Part shown: in pieces, positions 1 to 64,000 of the stretch
Numbering within the stretch: position 1 is the stretch's first letter
Layout: each line of letters starts with the position of its first letter
Made by a program: the position numbers and the translations under genes
NCBI GenBank assembly: GCA_036960485.1
Contig: JBALXS010000016.1
Coordinates: forward strand, 634-64,633
Source of the DNA: Oceanospirillaceae bacterium
Lineage (GTDB): Bacteria; Pseudomonadota; Gammaproteobacteria; Pseudomonadales; Balneatricaceae
Direction of reading: 5' to 3'
Length of the DNA: 64,000 nucleotides
Notes under the pieces: model-generated
Database searches by the model: none
What the model saw: the letters and a program-made list of their open reading frames with translations, nothing else
Told to the model about the DNA's origin: nothing

Positions 1-124
1 CGAGTACATCACCTTGACCAGGCATGATGAACACCATGTTATCGACATAATCAGTGACAAGTGCATCAAAATCACCGGCACCTATTGCATCCCAACCTCT
101 TTGTACTATTTCTGATAAGCTCAT
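1..124 (-). CDS. SnoaL/NTF2-like small protein, partial (runs off window start); probable integron cassette gene
   Basis: ATG at 124 preceded by AAGGAATTAAA. Translates MSLSEIVQRGWDAIGAGDFDALVTDYVDNMVFIMPGQGDVL, typical of an NTF2/SnoaL fold start (W-x-A-x-x-x-G-D...Y...V-F-x-M-P-G). Confidence 0.65.
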   Translation of the reverse strand, partial: MSLSEIVQRGWDAIGAGDFDALVTDYVDNMVFIMPGQGDVL

Positions 125-169
125 TTTAATTCCTTCTTTATGGTTGTGTATCATTCTTAATTTAATGTC

Positions 170-262
170 GCTGAACGCCTTACTAAGCGGCGCGAAATAG
201 TTGGCTAAAGTGTACGAAAAAGAAGTGCTAGCCTACTGTTTAGCATCCGTTGAGCCATTTGT
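170..262 (-). other. attC-like integron recombination site (interrupted)
   Basis: Plus strand reads GCTGAAC...CTAAGCGG...AAATAGTTGGCTA...TAGCCTACTGTTT...CCGTTGAG CCATTTGT. These are nested imperfect inverted repeats, with a degenerate core (GTTCAGC on minus) just upstream of the cassette gene. The expected opposite core GTTATGC is displaced to 1064-1070. Confidence 0.65.
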
Positions 263-640
263 GCACGCCAGTATAGGCATGAACTAATGAGGTGAAAGTC
301 CTCTGTAGGAGAAACGCCGTTTATTAAAGGTGCTTTTATTAAACGTTAACTACTAGTGAATGGCAAGGGCTTGGTCGTGAAATCTGATCTGGAGAAAGCG
401 GCTAGCTTCTTTGTTTTAAGCAAGGTGAGCTGATGAAAAAGTATGTATATCAGGCGTAACCTGAAGGCTAGTTGGCAATGCTGGCCTGTGAAACGTTTTG
501 GATCGAAGACGGCGAAACCGGTGATACTTTTGGCTAGAGAACACGGCTGCCGTAAAGATGGGGTTGTACAGTGAAAGTTCATGTCCATTGTTTAAATAAT
601 AGAAGGTGGGGAAGTCTGCTAAACAAGCGATCATTACTGT
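261..640 (+). mobile_element. 5' fragment (domain I region) of a group II intron, class C-like; no RT ORF or domain V/VI
   Basis: Starts GTGCACGCCAGTATAGGCATG...GAGGTGAAAGTCCTC. Contains GCAAGGG...TCTGGAGAAAGCGG and GTGAAAGTTCATGTCCATT...GGGGAAGTCTGC, which match recalled IIC domain I landmarks. Begins at a TTGT motif inside the attC, opposite to cassette orientation. Confidence 0.7.
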
Positions 641-649
641 ATGTTATTA

Positions 650-684
<35 letters not shown>

Positions 685-811
685 AGTGAGGCTCTGTTCC
701 ATAAGTGTCTTGGTTTCGAGTATCTCATCACTGGAGAGAGGGTGGTTCTCGAGTGACTTGCTTTTCGTTAACTGACTTATTTTGTAAACTTTTAAATTTT
801 AAAAGGTTTCG

Positions 812-1063
812 ACTTGGTCGAATTCATTTCTTTTGTGTGGCCAAAAGAAACCGAACCAAAGCGCTCTTTGCCATATGCGGTAACGCTAATACTGTAGATA
901 AAAAGGCTACCCACGATTACCGAAAGGCCTCTAGGCTATTTAGTAAATAGCTGCGACGCTAATCTGAAGGGCTACTTTAGCTCGCTGTCATAATTAATAC
1001 CAAGCTAGAATAAACGAAGCCCATAGTATGATGGTTGCATTGGCGAAGTAGCGTAGGCCAGCC
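812..1063. repeat. REP/MITE-like structured intergenic repeat element
   Basis: Hairpins TTCGAC-TTG-GTCGAA, TTTCTTTTG-TGTGGC-CAAAAGAAA and GCTATTTA-G-TAAATAGC (935-951). The ttcttttg..caaaagaaaccgaaccaaag end resembles recalled gammaproteobacterial intergenic repeats. Confidence 0.45.
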
Positions 1064-1072
1064 GTTATGCGC

Positions 1073-1408
1073 TTAGTATTCAGAACTTTTCCAACCTATT
1101 ATTATTCGGCCAAAAATAATGCCTACAAAACCTATGATAATATTAACAACACCTGATGCCAAATATGCAATCCCCGCGTGGCCATGATCAATACTAACAC
1201 CATAAAACTCATAAACTAGAGCAACCCATTCATAACCATATACAGAAATAAGTATAGCTACGCTAACATATACACAACTAAACCAGTTTTTTGCAGATTT
1301 ACCCTGCTGCTGATTCTGCACTACCTTTCTTCTAAAGTGATAAATCACCAGTATAAGAAGAACCACATTAAAAATAAAACTTAAAGAGTATGACAATTTA
1401 GATTTCAC
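1073..1408 (-). CDS. Hypothetical membrane protein (about 3 TM), probable gene cassette
   Basis: 111 aa ORF, GTG start, hydrophobic segments. Stop TAA is followed after 2 nt by GCATAAC (attC R''-like). A degenerate ATTATGT core lies just upstream. Confidence 0.65.
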   Translation of the reverse strand: MKSKLSYSLSFIFNVVLLILVIYHFRRKVVQNQQQGKSAKNWFSCVYVSVAILISVYGYEWVALVYEFYGVSIDHGHAGIAYLASGVVNIIIGFVGIIFGRIIIGWKSSEY

Positions 1409-1519
1409 CTAGTACACATAGACATAATGATTCTCTCGAAATGTTAGCCCAAAACTCGTAAGTCAGACTAACCCGAGCCATAATATAGATTGGAATATAG
1501 CATATGAAGGGAAATAATT

Positions 1520-1773
1520 ATGCAAAACAATAACATAATATTCATTGGGCTCGATGCTTATAAATTTCCCCTCAAATTGCTTACAGTTAGGACGCTAGTA
1601 ACGCAGGAATCTTTCATTTAGGTAATGATAAAAGTACCGAAAAAAATTGCTCATTAAGCTTGCCCGCAAACGGCAAGCAAAATACCCTAAAGTCACTTTG
1701 CACTTTATCTATAAAGAGAGTCATTGGTTCTATCTATTCTTAACCCATTTAGGTCCTTGTTGTTATGGTTTAA
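1520..1773 (+). pseudogene. IS110-family transposase remnant (N-terminal DEDD/RuvC region)
   Basis: Starts MQNNNIIFIGLDAYK after GAAGGGAA. Frameshifted pieces read TQIAY...HLG and KLARKRQAKYPKVTLHFIY...LTHLGPCCY, matching IS110 N-termini (FIGLDTHK...KLARQLQSKYPKATLHF.YEAG...LGHCCYV). Contains stops and is truncated. Confidence 0.75.
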
Positions 1774-1903
1774 ATTTATGCAGATGGGCTCAGGTGCATT
1801 CTTACAGCTAGATAGATAGAGGTCAAAGCGCTCGAAAGGGTATCAGTAAGCAGATAGGAATCCCCTGCACCCGAAGAGCTAGCGTGTGCTTCAACTAACT
1901 TTA

Positions 1904-1931
1904 AAATTCTTAGGGGTGCTCCTAAGAATTT
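1904..1931. terminator. Perfect hairpin near the probable right end of the IS110 remnant
   Basis: AAATTCTTAGG-GGTGCT-CCTAAGAATTT. Confidence 0.45.
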
Positions 1932-2083
1932 GTTACTTTTTACATAACGATCTAATAAAAAATTCTGTGTATAGATGAGAAATAGATACTGCGTAGACAG
2001 AATCAGAGGCTTTCGATATTACGCTTTCCCAAATAGAAAATTCTTTTTCAAGTTGACTCTACATAGTTAGGAATATTCTACTG

Positions 2084-2482
2084 CTACGTGTTTTTGTTGA
2101 TTTTCTTGTTATGTTTTTTGTGCCACAGCATGCATATAAATAATGCAAATATACCGCTAAGGTAAGTTGCAAGCAAAGGAATTATTGTAAGCTGATAGGC
2201 ATGTTTATAATCTTCTGGATAGTATGAATCACCCGCTAAAACCCAAGCTGTAATAGCTCCAAAAATTAACCAAACGATTGAAGCTATTTGTTTATGGCTA
2301 GGTGCTGTGGCATAACCAGATATAACTACAAAAAAAGCAGCAAAAGAACCAATCATAGGCTTTTTCCAAACGCCAATAAAATCAGCAATTAACCCTGCGC
2401 TGATTGCTGAAACCAAAAATACAATGACTACTATTACACATGATAAAGCAAAACCTCTAACTTGATTCATACTCAGACCCAT
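2084..2482 (-). CDS. Hypothetical 4-TM membrane protein, probable gene cassette (alternative start 2470)
   Basis: 132 aa hydrophobic ORF. Its 3' end runs into ACATAACAAGAAAATCAACAA, a typical attC R''/L'' start. Confidence 0.7.
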   Translation of the reverse strand: MGLSMNQVRGFALSCVIVVIVFLVSAISAGLIADFIGVWKKPMIGSFAAFFVVISGYATAPSHKQIASIVWLIFGAITAWVLAGDSYYPEDYKHAYQLTIIPLLATYLSGIFALFICMLWHKKHNKKINKNT

Positions 2483-2563
2483 TGAAAAGCATTACAGCTT
2501 AATACTGCGTATGGCTGTTTATTCGGAAAAGAAATTTCTATTTGTATGAAACTTCCCTTGGCT

Positions 2564-2581
2564 AAACAAGCATGCTTGTTT
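2564..2581. repeat. Perfect 18-bp palindrome
   Basis: AAACAAGCATGCTTGTTT is its own reverse complement. Confidence 0.85.
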
Positions 2582-3083
2582 GTAAAAAATAACGAGTTTC
2601 TCATTATTTTTTTAGTTCATATTTATACTACTAATATTGCGATAGTTTCGATAAAGTTACTAGGTAAACGAGCATAAAACTGAATGTTTAATGTGCAATT
2701 GGGCATAATTATCGGAGGGATATGTAAATAGCGCTGTTGTTATAAGCGGTCGTTACTAATGATGGTATTAATACAGTGAGACCACTGTAAAAACGTAGCG
2801 AGCGATAATATGATAAGGGAAAATATCGGCGAAATTGCGGAGTTATAAAAATATAAATTAGCATATAGAGCCGATTTTTATCGCCGTATTATTGAGCGCA
2901 GTTATCATACCCTTTAGGGTGAGTTATGCTCTCACAGAAATCAGCCTCGATATTTAAATATTAAAGAAGGGGGTATATCCTTAAGAAACCTGATTTGACA
3001 TACACTAAGTGTCTGCTTGGCCGATAACAGTTTTTGTTAACATTTGATAATCTAATAACTTCATAGCATCTAAGTCTATAGCA

Positions 3084-3983
3084 TCATTGCTCAAGCGTTT
3101 TTGTTTGCATTTCTAGCATGACCCATTGTTTAAAAACGTTCATAGCATAGCTTAGCGTGCGATCTTTTTGATAAACCAGATAAAATGACCGGTGAATATT
3201 TAAAGGTAGATCAAAGGGGATGATCAGTTTCCCTGATTCTAATTCTGGCCCTAATAATGTCGGATCACCGAGCGCAATACCGAGCTTCTCGGCGGCTGCT
3301 GCATTGGTAAGCATGCTATTAGATAGCTGTAAGCCTTTCTTGCGCTCTTTGAACTTAACGCCTGCTAATTCGAGCCATTGGCTCCACTCGGGTAAACGTT
3401 TGCTTACGTGGATTAATGGGTGATGGCGAATGTCTTGTGGATCTGATAATGGTTTTCTTTGGCTGATGATCTCGGGGCTGCATATAGGAACCAGGTAGAT
3501 GTCTTTTAAAAAATGCACTTGAACATCAGGCCAATTGCCGTTGCCGAAATAAATGGCCATATCAGTGCTGCTTTTATCAAAATCGATTAATCCCATTGAT
3601 GCGTTAATTTGTAGTTCGATATCAGGGTACAAATCTTGGAATTTTCCTAAACGGGGCATCATCCAACGTGTTAAAAAGTGGGGTGTCATGCTTATGGTTA
3701 TAGTATCAGTCTCTACACTAGCTTTTAGCTGCTCAGTCGCCTCAGCAATTTCTCTTAATGCATGTTTAATTGAGGCTAAATATTTTTCACCACTGGGTGT
3801 GAGTTGAGCATGGCGTTTTACTCTGTCAAATAAACTCACCCCTAAATAGTTTTCTAGTCCTTTAATTTGATGGCTAACAGCAGAAGAAGTTACTGCAAGT
3901 TCTTGTGCTGCTTGAACAAAACTGCCAGTACGAGCAGCGGCTTCAAAACTGCGTAAGGTATTAAGAGGCGGGAGGCGTAACAT
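3084..3983 (-). CDS. LysR-family transcriptional regulator (GcvA-like)
   Basis: MLRLPPLNTLRSFEAAARTGSF...AVSHQIKGLE HTH, followed by a GcvA-type substrate-binding domain. Confidence 0.92.
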   Translation of the reverse strand: MLRLPPLNTLRSFEAAARTGSFVQAAQELAVTSSAVSHQIKGLENYLGVSLFDRVKRHAQLTPSGEKYLASIKHALREIAEATEQLKASVETDTITISMTPHFLTRWMMPRLGKFQDLYPDIELQINASMGLIDFDKSSTDMAIYFGNGNWPDVQVHFLKDIYLVPICSPEIISQRKPLSDPQDIRHHPLIHVSKRLPEWSQWLELAGVKFKERKKGLQLSNSMLTNAAAAEKLGIALGDPTLLGPELESGKLIIPFDLPLNIHRSFYLVYQKDRTLSYAMNVFKQWVMLEMQTKTLEQ

Positions 3984-4145
3984 TTAAATGTCCATTGCTG
4001 AATTATTTTCATCATTGTGCTGAAAATTGATATTTTGTGCAAGCGCTAAAAAGGCATTAAACTACTCGCATATTAATTCACAGGGTACTCGACTTAGGAA
4101 ATATTCCTAAGCACAGAGGCTCCTGACCAAATGCGGAGTTTTACC

Positions 4146-4358
4146 ATGTCTAACCAATCAAATGATCAATTAGTAAGAACTATGTCAGGTGCCATCGATG
4201 TTGAGTACTACAATAGAGAAGCAAACCGTTTACGTAGTGAATTCTTACTAGCATTGATAACTAAAGCTTACCGCGCTGTTAAAAGCCATCTTGTAGCTTT
4301 GACTCAGAACAACACTTGTGCTGCTAATATGTTCTTATTAGAAAAGCTAGCAAAGTAA
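4146..4358 (+). CDS. Small protein resembling the RSP_7527 family, divergent from the LysR gene
   Basis: GGAG RBS. Motif SGAIDVEYYNREANRLRSE resembles recalled G-x-ID-x-x-YY-x-x-x-A-x-x-LR proteins found opposite GcvA-like regulators. Confidence 0.65.
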   Translation: MSNQSNDQLVRTMSGAIDVEYYNREANRLRSEFLLALITKAYRAVKSHLVALTQNNTCAANMFLLEKLAK

Positions 4359-4386
4359 ATTTTTTACACCCCTTAGAACGATTTTT

Positions 4387-4447
4387 TGGCTCGATTGTCT
4401 GGTTAGTTTTACTCAAGGGTAAACTAACTGGCTCTCGGGCCGTTTTT
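4387..4447 (+). terminator. Composite hairpin / probable terminator
   Basis: GGCTCGA...GGTTAGTTTTAC-TCAAGG-GTAAACTAACT...TCGGGCC followed by GTTTTT. Confidence 0.45.
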
Positions 4448-4769
4448 GTTCTGTTTAGGCTAAAAGTGCACTAGAGTGATACTTTTAAACTTCTTCCTAG
4501 CTATTTTAAAACTTACTTCTAGAAAATTAAGATAGATATCGCTCTTAGTGTATTCGTACTAACGCTGCGCTTCTATTCATTTTTTAATCACTAAGCTCTT
4601 ATTAAAGCCATTATATTCTTTTATTGAATTTTATCTTACTTACTAGCGCTGCTGGGTTGAAGCTCTATACTCTGTAGAAAGGTTTCGTTAAATCTAATTT
4701 AACTTAATCAGAATTCTTTGGGCATAGTAATACCATAAATACACTACCAAATTAATTTTAGTCGCTATA

Positions 4770-4789
4770 TACTGTATAAAAATACAGTA
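4770..4789 (+). promoter_or_regulatory. LexA (SOS) box of dinB
   Basis: TACTGTATAAAAATACAGTA is a consensus CTG-N10-CAG site 11 nt upstream of the ATG. Confidence 0.92.
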
Positions 4790-4800
4790 AGGCAAGATTG

Positions 4801-5853
4801 ATGCGAAAAATAATCCACTGTGATTGTGACTGCTTTTATGCAGCTGTGGAAATGCGCGATAATCCAGCGTTGGTTAATATTCCTATTGCTATAGGGGGAC
4901 GATCTGATCGGCGCGGTGTGATCTCTACTTGTAATTACCCGGCGCGTGAATTTGGTATCCATTCTGCAATGTCTAGCGCGCAAGCTTTGAAACGTTGTCC
5001 GCAATTGCATTTGATTAGCGGTAATATGCAAAAGTACAAGGAAGCTTCACAGCAGATTTTTACCATTTATAAGGAAGTGACTGAGCTTTTAGAGCCATTA
5101 TCTTTAGATGAAGCCTTTTTGGACGTCACTGATTCGCAACGTTTTTCAGGAAGCGCTACGCGCTTAGCACAGTATTTAAGATATAGAGTAGAAAAAGAAG
5201 TAGGTATCACCATTTCGGCAGGCGTAGCGCCAAATAAGTTTTTAGCTAAAATTGCTAGTGATTGGAATAAACCAAACGGTTTAAAGGTGGTCGCACCACA
5301 AGATATCAGCGCATTTGTTGAGCATTTGCCAGTTAAGAAAATTCATGGGGTTGGCCGTAAAACGGCTGAAAAAATGTATGCTTTAGGTATTGAAAATTGC
5401 CAGCACTTGCGCGAGCGTGGTGTCGATTTTCTACAACAACATTTTGGTAGCTTCGGTGAAAGGTTATATGAGCTAAGCCAAGGTATTGATAATCGAGCGG
5501 TCAGTAATACTCGTGATACTAAATCTATCAGTGTAGAACATACTTTCCCCAGCGATATTGATGAGTGCGCTACGTGTATAGAAAAGATCGATGCTTTACA
5601 ACAAGAGCTAAGTGAGCGCTACAAAAGGCTTAAGCAGCCACGTAGAGTTTCAGGTTTATTTGTAAAACTCAAGTTTCATGATTTTACGCAAACAACTGTT
5701 GAGCAGCAGGCGAGTATCAATCAACAATCGTTGTTCTCCTCGCTACTAAATCAAGCCTATAGTCGAGGTAATAAACCAGTGCGCTTAATTGGCTTGGGTT
5801 ACCGTTTGGCGCCTATTACAAATGCTTATCAGCAGTTACCTTTAGAGCTTTAA
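4801..5853 (+). CDS. dinB: DNA polymerase IV
   Basis: MRKIIHCDCDCFYAAVE, STCNYPAR and SLDEAFLD Y-family motifs; upstream LexA box. Confidence 0.96.
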   Translation: MRKIIHCDCDCFYAAVEMRDNPALVNIPIAIGGRSDRRGVISTCNYPAREFGIHSAMSSAQALKRCPQLHLISGNMQKYKEASQQIFTIYKEVTELLEPLSLDEAFLDVTDSQRFSGSATRLAQYLRYRVEKEVGITISAGVAPNKFLAKIASDWNKPNGLKVVAPQDISAFVEHLPVKKIHGVGRKTAEKMYALGIENCQHLRERGVDFLQQHFGSFGERLYELSQGIDNRAVSNTRDTKSISVEHTFPSDIDECATCIEKIDALQQELSERYKRLKQPRRVSGLFVKLKFHDFTQTTVEQQASINQQSLFSSLLNQAYSRGNKPVRLIGLGYRLAPITNAYQQLPLEL

Positions 5854-6110
5854 TGAGTAGGCTGTAAAATACTGTTCAAGTCTTAAGATTAAATTACAAC
5901 TTTTACTCAACATTAGCGCTAAATTTAAGAATAATATGCAACGAAAGTCATTTCCTGTGAAAAATGAAATGCGTCTAACTTGTGTATATTTTATTTGAAT
6001 TAGCAATGATCTGCGCTTATTTACTACTATCTGGTTAATCTATTTGCTAAACTTGTCGCCATTTTTCGCTGGGCTTATCCAGTGATATCGGATAGAAGGT
6101 TTCAAACTAC

Positions 6111-7679
6111 ATGTTCCAAATGCTTGTTTCCAAATCACAGAGTATGAAAAACGACGTGCTCTCTGGTTTAACTGTCGCTTTAGCGCTTGTTCCAGAGGCT
6201 GTAGCCTTTGCTTTTGTAGCGGGGGTAGCGCCGCTAGTTGGTCTTTATGCCGCGTTTATGGTAGGTCTAATCACAGCACTGATTGGCGGTCGGCCCGGGA
6301 TGATCTCAGGTGCTACAGGTGCATTAGCAGTAGTAATGGTGGCGCTAGTTGCCGATCACGGCGTTGAATACCTTTTTGCCACCGTTGTACTGATGGGCAT
6401 ACTGCAAGTATTAGCAGGAGTGTTCCGCTTAGGTAAGTTTATTCGTTTAGTACCCCATCCTGTGATGTTAGGTTTTGTGAATGGTTTGGCGATTGTTATC
6501 TTTTTATCACAAGTACCGATGTTGCAATCAGATACCCCTGACGGAAAATGGGGATGGATGTCTGGAACCTGGCTTAGTGATTCAGCGCTGTGGATCATGG
6601 TTGGTTTGATTGTATTAACGATGTCAATCATTCGTTTTTTACCGTTAGTGACTACTGCTGTTCCCTCTGCATTGGTAGCTATTGTCGTAGTGACTTTATT
6701 GGTGCTAGGTTTTGATCTTGAAACATTAACAGTTGTTAACTTTCTACAAGAGAAGACAGGTGATATAAACGCTACCATCGCAGCGGGCTTACCTGAGTTT
6801 CATTTCCCAATGGTGCCATTGAATATGGAAACATTGGTTATTATCTTCCCTTACGCTATTATTTTAGCGGCTATTGGTTTAATTGAATCATTATTAACCT
6901 TAACGTTGATAGATGAAATGACCAACACACGCGGACGCGGTAATAAGGAATGTATCGGTCAAGGTGTAGCTAACGTTGCAACTGGATTTTTCGGTGGCAT
7001 GGGCGGTTGTGCAATGATTGGTCAAAGTATGATCAACATTAACTCAGGTGGTCGTACTCGCGTATCAGGTGTTTCTGCTGCGTTATTTTTATTAGCCTTT
7101 ATTCTGTTTGGTTCAGCCTATATTGAAATGATCCCACTAGCGGCGTTAGTCGGCGTGATGTTCATGGTTGTGTTAGGTACCTTTGAATGGGCAAGCTTTC
7201 GTTTACTAGGGCGTATCCCACTGGGTGATACTTGTGTTGGTATAACGGTAGCAGTAGTGACGGTCTTCACTGACTTGGCAATAGCGGTAGTGGTTGGTGT
7301 TATTATGTCAGCGCTTATTTTTGCTTGGCGCCATGCTAAACACGTTGAAATGGAAACGCGATTAGAAAATGAAACCAAAGTATATTTACCACATGGGCCG
7401 TTGTTTTTTGCATCAGCGCAAAGTTTTAAAGATAACTTTACCCCGCAAAGTGATCCTAAAGATGTGATCATTGATTTTAAAGATGCACGTGTAGTTGATC
7501 ATTCGGGGATAGAGGCGATCGATGCTATTGCCGATAAATATGTTGCCGCTGGTACTGTATTGCATTTGCGTCATTTAAGTGCTGAATGTACTGCGTTGCT
7601 TGAGAAATCGGGGTCGCTAGTTGAAGCTAATGAAGATGAAGACCCTAAGTACAAAGTGGCAGATGACAGCCTAGCTTAA
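6111..7679 (+). CDS. SulP/SLC26-family anion transporter with C-terminal STAS domain
   Basis: [46 protein letters not shown]; STAS-like GPLFFAS...VIIDF. Confidence 0.93.
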
Positions 7680-7698
7680 AATAGTTTAGCTTGAATTA

Positions 7699-7737
7699 AC
7701 TCAACAGCTTTAAGTACCTGAATTTTAGCTGTTGAGT
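7699..7737. terminator. Hairpin between convergent sulP and AraC genes
   Basis: ACTCAACAGCT...AGCTGTTGAGT. Confidence 0.6.
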
Positions 7738-7854
7738 ATCACCCTTATTAAATACCTTCCTTGATTGTTGCCTCTTTATAGTCCTTTCCTTTTTTACTCG
7801 CTTAATACTTTATTTATAATGTTGTAGTCGTAACAAAAACCAAGCTTATGTTTT

Positions 7855-8859
7855 TTATTCAAGGCTTTCTTTGTATTCGCTGGGGTTGTATCCAGTCCAT
7901 TTTTTAAATGCACGGGTGAAAGATCTCGGTTCGCTAAACCCCAATGAACGGGCAATATGGGTAATTGAAACGCTATCGGCTATCAGTTTTTGTATGGCTA
8001 TATCACGCCTTATTTCATCTTTAATTTGTGGATAGGAGGTTTTTTCAGCTTTTAATTTGCGACGTAATGTTTGCGAGCTAACATTAAAATGAGTCGCTAA
8101 ATGCTCGAAGCTTGGGCAGTGTAAGATGTTTTGCTGCTGATGAATTAATAAGCTGCGAATTTTCGCTTGATAGCTTTTTTCTTCCCCTGGAATAGTAATA
8201 AAATCAGCGGGTGAGTTTTTCAATAAAATTGATAAATCACGCTTTGTTCTCACAGGTGCTAGGGCGAGGTAATCAATACTAAAGCTGAGTTTCAATGCAC
8301 TTTGCTCAAATATATTACGACAGGGAAAAGCGTGTTTTAGTTCGCTATGGTGTTCAGGTTTGGGGTAAGGAAAAGCGACTTGATACAGCACTATTTTTTT
8401 ACCGATTACCCAGCTGGCGAAACGGTGCCAAATCATTAGCCAGAACTCTTGAAAGAAATTGTCAATATCCAACGATGGTTTAGTAAAACTGATGGTAAGT
8501 TCTGCTGTTTTAGCTTTTGTGACTAGTTGCATGCCAAGGTCATCAGTAAATAGACTATAAAATTGAATACCTTTAGCTAATACTTGCTGCAAACTATCGT
8601 GCCCTAAAGCGTATTTACACATTAAGGCGAACACGCCATGCTTACAAGGATGCTCAGTACAGCCCATGAACTCATCATTGAGACGAGCCCAAGTATGCTT
8701 AATCATGTGGGTTATTTTTTCACCGGCAATGCGCGTATTCTTTTGCGCTAATAGATCGTCATTTAATCCCACTTCATTTTTTAGTTGATCAACATTCAGG
8801 TTGCGCCTTGAACTGCACTGCAAAATGGCTTTTGCGTAATGTATATCGACCGTTGCCAC
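7855..8859 (-). CDS. AraC-family regulator (OruR/ArgR-type N-terminal domain)
   Basis: C-terminal HTH pair (VSSQTLRRKL, LGFSEPRSFTRAFKKWTG); GTG start with GGAG RBS; divergent from the thiolase operon. Confidence 0.92.
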   Translation of the reverse strand: MATVDIHYAKAILQCSSRRNLNVDQLKNEVGLNDDLLAQKNTRIAGEKITHMIKHTWARLNDEFMGCTEHPCKHGVFALMCKYALGHDSLQQVLAKGIQFYSLFTDDLGMQLVTKAKTAELTISFTKPSLDIDNFFQEFWLMIWHRFASWVIGKKIVLYQVAFPYPKPEHHSELKHAFPCRNIFEQSALKLSFSIDYLALAPVRTKRDLSILLKNSPADFITIPGEEKSYQAKIRSLLIHQQQNILHCPSFEHLATHFNVSSQTLRRKLKAEKTSYPQIKDEIRRDIAIQKLIADSVSITHIARSLGFSEPRSFTRAFKKWTGYNPSEYKESLE

Positions 8860-8994
8860 TGTTTACTCCATATATTTTGTGCATATATTATTCATAACAT
8901 TGTAATAAAATGTGATCAATATAGTAAGCTAATGTCATTTTATTACTGTAGTAACTTCATTATAGTAATGCTTATTAAATATTGGAGAACAATT

Positions 8995-10182
8995 ATGTCA
9001 AATTCAACACAATCAATAGTAATTGTATCAGCTGCAAGAACAGCTATCGGCGGGATGCAAGGTGTACTTAGTTCAGTAACAGCACCCAATTTAGCTTCTT
9101 TTGCCATCAAAGAGGCCGTTAGCCGCGCAAATATAGACTGTGATGATGTTGAAGAAGTAGTAATGGGATGTGTACTTGCCGGTGGATTAGGCCAAGCGCC
9201 TGCACGCCAAGCAGCATTAGGTGCTGGATTAAGTTTGGCAGCCAATTGTACCACGATTAATAAAATGTGCGGATCAGGTATGAAAGCAGTGATGTTTGCG
9301 CATGATCAGCTAAAAGCTGGCAGTGCGAGTGTCATGGTGGCTGGTGGTATGGAAAACATGAGCCAATCGCCTTATCTTTTACCTAAAGTGCGCACAGGTT
9401 TACGCATGGGGCACGGCCAAGTTTTGGATTCAATGTTCTACGATGGCTTAGAAAATGCCTATGATGGAAAATTGATGGGCGTTTTCGCACAACAAACGGC
9501 AGATGATTATGGTTTTTCTAGGAAAGCGATGGATGATTTCGCCATTCGCTCGTTAACACGAGCACAAAAAGCCATTGAAGAGCAACGTTTCGAAAGTGAA
9601 ATAGCACCTGTTACGATTAAAAGCAGAAAAGGTGACACTGTTGTTAGCCAAGATGAACAACCATTTGCGGCTAACATCGAAAAAATTCCGCATTTAAGAG
9701 CTGCTTTCAAAAAAGATGGTACCGTTACAGCAGCTAACTCTAGCTCAATTTCAGATGGTGCTGCCGCATTAGTGATGATGACAGAAAGTGAAGCCAAAGC
9801 GCGTAATTTAACCCCTATCGCGCGTATTGTTGGCCACAGTTCACATGCTCAAGAACCTGCTGAATTTACCATAGCACCTGTCAGTGCACTCCAAAAATTG
9901 TTGAAAAAAATTGCTTGGAATAGTGAAGATGTTGATCTCTATGAAATCAACGAAGCGTTTGCGGTTGTCACGATGATTGCGATGCAAGAATTGAACTTAG
10001 ATGCTCAAAAAGTAAACATAAATGGTGGTGCGTGCGCTTTGGGGCATCCAATTGGGTGCTCAGGGGCAAGAATTTTAGTCTCGCTAATATATGCTCTACA
10101 AAATCAAGGGAAGAGTAAAGGTGTTGCCTCTTTATGCATTGGTGGTGGTGAAGCAACGGCAGTCGCTATAGAGCTAATATAG
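8995..10182 (+). CDS. Acetyl-CoA C-acyltransferase (thiolase)
   Basis: INKMCGSG, NEAFA, GHPIGCSGAR and CIGGGE thiolase motifs. ATG 8995 follows a GGAG RBS; the track start at 8839 is too long. Confidence 0.95.
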   Translation: MSNSTQSIVIVSAARTAIGGMQGVLSSVTAPNLASFAIKEAVSRANIDCDDVEEVVMGCVLAGGLGQAPARQAALGAGLSLAANCTTINKMCGSGMKAVMFAHDQLKAGSASVMVAGGMENMSQSPYLLPKVRTGLRMGHGQVLDSMFYDGLENAYDGKLMGVFAQQTADDYGFSRKAMDDFAIRSLTRAQKAIEEQRFESEIAPVTIKSRKGDTVVSQDEQPFAANIEKIPHLRAAFKKDGTVTAANSSSISDGAAALVMMTESEAKARNLTPIARIVGHSSHAQEPAEFTIAPVSALQKLLKKIAWNSEDVDLYEINEAFAVVTMIAMQELNLDAQKVNINGGACALGHPIGCSGARILVSLIYALQNQGKSKGVASLCIGGGEATAVAIELI

Positions 10183-10282
10183 TAAGTAATGTGAAGCTTA
10201 ACGTTAATTACTCGCCAGCATGTTTTAGTTAGCTCGCTAGTAGATTGCCAAAATTAAGTAACTTTTCCCAGGATGAAATGCA

Positions 10283-11440
10283 ATGGATCTTAGTTTCAGT
10301 GAAGATCAGTTAATGATCAAAGAGGTGGCCAGTAAATTTGCTCTGAGTGAGTTGGCGCCAATCGCAGCTAAACTTGATGAAGAGGGAGATCAAGCTGCAT
10401 TTTTATCAAATCTTAAACAGCTCGCTGAGTTAGGGTTTATGGGTTTGAATATTGATGAAAAATACGGTGGAAGTGAAGCAGGTACAGTAGCTTTTAGTGT
10501 AGCAATTACAGAAATAGCGAGAGCATGTGCAGCCACGGCCGTGACGACGTCAGTTACTAATATGGTGGCTGAAGTGATTCAATCTGTTGCTAGTGAAGCG
10601 CAAAAGCAATGCTATTTACCTAAGTTGTGCAGTGGTGAATACGCAGCAGGTGCTTTTTGTTTAACTGAGAGCACAGCAGGTTCAGACCCTGCTAATATGA
10701 AAACAACCGCAAAACTTGAAAATGAACATTGGGTTTTAAACGGCGCTAAGCAGTTTATAACCAGCGCTGAGTATGCAGGTGTGATGGTGGTTTGGGCAGT
10801 TACAGATAGCAGCGTCAGCAAAGGCAAAGGTATCTCCTGTTTTTTAGTTGAGCAAGGTAGTGTGGGAATGAGTATTTCTAAAGCTGAACAAAAAATGGGG
10901 CAAAAAGCTGCAGTCACAAATGAAGTAGTGTTTGTTAACTGTCGTATCCCAAAAGACGCATTGATGGGTGAGCTTAATGCTGGTTACAAAATAGCAGTCA
11001 CAGAATTAGCAGGAGGGCGTATTGGTATTGGCTCTCTAGCGTTAGGTGTAGGCCTTGCAGCGATGGATTATGCCCGTAACTATATGATGGAACGCGAGCA
11101 ATTTGGCCAACCAATCGCCAGATTTCAAGGCTTGCAGTGGATGATGAGCGATGCATATACGGCATTAGAAGCTGCTCGTTTATTGTTGATGAGTGCTGCA
11201 GATTTAAAGGAGAAAAAATTACCTTTTGCTAAGGCGGCCTCTATGGCTAAATTGTTTTCTTCTGAAAAAGCCAATGAAGCTTGTTATAGCGCATTACAGT
11301 TATTAGGTGGTTATGGTTACATTAAAGAGTACCCGTTAGAGCGTTACGCAAGAGATGTGCGCATTACTTCTATCTATGAAGGTACCAGTGAAATACAGCG
11401 CGTTATCATCTCTAAAGCGCTTTTAAGTGAAGCTAGGTAA
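10283..11440 (+). CDS. Acyl-CoA dehydrogenase (short/branched-chain type)
   Basis: FCLTESTAGSD, GAKQFIT, GGYGYIKEYPLER, IYEGTSEIQR. Confidence 0.93.
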   Translation: MDLSFSEDQLMIKEVASKFALSELAPIAAKLDEEGDQAAFLSNLKQLAELGFMGLNIDEKYGGSEAGTVAFSVAITEIARACAATAVTTSVTNMVAEVIQSVASEAQKQCYLPKLCSGEYAAGAFCLTESTAGSDPANMKTTAKLENEHWVLNGAKQFITSAEYAGVMVVWAVTDSSVSKGKGISCFLVEQGSVGMSISKAEQKMGQKAAVTNEVVFVNCRIPKDALMGELNAGYKIAVTELAGGRIGIGSLALGVGLAAMDYARNYMMEREQFGQPIARFQGLQWMMSDAYTALEAARLLLMSAADLKEKKLPFAKAASMAKLFSSEKANEACYSALQLLGGYGYIKEYPLERYARDVRITSIYEGTSEIQRVIISKALLSEAR

Positions 11441-11521
11441 TTGCTCATGTACAGCTTTCACTAACACAGTAGCCATAAACACTTCTTATTAATTAGCGTA
11501 ATTTAAAACTTTAGGATACTC

Positions 11522-12286
11522 ATGAAATTAGCAGAAAAAGTTGTCATTGTAACCGGGGGCGCATCAGGATTAGGGCTAGTAACTTGCCAGCATTTATCAG
11601 CGGCAGGAGCCAAGGTTGTTATTTTTGATTTAAATGTCACTGCAGGACAAGCTTTGGCTGAAGAGCTGTCATCAGCTATTTTTGTAGAAGTAGATGTGAC
11701 AGATGAAACTTCTGTTGCAGCTGGTATAGATCGTGCACTTAGTGAGTTTTCGGCTATTCATATATTAGTTAACTGTGCAGGTATCGCCCCTGGTGGTAAA
11801 ACAGTGGGTCGTAATGGTGCTCTGGATTTACAAAAATTTAGCCAAGTAATTAATATAAACCTTATCGGCAGTTTTAATGTATTGCGCTTAGCCGCAGAGC
11901 AAATGGCAAACAACCAGCCTGATGAAAACGGTGAGCGTGGCGTGATTATCAATACTGCATCAGTGGCAGCTTTTGATGGCCAAATAGGCCAGGCGGCTTA
12001 CAGTGCGAGTAAAGCTGGGATAGCGGGAATGACATTACCTGTAGCGCGCGATCTAGCTAAATTAAGTATCCGTAATATGACCATTGCACCCGGGATTTTT
12101 GATACTCCTATGATGCAAGCAATGACAGATGAAGTGCGTGAACCTTTAATAGCAATGGTGCAAAGCCCGCAGCGATTTGGTGCTCCAATTGAATATGCAA
12201 AAATGGTGGCACATATTATTGATAATGGTTATTTGAATGGTGAAGTTATACGTTTAGATGGCGCATTGAGAATGAGCGCCAAATAA
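11522..12286 (+). CDS. SDR 3-hydroxyacyl-CoA dehydrogenase type II (HSD17B10-like)
   Basis: TGGASGLG, NCAGIA, GQIGQAAYSASK, LNGEVIRLDGALRM. Confidence 0.92.
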   Translation: MKLAEKVVIVTGGASGLGLVTCQHLSAAGAKVVIFDLNVTAGQALAEELSSAIFVEVDVTDETSVAAGIDRALSEFSAIHILVNCAGIAPGGKTVGRNGALDLQKFSQVININLIGSFNVLRLAAEQMANNQPDENGERGVIINTASVAAFDGQIGQAAYSASKAGIAGMTLPVARDLAKLSIRNMTIAPGIFDTPMMQAMTDEVREPLIAMVQSPQRFGAPIEYAKMVAHIIDNGYLNGEVIRLDGALRMSAK

Positions 12287-12448
12287 TTAATCACCAACGA
12301 ACAAAACAGCTTTAAGTATAAAGTATTTGTTATTATGCTATAGCGCTTGGTTCATAAAATTGGCTATTATCGTATCTGTTTGTAGTTTTATGATGCTTTA
12401 ATAATGATGATTTTTGTACAGTAAAGGATTAGTGGAAGGATTATTTAA

Positions 12449-14236
12449 ATGAGTATTTATAAGCACCCTTACAAGGAAGCTGATTTTGTTATTCGCAATT
12501 TGTTGGAATTTGATCAGTTTTGCACGCAGTATGCGCTGGAAGATATTAATAGTGATTTTACCAAAGCGGTGCTGGCTGAGGCAGAGAAATTTGCGCTCAC
12601 AGAGCTGGTCGATTTAAATAGGCAGGGAGATTTACAACCTGCTCAGTTACAAGCTGAAAAAGTTATAGAAACACCAGGTTTTGCGCAAGCATATCAAAAG
12701 TTTGTAGAGCAAGGCTGGCCATCATTAAGTGGCACCGAACAATATGGAGGGCAAGGATTACCTAATTTGTTGTCGGTGGCTTGTAATGAGATTTGGCAAA
12801 GCGCTAACATAGCATTTTCACTTTGTCCTTTATTAGGGCAAGGAGCGATTACTGCAATCGAAAAACACGGCAGTGATGCGTTAAAAGCGCAATTTTTATC
12901 AAAGTTAACCAGCGGGGAATGGACGGGCACCATGAACCTCACTGAAGCTGGCGCGGGTACTGATTTAGCGGCGATACAAACTCAAGCTATATTGGATAAT
13001 GGCCAGTATAAAATAACAGGGCAAAAGATTTTCATCACTTGGGGTGATCATCAAATGGCCAAAAATATAGTGCACTTGGTATTAGCCAGATTGCCAAATG
13101 CGCCGTCAGGTATGAAAGGTATTTCGCTATTTATAGTGCCTAAGTATTTGTTAGATGAACAAGGGCAGCCTAAAATAGCCAACGATTTACGCTGTTTATC
13201 TTTAGAGCACAAACTAGGTATTCATGGTAGCCCAACCTGTGTAATGAGTTACGGTGATAATGGAGGTGCTATTGGCTACTTAGTTGGTGAAGAGCATTGT
13301 GGTATTCGTTATATGTTTAGTATGATGAACCACGCGCGCCAAGGCGTTGCTGTACAAGGTTTAGGTGTTTCTGAAAGAGCTTATCAAGAAGCGCTAGAGT
13401 ACGCAGTTAACCGTGTGCAAGGACGTGATAAGCAAGGTAATAGCCAAAGGATTGTAGAGTTTGGTGATGTACGTAGAATGTTAATGATGATGAAGTCAGC
13501 CACAGAGGCAATGCGCGCATTATGTTATTACGCAGGCTTTGAAACCGATAAAAAAGCAGTGCAAATTAAAAGTGATAATGCAGCGGCATTAGCGATTGAA
13601 TCGCGCATTGCTTTTTTAACACCTATCGTAAAAGGTTGGTGTACTGAACTGACGCAAGAACTAGTCTCATTTGCGATGCAAGTGTACGGTGGGGCAGGTT
13701 ACATTGAAGAAACTGGCGTCGCTCAACACGTTAGAGATGCACGCATCTTAACAATTTATGAAGGCACCACCGGAATTCAAGCACTGGACTTAACAATACG
13801 TAAAACATTGTTAGATAATGGTGCGCAAGCTGAGTTGTTTTTTGCAGAAATAGCGCAAACAATAGTGCAATTAAAATTGTGCGGCGCAGCAAAATGCATG
13901 CACAATGTTTTAGCGAGTGCACTTAATGACGGGCAAAAAGCGCTATTATGGCTACAGCAAAATCCACAACAAGGCAGTTGTGTTGCTGCATACTATTTAC
14001 AGTTGTGGGGATATTTGATGGGGGGATGGTTAATGGCCAGATCTTTGTTAGCCGCACAGCAACAGTTAGATAAAGGCGTTGGTGACAACGACTATTTAAA
14101 AGCTAAGTTAGTGACGAGTGAGTTTTATTCGCAGCATTATTTAGTTAGAACCAAAACTTGCTTAGCAAGTATTAGAGCTGGTGGTGACGCTATCATGTCA
14201 TTAACAGAGCAACAGTTTTTTTCTCATGTGAACTAG
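12449..14236 (+). CDS. Long acyl-CoA dehydrogenase (MmgC/DmdC-like, ~595 aa)
   Basis: [41 protein letters not shown]. Confidence 0.88.
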
Positions 14237-14244
14237 GTGTTTTT

Positions 14245-14994
14245 ATGAAAGTATTAGTAACGGTCAAGCGTGTTATCGACTACAACGTTAAGGTGAGAGT
14301 CAAAGCAGATAACAGCGGTGTCGATCTTAACAACGTTAAGATGGCAATGAACCCATTTTGTGAAATAGCAGTTGAAGAAGCTATTAGATTAAAAGAAGCG
14401 GGTGTGGCCACAGAAGTAATAGCAGTATCAGTGGGTGCGAAAGCTTGCCAAGAGCAGTTGCGTACTGCTTTAGCGTTAGGAGCGGATCGTGCGATCCACG
14501 TTGAATCAGAGCAAGAATTAGAATCGCTAAACGTGGCTAAGCTGCTGGCTAAAGTTGTTGAAATTGAACAACCTGGCATTGTGATTTTAGGTAAACAAGC
14601 GATAGATACAGATAACAACCAAACTGGACAAATGCTAGCGGCACTGACGGGTATGGCACAAGGTACTTTTGCATCGAACATCGATATTAAAGGTGATAAA
14701 GCGCTAGTCACTAGAGAAGTTGATGGTGGCTTACAAACGATTGAATTGGCAATGCCTATTATAGCGACCACTGATTTACGCTTGAACGAACCTCGTTACG
14801 CTTCATTGCCTAATATTATGAAAGCTAAACGTAAGCCTCTAGAAGTTAAAACCATTGAAGAATTAGGGGTTAGCATTAAAGAGCATACTAAGCTGTTATC
14901 TGTTAGTGCTCCCCAAGAGCGCAAGGCAGGTATTAAGGTTGCCGATGTTGCTGAATTAGTGGATAAGCTTAAAAACGAAGCCAAAGTAATCTGA
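14245..14994 (+). CDS. etfB: Electron transfer flavoprotein beta subunit
   Basis: [51 protein letters not shown]. Confidence 0.96.
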
Positions 14995-15099
14995 TGTAGC
15001 ATATTGCTTAAAATGAAATATTTAACTTGATTTGATTTGCATTAAATTGATGTTTTTTATGAGTATTTCAAAAAAATATTATTGAGTAGAGAAATAATT

Positions 15100-16026
15100 A
15101 TGTCTATTTTAGTTATAGCAGAACATGATAACGCCACTTTAAAAAGCACTACATTAAATACCGTGACAGCAGCAGCTGCCATTGGGGGTGACATTAGCAT
15201 TCTTGTTGCTGGAAATGATTGCCAAAGCGTAGCACAAGAAGCTGCTAAAATTGCTGGTGTTAGTAAAGTATTGGTAGCAGATAATGCTGTATATGCACAT
15301 CAGCTTGCTGAAAATATGCAGCCTCTAATCGTTGAACTTGCAGCTGGAGTCACGCATATCTTGGCGCCAGCCACTACTTCTGGTAAAAATATAATGCCAG
15401 GCGTTGCCGCCTTATTGGATGTTGCACAGATATCTGAAATCATCAAAGTAGAAAGTGCCTCCGTTTTTGAGCGTCCTATTTATGCTGGTAATGCAGTGGC
15501 TAAAGTTGAATCTTTAGATGCTATTAAAGTACTTACGGTTAGAACCACAGCTTTTGAAGAAGCGCAGCTTAGCGCCGCGGCTACAATTGAAGTAATTGCT
15601 AGTGTTAAAGATGCTGGCCTATCAAGTTACGTTGGCGAAGAAACGGCTGTATCTGAGCGTCCTGAATTAACGGCTGCCAAAGTGATTATTTCAGGTGGTC
15701 GTGGTATGGGTAACGGTGAAAACTTCAGTATTTTAGAAGCCGTTGCTGATAAGCTAGGTGCAGCAGTAGGCGCATCTAGAGCGGCAGTGGATGCAGGTTT
15801 TGTGTCAAACGATATGCAAGTTGGGCAAACAGGTAAAATCGTAGCACCTGACTTGTATATAGCAGTGGGCATTTCTGGCGCCATTCAGCATTTAGCAGGC
15901 ATGAAAGATTCAAAAGTGATTGTTGCAATTAATAAAGATGAAGAGGCACCTATCTTCTCTATTGCAGATTATGGCTTGGTTGCGGATTTATTCGAAGCTG
16001 TACCAGAGCTTACCAGCGCTTTATAA
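15100..16026 (+). CDS. etfA: Electron transfer flavoprotein alpha subunit
   Basis: [50 protein letters not shown]. Confidence 0.96.
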
Positions 16027-16035
16027 AGCGCTTTC

Positions 16036-16067
16036 ATAACCAGCGGTACCTGTTATCGCTGGTTTAT
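16036..16067 (+). terminator. Probable terminator after etfA
   Basis: AACCAGCGGTA-CCTGT-TATCGCTGGTT hairpin. Confidence 0.55.
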
Positions 16068-16345
16068 CTAATACTCAACAAGTTTATAAAAAGATAGTAA
16101 ACCTCCAAATACCCTCGCTATTATTACCTTTTAGCTACATATTTTCTCACACTCAGCTAGCGCTCTTTTACTGCTGAACCTCTTGCATGTATTTTTCTCG
16201 TTCAATTTCCTTCATCTACAACATCATTTAGCTGCTAAGTCTCTATTTGTGAATGTTTTATTTAAAATTTCTGCGTTGCTCATAGCAAAAGATATTTAAA
16301 GATAGAGCTTATCTATCTTTCTATGAACTGTATTATTCTTTATAA

Positions 16346-16368
16346 AAGATTCGAAAATGTTCGTTTTT
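16346..16368 (+). promoter_or_regulatory. Possible GlpR operator upstream of glpD
   Basis: AAGATTCGAAAATGTTCGTTTTT contains AATGTTCGTT, close to the WATGTTCGWT GlpR half-site. Confidence 0.4.
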
Positions 16369-16541
16369 ATCTTTTTATTTTCATAAATTACCTTTATAGT
16401 GGTTTGCATTAACATATCATAAGCAATTTTAGTGATTATCAACATAAATGAGCTTTAGTGGTTTAATAGAAACCAACTAGATTGCGACTATTATCATGCT
16501 TATCCCAATGCTGAACTCATTGTTCAAGAGGAATATCACAC

Positions 16542-18104
16542 GTGCAAACACAAACTTTAAATAGCAGTCTTTACGATCTCGTCGTTATAGGTGGAGGAGT
16601 TAACGGTACAGGGATTGCCGCTGATGCTGCTGGGCGTGGCTTGAAGGTGCTGTTATGTGAGATGAATGACTTAGCAAGTGCTACATCATCTAATAGCAGC
16701 AAATTGATTCACGGTGGTTTGCGCTATTTAGAATATTATGAATTCCGCCTGGTGCGTGAAGCACTTGCAGAGCGCGAAGTATTATTAAAGAATGCACCGC
16801 ATATTATTGCACCATTGCGCTTTCAGTTGCCTCATCGTGCGCATTTGCGACCAGCGTGGATGATAAGAGCTGGGTTGTTTTTATATGACAACTTAGCGAA
16901 AAGAGCAACGTTAGCAAAGTCGACCAGTATTCGCTTTGGGGATAATAGCCCGCTAAATAACTTCATGAACAAAGGGTTTGAATACTCTGATGCTGCGGTA
17001 GATGATGCAAGGTTAGTCGTTTTAAATGCACTTGCAGCGCAGCAACACGATGCTAAAATTTTGGTACGAACTAAATGTGTGAAAGCTGATCGTACCGATG
17101 AAGGTTGGGCAATTACGCTAGAAAATAGTGAAGGGGAGCAGCAGCAAGTATATGCAAAAGCGATAGCGAATGCGGCTGGGCCCTGGGTGGCTAGTATTTT
17201 TGATGATGCTATGCAGGAAAAATCGCCAAAGAGTATTAGATTAATAAAAGGCAGCCATATTATTGTGCCGCGTATCCATGACCAACCCCAAGCTTATATC
17301 TTACAAAACGAAGATGGGCGTATCGTGTTTGTGATCCCTTATGAAGATAATTTTTCCTTGATAGGGACGACAGATGTTGAATATCATGGAGATCCAAGTA
17401 AAGCCGCTATCGATCAAGAAGAAATTGATTATTTAGTTGATGTGACAAATCAGCATTTTAAAACGCAGATTAGTGCTCAAGATGTGGTGAAAACATATTC
17501 AGGAGTGCGCCCACTGCTCAACGATGAATCTAATTCAGCGCAAGCAGTTACCCGAGATTATACTTTTGAAGTTACCACTGAAAACGAAAAGTGGCCTTTA
17601 TTGTCAGTGTATGGAGGAAAAATAACAACTTACAGAAAATTATCAGAAGCTGCGGTAAATAAATTATGTGAGTATTTCCCAGATGCTGGTAAAAGTTGGA
17701 CTAAAGAAGCTGTGTTGCCCGGCGGTGACTTTGTTAACAGAGAAGCGCTGCAGCTTGCTGTGAAATCGCAATATAACTGGTTAATGGATGATTTAATTAA
17801 GCGTTATGTACGAACTTACGGTACCTTATGTCATAAATTCCTTAAAGGTATGGCTAGCATTGAAGATTTAGGCTTCAATTTTGGTGCAGGTCTCTATCAA
17901 GCAGAAGTTGATTACTTAATAAACTGCGAGTGGGCTATGAGCGTTGATGATGTTACTTGGCGTAGAACCAAATTAGCAATGTATTTATCGTTCGAGCAAC
18001 AGCAGTTACTACAAAACTATATTGAAAAAAAAGTAGCTAAGAATAGGGATTCCTTAGACGACGGTGCTATGCATAGCTGCGATATGCAGCAGCAAGCAGG
18101 TTAG
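16542..18104 (+). CDS. glpD: Aerobic glycerol-3-phosphate dehydrogenase
   Basis: DLVVIGGGVNGTGIAADAAGRG, SSNSSKLIHGGLRYLE, YGGKITTYRKL, DDVTWRRTKL. Confidence 0.95.
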   Translation: MQTQTLNSSLYDLVVIGGGVNGTGIAADAAGRGLKVLLCEMNDLASATSSNSSKLIHGGLRYLEYYEFRLVREALAEREVLLKNAPHIIAPLRFQLPHRAHLRPAWMIRAGLFLYDNLAKRATLAKSTSIRFGDNSPLNNFMNKGFEYSDAAVDDARLVVLNALAAQQHDAKILVRTKCVKADRTDEGWAITLENSEGEQQQVYAKAIANAAGPWVASIFDDAMQEKSPKSIRLIKGSHIIVPRIHDQPQAYILQNEDGRIVFVIPYEDNFSLIGTTDVEYHGDPSKAAIDQEEIDYLVDVTNQHFKTQISAQDVVKTYSGVRPLLNDESNSAQAVTRDYTFEVTTENEKWPLLSVYGGKITTYRKLSEAAVNKLCEYFPDAGKSWTKEAVLPGGDFVNREALQLAVKSQYNWLMDDLIKRYVRTYGTLCHKFLKGMASIEDLGFNFGAGLYQAEVDYLINCEWAMSVDDVTWRRTKLAMYLSFEQQQLLQNYIEKKVAKNRDSLDDGAMHSCDMQQQAG

Positions 18105-18199
18105 TGAAGTGCTTTAAGCGAATAGAAAGAAACACAGCATGCTGACATAGAGCATAAAACACCAAGTTTAATTATATACTTGTGCGTTTATTTTTTATC

Positions 18200-18235
18200 T
18201 AGCTTTGGCTTGCCCACCTTTAGGGGCCAAAGCTA
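18200..18235. terminator. Bidirectional terminator between glpD and selD
   Basis: TAGCTTTGGC...GCCAAAGCTA followed by a T-run. Confidence 0.65.
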
Positions 18236-18274
18236 TTTTTTTATCTTTGATTAAACTTCAGCAGCATTGAATGA

Positions 18275-20659
18275 TTATTGCGTTAAGTAAATAGCTGCGC
18301 TTTGCGCCGCTGGTTTAAGTTGTGCCTGAGCGACTATCTGGCTATCCAAATATCCTGCACAACGCAGCTTTTCTATACACTGTTGAGCTTGAGCAGGTTC
18401 TACCCAAGCTAATAATCCGCCACTTGTTTGTGGATCGAATAACAGTGGGTATAATGGTGATAGCAAGAGTGCAGAGCTTTGTTCTACAAAATGGCGCGCT
18501 TCAATATTTTTTTCTAATAAAGTGCTGCTAACACCTTGTTCGGATAATGCAAGAGCACCTGCCAATACGGGAATTTTAGATATATCTAGTTGGCATTGAA
18601 GGTCGCTATTTCTGAGCATTTCCAGTAAATGACCAATTAGGCCAAAGCCTGTTAAATCAGTCATCGTTGTACAGTGAAATTGTTGTAAAATCGTGCTGGC
18701 TAATTGATTGCTTTGCAGCATGGTATCTAAACAGTTTTGAACGTCTCTACCCTGCGCCTTAAATTGCATATGCCCCGCCATGATAACGCCAGTACCTATC
18801 GGTTTGGTAACTATTAACTGTTGTCCTGCGCTCACACCAGATTTAGTTTTAAGGTTGTTAGGGTTAATTAAACCATTAACGGTTAGCCCTAAACTAAGCT
18901 CAGATGCTTCGCTTGTGTGTCCGCCAATAAGGGCGCATTGGGCTTGATTAAGCGTTTCAATAATTCCATATGTAAGTTGGTATAGCTCTCGTTTTTGAAT
19001 AGTACTAGCTGCATAAGGCATAGCAACTAGAGAGAGTGCAGATTGTGCTTCACTGCCCATTGCAAATAAATCGCTTAAAGCGTGATTGGTTGCAATTTTG
19101 GCGAACTGATAAGGGTCATCGATAATGCTGCGAAATTGGTCAACACTTTGTGCTATGGCTTGGTGAGCAGGGTCTATCACTGCCGCGTCATCAGGAGACT
19201 CAAGGCCAATCAAGACGTCGCAACGGCGTTGGATAGGAATGTCGGTTGTAACCCGTGTGAGGGTTTCGCTTAATATTGAACTGGCAACTTTAGCTCCACA
19301 TCCTCCACAGCGCATGATGTCTATATTGTCGGTGGTGTTTTTCTTTAACTGTGCTAAAAACTGCTGATCACTAGCAGCATCACTCTCTTTGGTTAAAACT
19401 GGATCGCATTGTGTGAATAGCATAGTGCCTTTTGCTGGCAATTTTTTGAGCATGTCCATAAATTTTTGATCGATATGGTTTTTCCATTGCCAAACCCAGT
19501 TTCCGCTAATAGAAAAAGGCCCTTTGCTGGCTATCGCGTATTTATTACCTGTGGCTAATAAGCTTAAAAAACTATGTTGTGGTCGGTGAGTGAGCAATGG
19601 TTTTTGTAACACAGCGCGACACAAATTTTTAAATAAAACAGGTCCTTGTCGAACGGCAAAAACGCCTGCTTTTGGCCGAGGTGAATTAATTTGCGTTGCG
19701 ACATCGCCTGCAGCAAACACATCGCTGTGGGAAAGAGATTGTAGTTGGTCGTTGATGGCAATGAAGCCTTGTTTATCAAGCGAAAGCCCAGCTAAGCCTG
19801 GCCAGCTTGCAGCGCTTGCTGCTGTGCACCAAATAACTTGATCAACTACGAGTGATTTTTCGCTGTTGCTATTCAACATAGCTGAACTGCTATTATCTTC
19901 TGCTATAAGCTGCTGTGCGGTAACTTGCTTTACCACAAAATTAAAATGCACTGTAATTCCCAGCGCTTCACAGTGTTTCAAAGCTTGTTTTTGCACTGAG
20001 CTGTTATGGTTAGTTAGTACTTTGTCTCCAGAAACAATCCAATGAAATTGGTGCTTTAAATTATGGTTGTACTCGCCATCTTCAGTATTTTCAAAACTGC
20101 TACTGCAACTACTTTTGACTGTTTTATGCCAGGCATGGTGCATTGCTAAAATTAATTCGAAACCACCTGCACCAGCACCAACTAAGGCAATGTTCAATGG
20201 CTTTTGTGCGTTTTGCATGCTTTGCTGTAGCTGTAGCCATTTTTGATAAAACTGGGCAATAGGCTTTACGCCAGTGGCAAATTGAGCAGCACCGGGTGTT
20301 TTATGGATGTTGGGTGTCGATCCTGTATTAATAGAAACAATATCATAGTCAACACTTGGTCGATTTAATAACGATATCCTTTTTTGTACTGGATCAAAAC
20401 CTGTAACATCTGCTTTAAGAAAGCGTACGCCAGCCCAAGCGCACAGCTTGAATAAATCAATATGAGTTTCGTCAAAATGGTAATGGCCGCTAACTAATCC
20501 AGGTAACATACCGGAATAGGGTGTATCAACGGCATTGGATATGAGTGTGAGACGAACACCAGCAACAGGTTTCATTCCCCACATTTTAATCACAATTGCA
20601 TGAGAGTGGCCGCCGCCGATTAGTACTATGTCTTGGTATTTAATATCGCTTGATAGCAT
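18275..20659 (-). CDS. selD: Selenide,water dikinase fused to an N-terminal FAD-dependent pyridine nucleotide-disulfide oxidoreductase domain
   Basis: N-terminal LIGGGHSH and VGAGAGG, FAAGD motifs; C-terminal MRCGGCGAK, DDAA, NHALSDLFAMG, GGHTSE, TDLTGFGL, DPQTSGGLL. Confidence 0.94.
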   Translation of the reverse strand: MLSSDIKYQDIVLIGGGHSHAIVIKMWGMKPVAGVRLTLISNAVDTPYSGMLPGLVSGHYHFDETHIDLFKLCAWAGVRFLKADVTGFDPVQKRISLLNRPSVDYDIVSINTGSTPNIHKTPGAAQFATGVKPIAQFYQKWLQLQQSMQNAQKPLNIALVGAGAGGFELILAMHHAWHKTVKSSCSSSFENTEDGEYNHNLKHQFHWIVSGDKVLTNHNSSVQKQALKHCEALGITVHFNFVVKQVTAQQLIAEDNSSSAMLNSNSEKSLVVDQVIWCTAASAASWPGLAGLSLDKQGFIAINDQLQSLSHSDVFAAGDVATQINSPRPKAGVFAVRQGPVLFKNLCRAVLQKPLLTHRPQHSFLSLLATGNKYAIASKGPFSISGNWVWQWKNHIDQKFMDMLKKLPAKGTMLFTQCDPVLTKESDAASDQQFLAQLKKNTTDNIDIMRCGGCGAKVASSILSETLTRVTTDIPIQRRCDVLIGLESPDDAAVIDPAHQAIAQSVDQFRSIIDDPYQFAKIATNHALSDLFAMGSEAQSALSLVAMPYAASTIQKRELYQLTYGIIETLNQAQCALIGGHTSEASELSLGLTVNGLINPNNLKTKSGVSAGQQLIVTKPIGTGVIMAGHMQFKAQGRDVQNCLDTMLQSNQLASTILQQFHCTTMTDLTGFGLIGHLLEMLRNSDLQCQLDISKIPVLAGALALSEQGVSSTLLEKNIEARHFVEQSSALLLSPLYPLLFDPQTSGGLLAWVEPAQAQQCIEKLRCAGYLDSQIVAQAQLKPAAQSAAIYLTQ

Positions 20660-20739
20660 AAAAATCTACTGGTTTTAAGTTGAGATTTTTGCATGAATAA
20701 CCCAAAGGTTATGCTGCTCTGTTAAGCAAAAATCTAAAG

Positions 20740-21834
20740 TTAATTTGCTTGCTGAATGTATTGTTGGATCTGTTCATCATTGCCACTAAAAATGCAGCTG
20801 TTTTGTTTTTTTGTAAGTTGATAGTCGTACATCGGATCGTAATACTGGGTTAATACTAGTTCAATAAAGTCCCGATATTGCGCTGTGCTGTTTTGATTTT
20901 GGTGCGCGCTAATGCCTTTTTCTAGCAATTCACAAGCTACTATATATCGTTCTTGGCCAAGGCGTTTGCGGATCTTAAACAAGCTTTGTCGATGGCGATT
21001 AGCCAATAACTGTATTGCTGCATCAGGCTCTAAGGTTTGTAGGTAAGTATTCATCAAAGAGATGATGTAATCTTCTACTGCAAAATCGATGCGTTGCTCA
21101 AGTGGAGTTTCAAGAGTGATGTGATTCAACGTTTCCATTTTAGCTTTAAGAGATATAGGCAGAGTGAGAGAGCCTATTAAACGACCTTCATCTTCTAAAA
21201 AAACGGTTTTATTGGGTGATTGCTGATAGCGTTGTTTTAACAATTGACTAGAAACAGCATTCTCAAAATCAATTTGGCTAGGTTGGTTATTTACTGCAGC
21301 ACCAAAGCTTGAGCCGCGATGGTTAGCTAGTCCTTCTAGATCAATAGTGTTAGTTAGCTGGGTGAGTAAACGCGTTTTACCACAACCAGTTCTGCCACTG
21401 ATTAGCATCATGGGCAATTGCGCTATGCTGTTTTCTAGTTCATCGATAAGAAAGCGGCGCATTGCTTTGTAGCCACCTTCAATAAAAGGAAAATCTACAC
21501 CTGATTCTTGTAACCATTGCTGGCTTATTCTTGAGCGTAGGCCGCCACGAAAACAATATAAATAACCCGCTGGATTTTCTTTACAGAAGCTTAGCCATTT
21601 TTGAGTGCGCTGAGTTTGTAATTGAGGAGTGACTAATTTTCTACCTAAGGCTATTGCTTGTTCCTGCCCGAATTCTTTATAGCAAGTGCCAACTAATGCT
21701 CTTTCTTTATCATCCATCAAAGGGAGATTAATGGCATTGTTGATGCTTCCTTTGACATGCTCAATGGGAGCTCTGACATCAAATAGTGGAGTGTCGTTTA
21801 AAATGATTGATAGATAGTCGCAGCTGCTGTTCAT
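20740..21834 (-). CDS. mnmH: tRNA 2-selenouridine synthase (SelU/YbbB)
   Basis: Rhodanese DVRAP and YCFRGGLRS; P-loop GRTGCGKT; DLEGLANHRGSSFG; YYDPMY; adjacent to selD. Confidence 0.95.
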   Translation of the reverse strand: MNSSCDYLSIILNDTPLFDVRAPIEHVKGSINNAINLPLMDDKERALVGTCYKEFGQEQAIALGRKLVTPQLQTQRTQKWLSFCKENPAGYLYCFRGGLRSRISQQWLQESGVDFPFIEGGYKAMRRFLIDELENSIAQLPMMLISGRTGCGKTRLLTQLTNTIDLEGLANHRGSSFGAAVNNQPSQIDFENAVSSQLLKQRYQQSPNKTVFLEDEGRLIGSLTLPISLKAKMETLNHITLETPLEQRIDFAVEDYIISLMNTYLQTLEPDAAIQLLANRHRQSLFKIRKRLGQERYIVACELLEKGISAHQNQNSTAQYRDFIELVLTQYYDPMYDYQLTKKQNSCIFSGNDEQIQQYIQQAN

Positions 21835-22052
21835 TTAAATGCCTTAAGAAGAAGTTCTTAAAAAATTACAGATAGGTAAGTGCTCGATACTGTACCTGAT
21901 CTGATGGCTAATCCCTAGTAACTAGTCTGTTGAGTTTTAATTAAATATTGATTTAAGTCGCTTTAGTGTACGTTAGTGATAAGAACTCGCTAACTAGTGT
22001 TCATCCAAAAACGAATCTCTACCTCGAGCACTTCACTGGCACAATCTACTCA

Positions 22053-22100
22053 CCACTAAATATAGTTGTTTGGAATAACCAAAGGCACCATATTTAGTAG
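22053..22100. promoter_or_regulatory. Tandem NrdR-box-like sites, 32-bp spacing
   Basis: CCACTAAATATAGTTG (22053-22068) and GCACCATATTTAGTAG (22085-22100) fit acaCwAtATaTwGtg. Confidence 0.55.
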
Positions 22101-22244
22101 TGCCTATCTTGAATTATTGAGTTGCTCTAGCTAGAGCTCTGTTTCAAGCTGCACACTAAGTAGTTTGATTGGTAGCATTTGTGCTTGGCATTTATAGGTA
22201 GCTTTGCTCTAATGCTCATCTTTATCTAAACTCAGGGTTTAACC

Positions 22245-22499
22245 ATGTATACAGAAGAAGATGTAAGACGCTTAACGTGGCAGAGCCGTCGCGGCATGTT
22301 AGAGTTAGATGTGCTATTTGTACCTTTTATGAAAGAAGCCTTTAGAGATTTAACCGACGAAGATAAGGATGTTTTTGTGAAACTGTTGGCCTGTGAAGAT
22401 CAAGATTTATTCGTATGGCTAATGCGAAGAGGTAAAGCAGATGATCCACAACTGCAGTATATGGTGGAACTTATTTTGAAGCGTGTTCAGCCCACTTAA
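22245..22499 (+). CDS. sdhE: Succinate dehydrogenase assembly factor 2 (FAD assembly factor)
   Basis: WQSRRGMLELD signature; CEDQDLFVWL. Confidence 0.95.
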   Translation: MYTEEDVRRLTWQSRRGMLELDVLFVPFMKEAFRDLTDEDKDVFVKLLACEDQDLFVWLMRRGKADDPQLQYMVELILKRVQPT

Positions 22500-22902
22500 T
22501 ATTATTATTATGCCTTCGCGATCCAAGCGAAGGCTGTATATTGCCATTCATTTACTGTCTGTAATGTGCATTATTGCAACGCGTTTAACTGCAGATTGGC
22601 AGCTGTTTTTTATTTCTTTGATCGTCTTTAGTGCGCTGTATGAATATAAATATAAGCAACCAAGAGTTGCATTACACTGGGATTTGATCAGCCGTAAAGT
22701 GAATGTGGCAATCAATGCGGGACCTTTGCAGCAAACTTTAGGGGTAGTTAAAGTTCATTTGATCTTTGGAGTGCTGTTATTACAGATAAAAAGAGCAGCA
22801 AAAAGTGATTTGAAATTGCTTATTTTCAAAGATAGCGTAGATGAGAACAGTTATCGAAGGTTGCGCGTGGCGGCACGATGGGCAAGTCTAAAAGAAGAAT
22901 AG
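22483..22902 (+). CDS. ygfX: YgfX/CptA-family membrane protein
   Basis: Overlaps sdhE; two N-terminal TM segments; C-terminal DS...YRRLRV motif. Confidence 0.75.
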   Translation: MFSPLNIIIMPSRSKRRLYIAIHLLSVMCIIATRLTADWQLFFISLIVFSALYEYKYKQPRVALHWDLISRKVNVAINAGPLQQTLGVVKVHLIFGVLLLQIKRAAKSDLKLLIFKDSVDENSYRRLRVAARWASLKEE

Positions 22903-23014
22903 TGGTAACTAAGGGGGTGGTGTTAAACTTGCAGTTGTGGTTTGGCGCTGTCTAAAATAACAAGCACTAAACTTATATGACTTATTGCGCTGCTAATTTC
23001 TTCCCAATTTTGAA

Positions 23015-24478
23015 TTGGATTTTATGCAAATATTTGAAACATTGGTTCAATGGGCTACCATCCACTGGGTAACCATTATAGTTATTTTTCATATTAGCTT
23101 ATCCCTACTGGCATCGGTACATGTACTTCTGTACAAAGAAAACGAACGAACATCGCTAGCTTGGATTGGCCTGGTTATATTTTCGCCCGTTGTAGGGAGT
23201 TTGTTTTATTGGTTGTTTGGAATAAATCGCATCAGGCGTTTAGCTCAAAAAAAGCACCCTCGAACACTTAAACAAGATTTTCGTCACCAAGAAACAGCTA
23301 TTAAATACTATCATCTACCTAAAAATTGGCAATCAGCAATTATCGCTGGACATACAATCAATCCCGTTAATTACGTTTCACGGAACAGTGTTGAACCGCT
23401 TCTAAATGGAGATGTGGCCTACCCAGCAATGATTCAATCCATTCATTGTGCTAAGCGTTATATCGTTTTATCGAGCTATATATTTGATTGTGATTCACTT
23501 GGGCTCCAGTTTATTAGCGCGTTAGCCCAAGCACATCAGCGAGGTGTTATTGTGAATGTTTTACTGGACGGCATTGGCATCGGATATAGCTGGCACAAAT
23601 CAGACCGAGCTTTAAAAAAACTAGGGGTAAAAACTGCTTATTTTTTACCTGCAAATTCACTTACCAACATTCGCTTTATTAACTTAAGGAACCACAGGAA
23701 AATACTTTGTGTGGATGGTGATGTTGCTTACATCGGCGGAATGAATGTAAGCAAAAATAATGTGGTTAAATCTGCGGTACGCCCCATTGATGACATTCAA
23801 TTTAAAGTAACAGGCCCTGTAATTGACCAGATTAGTCAGGTGTTTATAGAGGATTGGTTCTTTGCTACAGGTGAATTAATTGACTTTCCTCACTATCAGC
23901 CAAATACTTCGACGCAAACAAGCAATAAAACTGTTGTTGCCCGAGTTATTCAAGATGGCCCAGATGAACATCACAATAGAATACGCTGGACATTGATTAA
24001 TGCATTAGCTTGCGCGCAAAGCTGCGTAAAAATCATGACCCCCTATTTTATTCCAGATCAAATATTAATGACAGCTCTCCACGCAGCGGCATTGCGTGGT
24101 GTGTCGATCGAAATTATTATTCCTGAGCACAGTGATATTCCTTTCGTGGATTGGGTGGTGAAAGCGAATTTCTCTAGAATAATAGAGCACGGTGTACAGA
24201 TCTATAAAAATAAAAGACCTTTTGATCACAGCAAAATTGTTATTATTGATAATATATGGTCATTTATAGGCTCAAGTAACTGGGATGCCAGAAGTTTAGA
24301 GTTTAATTTTGAGATCAATTTAGAATGTTTCGATAGCAACCTCAATGCAGAGCTAACAGAGTTGTTTTCCGTGAAAAAACAAAATTCTACACCCGTTATT
24401 GCGGATGATATTAATGATTTGCCCATCTACAAAAAGATTCGCAACAATTTGTTTCGTTTATTTTCGTCATATCTATAA
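23015..24478 (+). CDS. cls: Cardiolipin synthase (PLD family); alternative start 23024
   Basis: N-terminal TM pair with AWI; two HKD motifs, HRKILCVDG and HSKIVIIDN...GSSNWD. Confidence 0.92.
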   Translation: MDFMQIFETLVQWATIHWVTIIVIFHISLSLLASVHVLLYKENERTSLAWIGLVIFSPVVGSLFYWLFGINRIRRLAQKKHPRTLKQDFRHQETAIKYYHLPKNWQSAIIAGHTINPVNYVSRNSVEPLLNGDVAYPAMIQSIHCAKRYIVLSSYIFDCDSLGLQFISALAQAHQRGVIVNVLLDGIGIGYSWHKSDRALKKLGVKTAYFLPANSLTNIRFINLRNHRKILCVDGDVAYIGGMNVSKNNVVKSAVRPIDDIQFKVTGPVIDQISQVFIEDWFFATGELIDFPHYQPNTSTQTSNKTVVARVIQDGPDEHHNRIRWTLINALACAQSCVKIMTPYFIPDQILMTALHAAALRGVSIEIIIPEHSDIPFVDWVVKANFSRIIEHGVQIYKNKRPFDHSKIVIIDNIWSFIGSSNWDARSLEFNFEINLECFDSNLNAELTELFSVKKQNSTPVIADDINDLPIYKKIRNNLFRLFSSYL

Positions 24479-25163
24479 TGCTGATCGTAAATTAATGCAG
24501 CTTACTGTTAAAATCTTGATTAAAGGTTTCTCTTTTCATGATTAAAAAACGCTTTAGTCCAGTTGAATCTCTAACCATAATGGGTACTGCTTCGAAACAG
24601 TTGATGGGGCCCAATATCGAAATATTACTGTGGAATGTTTTTAAATGGGTGAAGAACGAGAATGGGTGAATCTGGGCATTTAACTTATAATCTTTCTCTT
24701 CAGTATTTATTGATTTATCTTTTGTAGTGCCTAGTCGTGAGGGCGTTGCGTCAATACTTTTCTTTATCAATATTTACTATTTCAGAAGTGTTTAGATGTA
24801 ATCAATTTGATTCCAGTTCATTTGTATCAAACAGAAAGCTCTTTAATATTATCTTTTTACTTGTTCTGCGTAAAAATATGCAAGTTACATCGAGCTGCGA
24901 AAATCCTCAAGAATGCTATGACTAGGTGATTTAACATGAGCATATTTAGACAATTGATTGCTCGCAGTCCTCCTGTGAGCCCGACAACTTACAAAATATA
25001 GCCCTGTATCAGCAAGTATTATTGCTAGAATTCTTACCAATATCCATAAAGGTAATTAGATAGTTTTCGAACAGCTTTTCAAAAAATTAAAATTAAATCT
25101 TTTAACAGTATTTCAATCAAATTGACGATGGGAATTATTACTTTTGTTGCAAAACGCGTTTTG

Positions 25164-25294
25164 GAATTTAACGCTGTACTGCTGAATCTAATTAATTGAA
25201 GTACAAGTTCATGGGATAACAGTCTAAAGGAGCGATTGATAGAAGTTTAAAAACATTGTGGACACTAGCAACGGCTAATTGGGGCCGAGCTTTT
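25164..25294 (+). ncRNA. Candidate sigmaE-dependent small RNA (promoter plus terminator, no ORF)
   Basis: GAATTT-N17-TCTAA at 25164-25191; hairpin AGC-AA-CGGC-TAATTGGG-GCCG-A-GCT followed by T-run at 25267-25294. Confidence 0.3.
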
Positions 25295-25313
25295 AGGATA
25301 AATAGTATAAAAA

Positions 25314-26924
25314 CTAGTTAATATTATGCTGTGGCCACTGGTAATTAATTGGGGTTAGAATGGTGTCTCTTGCCTGTGGTGCAAGTTCAGGGTAATCCAA
25401 AGTGAAGTGCAGTCCACGGCTTTCTTTACGTGACATTGCTGATTTTATAATGAGTTCAGCAACTAAGGCTAAGTTACGTAGTTCTAATAAATCTTTGCTG
25501 ATTTTGTAATTACTATAATATTCTGCTATTTCTCCTTGTAGTAAATCAGAACGATGTTTTGCTCGTTGTAAACGTTTGTCCGTTCTTACAATTCCCACGT
25601 AATCCCACATAAAACGGCGTAATTCATCCCAATTGTGGGCAATAATAACATCTTCATCTGAATCAGTGACCTGGGATTCATCCCAAGAAGGAATGTGCAC
25701 AAAATCGACAGGAGCGCTTAGTTTAGCTTTAATGTCATTAGCGCAAGCTGAAGCAAAAACGATGCATTCTAATAAAGAGTTAGAAGCTAATCTGTTAGCG
25801 CCGTGTAAGCCTGTGAAAGCGGTTTCACCTATTGCATATAGGCCGTTTAAGTCGGTATTGCCGTTGATGTCACTCATTACACCACCACAAGTGTAATGTG
25901 CAGCGGGAACAATAGGGATTGCTTGATGGCAAATGTCTATTCCTAGCTCATTGCAACGCTTATGAATATTGGGAAAATGGTTTTTAATAAAAGCATCATC
26001 TCGATGTGAAATATCAAGATATAAACAATCAGCACCTAGGCGTTTCATTTCATGGTCAATGGCCCTGGCAACGATGTCGCGAGGTGCAAGCTCAGCTCTA
26101 TCATCGAATTTATGCATGAATGAGCTGCCATCTGGTAAGCGCAGCTTTCCGCCTTCGCCGCGCACCGCTTCACTAATTAAAAAAGATTTAGCTTGAGGGT
26201 GATAGAGGCAAGTTGGATGAAATTGGTTGAATTCTAAATTTGCTACTCTGCAGCCTGAGCGCCAAGCCATCGCAATCCCATCCCCACTAGCACCATCGGA
26301 ATTACTAGTGTACAGATAAGATTTAGAAGCTCCACCGGTGGCTAATATGGTTTGTTTAGCTTTAAAAACATTGATTTCACCCGTTTTGCTATCAAGTACG
26401 TAGGCGCCTAGGCACTTATCGCCGGCTAAACCCATTTTAGTGGTGGTGATTAAATCAATCGCCATACTATGATCGAATAACTGAACAGAAGCTTCTTTTT
26501 TTACATTAGCTATCAGCGTTTTTAAAATAGCTTTGCCGGTAGAGTCTGCTGCATGGATGATTCGGCGATGACTATGACCACCTTCTTTGGTTAAATGCAA
26601 TTCACCGTTTTCGGTACTAAAAGGGACACCTTGATCAATCAGCCAGTCAATTGACTGGCGCCCATGTTCGACAGTTAAATTAACCGCATCGAAATGTGAA
26701 AGAAAGCTACCGGCGGTTAAAGTGTCTTCCGCATGGTTTTCTGCTACATCTGCTTTATCCACGACAGCAGCAACACCACCCTGAGCGAGCCAAGTAGAAC
26801 CGCTAGTTAGGTCTCCTTTACTTAGAACGGCAATGTTTGCGAAAGGAGCTAGTTTTAAAGCTAAGGTTAAGCCTGCAGCACCACTGCCTATAATCAAGAT
26901 GTCAAATTCAAACTGGGATTTCAT
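25314..26924 (-). CDS. nadB: L-aspartate oxidase
   Basis: IIGSGAAG, AQGGVA, EGGHSHRRIIHA, QFHPT, HGANRLASNSLLE; divergent from rpoE. Confidence 0.97.
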   Translation of the reverse strand: MKSQFEFDILIIGSGAAGLTLALKLAPFANIAVLSKGDLTSGSTWLAQGGVAAVVDKADVAENHAEDTLTAGSFLSHFDAVNLTVEHGRQSIDWLIDQGVPFSTENGELHLTKEGGHSHRRIIHAADSTGKAILKTLIANVKKEASVQLFDHSMAIDLITTTKMGLAGDKCLGAYVLDSKTGEINVFKAKQTILATGGASKSYLYTSNSDGASGDGIAMAWRSGCRVANLEFNQFHPTCLYHPQAKSFLISEAVRGEGGKLRLPDGSSFMHKFDDRAELAPRDIVARAIDHEMKRLGADCLYLDISHRDDAFIKNHFPNIHKRCNELGIDICHQAIPIVPAAHYTCGGVMSDINGNTDLNGLYAIGETAFTGLHGANRLASNSLLECIVFASACANDIKAKLSAPVDFVHIPSWDESQVTDSDEDVIIAHNWDELRRFMWDYVGIVRTDKRLQRAKHRSDLLQGEIAEYYSNYKISKDLLELRNLALVAELIIKSAMSRKESRGLHFTLDYPELAPQARDTILTPINYQWPQHNIN

Positions 26925-27258
26925 AACGGCCTAAATATTTCAAATGCTGAATGATGTTTAATTAGTAAAAGTATGCACGGATTTAACGACTTTAGCGCTT
27001 GAAAAGCTAGTGATAATTAGTGGTTTAGGTGTTTTTAAATATTGAAATTGATGAGTTGCAAATGACTGACTTTCAATCTGGGAAGATTTATGGGAACGAA
27101 ATTACAAACTTAAACCTAATGTTGTAGCTAAATTAGAGTTAAGGGCTAATTGCAATAAGAATGCTAATAACTGTTTAGTGGTTTAAATTTATTTTTTAAG
27201 TCGTTATTAGTAATTTACCAAGTTAAACATTTAATTTATGAAAAAAATATTAAAATTG

Positions 27259-27285
27259 GAACTAATCGAACAACCTTCACTCATA
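27259..27285 (+). promoter_or_regulatory. SigmaE-type autoregulatory promoter of rpoE
   Basis: GAACTA-N16-TCATA, with CAC directly before the -10 as recalled for E. coli rpoEp2 (GAACTT-N16-TCTAA). Confidence 0.6.
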
Positions 27286-27566
27286 TTAACAGTAATAGCA
27301 TATAGGTTTGTGAAATATAACTGATTTACTATGTGTAACTTGTTTGAAAAATGTAAATGATGCATTTGAAATCATTAAAAAATAAGTAAGCAAAAAAGTA
27401 AGTGATAAAGAAGAAACAAAGAGCAACAATACAACGCAGTTCTGGTTAATTAACAAAATGTATTGGGTGACTTGGATGTTAAAAAAATGAGCTTGCGTAC
27501 AAGGTTTGCAGGTTTTTATTTTTTTGCACTGGGTATGGTAAAAGTATTAAAAAGTAAGGGTTTCTA

Positions 27567-28151
27567 GTGTCTGGCGAGCAAAATGCTGAAATAGATAAGC
27601 AGTTAGTTAAAAGAGTACAAGAGGGCGATAAACGAGCATTTGATTTGTTAGTCGCTAAATATCAACACAAGATAATTGCACTGATAGGGCGCTACGTATA
27701 CGACCAAGATGAAGCGCTAGATATATCCCAAGAAGCTTTTATTAAAGCATATAGAGCATTGCCTAGATTTAGAGGTGATAGTGCTTTTTATACTTGGCTT
27801 TATCGAATAGCCATTAATACAGCAAAAAACCACTTGGTATCTAGAGGAAGAAGACCTCCTGACGTCGACATTGATGTTAGTGATGCGCAATATTTTGAAG
27901 GCGAAAACAAACTACATGATTTAGGGAGCCCTGAAAGTAACTTAATTAGGGGAGAGATTGATCAAGTGATAAAAACGGTTCTTGATCAATTGCCTGTTGA
28001 TTTAAGGGTAGCACTTACTCTGCGTGAATATGAAGATATGAGTTATGAAGATATCTCCATAATTATGGATTGCCCTGTCGGGACAGTTAGATCAAGAATA
28101 TTTAGAGCTAGAGAAGCGATAGATAAAGAAGTATCACCTTTTCTAAAGTAA
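27567..28151 (+). CDS. rpoE: ECF sigma factor RpoE/AlgU
   Basis: DKQLVKRVQEGDKRAFDLLV, FRGDSAFYTWLYRIAINTAKN, CPVGTVRSRIFRARE. Confidence 0.97.
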   Translation: MSGEQNAEIDKQLVKRVQEGDKRAFDLLVAKYQHKIIALIGRYVYDQDEALDISQEAFIKAYRALPRFRGDSAFYTWLYRIAINTAKNHLVSRGRRPPDVDIDVSDAQYFEGENKLHDLGSPESNLIRGEIDQVIKTVLDQLPVDLRVALTLREYEDMSYEDISIIMDCPVGTVRSRIFRAREAIDKEVSPFLK

Positions 28152-28420
28152 ACGGAAAGTAAAAGGTATTAGTATCAAGCGTATATAGAGAATAGATAGG
28201 CGCTGAAGTGGTAAAAGATTTTTGGAATGTTGTGTTTGGAATAAGTAATTATTTGCAAGCTAGTAAGCGATAGAAGGCAAAGCAAAAAAACTAAGATTAT
28301 TAGTTTTTTATATTGAGTAAGTATACTTAATTAACTTTTTGTGATGCATTATTAAGCGAGTTAGAGTTGTAGAAGTTTCTTAAAGAATAAAAATGAATTT
28401 GTGTTAGGAGTGTCTGAATA

Positions 28421-29263
28421 ATGTACGATAAATCACTTGAGCCAATATCAGCGATGATGGATGGTGAAATTGAAGAGTTTGAGCTACGCAGAGTTATAGA
28501 ACGTACTTCAAATGATCAAGAGTTGCAAAATAAGTGGCTTAGATATCATTTAGCTCAAGATGTTATGAAAGGACGAGAAGTTCAAGTAACTCAAAAAATT
28601 GATTTAGTGGCTAGAGTAAGCGCTACGTTAGAGTCAGAGCCGAGCTATAGCTCTGCAACTGCTGCACAAGAGCCGAAGCCAGTAAGTAGCAATGATCGCC
28701 AAAGTGATACTCAATGGTGGAAACCATTGGCAAGTATGGCAATGGCTGCTTCAGTGACAGCGGTAGTGTTATTAGGCGCGCAGCAGTATGGTGCAGATCC
28801 AATAGCTCAACCTAGCAGTGAATTGGCAGGAGTTGGCTTAAATAGTAGCTTCCCTAAAAGTCGTTTTGGTAATGAGTTATCAACGGTGTCTGCTAAAACT
28901 GTGCAGCCTGCTGAGGTTCGTAATGCTTATGGAATGGAGCAATATATACAAAAGCATCAAGATTTAACTTACGGGCAAGCAGCAAATTGGCAAGTTAATT
29001 GGCTTCCTGAAGGTTATCAAGAACTAAAGCATAGAGTAACAGCTAAATCAGAAGTGCTACTTTATAAAAATGGTGAGTCAACAGTATCTGTGAATATAGA
29101 GCCTTTGGGGACACAAGTTGCTTCTCAGGGTGTCTCGGGAACCGATGACTTATTAGCTTATGGTGTACGTTCAGGTGATAGTTTTATAACTATTGTCGGG
29201 CAAGTTTCATCAAAGCAGGCAGCAAAAATAGCGGCATCGATTGGCGTCGCTAAAGCTCAATAG
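28421..29263 (+). CDS. rseA: Anti-sigmaE factor RseA/MucA fused to a MucB/RseB C-terminal-like domain
   Basis: RseA_N (ISAMMDGE, WLRYHL), TM aa ~103-120, helix MEQYIQKH, then WQVNWLPEGY...LLYKNG..TVSVNIEP...ITIVGQV...AAKIAASI. Confidence 0.85.
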   Translation: MYDKSLEPISAMMDGEIEEFELRRVIERTSNDQELQNKWLRYHLAQDVMKGREVQVTQKIDLVARVSATLESEPSYSSATAAQEPKPVSSNDRQSDTQWWKPLASMAMAASVTAVVLLGAQQYGADPIAQPSSELAGVGLNSSFPKSRFGNELSTVSAKTVQPAEVRNAYGMEQYIQKHQDLTYGQAANWQVNWLPEGYQELKHRVTAKSEVLLYKNGESTVSVNIEPLGTQVASQGVSGTDDLLAYGVRSGDSFITIVGQVSSKQAAKIAASIGVAKAQ

Positions 29264-29636
29264 CCGGAAATTCAATCAATAGTGATAAGCTAAGTGATTG
29301 TGAGTAAGTTTTCAGCTTGTTATTTAGAGTTTCTTAAATTGAATCTATTCCCCTGTATATTTGATTTAAGAAATTCTGCTTGGTATTTTTTGATAGGCAC
29401 AATCGTTAAAAGTAGTCATTCTTGTGATATCAAATTTATCACTCAAGCTTAGCGGTTTTCTGTCACTAGTATTTGTTAAGAAGCTTACTTTATAGTTACT
29501 TAGCAAATTGAGCGTTATAATGTCGACCATTTCTAAAGTAATGACTCCCACCTATATTTTAAAATTACGTTGCTATTCATAAAATAGTGTCTAACCTGAA
29601 TTTTCTCCCATAATAGATTGATGAAGTAAATAAAAG

Positions 29637-30074
29637 ATGATCGAAGAGAAAGCATTAATCGTAGCGATATCTGAAAACGAGGTAACAATAGCGGCTGCCA
29701 GAAATTCTGCTTGTGGCCAGTGCGCCTCTAAAAGCGATTGTGGTCAAAGTTCGATTGCACAGTGGGCGGCGTCAAAAATGGTTAATATGGAAGTCAAAAA
29801 ACCACTTAATTTAGCTCTAGAAATTGGAGATACAGTGCTAGTAGGGATTAACGAACAAAGCTTTTTAAAAGCCTCTTTACTGCTGTATTTTTTGCCTTTA
29901 GTAGTGATGTTTATAGCAGGTGCCCTTGCTACGAGTGTAGATGCTTTAGAGTGGCAGGTAATTGTATCGGCTTTTTTAGGTTTGTTCTGGAGTTTTTATT
30001 TGGTTCGATTAGTCAGTAAAAAGCTTGAGCAGCGTTCTGTTTATCAAATGCTTATTTTAGATGTTGTAAAGTAA
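29637..30074 (+). CDS. rseC: RseC/MucC family protein
   Basis: MIEEKALIV, SACGQCASKSDCG cysteine motif, LLYFLPL. Confidence 0.92.
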   Translation: MIEEKALIVAISENEVTIAAARNSACGQCASKSDCGQSSIAQWAASKMVNMEVKKPLNLALEIGDTVLVGINEQSFLKASLLLYFLPLVVMFIAGALATSVDALEWQVIVSAFLGLFWSFYLVRLVSKKLEQRSVYQMLILDVVK

Positions 30075-30137
30075 GTGTAATGCAATAGGTAATACCTAGT
30101 TATGAGTTCAAACAACTATTTTTTTGGAAGGTGCTAA

Positions 30138-31583
30138 ATGATTAGTAAGGCTATTAGCGAGAGCTATTTTAATAATATGTTGAAAGTCGCTCTTTTATCA
30201 TTGTTAACCGTGTTTTTATTAGGGCTCTCATCCCTAAGTTACGCACAACTACCTGATTTTAAATCTTTGGTTAAAGAGTCGTCGCCAGCTGTCGTGAATA
30301 TAGCAACGATAAAGAAGAAGAAAGAATTAAGTGCTTTTGGTTTTAAAGGACCAAAGGGTGAAAATATTCCCGATATATTTAAACCGTTCCTGCCGTCGCC
30401 AAATCAGCCTAAATCTCCTGAAGGTAAAGATAAGCCGGAATCTTTAGGGTCGGGGTTTATTATTAGTCAAGATGGTTATGTTTTAACAAATCATCATGTT
30501 GTGAAAGATGCTGAAAAAGTAATTGTTCGACTAAATGATAGGAGGGAGCTGGAAGCGAAAATTATAGGCTCAGATAAGCGTTCAGATATAGCCCTTCTTA
30601 AAATCGATGCAAAACAATTGCCTATCGTGAAAATCGGAAGCTCAGCGAAACTTGAATCAGGAGAGTGGGTTTTGGCAATAGGCTCTCCGTTTGGTTTTGA
30701 TCACTCAGTAACGGCAGGTATTGTCAGTGCTACAGGGCGTGCTTTGCGCAGTGAAACATATGTACCTTTTATTCAAACAGATGTGGCAATTAACCCAGGT
30801 AATTCTGGAGGGCCTCTGTTTAATCTAGCAGGTGAAGTGGTCGGCATTAATTCGCAAATATATACTAGGTCTGGCGGTTTTATGGGATTGTCTTTTGCTA
30901 TCCCTATTGATATAGCGATGAATGTGGTCGATCAACTAAGGGATAAAGGTTTTGTTAGTCGTGGCTGGTTAGGAGTTATTATTCAAGAGGTAAGTAAAGA
31001 CTTAGCTGAATCTTTCGGTTTGGAAAAAGCTGAAGGAGCACTAGTGGTCAAAGTATTACCTAACAGCCCTGCGCAAAAGGGTGGCTTACAAGAAGGCGAT
31101 ATTATTCTTAAATTCGAAGGTAACGCAATTAACCTTTCTGCTGACTTGCCACATAAGGTAGGTGTTGTGCCCCCTGGTAATGAAGCTGAAATGTTGGTTG
31201 TTAGAGGCGGAAAAACGATAGAGCTATCTTTGATTATTGGGGTTTTGCCTAGTGAAAAGAAAGTAATAACGGATAATGAAGCTCCTGAAATTAACACTTT
31301 TGTTGAAAATCCGCTTAGCGTATTGTTAGCGGATCTCACTCAAGAGCAGAAAGAGCAATTTAATCTCAGTAGTGGCGTGCTTGTAAAGCAGTTAAAAGAG
31401 GGTGTGGGTGCTAGAGCTGGGTTGATCCCAACCGATATAATTACTATGTTGAATGGCATTAAGATTCAATCAGTCTCTCATTTACTAACAGTATTGGAAG
31501 AAGTGCCTAAAGGTAAGCAACTAGCGATGAGAATAATACGAAGAGGGTCGCCTTTGTTCATACCGATTAAATTAAACCCGTAG
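30138..31583 (+). CDS. mucD: Do/DegQ-family periplasmic serine protease with two PDZ domains (MucD/DegP)
   Basis: SLGSGFII, LTNHHV, IQTDVAINPGNSGGPL, RGWLGV. Confidence 0.93.
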   Translation: MISKAISESYFNNMLKVALLSLLTVFLLGLSSLSYAQLPDFKSLVKESSPAVVNIATIKKKKELSAFGFKGPKGENIPDIFKPFLPSPNQPKSPEGKDKPESLGSGFIISQDGYVLTNHHVVKDAEKVIVRLNDRRELEAKIIGSDKRSDIALLKIDAKQLPIVKIGSSAKLESGEWVLAIGSPFGFDHSVTAGIVSATGRALRSETYVPFIQTDVAINPGNSGGPLFNLAGEVVGINSQIYTRSGGFMGLSFAIPIDIAMNVVDQLRDKGFVSRGWLGVIIQEVSKDLAESFGLEKAEGALVVKVLPNSPAQKGGLQEGDIILKFEGNAINLSADLPHKVGVVPPGNEAEMLVVRGGKTIELSLIIGVLPSEKKVITDNEAPEINTFVENPLSVLLADLTQEQKEQFNLSSGVLVKQLKEGVGARAGLIPTDIITMLNGIKIQSVSHLLTVLEEVPKGKQLAMRIIRRGSPLFIPIKLNP

Positions 31584-31671
31584 TTTTTATGGGTTGATTG
31601 ATTTGGGATACTTTCTTTAAATGCCCCAAATCAGCTTTTATTGCAGGATTTAATTAATGCAATATTCAAAT

Positions 31672-31695
31672 AACTCTGGCTGTTGCCGGAGTTTT
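31672..31695 (+). terminator. Terminator after mucD
   Basis: AACTCTGGC-TGTT-GCCGGAGTT followed by TT. Confidence 0.6.
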
Positions 31696-31836
31696 GTTTT
31701 TTATAAAGGTTATAAACGAGCACTGTGCACTAAAAGCCACGCTAATTTAAGTTAAACAGGTATCCCAGTGCAGTGTAATAGGATAAAATAGCCCGCTTTT
31801 GTATATATTAACCTTTGTTTAGTTTGAGATGCCATT

Positions 31837-33636
31837 TTGAGTAACCTAGATCATATCCGAAATTTTTCCATTATAGCTCATATAGATCATGGCAAATCAA
31901 CACTGTCCGATCGCTTCATTCAACACTGCGGAGGATTGTCTAGTCGTGAAATGGAGGCTCAAGTTCTTGATTCCATGGATATAGAGCGCGAGCGTGGGAT
32001 TACTATAAAAGCACAAAGTGTAACTTTGGATTATTCTGCAAAGGATGGGAAAGTTTACCAGCTCAATTTTATCGACACTCCAGGGCACGTAGATTTTTCT
32101 TATGAGGTGTCACGCTCTTTAGCTGCTTGCGAGGGTGCACTATTAGTTGTAGATGCTGCACAAGGCGTTGAAGCACAATCGGTTGCGAACTGTTATACAG
32201 CGCTAGAGCAAGGCTTAGAAGTTCTACCAATATTAAATAAAATGGATTTACCGCAAGCCGATCCTGAAAAAGTGCAAGAAGAAATAGAAGAAGTCATTGG
32301 CATCGATGCCACGGATGTTGTGCTTTGTTCAGCAAAAAGCGGCTTAGGTATTGAAGAAGTACTTGAAGCATTAGTTAAAACAATTCCTGCACCAGAAGGT
32401 GATGTTGATGGTGATTTGCAAGCACTTATTATTGACTCATGGTTTGATTCATATTTAGGTGTTGTCTCTTTAGTGCGTGTTAAAAATGGCACTATTCGCA
32501 AAAAAGATAAGATTTACATGAAAACCACAGGGCAAAATTATTTGGTGGACTCTGTGGGTATTTTTACGCCTAAAAGAAAACCAGTTGATAGTCTAAAGGC
32601 TGGCGAAGTAGGTTATATCGTTGCAGGAATTAAAGATATTCACGGTGCTCCTGTGGGGGATACCATTACGCATCTGAAAACCAAAGATACAGAATCATTA
32701 GACGGATTTAAAAAAGTTCAGCCGCAAGTGTATGCTGGATTATTTCCTACAAGTTCTGATGATTATGAAGACTTTCGTGAAGCGTTAGATAAATTGCGTC
32801 TCAATGACGCATCTTTATTCTTTGAACCTGAAAGCTCAGACGCGCTTGGTTTTGGATTTCGCTGCGGCTTTTTAGGCATGCTGCACATGGAAATTATACA
32901 AGAGCGATTAGAGCGCGAATACGATTTAGATTTGATCACTACTGCACCCACTGTTATTTACGAAATAGAATTAAATAACGGCGATGTAGTGCAAATCGAT
33001 AGCCCTTCTAAGCTGCCAGACCCCGCTCGGGTAAAAGGCATGAACGAGCCTGTTGTTAAAGCGAATATCTTAGTTCCTCAAGAATACCTTGGTCATGTAA
33101 TAGGGCTATGTGTTGAAAAAAGAGGTATTCAAAAGCATATATTATATGTGGGTAATCAAGTGCAAGTTAGCTATGAGTTACCCATGGCCGAAGTTGTGTT
33201 AGATTTCTTTGATCGCTTGAAATCAGTGAGCCGTGGTTATGCTTCATTAGAGTACAATTTTATACGTTTTGAACCGGCCCAATTAGTACGAATGGATATT
33301 TTGATAAACGGTGAGAAAGTGGATGCTCTGTCTTTAATTCTACATAAATCGAACTCGCAATATCGTGGTCGATTATTGTGTGACAAAATGAAAGAGCTTA
33401 TTCCTCGTCAAATGTTCGATGTGGCTATTCAGGCAGCGTTAGGCGGTAAAATCATTGCCAGAACAACGGTTAAGGCTTTGCGTAAAAACGTTATCGCTAA
33501 GTGCTATGGTGGTGACGTGAGCCGTAAGAAAAAACTATTACAAAAGCAGAAAGCGGGTAAAAAACGCATGAAGCAAGTTGGTAATGTTGAAATACCACAA
33601 GCCGCTTTCCTTGCTGTATTAAAGATTGATGGTTAA
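31837..33636 (+). CDS. lepA: Elongation factor 4 GTPase
   Basis: [39 protein letters not shown]; TTG start. Confidence 0.98.
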
Positions 33637-33727
33637 TCAGTTTTAATCTATATCGTCGATAGCTATATGGAACGTGGATTTATTAAGTTAAAAATAAAGT
33701 TTTTAATTGAAAATGAAAGGACAGTAA

Positions 33728-34528
33728 ATGAATTTTGATTTTGCCTTAGTGTTAGTAGTACTTACTTTGGTGGCAGGTATAGGCTGGTTTGTAGATAAAA
33801 TCTGGTTTGCAGCGGATAGGCAAGATAGATTGGATGCCGCTGTTAAAGCAGCTCCGCAAGCTTTGAGTGAAGAGCAAATTCAAGGGATTGAAAATCTACC
33901 TGTATGGGCTGATTTATCGCGCTCAATGTTTCCAGTACTTGCTTTTGTATTAGTACTTAGATCATTTATTGTAGAGCCTTTTCAGATTCCATCAGGGTCG
34001 ATGATTCCGACATTAAAAATCGGCGATTTTATTTTGGTAAATAAATTTAGTTATGGGCTTCGTTTGCCAGTAATTAATACCAAAATCGTTCCTATTAACG
34101 ATCCTCAGCGCGGTGATGTAGTTGTATTTAAGTTTCCAGGTGACCCATCAGTGAACTATATTAAACGGCTAGTTGGTTTGCCTGGTGATGTTATTGCATA
34201 TCACGATAAAATCATTTACGTAAACGGTGTAGCACAAAAGCAGACATTTGTTGCTAATTTAGCACCTGACACGCTAATGGATGAGAGTTTATCAGGCGTA
34301 GAGCATCAAATTTACAACACTGGGGTGCGCATCGGTAAAGAAGGCGAGTGGACAGTGCCAGCAGGTAAGTATTTCGTCATGGGCGATAACCGTGATAATA
34401 GTAACGACAGCCGTTATTGGGGGTTTGTGCCAGATTCACTAATGGTTGGTAAAGCATTTGCGGTTTGGATGCATTGGCCTGAATTTTTAAGCATCCCCGA
34501 TGTAAGTGCTGCACGATTGATCAAATAG
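33728..34528 (+). CDS. lepB: Signal peptidase I
   Basis: EPFQIPSGSM, YIKRLVGLPGD, GDNRDNSNDSRYWG. Confidence 0.97.
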   Translation: MNFDFALVLVVLTLVAGIGWFVDKIWFAADRQDRLDAAVKAAPQALSEEQIQGIENLPVWADLSRSMFPVLAFVLVLRSFIVEPFQIPSGSMIPTLKIGDFILVNKFSYGLRLPVINTKIVPINDPQRGDVVVFKFPGDPSVNYIKRLVGLPGDVIAYHDKIIYVNGVAQKQTFVANLAPDTLMDESLSGVEHQIYNTGVRIGKEGEWTVPAGKYFVMGDNRDNSNDSRYWGFVPDSLMVGKAFAVWMHWPEFLSIPDVSAARLIK

Positions 34529-34583
34529 AATGTTCGCATAAGTTTAATAAAATGAAACTGTAAAGATAAACGAAGTTATAACA

Positions 34584-35276
34584 TTGATAATTAAATCACC
34601 TGAAGTATTGATGCGTCGCATCAACTACCAATTCAAAGATAGTAGTCTTTGTGAATTGGCTCTCACGCATAGAAGCTGTGGGAAAAAGAATAATGAACGT
34701 TTAGAGTTTCTAGGAGATTCAATCGTCAATTTTGTCATCGCCGAGGATTTATTTAAACGTTTCCCTGCCGCTAAGGAAGGGCAGTTAAGCCGTTTACGCG
34801 CTCAGATGGTAAAAGGTAAAACTCTTGCTGAAATTGCTAGAGATATGGAAATGGGTGACTACCTGCGTTTAGGCTCTGGAGAGCTTAAAAGTGGTGGATG
34901 TCGTCGGGAATCTATTTTAGCCGATTCAGTAGAATCACTGATTGGTGCTATTTATCTCGATTCAGATATGGATGTCGTTAGGTATCATATTCTTGCTTGG
35001 TTTGAAACACGCTTAAGTTTATTGAGTTTAGATCAAACAATGAAAGACTCTAAGACTCGATTACAAGAATTCTTACAAAGTCGGAGACTTGCATTGCCTG
35101 AGTATGATTTAGAAAATGTCAAAGGCGACGCGCATGATCAGACTTTCTATATAAAATGTACTATTTCCGAATTGGCGAGCCCTACTTTCGGCGTCGCAAA
35201 TAGTAGAAGACAAGCAGAACAAGAATCAGCTAAAGCGGCTCTTGAGCAGTTAGAAATACAAGGTGTAAAAATATGA
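34584..35276 (+). CDS. rnc: Ribonuclease III
   Basis: NERLEFLGD signature plus C-terminal dsRBD. Confidence 0.97.
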
Positions 35277-36211
35277 GCGACAACCTATTAAATGACTTTT
35301 TTACCGCTGAAGGTAAGCTAGATCAAAAGTGTGGCTTTGTCGCCATCGTAGGTCGCCCAAATATGGGTAAATCTACTTTAATGAATACAATATTGGGTCA
35401 AAAGCTCAGTATTACTTCGAAAAAACCGCAAACTACTCGGCATCAAATTTTTGGTATTAAAACTGAAAAAGACCGACAAGTGGTGTATGTAGATACACCA
35501 GGTTTACATAAAGAAAAAGATATTGCGCTTAACCGGTACATGAATAAAGCGGCTACTGAGGCATTACGTGGCGTTGACCTAGTGGTTTTTATTATAGATA
35601 GAACAGCTTGGACTGAAGAAGACCAAATAGTGCTAGAAAAAGTCAGGCACAGCCCTTGCCCTGTTATATTGGTTATCAATAAAGTTGATCAATTGGCAGA
35701 TAAAAGCGATCTTTTTCCACAGATGGAAAAAGTGTCAGCGATGATGGACTTTGCCGAAATCATGCCGATTTCAGCTAAAGTAGGCACCAACGTTGATAAG
35801 CTAGAAGGTTTAATTAATAGTTATATGCCTGATGGTGAACATCACTTCCCTGGAGATCAAATCACTGATAAAAGTGGCCGCTTCATGGTTGCTGAAATTG
35901 TGCGTGAAAAAGTTATGCGCAACGTCGGTGATGAAGTACCTTATGGTGCGACGGTTGAAATAGAAGAATTTATCCGTGATAGTGAGCTCTTGACTATAAG
36001 TGCATTAATTTTAGTAGAACGAGAAGGCCAAAAAAGGATTTTGATTGGTGATAAAGGCGATCGAATGAAAACCATAGGTCGCGATGCACGTTTAGATATA
36101 GAGCACTTATATGAATCTAAAGTGATGTTAAAGCTCTGGGTTAAAGTGCGCAGAGGTTGGGCAGATGATGAACGAGCACTGCGCAGTTTAGGTTATGATT
36201 TAAATCCGTAA
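35273..36211 (+). CDS. era: GTPase Era
   Basis: [19 protein letters not shown] domain; ATGA overlap with rnc. Confidence 0.97.
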
Positions 36212-36364
36212 CGATTTATAGTAACTAATATCGAAAACTTGTTCTTTAGGCAAAATTACTCGCTGTATTAAAAAATGCTAGAGCTGAGTAATATACGGAT
36301 TGAAATTGTTTTAGCGTTATTGAAACTATATATAGTTTTACATGAAGGCTAACTAGGTGATTTA

Positions 36365-37066
36365 TTGAAGTATCGTGTTGAAGGGCAAGCAGCTTACGTA
36401 TTGCATACTCGACCATATCGAGATAGCAGTGCAATAGTAGAATTGTTCACTTTAGAGCATGGCAGAATCGGTGCAGTGAGTCGTGGAATGCGCCGTCCCA
36501 GCTCTAAATCCAGAGCAATTTTACAATCTTTTGTCCCTCTTCAAGTTGCATGGCAGGGACGTAATGACCTAAAAACCTTAACTTTAATAGAAAGTACTGG
36601 GCATATAGGCTTGTTATCAGGCAAAGCATTAATCTGTGGTTTGTACGTAAACGAATTATTGTTGAAATTATTACCTGTTTTTGAACCTTATCCAAAACTC
36701 TTCGTATATTATCAGTATTTAATTACAGCCTTGGTTAATCAAGATATAGAAATACCATTACGCATTTTTGAGAGAAAGCTAATAAGTGTTTTAGGTTATG
36801 CGATTGATCTCTCAGGTATCGATGTATCTAGTGTTTATTTTTTCGATCCAATTCAACTTGTTTTAAAAAAAATTGTCACTATAGAAGATGATTATAAAGC
36901 ACGTTGTTTTTTAGGCGAGCATTTAAAGGCGATTGCTAATGACGACTATCCCTGCAAGGCAGTACGCATGAGTGCTAAACGGTTTAATCGTTTACAAATA
37001 GATAACTTGCTGCAAGGTAAAGAGCTTAACAGTCGCCAGTTACTCAACGTTAAGCCGCGCAGTTAA
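36365..37066 (+). CDS. recO: DNA repair protein RecO
   Basis: AYVLHTRPYRDSS, CGLYVNELL; follows era. Confidence 0.93.
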   Translation: MKYRVEGQAAYVLHTRPYRDSSAIVELFTLEHGRIGAVSRGMRRPSSKSRAILQSFVPLQVAWQGRNDLKTLTLIESTGHIGLLSGKALICGLYVNELLLKLLPVFEPYPKLFVYYQYLITALVNQDIEIPLRIFERKLISVLGYAIDLSGIDVSSVYFFDPIQLVLKKIVTIEDDYKARCFLGEHLKAIANDDYPCKAVRMSAKRFNRLQIDNLLQGKELNSRQLLNVKPRS

Positions 37067-37114
37067 TATTGGTTGATCTAGATGAATTCATACGCGCTAG
37101 GTAGATGATAAAAA

Positions 37115-37486
37115 ATGATTAAAGGTATAGGCACCGATTTACTCAAGATTTCGCGTATTGAAAAAGTACTAACGCGTAATGTTAAATTTGCAGAGCGAAT
37201 TTTAACCCCAGCAGAATTAGCTGAATTTACAATGTCTACGCAGCCCGCCCGCTACTTGGCAAAACGCTTTGCAGCTAAAGAGGCGGTTGTTAAAGCTTTA
37301 GGCACGGGAATTGGTAATGGTGTGGGCTGGCAACATATTGAAATAGTTAAAGATGAATTAGGTAAGCCTTTAGTGATACTTAGCTTAGGTGCAAAGCAAA
37401 GAGCAAAACTATTAAAGGCCACGCATTGCCATTTGTCTTACAGTGATGAACGCGAATTTGTGGTTGCTATGGCTGTATTAGAATAG
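37115..37486 (+). CDS. acpS: Holo-ACP synthase
   Basis: GIGTD, AKRFAAKEA, HLSYSDE. Confidence 0.95.
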   Translation: MIKGIGTDLLKISRIEKVLTRNVKFAERILTPAELAEFTMSTQPARYLAKRFAAKEAVVKALGTGIGNGVGWQHIEIVKDELGKPLVILSLGAKQRAKLLKATHCHLSYSDEREFVVAMAVLE

Positions 37487-37637
37487 AGTTTCTAGCTTAT
37501 TACGGATGAAATCACCTTGGTTAAGTAAATTACTTAATTAAGCCGTTGGATTACATGCTTGTTGTACCCGAGATAACTTTATAAAACCAAAGCACATATC
37601 TATATATGTGACTGTGTATAAATAAAAAGGTTAAGTG

Positions 37638-38531
37638 ATGACAAAAAAATTTCCTACAATTGAAGATTATATTGGCAACACTCCGCTGGTTAGATTGCAG
37701 CGTCTCGAAGTGGCTAATAATAATATTGTACTATGTAAATTAGAAGGTAATAACCCAGCCGGTTCCGTCAAAGATCGCCCGGCAATGTCGATGATAAATC
37801 GTGCCGAAGAGCGCGGAGATATTAAATTAGGAGATACTATCATTGAAGCGACCTCAGGGAATACCGGTATAGCTTTAGCTATGGCGGCAGCGATTAAAGG
37901 CTATAAAATGGTACTAATCATGCCAGATAATATGAGTGCAGAACGAAAAACATCAATGAGTGCTTATGGTGCGAAACTGATTGAAGTTAGTGCCGAGCAA
38001 GGTATGGAATACGCCCGAGATTTAGCTAAGCAAATGCACGAACGCGGCGAAGGCGTCGTTTTAGATCAATTCTCTAATGCTGATAACCCTATTGCGCACT
38101 ATGAAGGAACAGGTCCTGAAATATGGCGTCAAACTGATGGGAGAATTACGCATTTTGTAAGTTCTATGGGTACAACAGGAACTATCATGGGGACTTCTGC
38201 CTATCTAAAAGAGCAAAACGCTGAGATTGAAATTATTGGCCTACAGCCCGCAGATGGAGCATCTATACCAGGTATACGTCGTTGGCCTAAAGCATACTTA
38301 CCTGAAATTTTTGACGAAGATAAAATTGATACCATATTAGATATTAGCCAACCAGATGCAGAGCAAACTATGCGAGCTTTAGCTACCCAAGAAGGTATTT
38401 TTTGTGGGGTTTCTTCTGGTGGAGCAGTTGCAGGAGCCCTAGAAATAGCAAAGCGTGTAACAGACTCTGTGATCGTTTGTATTATATGTGACCGTGGTGA
38501 TAGGTATTTATCAACTGGGGTTTTTAGATAA
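37638..38531 (+). CDS. cysM: Cysteine synthase B
   Basis: KLEGNNPAGSVKDR, EATSGNTG, SMGTTGT, PGIRRWP, DRGDRYLS. Confidence 0.95.
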   Translation: MTKKFPTIEDYIGNTPLVRLQRLEVANNNIVLCKLEGNNPAGSVKDRPAMSMINRAEERGDIKLGDTIIEATSGNTGIALAMAAAIKGYKMVLIMPDNMSAERKTSMSAYGAKLIEVSAEQGMEYARDLAKQMHERGEGVVLDQFSNADNPIAHYEGTGPEIWRQTDGRITHFVSSMGTTGTIMGTSAYLKEQNAEIEIIGLQPADGASIPGIRRWPKAYLPEIFDEDKIDTILDISQPDAEQTMRALATQEGIFCGVSSGGAVAGALEIAKRVTDSVIVCIICDRGDRYLSTGVFR

Positions 38532-38818
38532 GCAAATAGAATTTACATTTTTAGATTTACTCAAGGTATTACATTTTAACCACACTTTCATAAATACAGT
38601 TTATTTCAACTCGATACTTAAGTGTGCGTTAATCTCATAAAAAATAAATGCGCAAGTTAAAGGTTATTGTGCTGGTGTATATGTGAATAGTTGCAATCTA
38701 TATTAGATATAGAAATATGCAATTAACAATGTGTTTTGCAGAATTTAGTGCAAAAGAAATTCGTAAAACGTGTGAAAATTCAGGTAATTACATTACCAAC
38801 AAGGAGTGGCAAATTGCC

Positions 38819-41089
38819 ATGGTAAAGGTAAGAGACGATCATCCTGTGCATGAAGATGGCACAGTAGATATTACGCTTTGGATTTCAATGATTGAAGAGC
38901 AGGTCAACCTTGAAAACCCAGATAAAGTATATCAAGCGTGTGAAATGGCAAGGGATGCTTTTGATCAACAGCAGAATCTTGATGAGGATTGGACTAACTA
39001 CGGCAGCGGTAGTTTTTTAATTGGGCTTGAAATGGCGCAAATTTTATCTGAGCTACAACAAGATGAAAACTCTATCATCGCCGCTATTTTGTATCGCTCA
39101 GTAAGAGAAAAAAAGCTATCACTTGAGCATGTAAAGCAATCTTTTGGCCCAAAAATAAGTACCTGTATTGAAGGGGTACTTCAGATGGCAGCTATTGGTA
39201 GCCGCATTAATCCGCGCACCGGTGAAGCTGTGTTAGGCTCTGATGCTCCGCAAGTTGATACTGTGCGCAAAATGTTAGTAGCCATGATTGATGATGTGCG
39301 TGTTGCGTTGATCAAAATAGCAGAGCGAACTTGCGCCATCCGAAATGTGAAAAATGCAGATAGAATGAAGCGCTATTTAGTAGCACGAGAAGTGTTTGAT
39401 ATTTATGCACCTCTAGCGCACAGATTAGGTATTGGTCATATAAAGTGGGAACTTGAAGATCTTTCGTTTCGCTATCTAAAGCCCAATGATTACAAAACAA
39501 TTGCCAATATGCTAGATGGTAAGCGTATTGAACGCCAGGACTTTATCGATACTGCCGTGGATACTGTTTACAGTAAACTGTTAGAGCAAAGTATTGAATC
39601 TGATGTAAAAGGGCGTGCTAAGCACATTTATAGCATTTGGCGAAAAATGCAGCGTAAAAATATTGAGTTTTCTCAAGTCTACGATATGCGTGCAGTGCGC
39701 GTTTTAGTGCCTAATGTTCGAGATTGCTATGCAGCGTTAGGCATTGTTCATGGAATTTGGCGTAATATACCCCATGAATTTGACGACTATATTGCTTCAC
39801 CTAAGCCAAACGGTTATCGATCGCTGCATACTGCTGTATTTGGCCCTGAAGGCAAAGTACTTGAGATTCAAATTCGCACCCCAGAAATGCATGAAGAAGC
39901 TGAGCTGGGTGTTTGTGCGCATCATGTATACAAAGGCACTGACACCGATTCAAATAGCGATTCTTATGAAGATAAAATCACTTGGTTACGACAGGTTTTA
40001 GAGTGGCATGAGGATTTAGGCGAGGCCGAAGGCTTAGGCGAGATACTAAGAACGGACGTAGTACAAGACAGATTGTATTTATTTACACCAGATGGCCATG
40101 TTATTGATATGCAAAAAGGCTCTACTGCCGTCGACTTTGCTTATCGTGTGCACACTGAAATTGGCCATCGCTGCTGTGGTGCCAAAGTAAATGGGCGAAT
40201 CATCACCTTAAATAAGCCATTAACAACAGGGGATCAAGTTGAAATTTTAACGGGGTCTGAGCAACGCCCTCGAAGAGATTGGCTAAATATCAATTTAGGG
40301 TATGTCACAACCTCTAAAGCGAGAGCTAGGGTAGCACACTGGTTTAAATTGCAAGACAGGGATAAAAATATTATTGCTGGTCGCAATATTATTGACAGAG
40401 AATTTGTAAGGTTAGCTATTAATGGCAATGAAATAGATCTCAAAGTAGCTGCCAAAGAAGTGAATTATCATCAAGTTGATGACATGTATGCAGCTCTAGG
40501 GGCGGGCGATGTAAGATTATCGCAAATACTCAATGCAGCGCAGTCACAACTGGGTGAAAAGGAAGAGGACGATCAATTACCGCTCGCTTTAACAGAAGGT
40601 AAAAAATCACCAAATAGTGCTTTAGCCGACTCTGGTATCAGTATTCTAGGGGTTGGGAACTTGTTGACAAATATTGCTTCGTGTTGCCAGCCAGTGCCTG
40701 GAGATTTAATTAGTGGTTATATTACAATAAGCAAAGGTGTGTCAGTGCACCGCGATGATTGCCCTAATCTAATGACATTACGTGCTAATGATGCAGTGCG
40801 TGTGGTGCCTGTCGAGTGGGGTGAAAAAGGAGAGCGAACCTTCCCAGTTGATGTTGTAATTCTTGCATACGATCGCTCTGGCTTATTAAGAGATCTCATG
40901 AATGTCTTTGCTAATGAGCAAAGTAACGTTGTTTCGGCCAATACAATCACTGATCGACAAGATAGTACTGCTCAATCTGTCTTTACTATTGAAGTCTCTA
41001 GGTTGGAAAGTTTAGGGCGTTTAATGGATAAGTTAAATCAAGTACCTAATGTAATAAGTGTTCACCGTAATAGAAACGTTAAAAATTGA
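38819..41089 (+). CDS. relA: (p)ppGpp synthetase RelA (degenerate hydrolase domain)
   Basis: MVKVR start after AAGGAG; AAILYRSV in place of HD; GRAKHIYSIW, KPNGYRSLH, EIQIRT; TGS and ACT domains. Confidence 0.96.
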   Translation: MVKVRDDHPVHEDGTVDITLWISMIEEQVNLENPDKVYQACEMARDAFDQQQNLDEDWTNYGSGSFLIGLEMAQILSELQQDENSIIAAILYRSVREKKLSLEHVKQSFGPKISTCIEGVLQMAAIGSRINPRTGEAVLGSDAPQVDTVRKMLVAMIDDVRVALIKIAERTCAIRNVKNADRMKRYLVAREVFDIYAPLAHRLGIGHIKWELEDLSFRYLKPNDYKTIANMLDGKRIERQDFIDTAVDTVYSKLLEQSIESDVKGRAKHIYSIWRKMQRKNIEFSQVYDMRAVRVLVPNVRDCYAALGIVHGIWRNIPHEFDDYIASPKPNGYRSLHTAVFGPEGKVLEIQIRTPEMHEEAELGVCAHHVYKGTDTDSNSDSYEDKITWLRQVLEWHEDLGEAEGLGEILRTDVVQDRLYLFTPDGHVIDMQKGSTAVDFAYRVHTEIGHRCCGAKVNGRIITLNKPLTTGDQVEILTGSEQRPRRDWLNINLGYVTTSKARARVAHWFKLQDRDKNIIAGRNIIDREFVRLAINGNEIDLKVAAKEVNYHQVDDMYAALGAGDVRLSQILNAAQSQLGEKEEDDQLPLALTEGKKSPNSALADSGISILGVGNLLTNIASCCQPVPGDLISGYITISKGVSVHRDDCPNLMTLRANDAVRVVPVEWGEKGERTFPVDVVILAYDRSGLLRDLMNVFANEQSNVVSANTITDRQDSTAQSVFTIEVSRLESLGRLMDKLNQVPNVISVHRNRNVKN

Positions 41090-41098
41090 GGATGAGTA

Positions 41099-41938
41099 GT
41101 GAGTACTGAATCACTAGATAGAAGGTATGTTCTAACCGATCTTGTTTATTTAATGGAGCGTTTAAGGGAGCCAGAATTTGGCTGCCCTTGGGATATAAAA
41201 CAGGATTTTGCCAGTGTTGTTCCTTATACATTAGAAGAGTGCTATGAGGTAATTGATGCTATTGAAGCAAAAGATTGGGCACATTTATCAGAAGAGTTAG
41301 GTGATTTACTTTTTCAAATAATTTTCTACAGTCAAATAGCCACTGAGCAGCACTTATTTGACTTTTCTGATGTCATTCATCAGTTAGTAAGTAAGCTTAT
41401 TCGCCGCCATCCGCATGTTTTTTTAGATAAGCAATTAGAAGCAAAAGTGATTCACAAACCTAGCGAGGAGGAAATTCGTCACAGCTGGGAGGAAATAAAG
41501 CAGTGGGAGCGTGAGCAAAAAAGTGCAGTTCAAAACAAAGAAAGCTATATTTTGGATGATGTCCCCAAGGCATTACCTGCGTTACTAAGAGCGCAAAAAT
41601 TACAAAATCGTGCATCTAAAGTGGGCTTTGACTGGCATGATCTAGATCCAGTTATAGCTAAGATTGAGGAAGAGTTAGCAGAGCTGAAAGAAGCAGTGGC
41701 AAGTAAAAATATCGATGCAGTTAAAGATGAAATGGGTGATTTTCTCTTTGCTCAGGTTAATTTGGCACGGCATTTAGGCGTAAATGCAGAAGAAGCGTTG
41801 AGAGGAACAAATCAAAAGTTTTATCGCCGCTTCAAATATGTAGAACAACAAGTAGTTGCCAGTGAAAGAGATTGGGAAAAATTTAATCTAATGGAGTTAG
41901 ACAACTTTTGGAATGAGGCTAAAAAGCGAGGTTTGTAG
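41099..41938 (+). CDS. mazG: Nucleoside triphosphate pyrophosphohydrolase MazG
   Basis: GCPWDIKQ, EELGDLLFQ, RRHPHVF, EMGDFLF. Confidence 0.96.
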   Translation: MSTESLDRRYVLTDLVYLMERLREPEFGCPWDIKQDFASVVPYTLEECYEVIDAIEAKDWAHLSEELGDLLFQIIFYSQIATEQHLFDFSDVIHQLVSKLIRRHPHVFLDKQLEAKVIHKPSEEEIRHSWEEIKQWEREQKSAVQNKESYILDDVPKALPALLRAQKLQNRASKVGFDWHDLDPVIAKIEEELAELKEAVASKNIDAVKDEMGDFLFAQVNLARHLGVNAEEALRGTNQKFYRRFKYVEQQVVASERDWEKFNLMELDNFWNEAKKRGL

Positions 41939-42191
41939 GTTAAATACGACAATAAGCGTTAATAGGGGTTGAGTCCTAAAGCGCTTTAGATTACTCTCGG
42001 CTGCTTTGTAGTTTTAATTAAACTGAAATATTAAGCTTAGCGCAACTCTAATGCGTTAAGGCTAAGCTTGTTGCTACTTAAGTCCTATAGTGTATAAAAA
42101 TATATAAGGTATCCTGTGAATACTTATAGATACTAGTTGATAACACATTAGAGAACATAAAGTGTAAATGCGACGAACCCATTTTTTTTAA

Positions 42192-42872
<681 letters not shown>

Positions 42873-42886
42873 TAAGCTTTATAATT

Positions 42887-42914
42887 AAAAAAGCCGCCAT
42901 GAGCGGCTTTTTTT
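42887..42914 (+). terminator. Rho-independent terminator after adk
   Basis: AAAAAAGCCGC-CATGA-GCGGCTTTTTTT. Confidence 0.9.
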
Positions 42915-42944
42915 GTGCTTTTTTAAAATAAGTAGTGAGTATAA

Positions 42945-43976
42945 ATGTCTCAGGTTGAAAAAACGGCCGTAGTGTTAGTAAATCTGGGTACTCCAGAGCA
43001 AGCGAATGAGCAGTCTGTTAGAGCGTTTTTAGGAGAGTTCTTAGCAGATTCAAGAGTAATAGAAGGACATGGGCCGAGGCGATGGCTATGGCTTGCTATA
43101 TTAAACTTGATTGTGCTGCGCACACGGCCCAAAAAGGTAGCGAAGCTTTATCAGGATATATGGAAAGAAGACTCTCCAATGCGCATTATATTACACAATC
43201 AAGTAGATGAACTGCAAAAATCGCTAACAAAAATATACAGCAACCCCCCACAGGTATTTGCAGCAATGACATACGGGGCGTCTAATTTAACTTCCGTGTT
43301 ACAACAATTGCAGCAGCAAAAGTATAGCCAAGTTTTTGTTATGCCACTTTTTCCACAGTACTCAGCGACATCTACTGGGCCGGTATACGATAAAGTTGCC
43401 CAGTTTCAAAAAAATGCGCGTGATGTCTTAGATATTAGAATTCTAAAATCTTATTACAATCACCATTTATATATCCAGGCGCTTGCTCAAAGCATTGAAA
43501 AACATTGGAGTAAGCATCAGCCAGCACAGAAATTAATGTTTTCTTACCATGGCATACCTCAGCAATATGCTGATGATGGCGACCCGTACCCACAACAGTG
43601 TTTTGAAACGACGCGGTTAGTGAAAGAAGCACTACTGACAGGCCCATTTGCCGAACGCGCTAATCAGATCATTAGTAGTTTTCAATCTCGATTTGGCGTT
43701 ACTAAATGGGTAGAGCCTTATACAGATGTTACCTTAGAAGAATTAGCTAAGGATGGAATCGAATCCATAGATGTTATTTGTCCTGCTTTTTCTGCAGATT
43801 GCCTAGAAACACTAGAAGAAATAGCACAAACCAATAAACAAGTTTTTATTGAAAATGGTGGCAGTGAGTATCGTTATATCGAGGCTTTAAATGCCCAACC
43901 ACTTTTTATAGAAACACTATTTACTATTTTACAACAACAAGCCGCGGATTGGCTGGGAGAAAAAATTGAAACCTGA
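42945..43976 (+). CDS. hemH: Ferrochelatase
   Basis: LVNLGTP, PLFPQYSATSTG, FSYHGIP, FQSRFG, ADCLETLEEI. Confidence 0.96.
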   Translation: MSQVEKTAVVLVNLGTPEQANEQSVRAFLGEFLADSRVIEGHGPRRWLWLAILNLIVLRTRPKKVAKLYQDIWKEDSPMRIILHNQVDELQKSLTKIYSNPPQVFAAMTYGASNLTSVLQQLQQQKYSQVFVMPLFPQYSATSTGPVYDKVAQFQKNARDVLDIRILKSYYNHHLYIQALAQSIEKHWSKHQPAQKLMFSYHGIPQQYADDGDPYPQQCFETTRLVKEALLTGPFAERANQIISSFQSRFGVTKWVEPYTDVTLEELAKDGIESIDVICPAFSADCLETLEEIAQTNKQVFIENGGSEYRYIEALNAQPLFIETLFTILQQQAADWLGEKIET

Positions 43977-44709
43977 TGTGCTTTTTGGTTTTCATGCAGT
44001 GAAAACAACGTTGAAATACAATGCATCACGTATCCAAAAAATGTTGATTATCGCTGATCGTAAAGATGATCGAATAGGGGAGGTCATAGATACAGCGCAG
44101 CAATTAGATATTGAGATTGAGCGCTGTAATAGAAAAACGTTAGATGATCTTACTGACAAAGCCAGCCACCAAGGTGTTGTTGTGCTTTGCGAGCCAATTA
44201 AAGCGGAAGATGAGAAGTTCCTTAATGAACTACTTGAAAAATTAGAAGCTCCCGCTTTCTTATTAGTACTGGATGGCGTCACTGACCCGCACAATTTGGG
44301 CGCTTGTATTCGTAGTGCCGATGCAGCCGGAGTGCATGCAGTTATAGCACCTAAAAATAACTCAGCCCCTTTAAATGCAACAGTGGCTAAAGTTGCTTGT
44401 GGGGCAACAGATGTTATTCCCTATGTGCAAGTAACTAATTTATCTAGAACGTTACAACAGCTACAGCAAAGAGGCATTTGGATTGCAGGTACTTCAGGTG
44501 ATGCAGAGCAAAACCTTTACCAAGCAAACCTAGAAGGGCCTCTTGCGATTGTTATGGGTGCAGAAGGTAAAGGAATGCGCAGGCTTACTCAAGAAAATTG
44601 CGACTTCCTACTCAAGCTTCCAATGGCAGGAGAGGTGAGCAGTTTGAACGTGTCTGTTGCAGCAGGTGTGTGTTTATATGAAGCGGTAAGGCAGCGCAGT
44701 AAAGTGTAA
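43966..44709 (+). CDS. rlmB: 23S rRNA (Gm2251) methyltransferase
   Basis: HQGVV, LDGVTDPHNLGAC, GAEGKG, SSLNVSVA; overlaps hemH by 11 nt. Confidence 0.95.
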   Translation: MKPDVLFGFHAVKTTLKYNASRIQKMLIIADRKDDRIGEVIDTAQQLDIEIERCNRKTLDDLTDKASHQGVVVLCEPIKAEDEKFLNELLEKLEAPAFLLVLDGVTDPHNLGACIRSADAAGVHAVIAPKNNSAPLNATVAKVACGATDVIPYVQVTNLSRTLQQLQQRGIWIAGTSGDAEQNLYQANLEGPLAIVMGAEGKGMRRLTQENCDFLLKLPMAGEVSSLNVSVAAGVCLYEAVRQRSKV

Positions 44710-44718
44710 TTTATATCG

Positions 44719-44744
44719 AAAAAAACCGCTAATGCGGTTTTTTT
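44719..44744. terminator. Bidirectional terminator after rlmB
   Basis: AAAAAAACCGC-TAAT-GCGGTTTTTTT. Confidence 0.9.
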
Positions 44745-44804
44745 ATAGCAAATAATCTGCAGCTGTCATGATGTTACGGCTGCAGATATTCAATATCAAT
44801 CGGC

Positions 44805-45058
44805 GCGATACGCCAAGTTTATTATGTGTGCAATAGTCAACAGCTGAGCAGCTAGATTATTAGTTTTGAGAGAGCCCTGTTAGCGTCTATAAGATCACTA
44901 TTAGTGTTGGTTCGCAAAGGCGAGACCTCCATTTAAACTCAACATCCGTCACTTTGATACGCTTGTAGCTGGTTTGATTTTTTGCGGGTATTTCGATTGT
45001 TCGTTGCGTAGCAGGAACCATTTCAGAACGAGTGGTAGTGGTAGTGGTTCCTGATGAT
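44805..45058 (-). pseudogene. Degraded C-terminal fragment of a peptidoglycan-binding-domain protein
   Basis: Frameshifted pieces VPATQRTIEIPAK...KVTDVEFKWRSRLCE / TNTNSDLI / NKLGVS resemble recalled IEIPA...EWRSILCETN...LGV proteins. Confidence 0.45.
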
Positions 45059-45157
45059 TATGCAAAAAATAATACCTATTTTATGTTTTTAAACCACCAG
45101 TAGAAATTATTTCTTTATTACTATTAAATTCATATACAATTTATCTTCATTTGTTAT

Positions 45158-45490
45158 TTAAAAGTACAGCTTTTTTCCACCTAACATGTGTAAATGAATA
45201 TGAAATACTATTTGTCCACCATCTTCATTACAATTAAAAACGGTTCGATAACCATCTTCTGCAATACCTACTTTTTTCGCTAACATGCTCGCCACTTTAA
45301 CCATTCTACCTACTAGAGGTGTATCTTCATCTGTTACATCATTTAATGTTTTAATATGTTTTTTGGGTATTATTAAAAAATGATAAGGCGCTTTAGGGTT
45401 GATGTCATCAAAAGCAATTATCTCATTATCTTCGTAATGTATCGTTGCTGGAATTTCACGGTTTATAATTTTACAGAATAAACAATCCAT
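45158..45490 (-). CDS. hinT: Histidine triad nucleotide-binding protein
   Basis: MDCLFCKII, DINPKAP.H, GGQIVFHIHLHMLGG. Confidence 0.93.
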   Translation of the reverse strand: MDCLFCKIINREIPATIHYEDNEIIAFDDINPKAPYHFLIIPKKHIKTLNDVTDEDTPLVGRMVKVASMLAKKVGIAEDGYRTVFNCNEDGGQIVFHIHLHMLGGKKLYF

Positions 45491-45567
45491 AATTAGTCTC
45501 GCTTGGTTAATGCATTTAGAGTTGAATCAAATTATACAACTTAAGTTGGTTAAATGTGTGGTGCAGC

Positions 45568-46743
45568 TCACCTTAAAATTTTATTTTTACTCATGATTTT
45601 AGATGCATACAAAAATATCATTCCCAGTAGTAGGCCCCAAAAAGCAGATCCTATCGAGAAAAATGTAGTGCCTGAAACAGTGACTAAAAATGTAATTAAA
45701 GCTGCTTCTCGCTCACTTGTATTTACAAGTGCATTAGACAAACTATTTGCTAGAGTATTTAAAAGTGCTAGCCCAGCAATAGCGGCAATAAGTGCTTTGG
45801 GTGCTATTAAGAAGAAGCTGACAACAGTTGCGCCGAACAAACCAATTATAATGTAAAAAATTCCAGTGGTAATACCTGCAATAAAACGGGTTTTTTTATT
45901 AGAATCAACTTCTTCAGAGCAACATATGGCTGCGGTGATTGCCGCTAAATTATAGGAAAATCCACCCAGTGGTGCCAGCAGCATAGTGGCTATACCAGTT
46001 ACACACAGCGCTGACGATACTGGAGGCTGATAACCTGCCGCTTTTAACGTTGCTATGCCGGGCACATTTTGCGATGTCATGGTTACAATGAATAGCGGTA
46101 TGGCAACGCTAATGATAGTTGCTATAGAAAAACTGGGCATTACCCATACAGGGCTGGCTAAAGTCAGTGCTAATTTTTGATCGATAAAGAGATTTTGCTG
46201 CCAGCAAATAAGTATTCCGATCATTAGTACTATTGGAATATTAAAGTTTTTAAACAGTGATTTTCCAAATAAATAGCTCATCATCATTATAATGATCAAT
46301 ACAAATTCCTGTTGTAGTGCAGAGAAGATCTCTAAGCCAAATTGAAATAAAATACCTGCAAGCATAGCGTTGGCGATTGAATTGGGGATTAGATGTTGTA
46401 TTTTTTCAAACCAACCGGTAATGCCGCAAATGGTGACTAATAAGCCGCTAATTATGAAGCTGCCGATAGCTAAAGATATATCAACACCAGCTAAGGAGGT
46501 AACTAATAGAGCAGCACCAGGAGTGGACCATGCAGTGATGATAGGCATACGAAAAACTACTGATAAAAGGATAGACGTAATCCCCATGCCCACTCCAAGA
46601 GCAAGCATCCAGCTATTGAGTTGTGCTTGTGAAGTGCCTAAAGATTCTGCTGCTTGGAAGATGATAGCGACGCTACTGGTGTAACCGACTAAAACAGCAA
46701 TAAAGCCCGCAGATATATGCGTTAACTTCAGTGATTTGATCAT
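45568..46743 (-). CDS. benE: BenE-family benzoate/H+ symporter (YdcO-like)
   Basis: AGFIAVLVGYTSS, AWSTPGAAL, TMTSQNVPG, NLAAITAAIC, AFWGL. Start placed at MIKSLK. Confidence 0.92.
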   Translation of the reverse strand: MIKSLKLTHISAGFIAVLVGYTSSVAIIFQAAESLGTSQAQLNSWMLALGVGMGITSILLSVVFRMPIITAWSTPGAALLVTSLAGVDISLAIGSFIISGLLVTICGITGWFEKIQHLIPNSIANAMLAGILFQFGLEIFSALQQEFVLIIIMMMSYLFGKSLFKNFNIPIVLMIGILICWQQNLFIDQKLALTLASPVWVMPSFSIATIISVAIPLFIVTMTSQNVPGIATLKAAGYQPPVSSALCVTGIATMLLAPLGGFSYNLAAITAAICCSEEVDSNKKTRFIAGITTGIFYIIIGLFGATVVSFFLIAPKALIAAIAGLALLNTLANSLSNALVNTSEREAALITFLVTVSGTTFFSIGSAFWGLLLGMIFLYASKIMSKNKILR

Positions 46744-46960
46744 TATATTTATCTCTGTGGATTGGTTAGCAGTATTTTTTATATATAAATTGGTGTTACA
46801 CAATAATTTATAAGCAAAGGCCGTTTTAAAAGTTTTAATGGATAGTTAGTATAAAAACTTAGGCTGATATTCTTTTATTCCATTTCGTGCGTTATAGTGT
46901 ACAGGCACAGTATCATCGTGCGCTTTAACGCACAAACTAAATTTATAGGTAATAGCAAGT

Positions 46961-47527
46961 ATGCTAAAATCAATTATTGCTAATAATTTAAAAAGGAATC
47001 GTAAAATTCGGCAATGGAGTTTGAGCAAAGCCGCAATAGAGACAACTGTCAGTAAGGCAATGTTAGGCCAAATCGAGCGCCAAGAATCGAGTCCTACCAT
47101 TCTAACAATGTGGAAAATAGCGAAAGGATTTCATTTACCGTTATCAGCGTTAATAGAGCAGCAGCCTAATTGCGAAATATTGCCTTGTGTTGACAAAAAC
47201 ATAAAATATTCATTTGATAGTCAATTGGAATTTCAGGTGTTGTTTGCTTTTGATCCAATCGTTTGTTGTGAAGTATTTGCTCACAGCTTGGCTGCAAATA
47301 GCACCCATTTATCTAATGCACACGACACGGGTGTTATTGAAGATATTATTGTTATTTCTGGTGAGTTTGAAATGTTAACTGATGGACATTGGCAAAGCTT
47401 GAAAGCGGGAGATACTTTGAGGTTTTGCGCAGATACAGCGCATGGGTATCGTAACTTAACTGATAAAACAGCCGTGTTTCATAACATTATTCACTACCCT
47501 AAAACGGTAACTACCACTGAGAATTAG
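46961..47527 (+). CDS. XRE-family HTH plus cupin regulator (SutR/YdcN-like)
   Basis: VSKAMLGQIERQESSPT...WKIA; C-terminal cupin H..GVIE, F.AD.AH.Y.N; divergent from benE. Confidence 0.9.
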   Translation: MLKSIIANNLKRNRKIRQWSLSKAAIETTVSKAMLGQIERQESSPTILTMWKIAKGFHLPLSALIEQQPNCEILPCVDKNIKYSFDSQLEFQVLFAFDPIVCCEVFAHSLAANSTHLSNAHDTGVIEDIIVISGEFEMLTDGHWQSLKAGDTLRFCADTAHGYRNLTDKTAVFHNIIHYPKTVTTTEN

Positions 47528-47531
47528 CTTT

Positions 47532-48623
47532 ATGAAAACATATCAACAGTTGGTATCAAGCGCTGACTTCCAGATGCATGGGCACCCAATTCAAAGTATG
47601 AGTGGCAGTTTTGCAGCAATTTGCAACATTGCTGAAGATGCTCCAAGTGATCGTTACGGTACAGGTGCTGTCATTAATGATTTTGAGAACCAGATATCTG
47701 AGCTATTAGGCAAAGAGAGCGCTATTTTTTTTCCAAGCGGCACTATGGCACAACAGATTGCGATGCGTATTGCTTGTGATCGCAAAAAGCTAGCAAAAGT
47801 AGCCTTTCATCCCTTTTGCCACTTGCAGATACACGAGCAACAAGGTTTGCAAGAACTGCATAATATTGAGGGTTATTTAATAGGAGCAGAAAACCGACTA
47901 TTCGATTTACAAGATTTAGCTAAGTTAGAAGAGGTGTCAGCGGTATTATTTGAATTACCGCAAAGAGAAATAGGCGGTCAGCTTCCTAGTTGGGATGCCT
48001 TGGTTGAAATGTGTAATTGGTGTAAACACCAAGGCATTCATACACATTTAGATGGCGCCAGGCTGTTCGAAGTATTGCCTTTTTATGAAAAGAGCGCTGC
48101 ACAAGTTTGTACTTTATTTGATTCGGTCTACATTTCATTTTATAAAGGGTTAGGAGGAGTTTGTGGTGCCATGCTAGCGGCAAGTACACCTTTTATGGAT
48201 CAAGCCAGAATTTGGAAAAGGCGTCATGGAGGAGATCTGTATCATTTATATCCGTATGTGTTAACAGCTAAACATGCATTAGCATTGCGTGGCAGTAGAA
48301 TGGCAAACTATTGGGAGTTTGCAAAAGCATTCGCTAAACGCTTGAATATGATTGCAGGTATTACAACACTGCCACTCATACCGCAATGTAATATGTTTCA
48401 TGTGCGTTTTACAATAGAGTACCAAGAGCTGCAACAAGCGCTAGCGCAGGTTATTAATAAGCATAATTTAGCACTGCTTCCTGTTTTTCGCCAATATCAC
48501 AGTGGTGAGTACTACATCGAATATTGGGCAGGAGATAATTGCTCCCAAGTAGATACGGATCTATTGAATGATGCGATGACCAGTTTAGCTAGTGAGTTAA
48601 CACCATTAATTATAGCACAATGA
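47532..48623 (+). CDS. Threonine aldolase-family PLP enzyme
   Basis: FFPSGTMAQQ, H..HE, HLDGARL, SFYKGLGG (PLP lysine). Confidence 0.88.
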   Translation: MKTYQQLVSSADFQMHGHPIQSMSGSFAAICNIAEDAPSDRYGTGAVINDFENQISELLGKESAIFFPSGTMAQQIAMRIACDRKKLAKVAFHPFCHLQIHEQQGLQELHNIEGYLIGAENRLFDLQDLAKLEEVSAVLFELPQREIGGQLPSWDALVEMCNWCKHQGIHTHLDGARLFEVLPFYEKSAAQVCTLFDSVYISFYKGLGGVCGAMLAASTPFMDQARIWKRRHGGDLYHLYPYVLTAKHALALRGSRMANYWEFAKAFAKRLNMIAGITTLPLIPQCNMFHVRFTIEYQELQQALAQVINKHNLALLPVFRQYHSGEYYIEYWAGDNCSQVDTDLLNDAMTSLASELTPLIIAQ

Positions 48624-48658
48624 AAATATTCATTGAGGCAATGGCTAAAAATTGAAAA

Positions 48659-50155
48659 TCAGTGCTCTGGAACATGGTATTTTTTCAGAACTTCTCCTGC
48701 ATCATTTATGGATTCTAGTTTTATATTGAACCCCCAGAGCTTGTGTAAGTGTGATAAAACATCTGTTACTGAGTCAGCTAGTGGTCTGTCTTGATGAATA
48801 AAGTGACGAAGCGTTAACGATCTGTCCCCTCGAACGGCGACGTTATAAATTTGAATATTAGGCTCTAAAAATCCTAAATTATATTGGTTTGCAAGATCTT
48901 CTCGCAGCTGTTTGTAGCCTGACTCATCATGAATTGAAGATACTACTAAACTAGGTTTACTGTTGTTATCCAAAATGGCAAAGAGTTTTAATTCACGCAT
49001 TAGATGTGGTGATAAGTACTGCTGAATAAAACTTTCATCTTTAAAGTTTTTCATTGCATAGTGGATTGCATCTAACCAAGGTGTCCCTGCTATTTCTGGG
49101 AACCACTCTTTATCCTCATTCGTGGGCTCTTGGCAAATTCGTTGAATGTCCATCATCATGTGAAAGCCTAATGTATAAGGGTTTATACCATTATAATAAG
49201 GGCTATCAAAAGCGGGTTGGTAAATTACGCTAGTATGAGATTGAAGAAACTCCATGATGAATCCGTCTGTGACTAAGCCTTCAGCGTGCATTTGATTTAG
49301 AATGGTGTAATGCCAAAAACACGCCCAGCCTTCGTTCATTACTTGGGTTTGTTTTTGCGGGTAATAATACTGCGCCATTTTTCGTACAATTCGAATGATT
49401 TCTCGCTGCCATGGTTTTAATAATGGCGCATTTTTTTCAATAAAATAGAGTAAGTTTTCCTCAGGCTCTTGAGGAAAGTTAACTTCTTCTTCAGAGGTTT
49501 GTAGATCACCCTTGTGCGGAATGCTAGTCCATAATGTATTAATATGCTGCTGAATATACTCTTCTCGTTCAGCTATATTCTTGCTTTCTTGCTCAGGCGT
49601 TAATGAAGGGGGACGAATGTAGCGGTTAACACCGAGGTTCATTAAACTATGACAAGAATCCAGCATTAATTCTACCGCTTCAATTCCATAGCGTTCTTCA
49701 CATTTGCTGATATAGTTTTTAGCAAAAACTAAATAGTCGACAATGGAAGACGCGTCAGTCCATGTGCGAAAGAGATAGTTCCCTTTAAAAAAAGAGTTAT
49801 GACCGTAACAAGCATGAGCAATCACTAAAGCTTGCATTGTCATGCTGTTTTCTTCCATTAAATAAGCTATGCATGGATCAGAATTAATAACAATTTCGTA
49901 AGCAAGGCCCATTTTACCTTGTTGATAGTTCTGGCTAGTATCTAAAAAACGTTTTCCATATGACCAATGGTTGTAATGTAATGGCATGCCCACAGAAGCG
50001 TATGCATCCATCATTTGTTCTGAGTTTATAATCTCTATTTGATTAGGGTAGGTGTCTAGTTTAAAACTGGCGGCAATGCGTGCAATTTCGCAATCATATT
50101 GTTCAATTAATGCAAAAGTCCATTGTGCATCGCTGGAAATCGGTAATTTTTTCAT
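48659..50155 (-). CDS. ycgB: SpoVR family protein
   Basis: HWSYGK, GLAYEIVINSDPCIAYL, HACYGHNSFF, TQVMNEGWACFWH. Confidence 0.95.
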   Translation of the reverse strand: MKKLPISSDAQWTFALIEQYDCEIARIAASFKLDTYPNQIEIINSEQMMDAYASVGMPLHYNHWSYGKRFLDTSQNYQQGKMGLAYEIVINSDPCIAYLMEENSMTMQALVIAHACYGHNSFFKGNYLFRTWTDASSIVDYLVFAKNYISKCEERYGIEAVELMLDSCHSLMNLGVNRYIRPPSLTPEQESKNIAEREEYIQQHINTLWTSIPHKGDLQTSEEEVNFPQEPEENLLYFIEKNAPLLKPWQREIIRIVRKMAQYYYPQKQTQVMNEGWACFWHYTILNQMHAEGLVTDGFIMEFLQSHTSVIYQPAFDSPYYNGINPYTLGFHMMMDIQRICQEPTNEDKEWFPEIAGTPWLDAIHYAMKNFKDESFIQQYLSPHLMRELKLFAILDNNSKPSLVVSSIHDESGYKQLREDLANQYNLGFLEPNIQIYNVAVRGDRSLTLRHFIHQDRPLADSVTDVLSHLHKLWGFNIKLESINDAGEVLKKYHVPEH

Positions 50156-50163
50156 AGTTTACC

Positions 50164-51447
50164 TCAATGTTCGTCAATCTTTGAAGCAAAGAGCTTTCTA
50201 AAAACAGGGTATATATCGGCGCTTTCCCTTACTTGCTGCATCGCAAACTCTGTTGGATAGTGCTGCTGTAAATAAGTGTATTCATGCCAGAGGTTTTGAT
50301 GCACTGCGGATGTTATCTCTACATAAGCAAAATATTGAATCATCGGTAAAATTTTCTTCTTCAAAAGTTGGCTACATAACTCGGAATCGTTATCCCAATT
50401 ATCGCCATCGGACGCTTGCGCGACATAGACGTTATATTGATCTTGTGGGTAGCGCTCGGTGATTACTTGTGAGGTTAGCTCTAATGCGCTAGAAACGATG
50501 GTGCCTCCTGTTTCTCTAGAATAAAAAAACTCTTGCTCGTCTACCTCTGTTGCTCTCGTGTGGTGGCGGATAAACACGACTTCAGTTTTTTGATAATTTC
50601 GTTTTATAAATAAATATAAAAGCGTAAAGAAACGTTTTGCGAGCTCTTTAACACTTTGCGTCATAGAACCGGAAACATCCATGATGCAAACGATGACAGC
50701 TTTTGTAGAAGGCAGAGGGGTACGTATATAATTGCGATAGCGCAGATCATAAGTATCCAGAAAAGGGATGTGTTTCTTGCTTTTAGATAGCGTTTTAATT
50801 TGTGCTCTAAGGGTTTTAATTTCACTACTGACCTGTGTATTAATAAGGGTATCTTCAAGTAGCCAAAGGCGTTTCTTTAGCTTAGAAGCTTCGTTATCAA
50901 CACTACCTGATAATGCAATTCTTCTCGCATATGCAGCGCGTAATGAGCGGATTAAATGTAATTTGTCTGGAGAGCTGTAACTGGTAAAACCCGCTTGGCG
51001 TGTTTCAAAATTGACGGTGCTCTTAAGCTGCTTTTTAACCAGATTTGGCAATTCTAGCCCTTCAAACATAAAATCAAGAAATTCATCTTGGCTAATATGA
51101 AAAGTAAAATCATCCTCACCGTCACCACTATTGCTGGCGTTTCCGTCCCCTGGGCCTCCTCCTCCAGAGCCTTTAGGTCGTTCAAATTCATCACCGGTAA
51201 TAAATTCTTTATTTCCAGGGAAAACCTTGGTTTGGCTACCGCCTATACCGTGTTGGAAAAAAGGCTCGCTGGTATTATCGCGAGCAATAGTCACTTGCCC
51301 ACCACGGTCAATATCTTGAATAGAGCGATCTTTTAATGAATCTTCTACCGCTCTTTTAATTTGGCGACGATAACGTTTTATAAAACGCTGTCTATTAACA
51401 GTGCTTTTTTTCTTACTATTTAGGCGACGGTCGATGATAAAACTCAT
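50164..51447 (-). CDS. yeaH: YeaH/YhbH family protein (vWA-like)
   Basis: IDRRLN..KS.VNRQRF, MDVSGSM, FIRHHT, ETGGT.VSSAL, QASDGDNW. Start placed at MSFIIDRR. Confidence 0.95.
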   Translation of the reverse strand: MSFIIDRRLNSKKKSTVNRQRFIKRYRRQIKRAVEDSLKDRSIQDIDRGGQVTIARDNTSEPFFQHGIGGSQTKVFPGNKEFITGDEFERPKGSGGGGPGDGNASNSGDGEDDFTFHISQDEFLDFMFEGLELPNLVKKQLKSTVNFETRQAGFTSYSSPDKLHLIRSLRAAYARRIALSGSVDNEASKLKKRLWLLEDTLINTQVSSEIKTLRAQIKTLSKSKKHIPFLDTYDLRYRNYIRTPLPSTKAVIVCIMDVSGSMTQSVKELAKRFFTLLYLFIKRNYQKTEVVFIRHHTRATEVDEQEFFYSRETGGTIVSSALELTSQVITERYPQDQYNVYVAQASDGDNWDNDSELCSQLLKKKILPMIQYFAYVEITSAVHQNLWHEYTYLQQHYPTEFAMQQVRESADIYPVFRKLFASKIDEH

Positions 51448-51513
51448 ATTCCGTTTTCCTATGTTGTAGGGTGTGCTGAATGAAGCTATTTTCATAGCGC
51501 TGAGTAAATCAGA

Positions 51514-53439
51514 TTATTGAGATTTTCTAACTCTGATATACCATTCAGACAGGAGTCTTACTTGCTTTTCAGTGTAACCACGCTTGATCATGCGTTTAAC
51601 AAACTCAGCATGTTTATCGTTATCATCAGATGAGGCTCTAGTGTTAAATGAAATGACGGGTAGTAAATCTTCTGTATTGGAAAACATTTTCTTTTCAATG
51701 ACAGAACGCATTTTTTCAAAACTCATCCAAGAAGGATTCTTGCCATCATTATTCGCTTTTGCGCGTAATACAAAATTAACAATTTCATGACGAAAATCTT
51801 TAGGATTACTGATGCCTGCTGGTTTTTCGATTTTTTCCAATTCATCGTTGATAGATTGACGATTGAGCATATCACCCGTTTGTGGGTCACGGTATTCTTG
51901 ATCTTGGATCCAAAAATCTGCATAAATGACATATCGGTCAAATACGTTTTGCCCGTACTCTGAATAGGATTCTAAATAAGCGGTCTGAATTTCTTTACCT
52001 AAAAGCTCAATATATTTAGGCGAGATGTACTCTTTTATAAAACCAATGTATTTGTCTTGTATTTCTTTAGAGAATTGCTGCTGTTCAATTTCTTTCTCTA
52101 AGACATACATTAGATGAACGGGGTTAGCTGCAACTTCTGATGGATCGAAATTAAAAACTTTAGATAATATTTTAAAAGCGAAACGGGTAGATAAACCATT
52201 CATGCCTTCATCGACACCCGCATAATCTTTGTATTCTTGAATAGGTTTAGCTTTAGGATCAGTGTCTTTTAAGTTTTCGCCATTATAAATACGCATCTTA
52301 GAGTAAACGTTTGAGTTCTCGGGTTCTTTTAAGCGCGAGAGAACCGAAAACTGAGCGAGCATTTTTAATGTGTCAGGAGCACAAGGTGCCTGTGAAAGCG
52401 AGCTATCGCGTAATAGCTTTTCATAAATTTTTATTTCTTCAGAAATACGTAAACAGTAAGGTATTTTAACGATATTGACGCGATCAATAAACGCTTCATT
52501 AGTTTTGTTGTTTTTAAACGATTGCCACTCAGATTCATTAGAGTGGGCTAAAATGATACCGTTAAATGGAATAGACCCCATACCTTCAGTGCTATTGTAA
52601 TTCCCCTCCTGAGTCGCTGTTAAAAGTGGGTGCAGCACTTTAATCGGCGCTTTGAACATCTCCACAAATTCCATTAAGCCTTGATTCGCACGGCAAAGAG
52701 CGCCTGAAAAGCTATAAGCATCAGGGTCTTGTTGAGGATATTCTTCGAGTTTTCGAATGTCTACTTTACCTACTAAGCTAGAAATGTCTTGGTTGTTATC
52801 ATCGCCAGGTTCTGTTTTGGCGATTGCAATCTGGTTGAGAATAGAAGGGTACAGTTTAACGACTTTGAATTGTTCAATGTCTCCAGAAAACTCATTTAAT
52901 CTTTTTACTGCCCAAGGTGAAATGATGCCTTTTATATAACGCTCTGGAATGCCGTACTCTTGGCTGAGGATCTCTGCGTCTTCATTCGGATCAAATAGAC
53001 CTAATGGAGACTCGAATACTGGAGAGCCTTTAATTGCATAAAAAGGTATCGCTTGCATTAAGTCTTTAATTTTTTCAGCGATAGATGATTTTCCGCCTCC
53101 AACAGGACCTAGTAAATAGAGGATTTGCTTGCGCTCTTCTAACCCTTGGGCTGCGTGTTTAAAGTAAGCAACAATGGTCTCGATAGCATCTTCAGCACCA
53201 TAAAATTGATCGAAAGCGGGGTAGCGTTTAATAACTTTGTTGGAAAAGATCCTACTTAAAATAGGATCTTGTGCGGTATCGACAAGCTCAGGTTCCCCTA
53301 TCGCTTTTAATAACCGCTCAGCGGCGCTGGCATAGGTTTCTGGTTTGTCTCTACACAGCTGCAGGTATTCTTGCAGCGTCATTTCTTCCTGAGTTGTAGA
53401 TAAAAAACGTGTTTGATAGCGTGCGAAGATACTCATCAT
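51514..53439 (-). CDS. yeaG: PrkA/YeaG AAA+ serine kinase
   Basis: LLGPVGGGKSS, EPGDDNNQDISSLVGK, EFVEMFKAPIK, SEWYIRVRKS. Confidence 0.96.
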   Translation of the reverse strand: MMSIFARYQTRFLSTTQEEMTLQEYLQLCRDKPETYASAAERLLKAIGEPELVDTAQDPILSRIFSNKVIKRYPAFDQFYGAEDAIETIVAYFKHAAQGLEERKQILYLLGPVGGGKSSIAEKIKDLMQAIPFYAIKGSPVFESPLGLFDPNEDAEILSQEYGIPERYIKGIISPWAVKRLNEFSGDIEQFKVVKLYPSILNQIAIAKTEPGDDNNQDISSLVGKVDIRKLEEYPQQDPDAYSFSGALCRANQGLMEFVEMFKAPIKVLHPLLTATQEGNYNSTEGMGSIPFNGIILAHSNESEWQSFKNNKTNEAFIDRVNIVKIPYCLRISEEIKIYEKLLRDSSLSQAPCAPDTLKMLAQFSVLSRLKEPENSNVYSKMRIYNGENLKDTDPKAKPIQEYKDYAGVDEGMNGLSTRFAFKILSKVFNFDPSEVAANPVHLMYVLEKEIEQQQFSKEIQDKYIGFIKEYISPKYIELLGKEIQTAYLESYSEYGQNVFDRYVIYADFWIQDQEYRDPQTGDMLNRQSINDELEKIEKPAGISNPKDFRHEIVNFVLRAKANNDGKNPSWMSFEKMRSVIEKKMFSNTEDLLPVISFNTRASSDDNDKHAEFVKRMIKRGYTEKQVRLLSEWYIRVRKSQ

Positions 53440-53983
53440 TGATCACCTTCTTAGTTGGTTTCTGTTACGTGGGTAAGCCTTTTTAGTACTATTTAAATAA
53501 ATTGAAATTGAATTCGTCAATATCTAAAGCAGTATTGAAATTAAGTAAATCGAACAATTTATGATTACATATAGAGAGAGGAGGAATACATACCCTTCAA
53601 TCGTCTGCCTGTTGTTAGCAGTTTGAAATCAATTTAAGTGTAGTAATTACAATTAGTATAAAGCTGGTTTTAGGTTTAAAAAATAATATGCACTGATTGT
53701 GAAATATATGGATGAAGACAAAGCGATAAAACTAGCTTTATACCAAATATGACTGGTAGTGATGGTATAAGTTCCTGATTTATAATTACACAAAAGATCA
53801 AAAGTAAGCAAGCACTTAAATATGGGCTATTGCAAATAGTACTAAAAAAAGAATGGTTTTTGTGACTGTCAATAGAGGGGGAGGGCATTAAAATGGCAAA
53901 AGTAAGGTTATAAAACCGATTCATGTCCAAATATTATTTAGCCCATGAATCGGTGTTACCGCGAAGATTAGCGGCCTAAATAG

Positions 53984-55483
53984 TTACAAATTGTAGGTAA
54001 CAGCTAGGAAGCCAATAACACTAAGTACAATAGTATAAGGCAGTGCCATAAGTACCATTTTACCGTATGACAATCTGATTAGTGGAGCTAAAGCAGATGT
54101 TAACAAGAATAAAAAGGCAGCCTGGCCGTTAGGTGTCGCAACACTTGGTAAATTCGTACCGGTGTTGATCGCAATAGCAAGTAATTCAAACTGTGCTCGA
54201 TCTATAGTGCCATTTTTAAAGGCAGCAGCAACTTCATTGATATAAACAGTCGCAACAAAAACGTTATCACTGATGGCTGATAGGAAACCATTGGCAATAA
54301 AGAACATCCCCGGTTGTACCTCTCTAGGCATAGTTAATACATAGTTAATAATTGGGCTAAATAAATGCTGCTCATGAATCACTGAAACAATGACGAAAAA
54401 CACCACGAGTAAAGCAGTGAAAGGCAGTGCTTCTTCAAATGCTTTACCAATTTGGTGTTCTTCAACAATACCGTTGAATGCTGTCAGCAAGATAATGACA
54501 GATAAACCAATTAAGCCTACCGCAGCCCAGTGAAATGCTAGTGCAAATACTAAGAAAAAAGCGACTAAAATTTGTACGCCTAATTTTACTTTATCTCTTT
54601 GGTCGCGTTTAGCTTCTTCTTTACGATTAAACTCTTCTAAAATTTCACGTACTGAATCTGGCAATAAAGTACCGTAATCAAGTATTTTGTATTTTTCTAA
54701 TGCTATACAAGTTAGTAGGCCAGCAATTAACACTGGCATTGAAACAGGCGCCATTTTTACGAAGAAGGTAATAAAGTCCCAGCCCATTTTATCGGCAATA
54801 AGTAAGTTTTGTGGCTCGCCTACTATAGTACATACGCCGCCAAGTGCGGTACCAACAGCGCCGTGCATAATCAAACTGCGTAAAAAAGATCTGAATTTTA
54901 GTAAGTCATCACGACGGTCAGCGTTAAGCACATTATCGTTAGTATGATCATGATTATCATGTTTACTACCAGATGCGACTTTGTGATAAACAGAATAAAA
55001 ACCAACACCGACACTAATAAGTACTGCTGTAACCGTTAATGCATCAAGAAAAGCAGAAAGGAACGCCGCAACAATAGAGAACAATAGCGACAAAGCTATT
55101 TTTGAGCGAACGGTAACAAGTAGCTTGGTAAACACCCATAACAGCATGGACTGCATGAAGTAGATACCAGCAACCATGAACATCAGCAGTAATATAACTT
55201 CTAAGTTACTTTCTACTTCATGGTAGACAGTAGCAGGAGTTGCTAATTTGCATATAATGGCTTCTATAGCAAGTAAACCACCGGGCTGTAACGGATAGCA
55301 CTTGAGTGCCAAAGCTAAAGTGAAGATGAATTCAAAGATTAAAACCCAGCCCGCTACAGTTGGGCCAGCCATCCATAATAGAAATGGGTTGATAATCAAG
55401 AAAGCGATAATGGCCTGTTTGTACCAAACTGGCGAACTGCCTAAGAAGTTTTTAAAAATTGACTGAGGTATTGAGGTGGTCAT
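53984..55483 (-). CDS. nhaB: Na+/H+ antiporter NhaB
   Basis: [47 protein letters not shown]. Start placed at MTTSIP. Confidence 0.96.
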
Positions 55484-55893
55484 ATCAAATATGTCCTTAA
55501 AAGTGAGTAAAATTTTGTTGTTTGTGCAGCGAAGGTACATGCATTATCAATTCACTGACATTTTCCATTCGTGTCAGCTTGCTAATAGCTGAATTTTAAG
55601 TTTAGATTTAGTTGTTTAAGCGTTTATATTTAGAATAATTTGATTCAGTAAAGGTTAGCGGCCAACCAGCAACAATATAAACTAAAGCGTGCTTTTATTG
55701 CTATTTATTATTCTATATCCACTATTTATTATTTCCAATATAGCAACGTATTAATTACTATATTTTTTATTTAAAATAATGATTTTAATGGTACTTTTTT
55801 GAGATTTTCAATATTATAGTGGTATTAAAAATGTAATTTAAGCCCTGATATCAATAAATTATTAGATAATGAGTATATAGAAAAGAAAAATAA

Positions 55894-56259
55894 TTAACTG
55901 CTAAGCTTTTGGTTATCTCCTGTTCTTTTTTTGAATAGCTTACCAAGAGAAGTTGCAAGAATAACATTGCCTTGTGCTTTTAAACTACCTTTCATAAAAG
56001 CGGACATTCCGTCAATTTCACCTAGCATTAAAGCGACAAAAGTATCCTCGTCCATGATTAAAGTAATATTTGGATCTTCGTGTTCTTGCATGACAATGGT
56101 GCATTTTTGATCGTTTATCTCAATATAAAAAGATAGTTGATTAGACAGTTTAAATTGAAACACCGCCTGCATATCTTTTGCTTGATCACTCTGAAATCTT
56201 GAAGGTAATTTAGCAATAATTTGTCCAGTTGTTATTTTTGTTGCCGGGTTATCAGACAT
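55894..56259 (-). CDS. SCP2 sterol/lipid-binding domain protein
   Basis: AVFQF, G..DGMSAFMKGSLKAQGNVILA. Confidence 0.9.
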   Translation of the reverse strand: MSDNPATKITTGQIIAKLPSRFQSDQAKDMQAVFQFKLSNQLSFYIEINDQKCTIVMQEHEDPNITLIMDEDTFVALMLGEIDGMSAFMKGSLKAQGNVILATSLGKLFKKRTGDNQKLSS

Positions 56260-56359
56260 TTGTTTTGAACCTGTCGAAATGCTTTAGAAAAAATTGTTTA
56301 ATAAAGGATTTATGGTACATTAAAGCCTTGCTTGAGTAACGGAATTTTGGAGATTTAGA

Positions 56360-57547
56360 TTGGTTAATTTTTTGTTTGAATATGGGATGTTTTTAGCTAA
56401 AGCTATAACGGTAATACTAACCGTATTTATAGTGCTAGTGGGCGTTTTGGTTATTAGTTCCAGAAGTAAGAAAGATAATTCGCAAGGTGAAATAAGCTTA
56501 GTTTCGCTTAATGATAGCTTTGAGGAAATGAAAGACGCCATAGAATCTGTGGTAATCGATGGTGAAGTTTATAAACAGCAAATGAAGGCATTGCACAAAA
56601 AAGAAAAGAAGGAAGCGAAAGAGAAAAAGAAACTGGCTAAAGTTGAAGCTAAACTTGCTGAAAAAGCTTTAAAAAATTCAGCGAATGAAAGTAAGCCGAA
56701 CCAAGAAAACGTTGTGTTAACTTCAACCTCAGATTCAAATGCTTCCGTTAAGGATGAGCAGGAAGATGGAGAGTTTGATGAAGAGCGCAAAAGAATTTTT
56801 GTGTTAGATTTTGATGGGGACATCCGCGCTTCAGAAGTTAGCTTACTGCGCGAAGAGATTTCAGCGGTGCTGTCTTTTGCATCACAAACTGATGAAGTGG
56901 TACTACGCTTAGATAGTTCAGGTGGAATGGTTCATACATATGGTCTAGCGGCCTCGCAGTTAGAGCGCATTAAATCAGCGAACATTAAATTAACCATTTG
57001 CGTTGATGAAGTTGCAGCATCTGGTGGCTATATGATGGCTTGTCTTGCTGATAAATTAATAGCAGCGCCGTTTGCAATACTAGGTTCTATTGGTGTGGTA
57101 GCACAATTACCAAACTTTAATCGCGTATTAAAGAAGCATGGTGTTGATTACGAAACATTTACCGCTGGGGAATATAAGCGAACAGTAACTATGTTTGGTG
57201 AAAATACCGAAAAAGGTAAAGAGAAGTTCATAGAGGAAATCCAAGATACACACCTGTTATTTAAAGAGTTTGTATCCGAGGCCCGCCCAAGCATTGATAT
57301 AGATAAAATAGCGACGGGTGAAGTATGGTTTGGTAAGCGTGCTATTGAACATAATTTAGTAGATGAGCTAAACACCTCTGATGATCATCTGATGAATATT
57401 TGCCAGAGTGCAGATGTTTACCAAGTACGCTATGAAATGAAAAAAACATTTGGTGAAAAACTCAGTGATTTAACGGTGAAAACAAGTAGTAATGTAGTGG
57501 GAGCTGTATTACATAAAATAACTAGATCTACAAATTTCCTACGTTAA
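56360..57547 (+). CDS. sohB: S49 peptidase SohB
   Basis: FLFEYGMFLAKA, LDSSGGMVHTYGLAASQL, AASGGYMMAC, GSIGVVAQLPN, ATGEVWFG. Confidence 0.94.
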   Translation: MVNFLFEYGMFLAKAITVILTVFIVLVGVLVISSRSKKDNSQGEISLVSLNDSFEEMKDAIESVVIDGEVYKQQMKALHKKEKKEAKEKKKLAKVEAKLAEKALKNSANESKPNQENVVLTSTSDSNASVKDEQEDGEFDEERKRIFVLDFDGDIRASEVSLLREEISAVLSFASQTDEVVLRLDSSGGMVHTYGLAASQLERIKSANIKLTICVDEVAASGGYMMACLADKLIAAPFAILGSIGVVAQLPNFNRVLKKHGVDYETFTAGEYKRTVTMFGENTEKGKEKFIEEIQDTHLLFKEFVSEARPSIDIDKIATGEVWFGKRAIEHNLVDELNTSDDHLMNICQSADVYQVRYEMKKTFGEKLSDLTVKTSSNVVGAVLHKITRSTNFLR

Positions 57548-57584
57548 CGTGTTAAAAACCATTAGCTTGTAGTATCTTTAGGGT

Positions 57585-57602
57585 TTTAAACAGGCGCTTG
57601 AA
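57585..57602 (+). promoter_or_regulatory. Probable PsrA autoregulatory operator
   Basis: TTTAAACAGGCGCTTGAA is similar to the recalled TTCAAAC-N4-GTTTGAA site; ~40 nt upstream of the TetR gene. Confidence 0.45.
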
Positions 57603-57641
57603 TTGCCTCTTTACGATTTGCAATTTAAAAACGGTGGTTAA

Positions 57642-58301
57642 ATGGCTCAATCTAAGACAGCAAAGCAAATACTTGATGCAGCAGAAACACTTTTTGCAGA
57701 GCAAGGTTTTATTGAAACGACTATGCGCCAGATTACCAAAGAGGCGAACGTTAATCTGGCAGCCATTAACTACCATTTTGGTTCTAAGCAAGGTCTTATA
57801 CAATCAGTCGCAGAGCATTTTTTGCGCCCGTTTTCTGAATACATAGAAAAGTCATTAGTGCAGCAATCCGTGATCTTAGAAGATATATCTTTGAAAATGG
57901 AGGAATTGCTCGAAATGTTGATGCGTGCTCTATTACATGTAGATCAAGAGAATACATACGCGTTGCTTATGTTTACGCGTTTGTTAGAGCTTGCTTATAT
58001 GAAAAATCAAGCAGATTTGCGGCAGTTTATCCTGGGGCGTTATGGCTCGAAGCTGAAGCCTTTTGTTGATTTAATGCGTACTCAAAGTGCCATGATGGAA
58101 GATGATGAGTTTTTCTGGCGCTTACATTTTGTGATGGGTTCGGTTATTTTTACGCTGTCGAATTATACGATGCTGGCAGAAATCGAAAAAGATAAGTTTA
58201 ATTCAGCGGCTGAAATTGAACGCATTTTACATAGAATGATCCCTGTATTAAGTGCTGGTATGCAGGCTCGTGGCGATAAGCTATATTTTAGCCGCATCTA
58301 A
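57642..58301 (+). CDS. psrA: TetR-family regulator PsrA-like
   Basis: ILDAAE.LFAEQGF, VNLAAINYHFGSK, FFWRLHFVMGS; upstream of nagZ as in Pseudomonas. Confidence 0.8.
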   Translation: MAQSKTAKQILDAAETLFAEQGFIETTMRQITKEANVNLAAINYHFGSKQGLIQSVAEHFLRPFSEYIEKSLVQQSVILEDISLKMEELLEMLMRALLHVDQENTYALLMFTRLLELAYMKNQADLRQFILGRYGSKLKPFVDLMRTQSAMMEDDEFFWRLHFVMGSVIFTLSNYTMLAEIEKDKFNSAAEIERILHRMIPVLSAGMQARGDKLYFSRI

Positions 58302-58341
58302 CTCTCTCCTATCAATACCTCTCTAGTTTTAAGGATTTCTC

Positions 58342-59364
58342 ATGCCATACGGACGACTAATGTTAGATGTCGCAGGTTTAACCTTAACCGCGAATGAGCG
58401 CGAAGTTATTCAACAAAGTCATGTTGGTGGTTTAATACTATTCTCACGCAACTACAGCTCTCGAATACAGTTAGCTGATTTAATCTACGATATACGCCAA
58501 CAAAATTCAAAAATAGTGATCGCTGTTGACCAAGAAGGGGGAAGGGTGCAACGTTTTCGCGATGATTTTGTCACATTGCCCGCGATGTTTTCACTGCATT
58601 TATCCTACCGAAAAAGCCCTGAACTCGCTTTACAACAAGCAACAGAAATGGGTTGGTTAATGGCGAGTGAAATAACAGCGATGGATATTGATATTAGCTT
58701 TGCTCCTGTGCTTGATTTGCATTGGGCACATAGTCAGGTGATAGGAAATCGTTCTTTTGGCGCCTCTCATCTGCAAGTGAGTGCGTTAACGACGAGTTTT
58801 ATTCAAGGAATGCACCAAGCTGGTATGAGATCCACAGGCAAACATTTTCCTGGGCACGGCTGGGCAACTGCTGATTCACATCTACAAGCAGCGGTGGATG
58901 AGCGTAGTCTTGAGGCTATCAGGCAAGATGATTTACAACCATTTACAGCTTTGATCAAAGCGGGGCTAGATGCACTAATGCCTGCACATGTTATCTATTC
59001 ACAAGTAGATCCTAATCCCGCTGGTTTTTCAGCTTTCTGGTTGCAAAATGTACTGCGCAATGAATTGCAATTTGAGGGCGTTATTTTTAGCGATGATTTA
59101 AGTATGGAAGCGGCTAGTTTTGCTCAAGATAGCGCTACTCAATTTTCAGATCGAGCCAAAGCAGCGCTTGAAGCAGGGTGTGATACAGCGCTAGTATGCA
59201 ATAATCCAAAAGGTGCAATTGAAGTGCTAGATTACTTAAATAAGCAGCGAGTAGTAAAATCAGAACGTCTTGGACGGATGAGACGTAGTGCAGTGGCAAA
59301 GGATGCGCAACGATTTGAAAAAGCTGTTCATATAGCAAGCGATTTACAGTTACTTTGTCAATGA
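58342..59364 (+). CDS. nagZ: Beta-N-acetylhexosaminidase (GH3)
   Basis: VDQEGGRVQRF, KHFPGHG...DSH, FSDDLSM. Confidence 0.96.
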   Translation: MPYGRLMLDVAGLTLTANEREVIQQSHVGGLILFSRNYSSRIQLADLIYDIRQQNSKIVIAVDQEGGRVQRFRDDFVTLPAMFSLHLSYRKSPELALQQATEMGWLMASEITAMDIDISFAPVLDLHWAHSQVIGNRSFGASHLQVSALTTSFIQGMHQAGMRSTGKHFPGHGWATADSHLQAAVDERSLEAIRQDDLQPFTALIKAGLDALMPAHVIYSQVDPNPAGFSAFWLQNVLRNELQFEGVIFSDDLSMEAASFAQDSATQFSDRAKAALEAGCDTALVCNNPKGAIEVLDYLNKQRVVKSERLGRMRRSAVAKDAQRFEKAVHIASDLQLLCQ

Positions 59365-59383
59365 TGTTAAAGAGGAGAATGCA

Positions 59384-60559
59384 GTGCAAGACGAGTTAAA
59401 GCAAGAAGTTTTAGATATAGAGAGATGGCTATCCGCTTATTTAGCACTAGGTTCAGAAGGGACTTGGTTGGTAGCTGTTTTTAGCATTATATTTTTAACA
59501 CTGGTTTGTGCGTTTTTTGCGAGAATTTTCTTTAATAGATTAGAGTTACAGTTAGTAAAAACCAAAAATCATTGGGATGATATATTACTGCACGCCATGC
59601 GCAGGCCAATTATCTTTATGATTTGGTTACTAGGTGGCTCATTAGCTATTTTTTCGGGTCATGTCGTGCTGAATGACCTGGGCAGTGATGCTAGTAATGT
59701 CTTACTAGATATTGCTCGCCCGTTACGTAAAGTAGGCATCATTTTACTGGTTGCTTGGTTTTTAATTCGCTTTATCAGTTTAGCTGAAATCAAGCTGATA
59801 GACCCAGCAGGAATTGATACTACTTTAGATCACACCACGATCAGTGCTTTTGGTAAACTGCTACGCCTTTCGATTATCATTACCGTATCTTTGGTGGTGT
59901 TACAAACTTTAGGGTATAGCGTTTCTGGCGTATTGGCTTTTGGTGGTATAGGGGGGATCGCCATCGGCTTTGCTGCAAAAGATCTGCTGGCGAACTTCTT
60001 TGGCGGTCTAATGATCTATATGGACAGGCCTTTCAAGGTTGGAGATTGGGTTCGCTCTCCAGATAAAAATATTGAAGGTGTAGTGGAAGATATCGGTTGG
60101 CGGTTAACACGCATCCGCACTTTTGAGCAAAGGCCTTTATATGTGCCAAACGCAACCTTTACGAGTATTTCTGTTGAGAATCCTTCACGCATGAGTAATC
60201 GCAGAATTTACGAAACGATTGGTGTTCGCTACTCAGATATAGCAACGCTGAGTGCCATTTTGGCAGATGTTCGAATTATGCTAAACGAGCATAAAGATAT
60301 TGATTTAGAGCAAACGTTAATGGTCAATTTTAATAAAATGGCCGAATCATCTTTAGAATTTTTTATCTATACATTCACCAAGACCACCAACTGGGAGCGC
60401 TATCATCGCATAAAAGAGGATGTGCTGTTTAAAGTGGCAATTATTGTTGAGCAACACAATGCGCAGATTGCTTTTCCAACCAATACCGTCATGCTAGAAC
60501 TAAATGAGCCCGCTAAAGTGATGCAAGGCGAGTTCTTTAAAGATGATGCTATAAGGTAA
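59384..60559 (+). CDS. MscS-family mechanosensitive channel
   Basis: GGIGGIAIGFAAKDLLANFFGG, DRPFKVGDW, GVVEDIGWRLT, FAFP-like IAFPT. Confidence 0.93.
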   Translation: MQDELKQEVLDIERWLSAYLALGSEGTWLVAVFSIIFLTLVCAFFARIFFNRLELQLVKTKNHWDDILLHAMRRPIIFMIWLLGGSLAIFSGHVVLNDLGSDASNVLLDIARPLRKVGIILLVAWFLIRFISLAEIKLIDPAGIDTTLDHTTISAFGKLLRLSIIITVSLVVLQTLGYSVSGVLAFGGIGGIAIGFAAKDLLANFFGGLMIYMDRPFKVGDWVRSPDKNIEGVVEDIGWRLTRIRTFEQRPLYVPNATFTSISVENPSRMSNRRIYETIGVRYSDIATLSAILADVRIMLNEHKDIDLEQTLMVNFNKMAESSLEFFIYTFTKTTNWERYHRIKEDVLFKVAIIVEQHNAQIAFPTNTVMLELNEPAKVMQGEFFKDDAIR

Positions 60560-60740
60560 CAGTGTGTATCAAGCTATGTAAAAAAAGTGATGAAAGGTTT
60601 TACATACTTAAATGGCGCAATAAAAACAGTAATTAAAAATACTATATTAGATACTAGTGACAAGATAAAGGATGCTGTAAGTCCGCTAATCAAAATGTCA
60701 TTGATTAAAGTAAGATTATTAAGCAGAAGTAGAGGTTGTT

Positions 60741-61664
60741 ATGCCAATTAGAATTCCAGATTTACTCCCCGCGGTTGACTTGTTAAACGGTGAAAATGTT
60801 TTCGTGATGACCGAAACAAGAGCGGCGCATCAAGACGTTCGACCTCTTAAAGTGCTACTTCTTAACTTAATGCCCAAAAAGATCGAGACAGAAAATCAGC
60901 TAATTAGAATGTTGGCCAACAGCCCGCTACAGGTAGATTTTGAGCTGTTACGCATTGATAATACAGAAAGTAAAAACACCCCTATTGCACATCTTAATAG
61001 CTTTTATCGTGATTTTGCAGATATCAAAAATGATCATTATGATGGTTTAATTGTCACTGGCGCGCCTTTGGGTAAAGTGCCTTGGGAAGAAGTGCGTTAT
61101 AAAGATGAAGTTGCTGAAATTATTCATTGGTCACAAGAGCATGTTACCTCAACAATGTTCCTATGTTGGGCAGTAGAGGCGGCTTTAAACTTGTTTTATG
61201 ATTTGCCTAAAAAGTTACGAGATCAAAAGCTTTCGGGCATTTATCAGCATAAAACCAGTCATAAGCACGAAACATTAACCCGCGGGTTTGATGATTACTT
61301 TAAAGCGCCGCACTCACGCTTTGCTGATTACCCAGTAAATGTTATTAAGAGCCATACAGATTTGCATATATTAGCCAGTTCAGAAGAAGCGGGTGTATAT
61401 TTAATGGCGAGCAATGATCGCAAGAAAGTGTTTGTGACAGGTCATCCTGAATACGACGCAGAAACGTTGTCTCAAGAATATTGGCGTGATCTTGAAGTAG
61501 ATAGCGAAACTCAAATCCCCAGTGGTTACTTTGCGGATGACGATCCAAATAGCAAGCCTTGCAGCACGTGGCGCTCCCATGCCAGTTTACTATTTGGTAA
61601 TTGGTTGAATTATTACGTATATCAAATTACGCCTTATGATTTAGACGGCGAAGAGGAGTCTTAA
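60741..61664 (+). CDS. metA: Homoserine O-succinyltransferase
   Basis: [40 protein letters not shown]. Confidence 0.95.
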
Positions 61665-61715
61665 ACGATTCCTCTGTAGTTGAATTTAGGGAGGCATACA
61701 AAAGGATTTTACTTG

Positions 61716-62321
61716 ATGAATATTATTTTTGATCTTGGTGGTGTTGTTTTTGATTGGGTACCAGATGCTTTCATTGAATCTGTTTACGATAATCCAGTAG
61801 TACGAGAGCTTGTAAAAAAAGAACTACTGCAGCATTCCGATTGGGTTGAGCTTGATCGAGGAACTTTAGATAAAAGCAGCGCTATAAAGCGCTGTGCGCA
61901 ACGCAGCGGCTTATTTGAATCGCAAGTTGCGCCTTTGCTGGATGCGCTGCCAGATGCATTGTTACCAAAGCTTGATACTGTAAAGCTGATAGAAGATTTA
62001 GCACACATGGGTCATCACCTATATGTGTTATCAAATATGCATAGCGCTGCCAAAGAGCATTTGTTACATCATTATGATTTTTGGCATCATTTTAAAGGCA
62101 AAGTATTTTCGTGTGATATTCAGCAAGTTAAGCCAGATGCTATTATCTTTGAACACATTCTAGCCACTTATAAACTTGACCCACAGCAATCTATCTTCAT
62201 TGATGATATGTATGAAAATGTAGAGGCTGCTGCTAGGTTTGGTATTACGCCACTGCTATTTAAATCTCCTGCCCAATGCAAAGAAGAGCTAGTAAAGCTT
62301 AATTGCCTGCTTCTACATTGA
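61716..62321 (+). CDS. HAD-family phosphatase
   Basis: IIFDLGGV, LSN, KPD..IF, FIDD..ENV. Confidence 0.9.
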   Translation: MNIIFDLGGVVFDWVPDAFIESVYDNPVVRELVKKELLQHSDWVELDRGTLDKSSAIKRCAQRSGLFESQVAPLLDALPDALLPKLDTVKLIEDLAHMGHHLYVLSNMHSAAKEHLLHHYDFWHHFKGKVFSCDIQQVKPDAIIFEHILATYKLDPQQSIFIDDMYENVEAAARFGITPLLFKSPAQCKEELVKLNCLLLH

Positions 62322-62360
62322 AAGGCGTTTAGCCTAACTAAATTCAACCAAGAGACATAC

Positions 62361-63131
62361 ATGACAATTTGTTCTGAAAGCTCGCCCAAAGTTGCGATTG
62401 TAACAGGTGGTAGTCGCGGAATTGGCCTCGCTACTTCGTTACTGTTAGCTCGTCACGGTTATGATTTATGTATTAATTATATTGCCAACGATGATACGGC
62501 AAAAGCTGCTCAAAATTCGGTACATGAGCTTGGTCGTCGTTGCATACTGTATAAAGGTGATATGGCGCAAGAAGAGCAAGTAGTCGCTATGTTCAAGCAG
62601 GTTGATGCTGAATTGGGTGTCGTTACAACATTAGTTAACAATGCTGCACTTATGTTGCCTCAATTAACCATAGAAGAAGTGACACAAGCACGGCTTAATA
62701 AAATGTTTAGTACTAACATCACTAGCTATTTTTTGTGTGCTAGAGAAGCGGTATTACGTATGGCTTTTAAGCATGGAGGGTATGGTGGAAGTATCGTCAA
62801 TGTATCTTCTTTGGCTGCTTTAACAGGCTCGCCAAATGAATACCTCGACTACGCGGCGAGTAAAGGGGCAATTGACACGTTAACACGTGGTTTAGCCAAA
62901 GAAGTGAGCCGAGAGGGCATCAGGGTAAACGGGGTGCGTCCAGGTTTGATTTATACAGATATGCATGCAGATGGAGGTGAGGCTAGCAGGGTTGATAGGG
63001 TAAAGGATAATTTGCCTTTAGGGCGAGGTGGAGAGCCTGAGGAGGTTGCACAAGCCATTTATTGGTTTGTCTCTGAAAACTCTTCTTTTAGTACCGGCGA
63101 TAGCATTAATGTCTCTGGCGGGTTGAATTAG
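62361..63131 (+). CDS. SDR-family oxidoreductase (YgfF-like)
   Basis: VTGGSRGIG, VNNAA, YAASKGAID, VRPGLIYTDMHA. Confidence 0.92.
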   Translation: MTICSESSPKVAIVTGGSRGIGLATSLLLARHGYDLCINYIANDDTAKAAQNSVHELGRRCILYKGDMAQEEQVVAMFKQVDAELGVVTTLVNNAALMLPQLTIEEVTQARLNKMFSTNITSYFLCAREAVLRMAFKHGGYGGSIVNVSSLAALTGSPNEYLDYAASKGAIDTLTRGLAKEVSREGIRVNGVRPGLIYTDMHADGGEASRVDRVKDNLPLGRGGEPEEVAQAIYWFVSENSSFSTGDSINVSGGLN

Positions 63132-63605
63132 CTAGAGTAAATGTTTGTTGCTTAAGCCTGTTAGTGCTAGCTAATAACGCAAGACTAACGCAAGTGATAT
63201 TATTCCCGATTGGTAGGGTAAGTATCAGATACTGTCATCAGAGCTGCCATTGTCTGGATGATTATAATCCGAAAATAACTAATATATGTAAAGTTTCCCG
63301 ATCACCCACATGTATCAGCTAGCTTTAAATAATTATTAGGCATTAGAATGGTATTTACCCGTTTAAACTCCTTACTATCAAGTAGTTCAAGATTGCCTCC
63401 ACATTCGATTCTTATATGGCTACACTCCGCGCTCACTACTCCTTCGAAGCAGGGTAGTTTATCGGAAATGACATGGCTACCTGACTTAATCTGATTTTGA
63501 CTCAATGTACTCAATACCTTTAGAGTTTTAAAGTACTGCAATAATGGTGCTTGGACTCTCAACAGGGTATGAGTATAATGGCGGCCTTCTAAAAAAGGAT
63601 AGATA

Positions 63606-64000
63606 ATGACCGCCCTAGATGAAATTAAACGCTTTCTGCCTTGTGAGACTCCTCAGGCATGGATTGATGTCGCTTTAACGCAGCAATCATTGATGTTGAT
63701 TGATCATGCACACTGTGAAAAAAAAGCAGCCTCTACTGCAATGACATTGATGTTTCGTTATGTGGATAGGCCCGATTTATTGAAGAAAATGTCACGCTTA
63801 GCACGTGAAGAGTTAATTCACTTTGAACAAGTACTGGCACTGATGGAAGATAGAGGCATTGAATATGTACATTTAAATGCTTCACGATACGCAGCAGGGT
63901 TGCGTAAAATTGTTAAAACTCATGAGCCACAAAGGTTGATTGATATTCTAATTATTGGTGCTTTTGTCGAAGCGCGCTCTTGTGAGCGCTTTGCAAAACT
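63606..64000 (+). CDS. miaE: tRNA-(ms2io6A37) hydroxylase, partial (runs off window end)
   Basis: FLPCETPQAW, DHAHCEKKAASTA, LAREEL.HFEQV, IEARSCERF-like VEARSCERF. Confidence 0.95.
   Translation, partial: MTALDEIKRFLPCETPQAWIDVALTQQSLMLIDHAHCEKKAASTAMTLMFRYVDRPDLLKKMSRLAREELIHFEQVLALMEDRGIEYVHLNASRYAAGLRKIVKTHEPQRLIDILIIGAFVEARSCERFAK

Follow-up and report, generated by a model that had tools for sequence, protein, structure and literature searches.

Group IIC-attC introns have already been described with respect to their target, TTGT/T, their orientation opposite (antisense) to integron cassettes, their outward promoter P1out and their truncated copies (PMC3001079; PMC7923331). P1out, composed of the hexamers TTGCCA and TTTAAT with a 17-nt spacer at nt 76-104, is given in Table 3 of PMC3001079 for introns of Shewanella, Vibrio and enterobacteria, and the Sh.ba.I2 version, whose hexamers are the same, gave weak cat expression in E. 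coli (PMC3001079). Truncated integron introns such as UHB.F1 and H.ha.F1/F2 lie in cassette arrays or CALINs and were judged non-functional, and in bacteria fragmented introns are commoner than full-length ones (PMC7923331).

Here we describe a locus in a 64,000-nucleotide stretch of DNA, referred to throughout as the window (positions 634-64633 of contig C111 of genome G000, forward strand), near whose start lies what we hold, with high confidence, to be the decayed 5' piece of an IIC-attC intron, placed at the TTGT|T of the attC of a cassette for a 111-aa protein, antisense to that cassette, and deprived of its 3' part. Like the introns S.ma.I2, E.c.I7, Sh.ba.I2 and those of the Kl.pn.I1/I3 type (Leon, Quiroga, Centron, Roy; PMC3001079), the fragment sits in the R'' core of an attC bottom strand, at TTGT|T, runs antisense to the cassettes, and has a P1out of the form TTGCCA-17-TTTAAT at nt 76-104; over its first 220 nt it shares ~75% nucleotide identity with the intron of blaIMP-4 plasmids. 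It departs from these introns in keeping only ~440 nt of ~1.9 kb, with no IEP/RT ORF and no domains V/VI, in its GCACG 5' splice site and internal microsatellite, and in its setting, a chromosomal array whose integrase gene is broken and lies on another contig. UHB.F1 and H.ha.F1/F2 are likewise fragmentary and likewise occur in cassette arrays or CALINs, but they are 5'-truncated with their 3' ends kept, whereas the window fragment has kept its 5' end and lost its 3' part. A classical group IIC intron on contig C256 of the same genome is of the same class, and its RT is 37% identical to a same-genus IIC-attC RT, yet it is inserted after a terminator, not in an attC, and has no blastn similarity to the window fragment. 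Against this background the fragment is an ordinary relic, one of many in the genus.

The cassette array and its interrupted attC

The first 2.5 kb of the window hold three short cassette ORFs, all on the minus strand (2-154, 1073-1408 and 2084-2482), beyond which come a lysR-type gene and then dinB. The ORF at 2-154 is the start of that of the next cassette, which in full encodes 129 aa with a SnoaL_2 domain (PF12680, E 1.9e-8) and lies downstream of P1out, while 1073-1408 encodes the 111-aa small membrane protein, for which no Pfam family was matched and whose cassette owns the broken attC. Proteins 71-77% identical to it occur in four same-genus genomes, in unrelated flanks. At the DNA level, homology with the relatives' gene is bounded at 1063/1064, at the R'' core, and at 1420; both flanks are unrelated, and the relatives' copies of the cassette keep a different downstream sequence, the attC at 170-262 not being retained. 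Such limits are the pattern expected of a shuffled cassette, though the gene's attC is not conserved with it. No integrase gene lies within the 64-kb window, and the only integron-integrase gene of the genome (C233:4528-5443) is a pseudogene, interrupted by an in-frame TGA behind ...KHPT and shifted out of frame ahead of the catalytic C-terminal region; with intI broken, the whole cassette array would be in decay anyway. Two further minus-strand ORFs, 346-588 (80 aa) and 416-634 (72 aa), fall wholly within the intron fragment and can almost certainly be dismissed as spurious.

Positions 170-262 of the plus strand are the bottom strand of a genuine attC, which constitutes the intron's 5' exon and whose R'' complement is interrupted behind its GT. 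It consists of the R' complement GCTGAAC (170-176), a 6-nt spacer (177-182), an imperfect hairpin and CCGTTGAG (L box and central stem, 183-254), the spacer CCATTT (255-260) and GT (261-262), with which the R'' complement begins. A family-level search revealed an uninterrupted attC in another genus (G134:C5:112763-112840), 90% identical to window 174-251, together with two further, more distant homologues of the half-site, and the alignment of the four sequences gives a consensus hairpin of 22 pairs, seven of which show compensatory changes. The R'/L'/L''/R'' cores are thus seen around a structure-conserved imperfect hairpin, with paired L boxes and 6-nt spacers, and with the R'' interrupted after GT. 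Where the intact site reads ...GTCCGTTTGAGTAACTTGT|TAGAG, the window reads ...ATCCGTTGAGCCATTTGT|GCACGCC (CTTGT|TAGAG against ATTTGT|GCACG at the junction itself), and since the homologue continues with TAGAG where the window switches to GCACGCC, the attC is broken exactly after TTGT (TTGT|T), at 262/263. The attC-like hairpin of the original prediction, which had been made from the letters of the DNA, is borne out by the homologue and the compensatory pairs, and the predicted insertion at the TTGT of the attC bottom strand by the comparison at 262/263.

From 263 to 744 (plus strand) extends the 5' fragment of the intron, which takes in domain I and stops, still upstream of the ORF, at about domain II/III, as delimited by blastn, alignment and the plasmid introns. 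It begins with GCACG, the family consensus being GTACG, and is ~75% identical to that consensus. Blastn against same-genus copies, which include full-length ones with RT and domain V, gives E 1e-70 and 71-77% identity over 258-635 and again over 681-738. The first 220 nt match sequences on 346 plasmids (~75% identity, E 4e-33); on NZ_CP028486 they hit the 5' end of a group II intron, annotated ltrA, that is antisense to the adjacent blaIMP-4, and Shewanella baltica OS223 is also among the matches of the ribozyme 5' region. Judged by this homology to full-length same-genus copies and to plasmid ltrA introns, 263-744 belongs to the published group IIC-attC lineage. At gathering thresholds, Rfam cmscan of the whole window yielded no match; RF02001 (group-II-D1D4-3) emerged only by an E-value search, at 371-585 (plus strand) over its full model length, with 24.9 bits (E 0.021, 2.5-kb search) against a gathering score of 32, while homologous copies score 42-136 bits with the same model. 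RF01998, which relatives carry ~150 nt further on, is absent from the window (cmscan, E<=10). That RF02001 alone in the window falls under its gathering score counts against the intron reading, for which the homology is the decisive evidence. A group II intron of IIC-attC type had been predicted here, and the alignments to same-genus and plasmid introns confirm it, the RF02001 match staying below its gathering score; with the intron sense strand plus and all cassette ORFs minus, the fragment also lies antisense to cassette transcription, as had been foreseen.

The missing 3' part of the intron

The original prediction let the fragment, with its attC, span 170-640; the intron identity stood but the end at 640 did not, as homology reaches ~744, where alignment puts the end. 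Within the intron, 643-690 represents an expanded microsatellite, where the window has 46 nt and relatives have 17 nt, and contains (AGTT)8.8 at 650-684 (plus strand; TRF score 70, 100% matches). Domain V (RF00029) gave no cmscan match at E<=10 in window 1-2500, tblastn of a same-genus RT against C111:1-2133 at E<=100 returned only noise (E 13 and 23), and the ORF list has no long ORF in 590-1070. Similarity of 740-1065 to family intron 3' ends (blastn, Smith-Waterman) did not go beyond shuffled controls, and in a blastn of a full-length copy against the whole assembly the window was matched only over its first ~370 nt. The predicted loss of the RT ORF and of domains V/VI is borne out by all of these searches, and with catalytic domain and RT missing, the fragment can neither splice nor move.

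The absence of the 3' part was thus correctly foreseen, but it is not a simple cut-off: the expected place of that part is taken by a REP/MITE-like repeat (765-965, plus strand; extent from alignment) that is dispersed throughout the genus and contains two short hairpins. This repeat (~200 nt, with hairpins TTCGAC..GTCGAA and TTCTTTTG..CAAAAGAA) matches no Rfam family, has copies on at least six other contigs (C11, C231, C149, C90, C95 and C217), and gives at least 10-20 matches per genome in nine of 11 same-genus genomes, its copy number running to tens in a genome; G006 also has it in arrays with ~300-bp spacing (C1:177740-180262). Behind it, 966-1063 is unique sequence, and a search of 190 family genomes with 960-1075 returned no homologue of meaning. 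As a candidate for the intron's own 3' end, GGCTACCCGAT, brought close by an internal deletion, GGCCAGCCGT (1056-1065) was considered and rejected, 34 of 300 shuffles scoring as well.

The most probable course of events begins with a mobile group IIC-attC intron that reverse-spliced into the single-stranded attC bottom strand of the 111-aa cassette, at the TTGT|T of the R'' core that its lineage usually targets and in the orientation opposite to the cassette genes. Subsequent decay would have turned the 5' splice site from GTACG into GCACG and expanded a tetranucleotide repeat within the copy, and everything from about intron nt 440 on, namely the tail of domains I-III, the RT/maturase ORF and domains V and VI, would have been lost, the dispersed repeat and ~100 nt of unique DNA now standing in its place. 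The attC would thereby have been left split, with ~800 nt between R'/L'/L'' (170-262) and the remainder of R'' (1066-1070). At that distance the split attC should be unable to fold into its recombinogenic form, so that the 111-aa and SnoaL-like cassettes, in effect fused, would no longer be separately excisable, a loss that would matter little because the intI of the genome is itself a pseudogene. The permanent breakage announced for this attC thus divides into a split after TTGT, which is there, and a loss of recombination, which would be its expected consequence.

One attC or two

On the far side of the gap, GTTATGC at 1064-1070 (plus strand) lies 2 nt from the stop codon of 1073-1408(-), exactly as predicted for this motif beside the neighbouring stop codon, and is the complement of R'' (GCATAAC) of the 111-aa cassette. 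The proper comparison for an R'' is with the cassette's own first bases and not with the R' of the array. Those first bases, 1422-1427, lie 14 nt upstream of the start codon, within ACATAAT (1422-1428, plus strand), a degenerate R' complement of the preceding attC that marks the start of the 111-aa cassette; the two ends of a single cassette should be complementary, and 1422-1428 is so to 1064-1070. Between GCATAAC (1070..1064) and G+TTATGT, the reverse complement of 1422-1427, six Watson-Crick pairs and one G-T pair form, and a complementarity of R'' to its cassette's own first bases of this quality has an estimated probability of chance match of ~0.03-0.06; in the neighbouring SnoaL-like cassette, TCAGC (C111:364-368) and GCTGA (170-174) match perfectly. 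The motif at 1064-1070 is, on this pairing, very probably the R'' of the 111-aa cassette.

The original prediction had gone further and taken GTTATGC for the missing end of the attC at 170-262. The R'' of the 111-aa cassette very probably lies there, as said, but an origin from the same site is only likely, given an extra GT. The candidate 3' exon is 1066-1070 (TATGC), and on balance we favour, with some reserve, its having been cut off from the attC at 170-262: a single attC is the parsimonious reading, since a cassette has one attC, 940-1075 shows no second attC-like fold and no ORF intervenes. Positions 1064-1070 carry a complete GTT, that is, an extra GT before TATGC, and a single attC must have acquired this GT by chance (1 in 16) or from a rearrangement. 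It is possible, though unlikely, that two attC sites are involved, 966-1070 being the right half of the 111-aa cassette's own attC and 170-262 with its intron deriving from another cassette, the two having been brought together when two copies of the dispersed repeat recombined or when a whole intervening cassette was deleted; GTTATGC would then not be the missing end of this attC. Two sites would account for 1064-1070 as a complete GTTRYGC with no chance GT needed, and would make sense of a multi-copy dispersed repeat, present in tens per genome, exactly between the two parts. They would also fit the non-canonical fold of the rejoined site: in the minimum-energy DNA fold of 166-262 plus 1066-1073 the R box is not closed, and the join did no better than 14% of random 8-mers. 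The rejoined 170-262 plus 1066-1070, expected in the original prediction to behave as an attC, failed to do so in this fold, a weak test because it is the next cassette that supplies the final six bases of R', which need not match R''. A second attC would, however, have to reside in sequence that bears no mark of one, as 940-1075 has neither an attC-like hairpin nor a stability signal on either strand relative to shuffles (z 1.0 and 0.1), the 190 family genomes offer no homologue of 960-1075 that would mark it as attC sequence, and 263-1063 contains neither an ORF nor a second attC; parsimony, with one attC per cassette, speaks against it as well.

Other copies and the outward promoter

A second copy lies on the same contig just upstream of the window, where C111:20-354 is 77% identical to window 258-589, and RF02001 scores 42.1 bits, above threshold, at C111:134-350. 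This sister copy, beginning at C111:25 after ...GCTTTGT|, is a better preserved 5' fragment of only ~340-360 nt, followed by CTACCCAAC|TCAGC. TCAGC completes the R'' complement and matches the start of the SnoaL cassette (window 170-176) perfectly, and the CTACCC of the copy resembles the intron 3' terminus GGCTACCCGAT (1 of 300 shuffles scores as well); the copy within C111:1-400 may be an internal-deletion derivative that has kept both ends. Further copies, 72-92% identical to that of the window, lie on C96, C79 and C245, and the 5' copies of this genome share the start TTGT|GTACGCCCAG(C/T)ATGGGCATGAACTAATGAGGTGAAAGTCC. In all, the assembly (94% complete, 264 contigs) contains five 5' pieces and one 3' piece of the IIC-attC lineage but no full-length donor. 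The 3' piece, C63:1260-1483 (minus strand), comprises the RT C-terminus and domains V/VI and is 81% identical to nt 1700-1927 of a full-length copy in G010. The only complete group II intron of the genome, C256:6017-8230 (minus strand; 424-aa RT frame, domain V 47.1 bits), sits just after a rho-independent terminator (GGGCTTTTTTGT|TTGCC) and was rejected as a donor on account of that site and of its blastn dissimilarity to the window fragment.

Two complete same-genus genomes, G010 and G005, have many copies, and four of those in G010 are full-length, all carrying an RVT_1 ORF and a domain V (RF00029). Their architecture runs from the attC bottom strand ...TTGT|GTACGCCCAGCATGGGCATGAACTAATGAGG through the RVT_1 ORF and RF00029 domain V to GGCTACCCGAT|TAGAC, with junctions TTGT|GTACG ... 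CCCGAT|TAGAC and TATAT or TAGGC as the 3' exon of other copies; in the copies of G010, the bases of the 3' exon make whole an R'' complement, and this pairs with the R' complement upstream. ORF-less derivatives of ~550-930 nt with both ends kept are also present in G010 (L033:2757-4520 and 5944-6875; L034:7443-8000 and 8999-9850), as well as in G005 and G003; they share deletion breakpoints (~nt 1432 or 1640) and the same ~46-nt insertion in the 5' strand of domain V. The occurrence of several such copies per genome suggests a non-autonomous sublineage that has spread despite its altered domain V. In another family, a compact ORF-less IIC-attC intron of ~757 nt lies in an attC (G040:C53:30911-31668, minus strand, L037), with RF02001 (111.8 bits), RF01998 and RF00029 (50.4 bits) all above threshold.

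Multiple copies raise the question of whether the truncation is real, or whether a short-read contig was misjoined across repeated intron and REP copies. Such a misjoin might be entertained for an assembly in 264 contigs in which both the intron and the dispersed repeat are multi-copy and two other intron copies (C79 and C245) lie at contig ends, but we consider it very improbable: identity between the window copy and the others of the genome is no higher than 72-92% (77% to the adjacent one on C111), its private mutations, the GCACG start and the microsatellite, would keep reads from being confused, it lies inside a 64.8-kb contig, and the complete, single-contig relatives G010 and G005 hold the same kinds of fragment.

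Within the fragment, a P1out-type promoter recognised by sequence match occupies 338-366 on the minus strand (intron nt 76-104), with a -35 TTGCCA (366-361), a 17-nt spacer and a -10 TTTAAT (343-338), equal in hexamers, spacing and position to those of Table 3 of PMC3001079. It is directed toward the attC and the SnoaL-like cassette ORF. A sigma-70 scan missed it because the scan requires A at position 2 of the -10 hexamer. P1out may still transcribe the SnoaL-like cassette, since it is identical to the promoters of other IIC-attC introns, including that of Sh.ba.I2, which has been tested.

Selection might accordingly be imagined to hold the 5' end, the first 100-odd nt being kept as a P1out module for the SnoaL-like cassette, in an array far from or without its Pc promoter, while the rest decays. 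Both hexamers and the 17-nt spacing are intact at the published position, and the P1out of Sh.ba.I2 is active in E. coli, if weakly (PMC3001079); the promoter stretch is identical to the family consensus at 27 of 29 positions, whereas the remainder of the first 225 nt reaches 75% (binomial p ~0.013), and all four 5' copies of this genome have an intact -10 hexamer. Yet the same stretch is already the most conserved part of live copies (column identity 0.986 vs 0.911), and would have been conserved from the outset, the sister copy at C111:25-363 shows no excess (23/29 vs 80%), and the complete genomes G010 and G005, in which an excess of 5'-only fragments was looked for, have none, 5'-only and 3'-only fragments being about equal in number (4 vs 4 and 3 vs 4, respectively). 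Selective retention as a promoter module is a minority reading that we regard as improbable. We likewise give little credence to the broader proposal that, in a chromosomal array with a dead integrase and a distant or absent Pc, P1out stumps, here the 263-744 fragment and C111:25-363, are exapted promoter cassettes that transcribe individual cassettes, in this instance the SnoaL-like gene.

As a decayed IIC-attC intron, the fragment accounts for an 800-nt non-coding gap in the cassette array, flags the two minus-strand ORFs within ribozyme sequence as spurious, and, through the split that it entails, explains why attC finders will miss the site at 170-262. It adds one data point to a picture in which the chromosomal integrons of marine Gammaproteobacteria abound in IIC-attC introns, most of them decayed and all of the lineage known from clinical blaIMP-4 arrays, and the P1out that it retains offers a cheap way to ask whether intron stumps act as cassette promoters.
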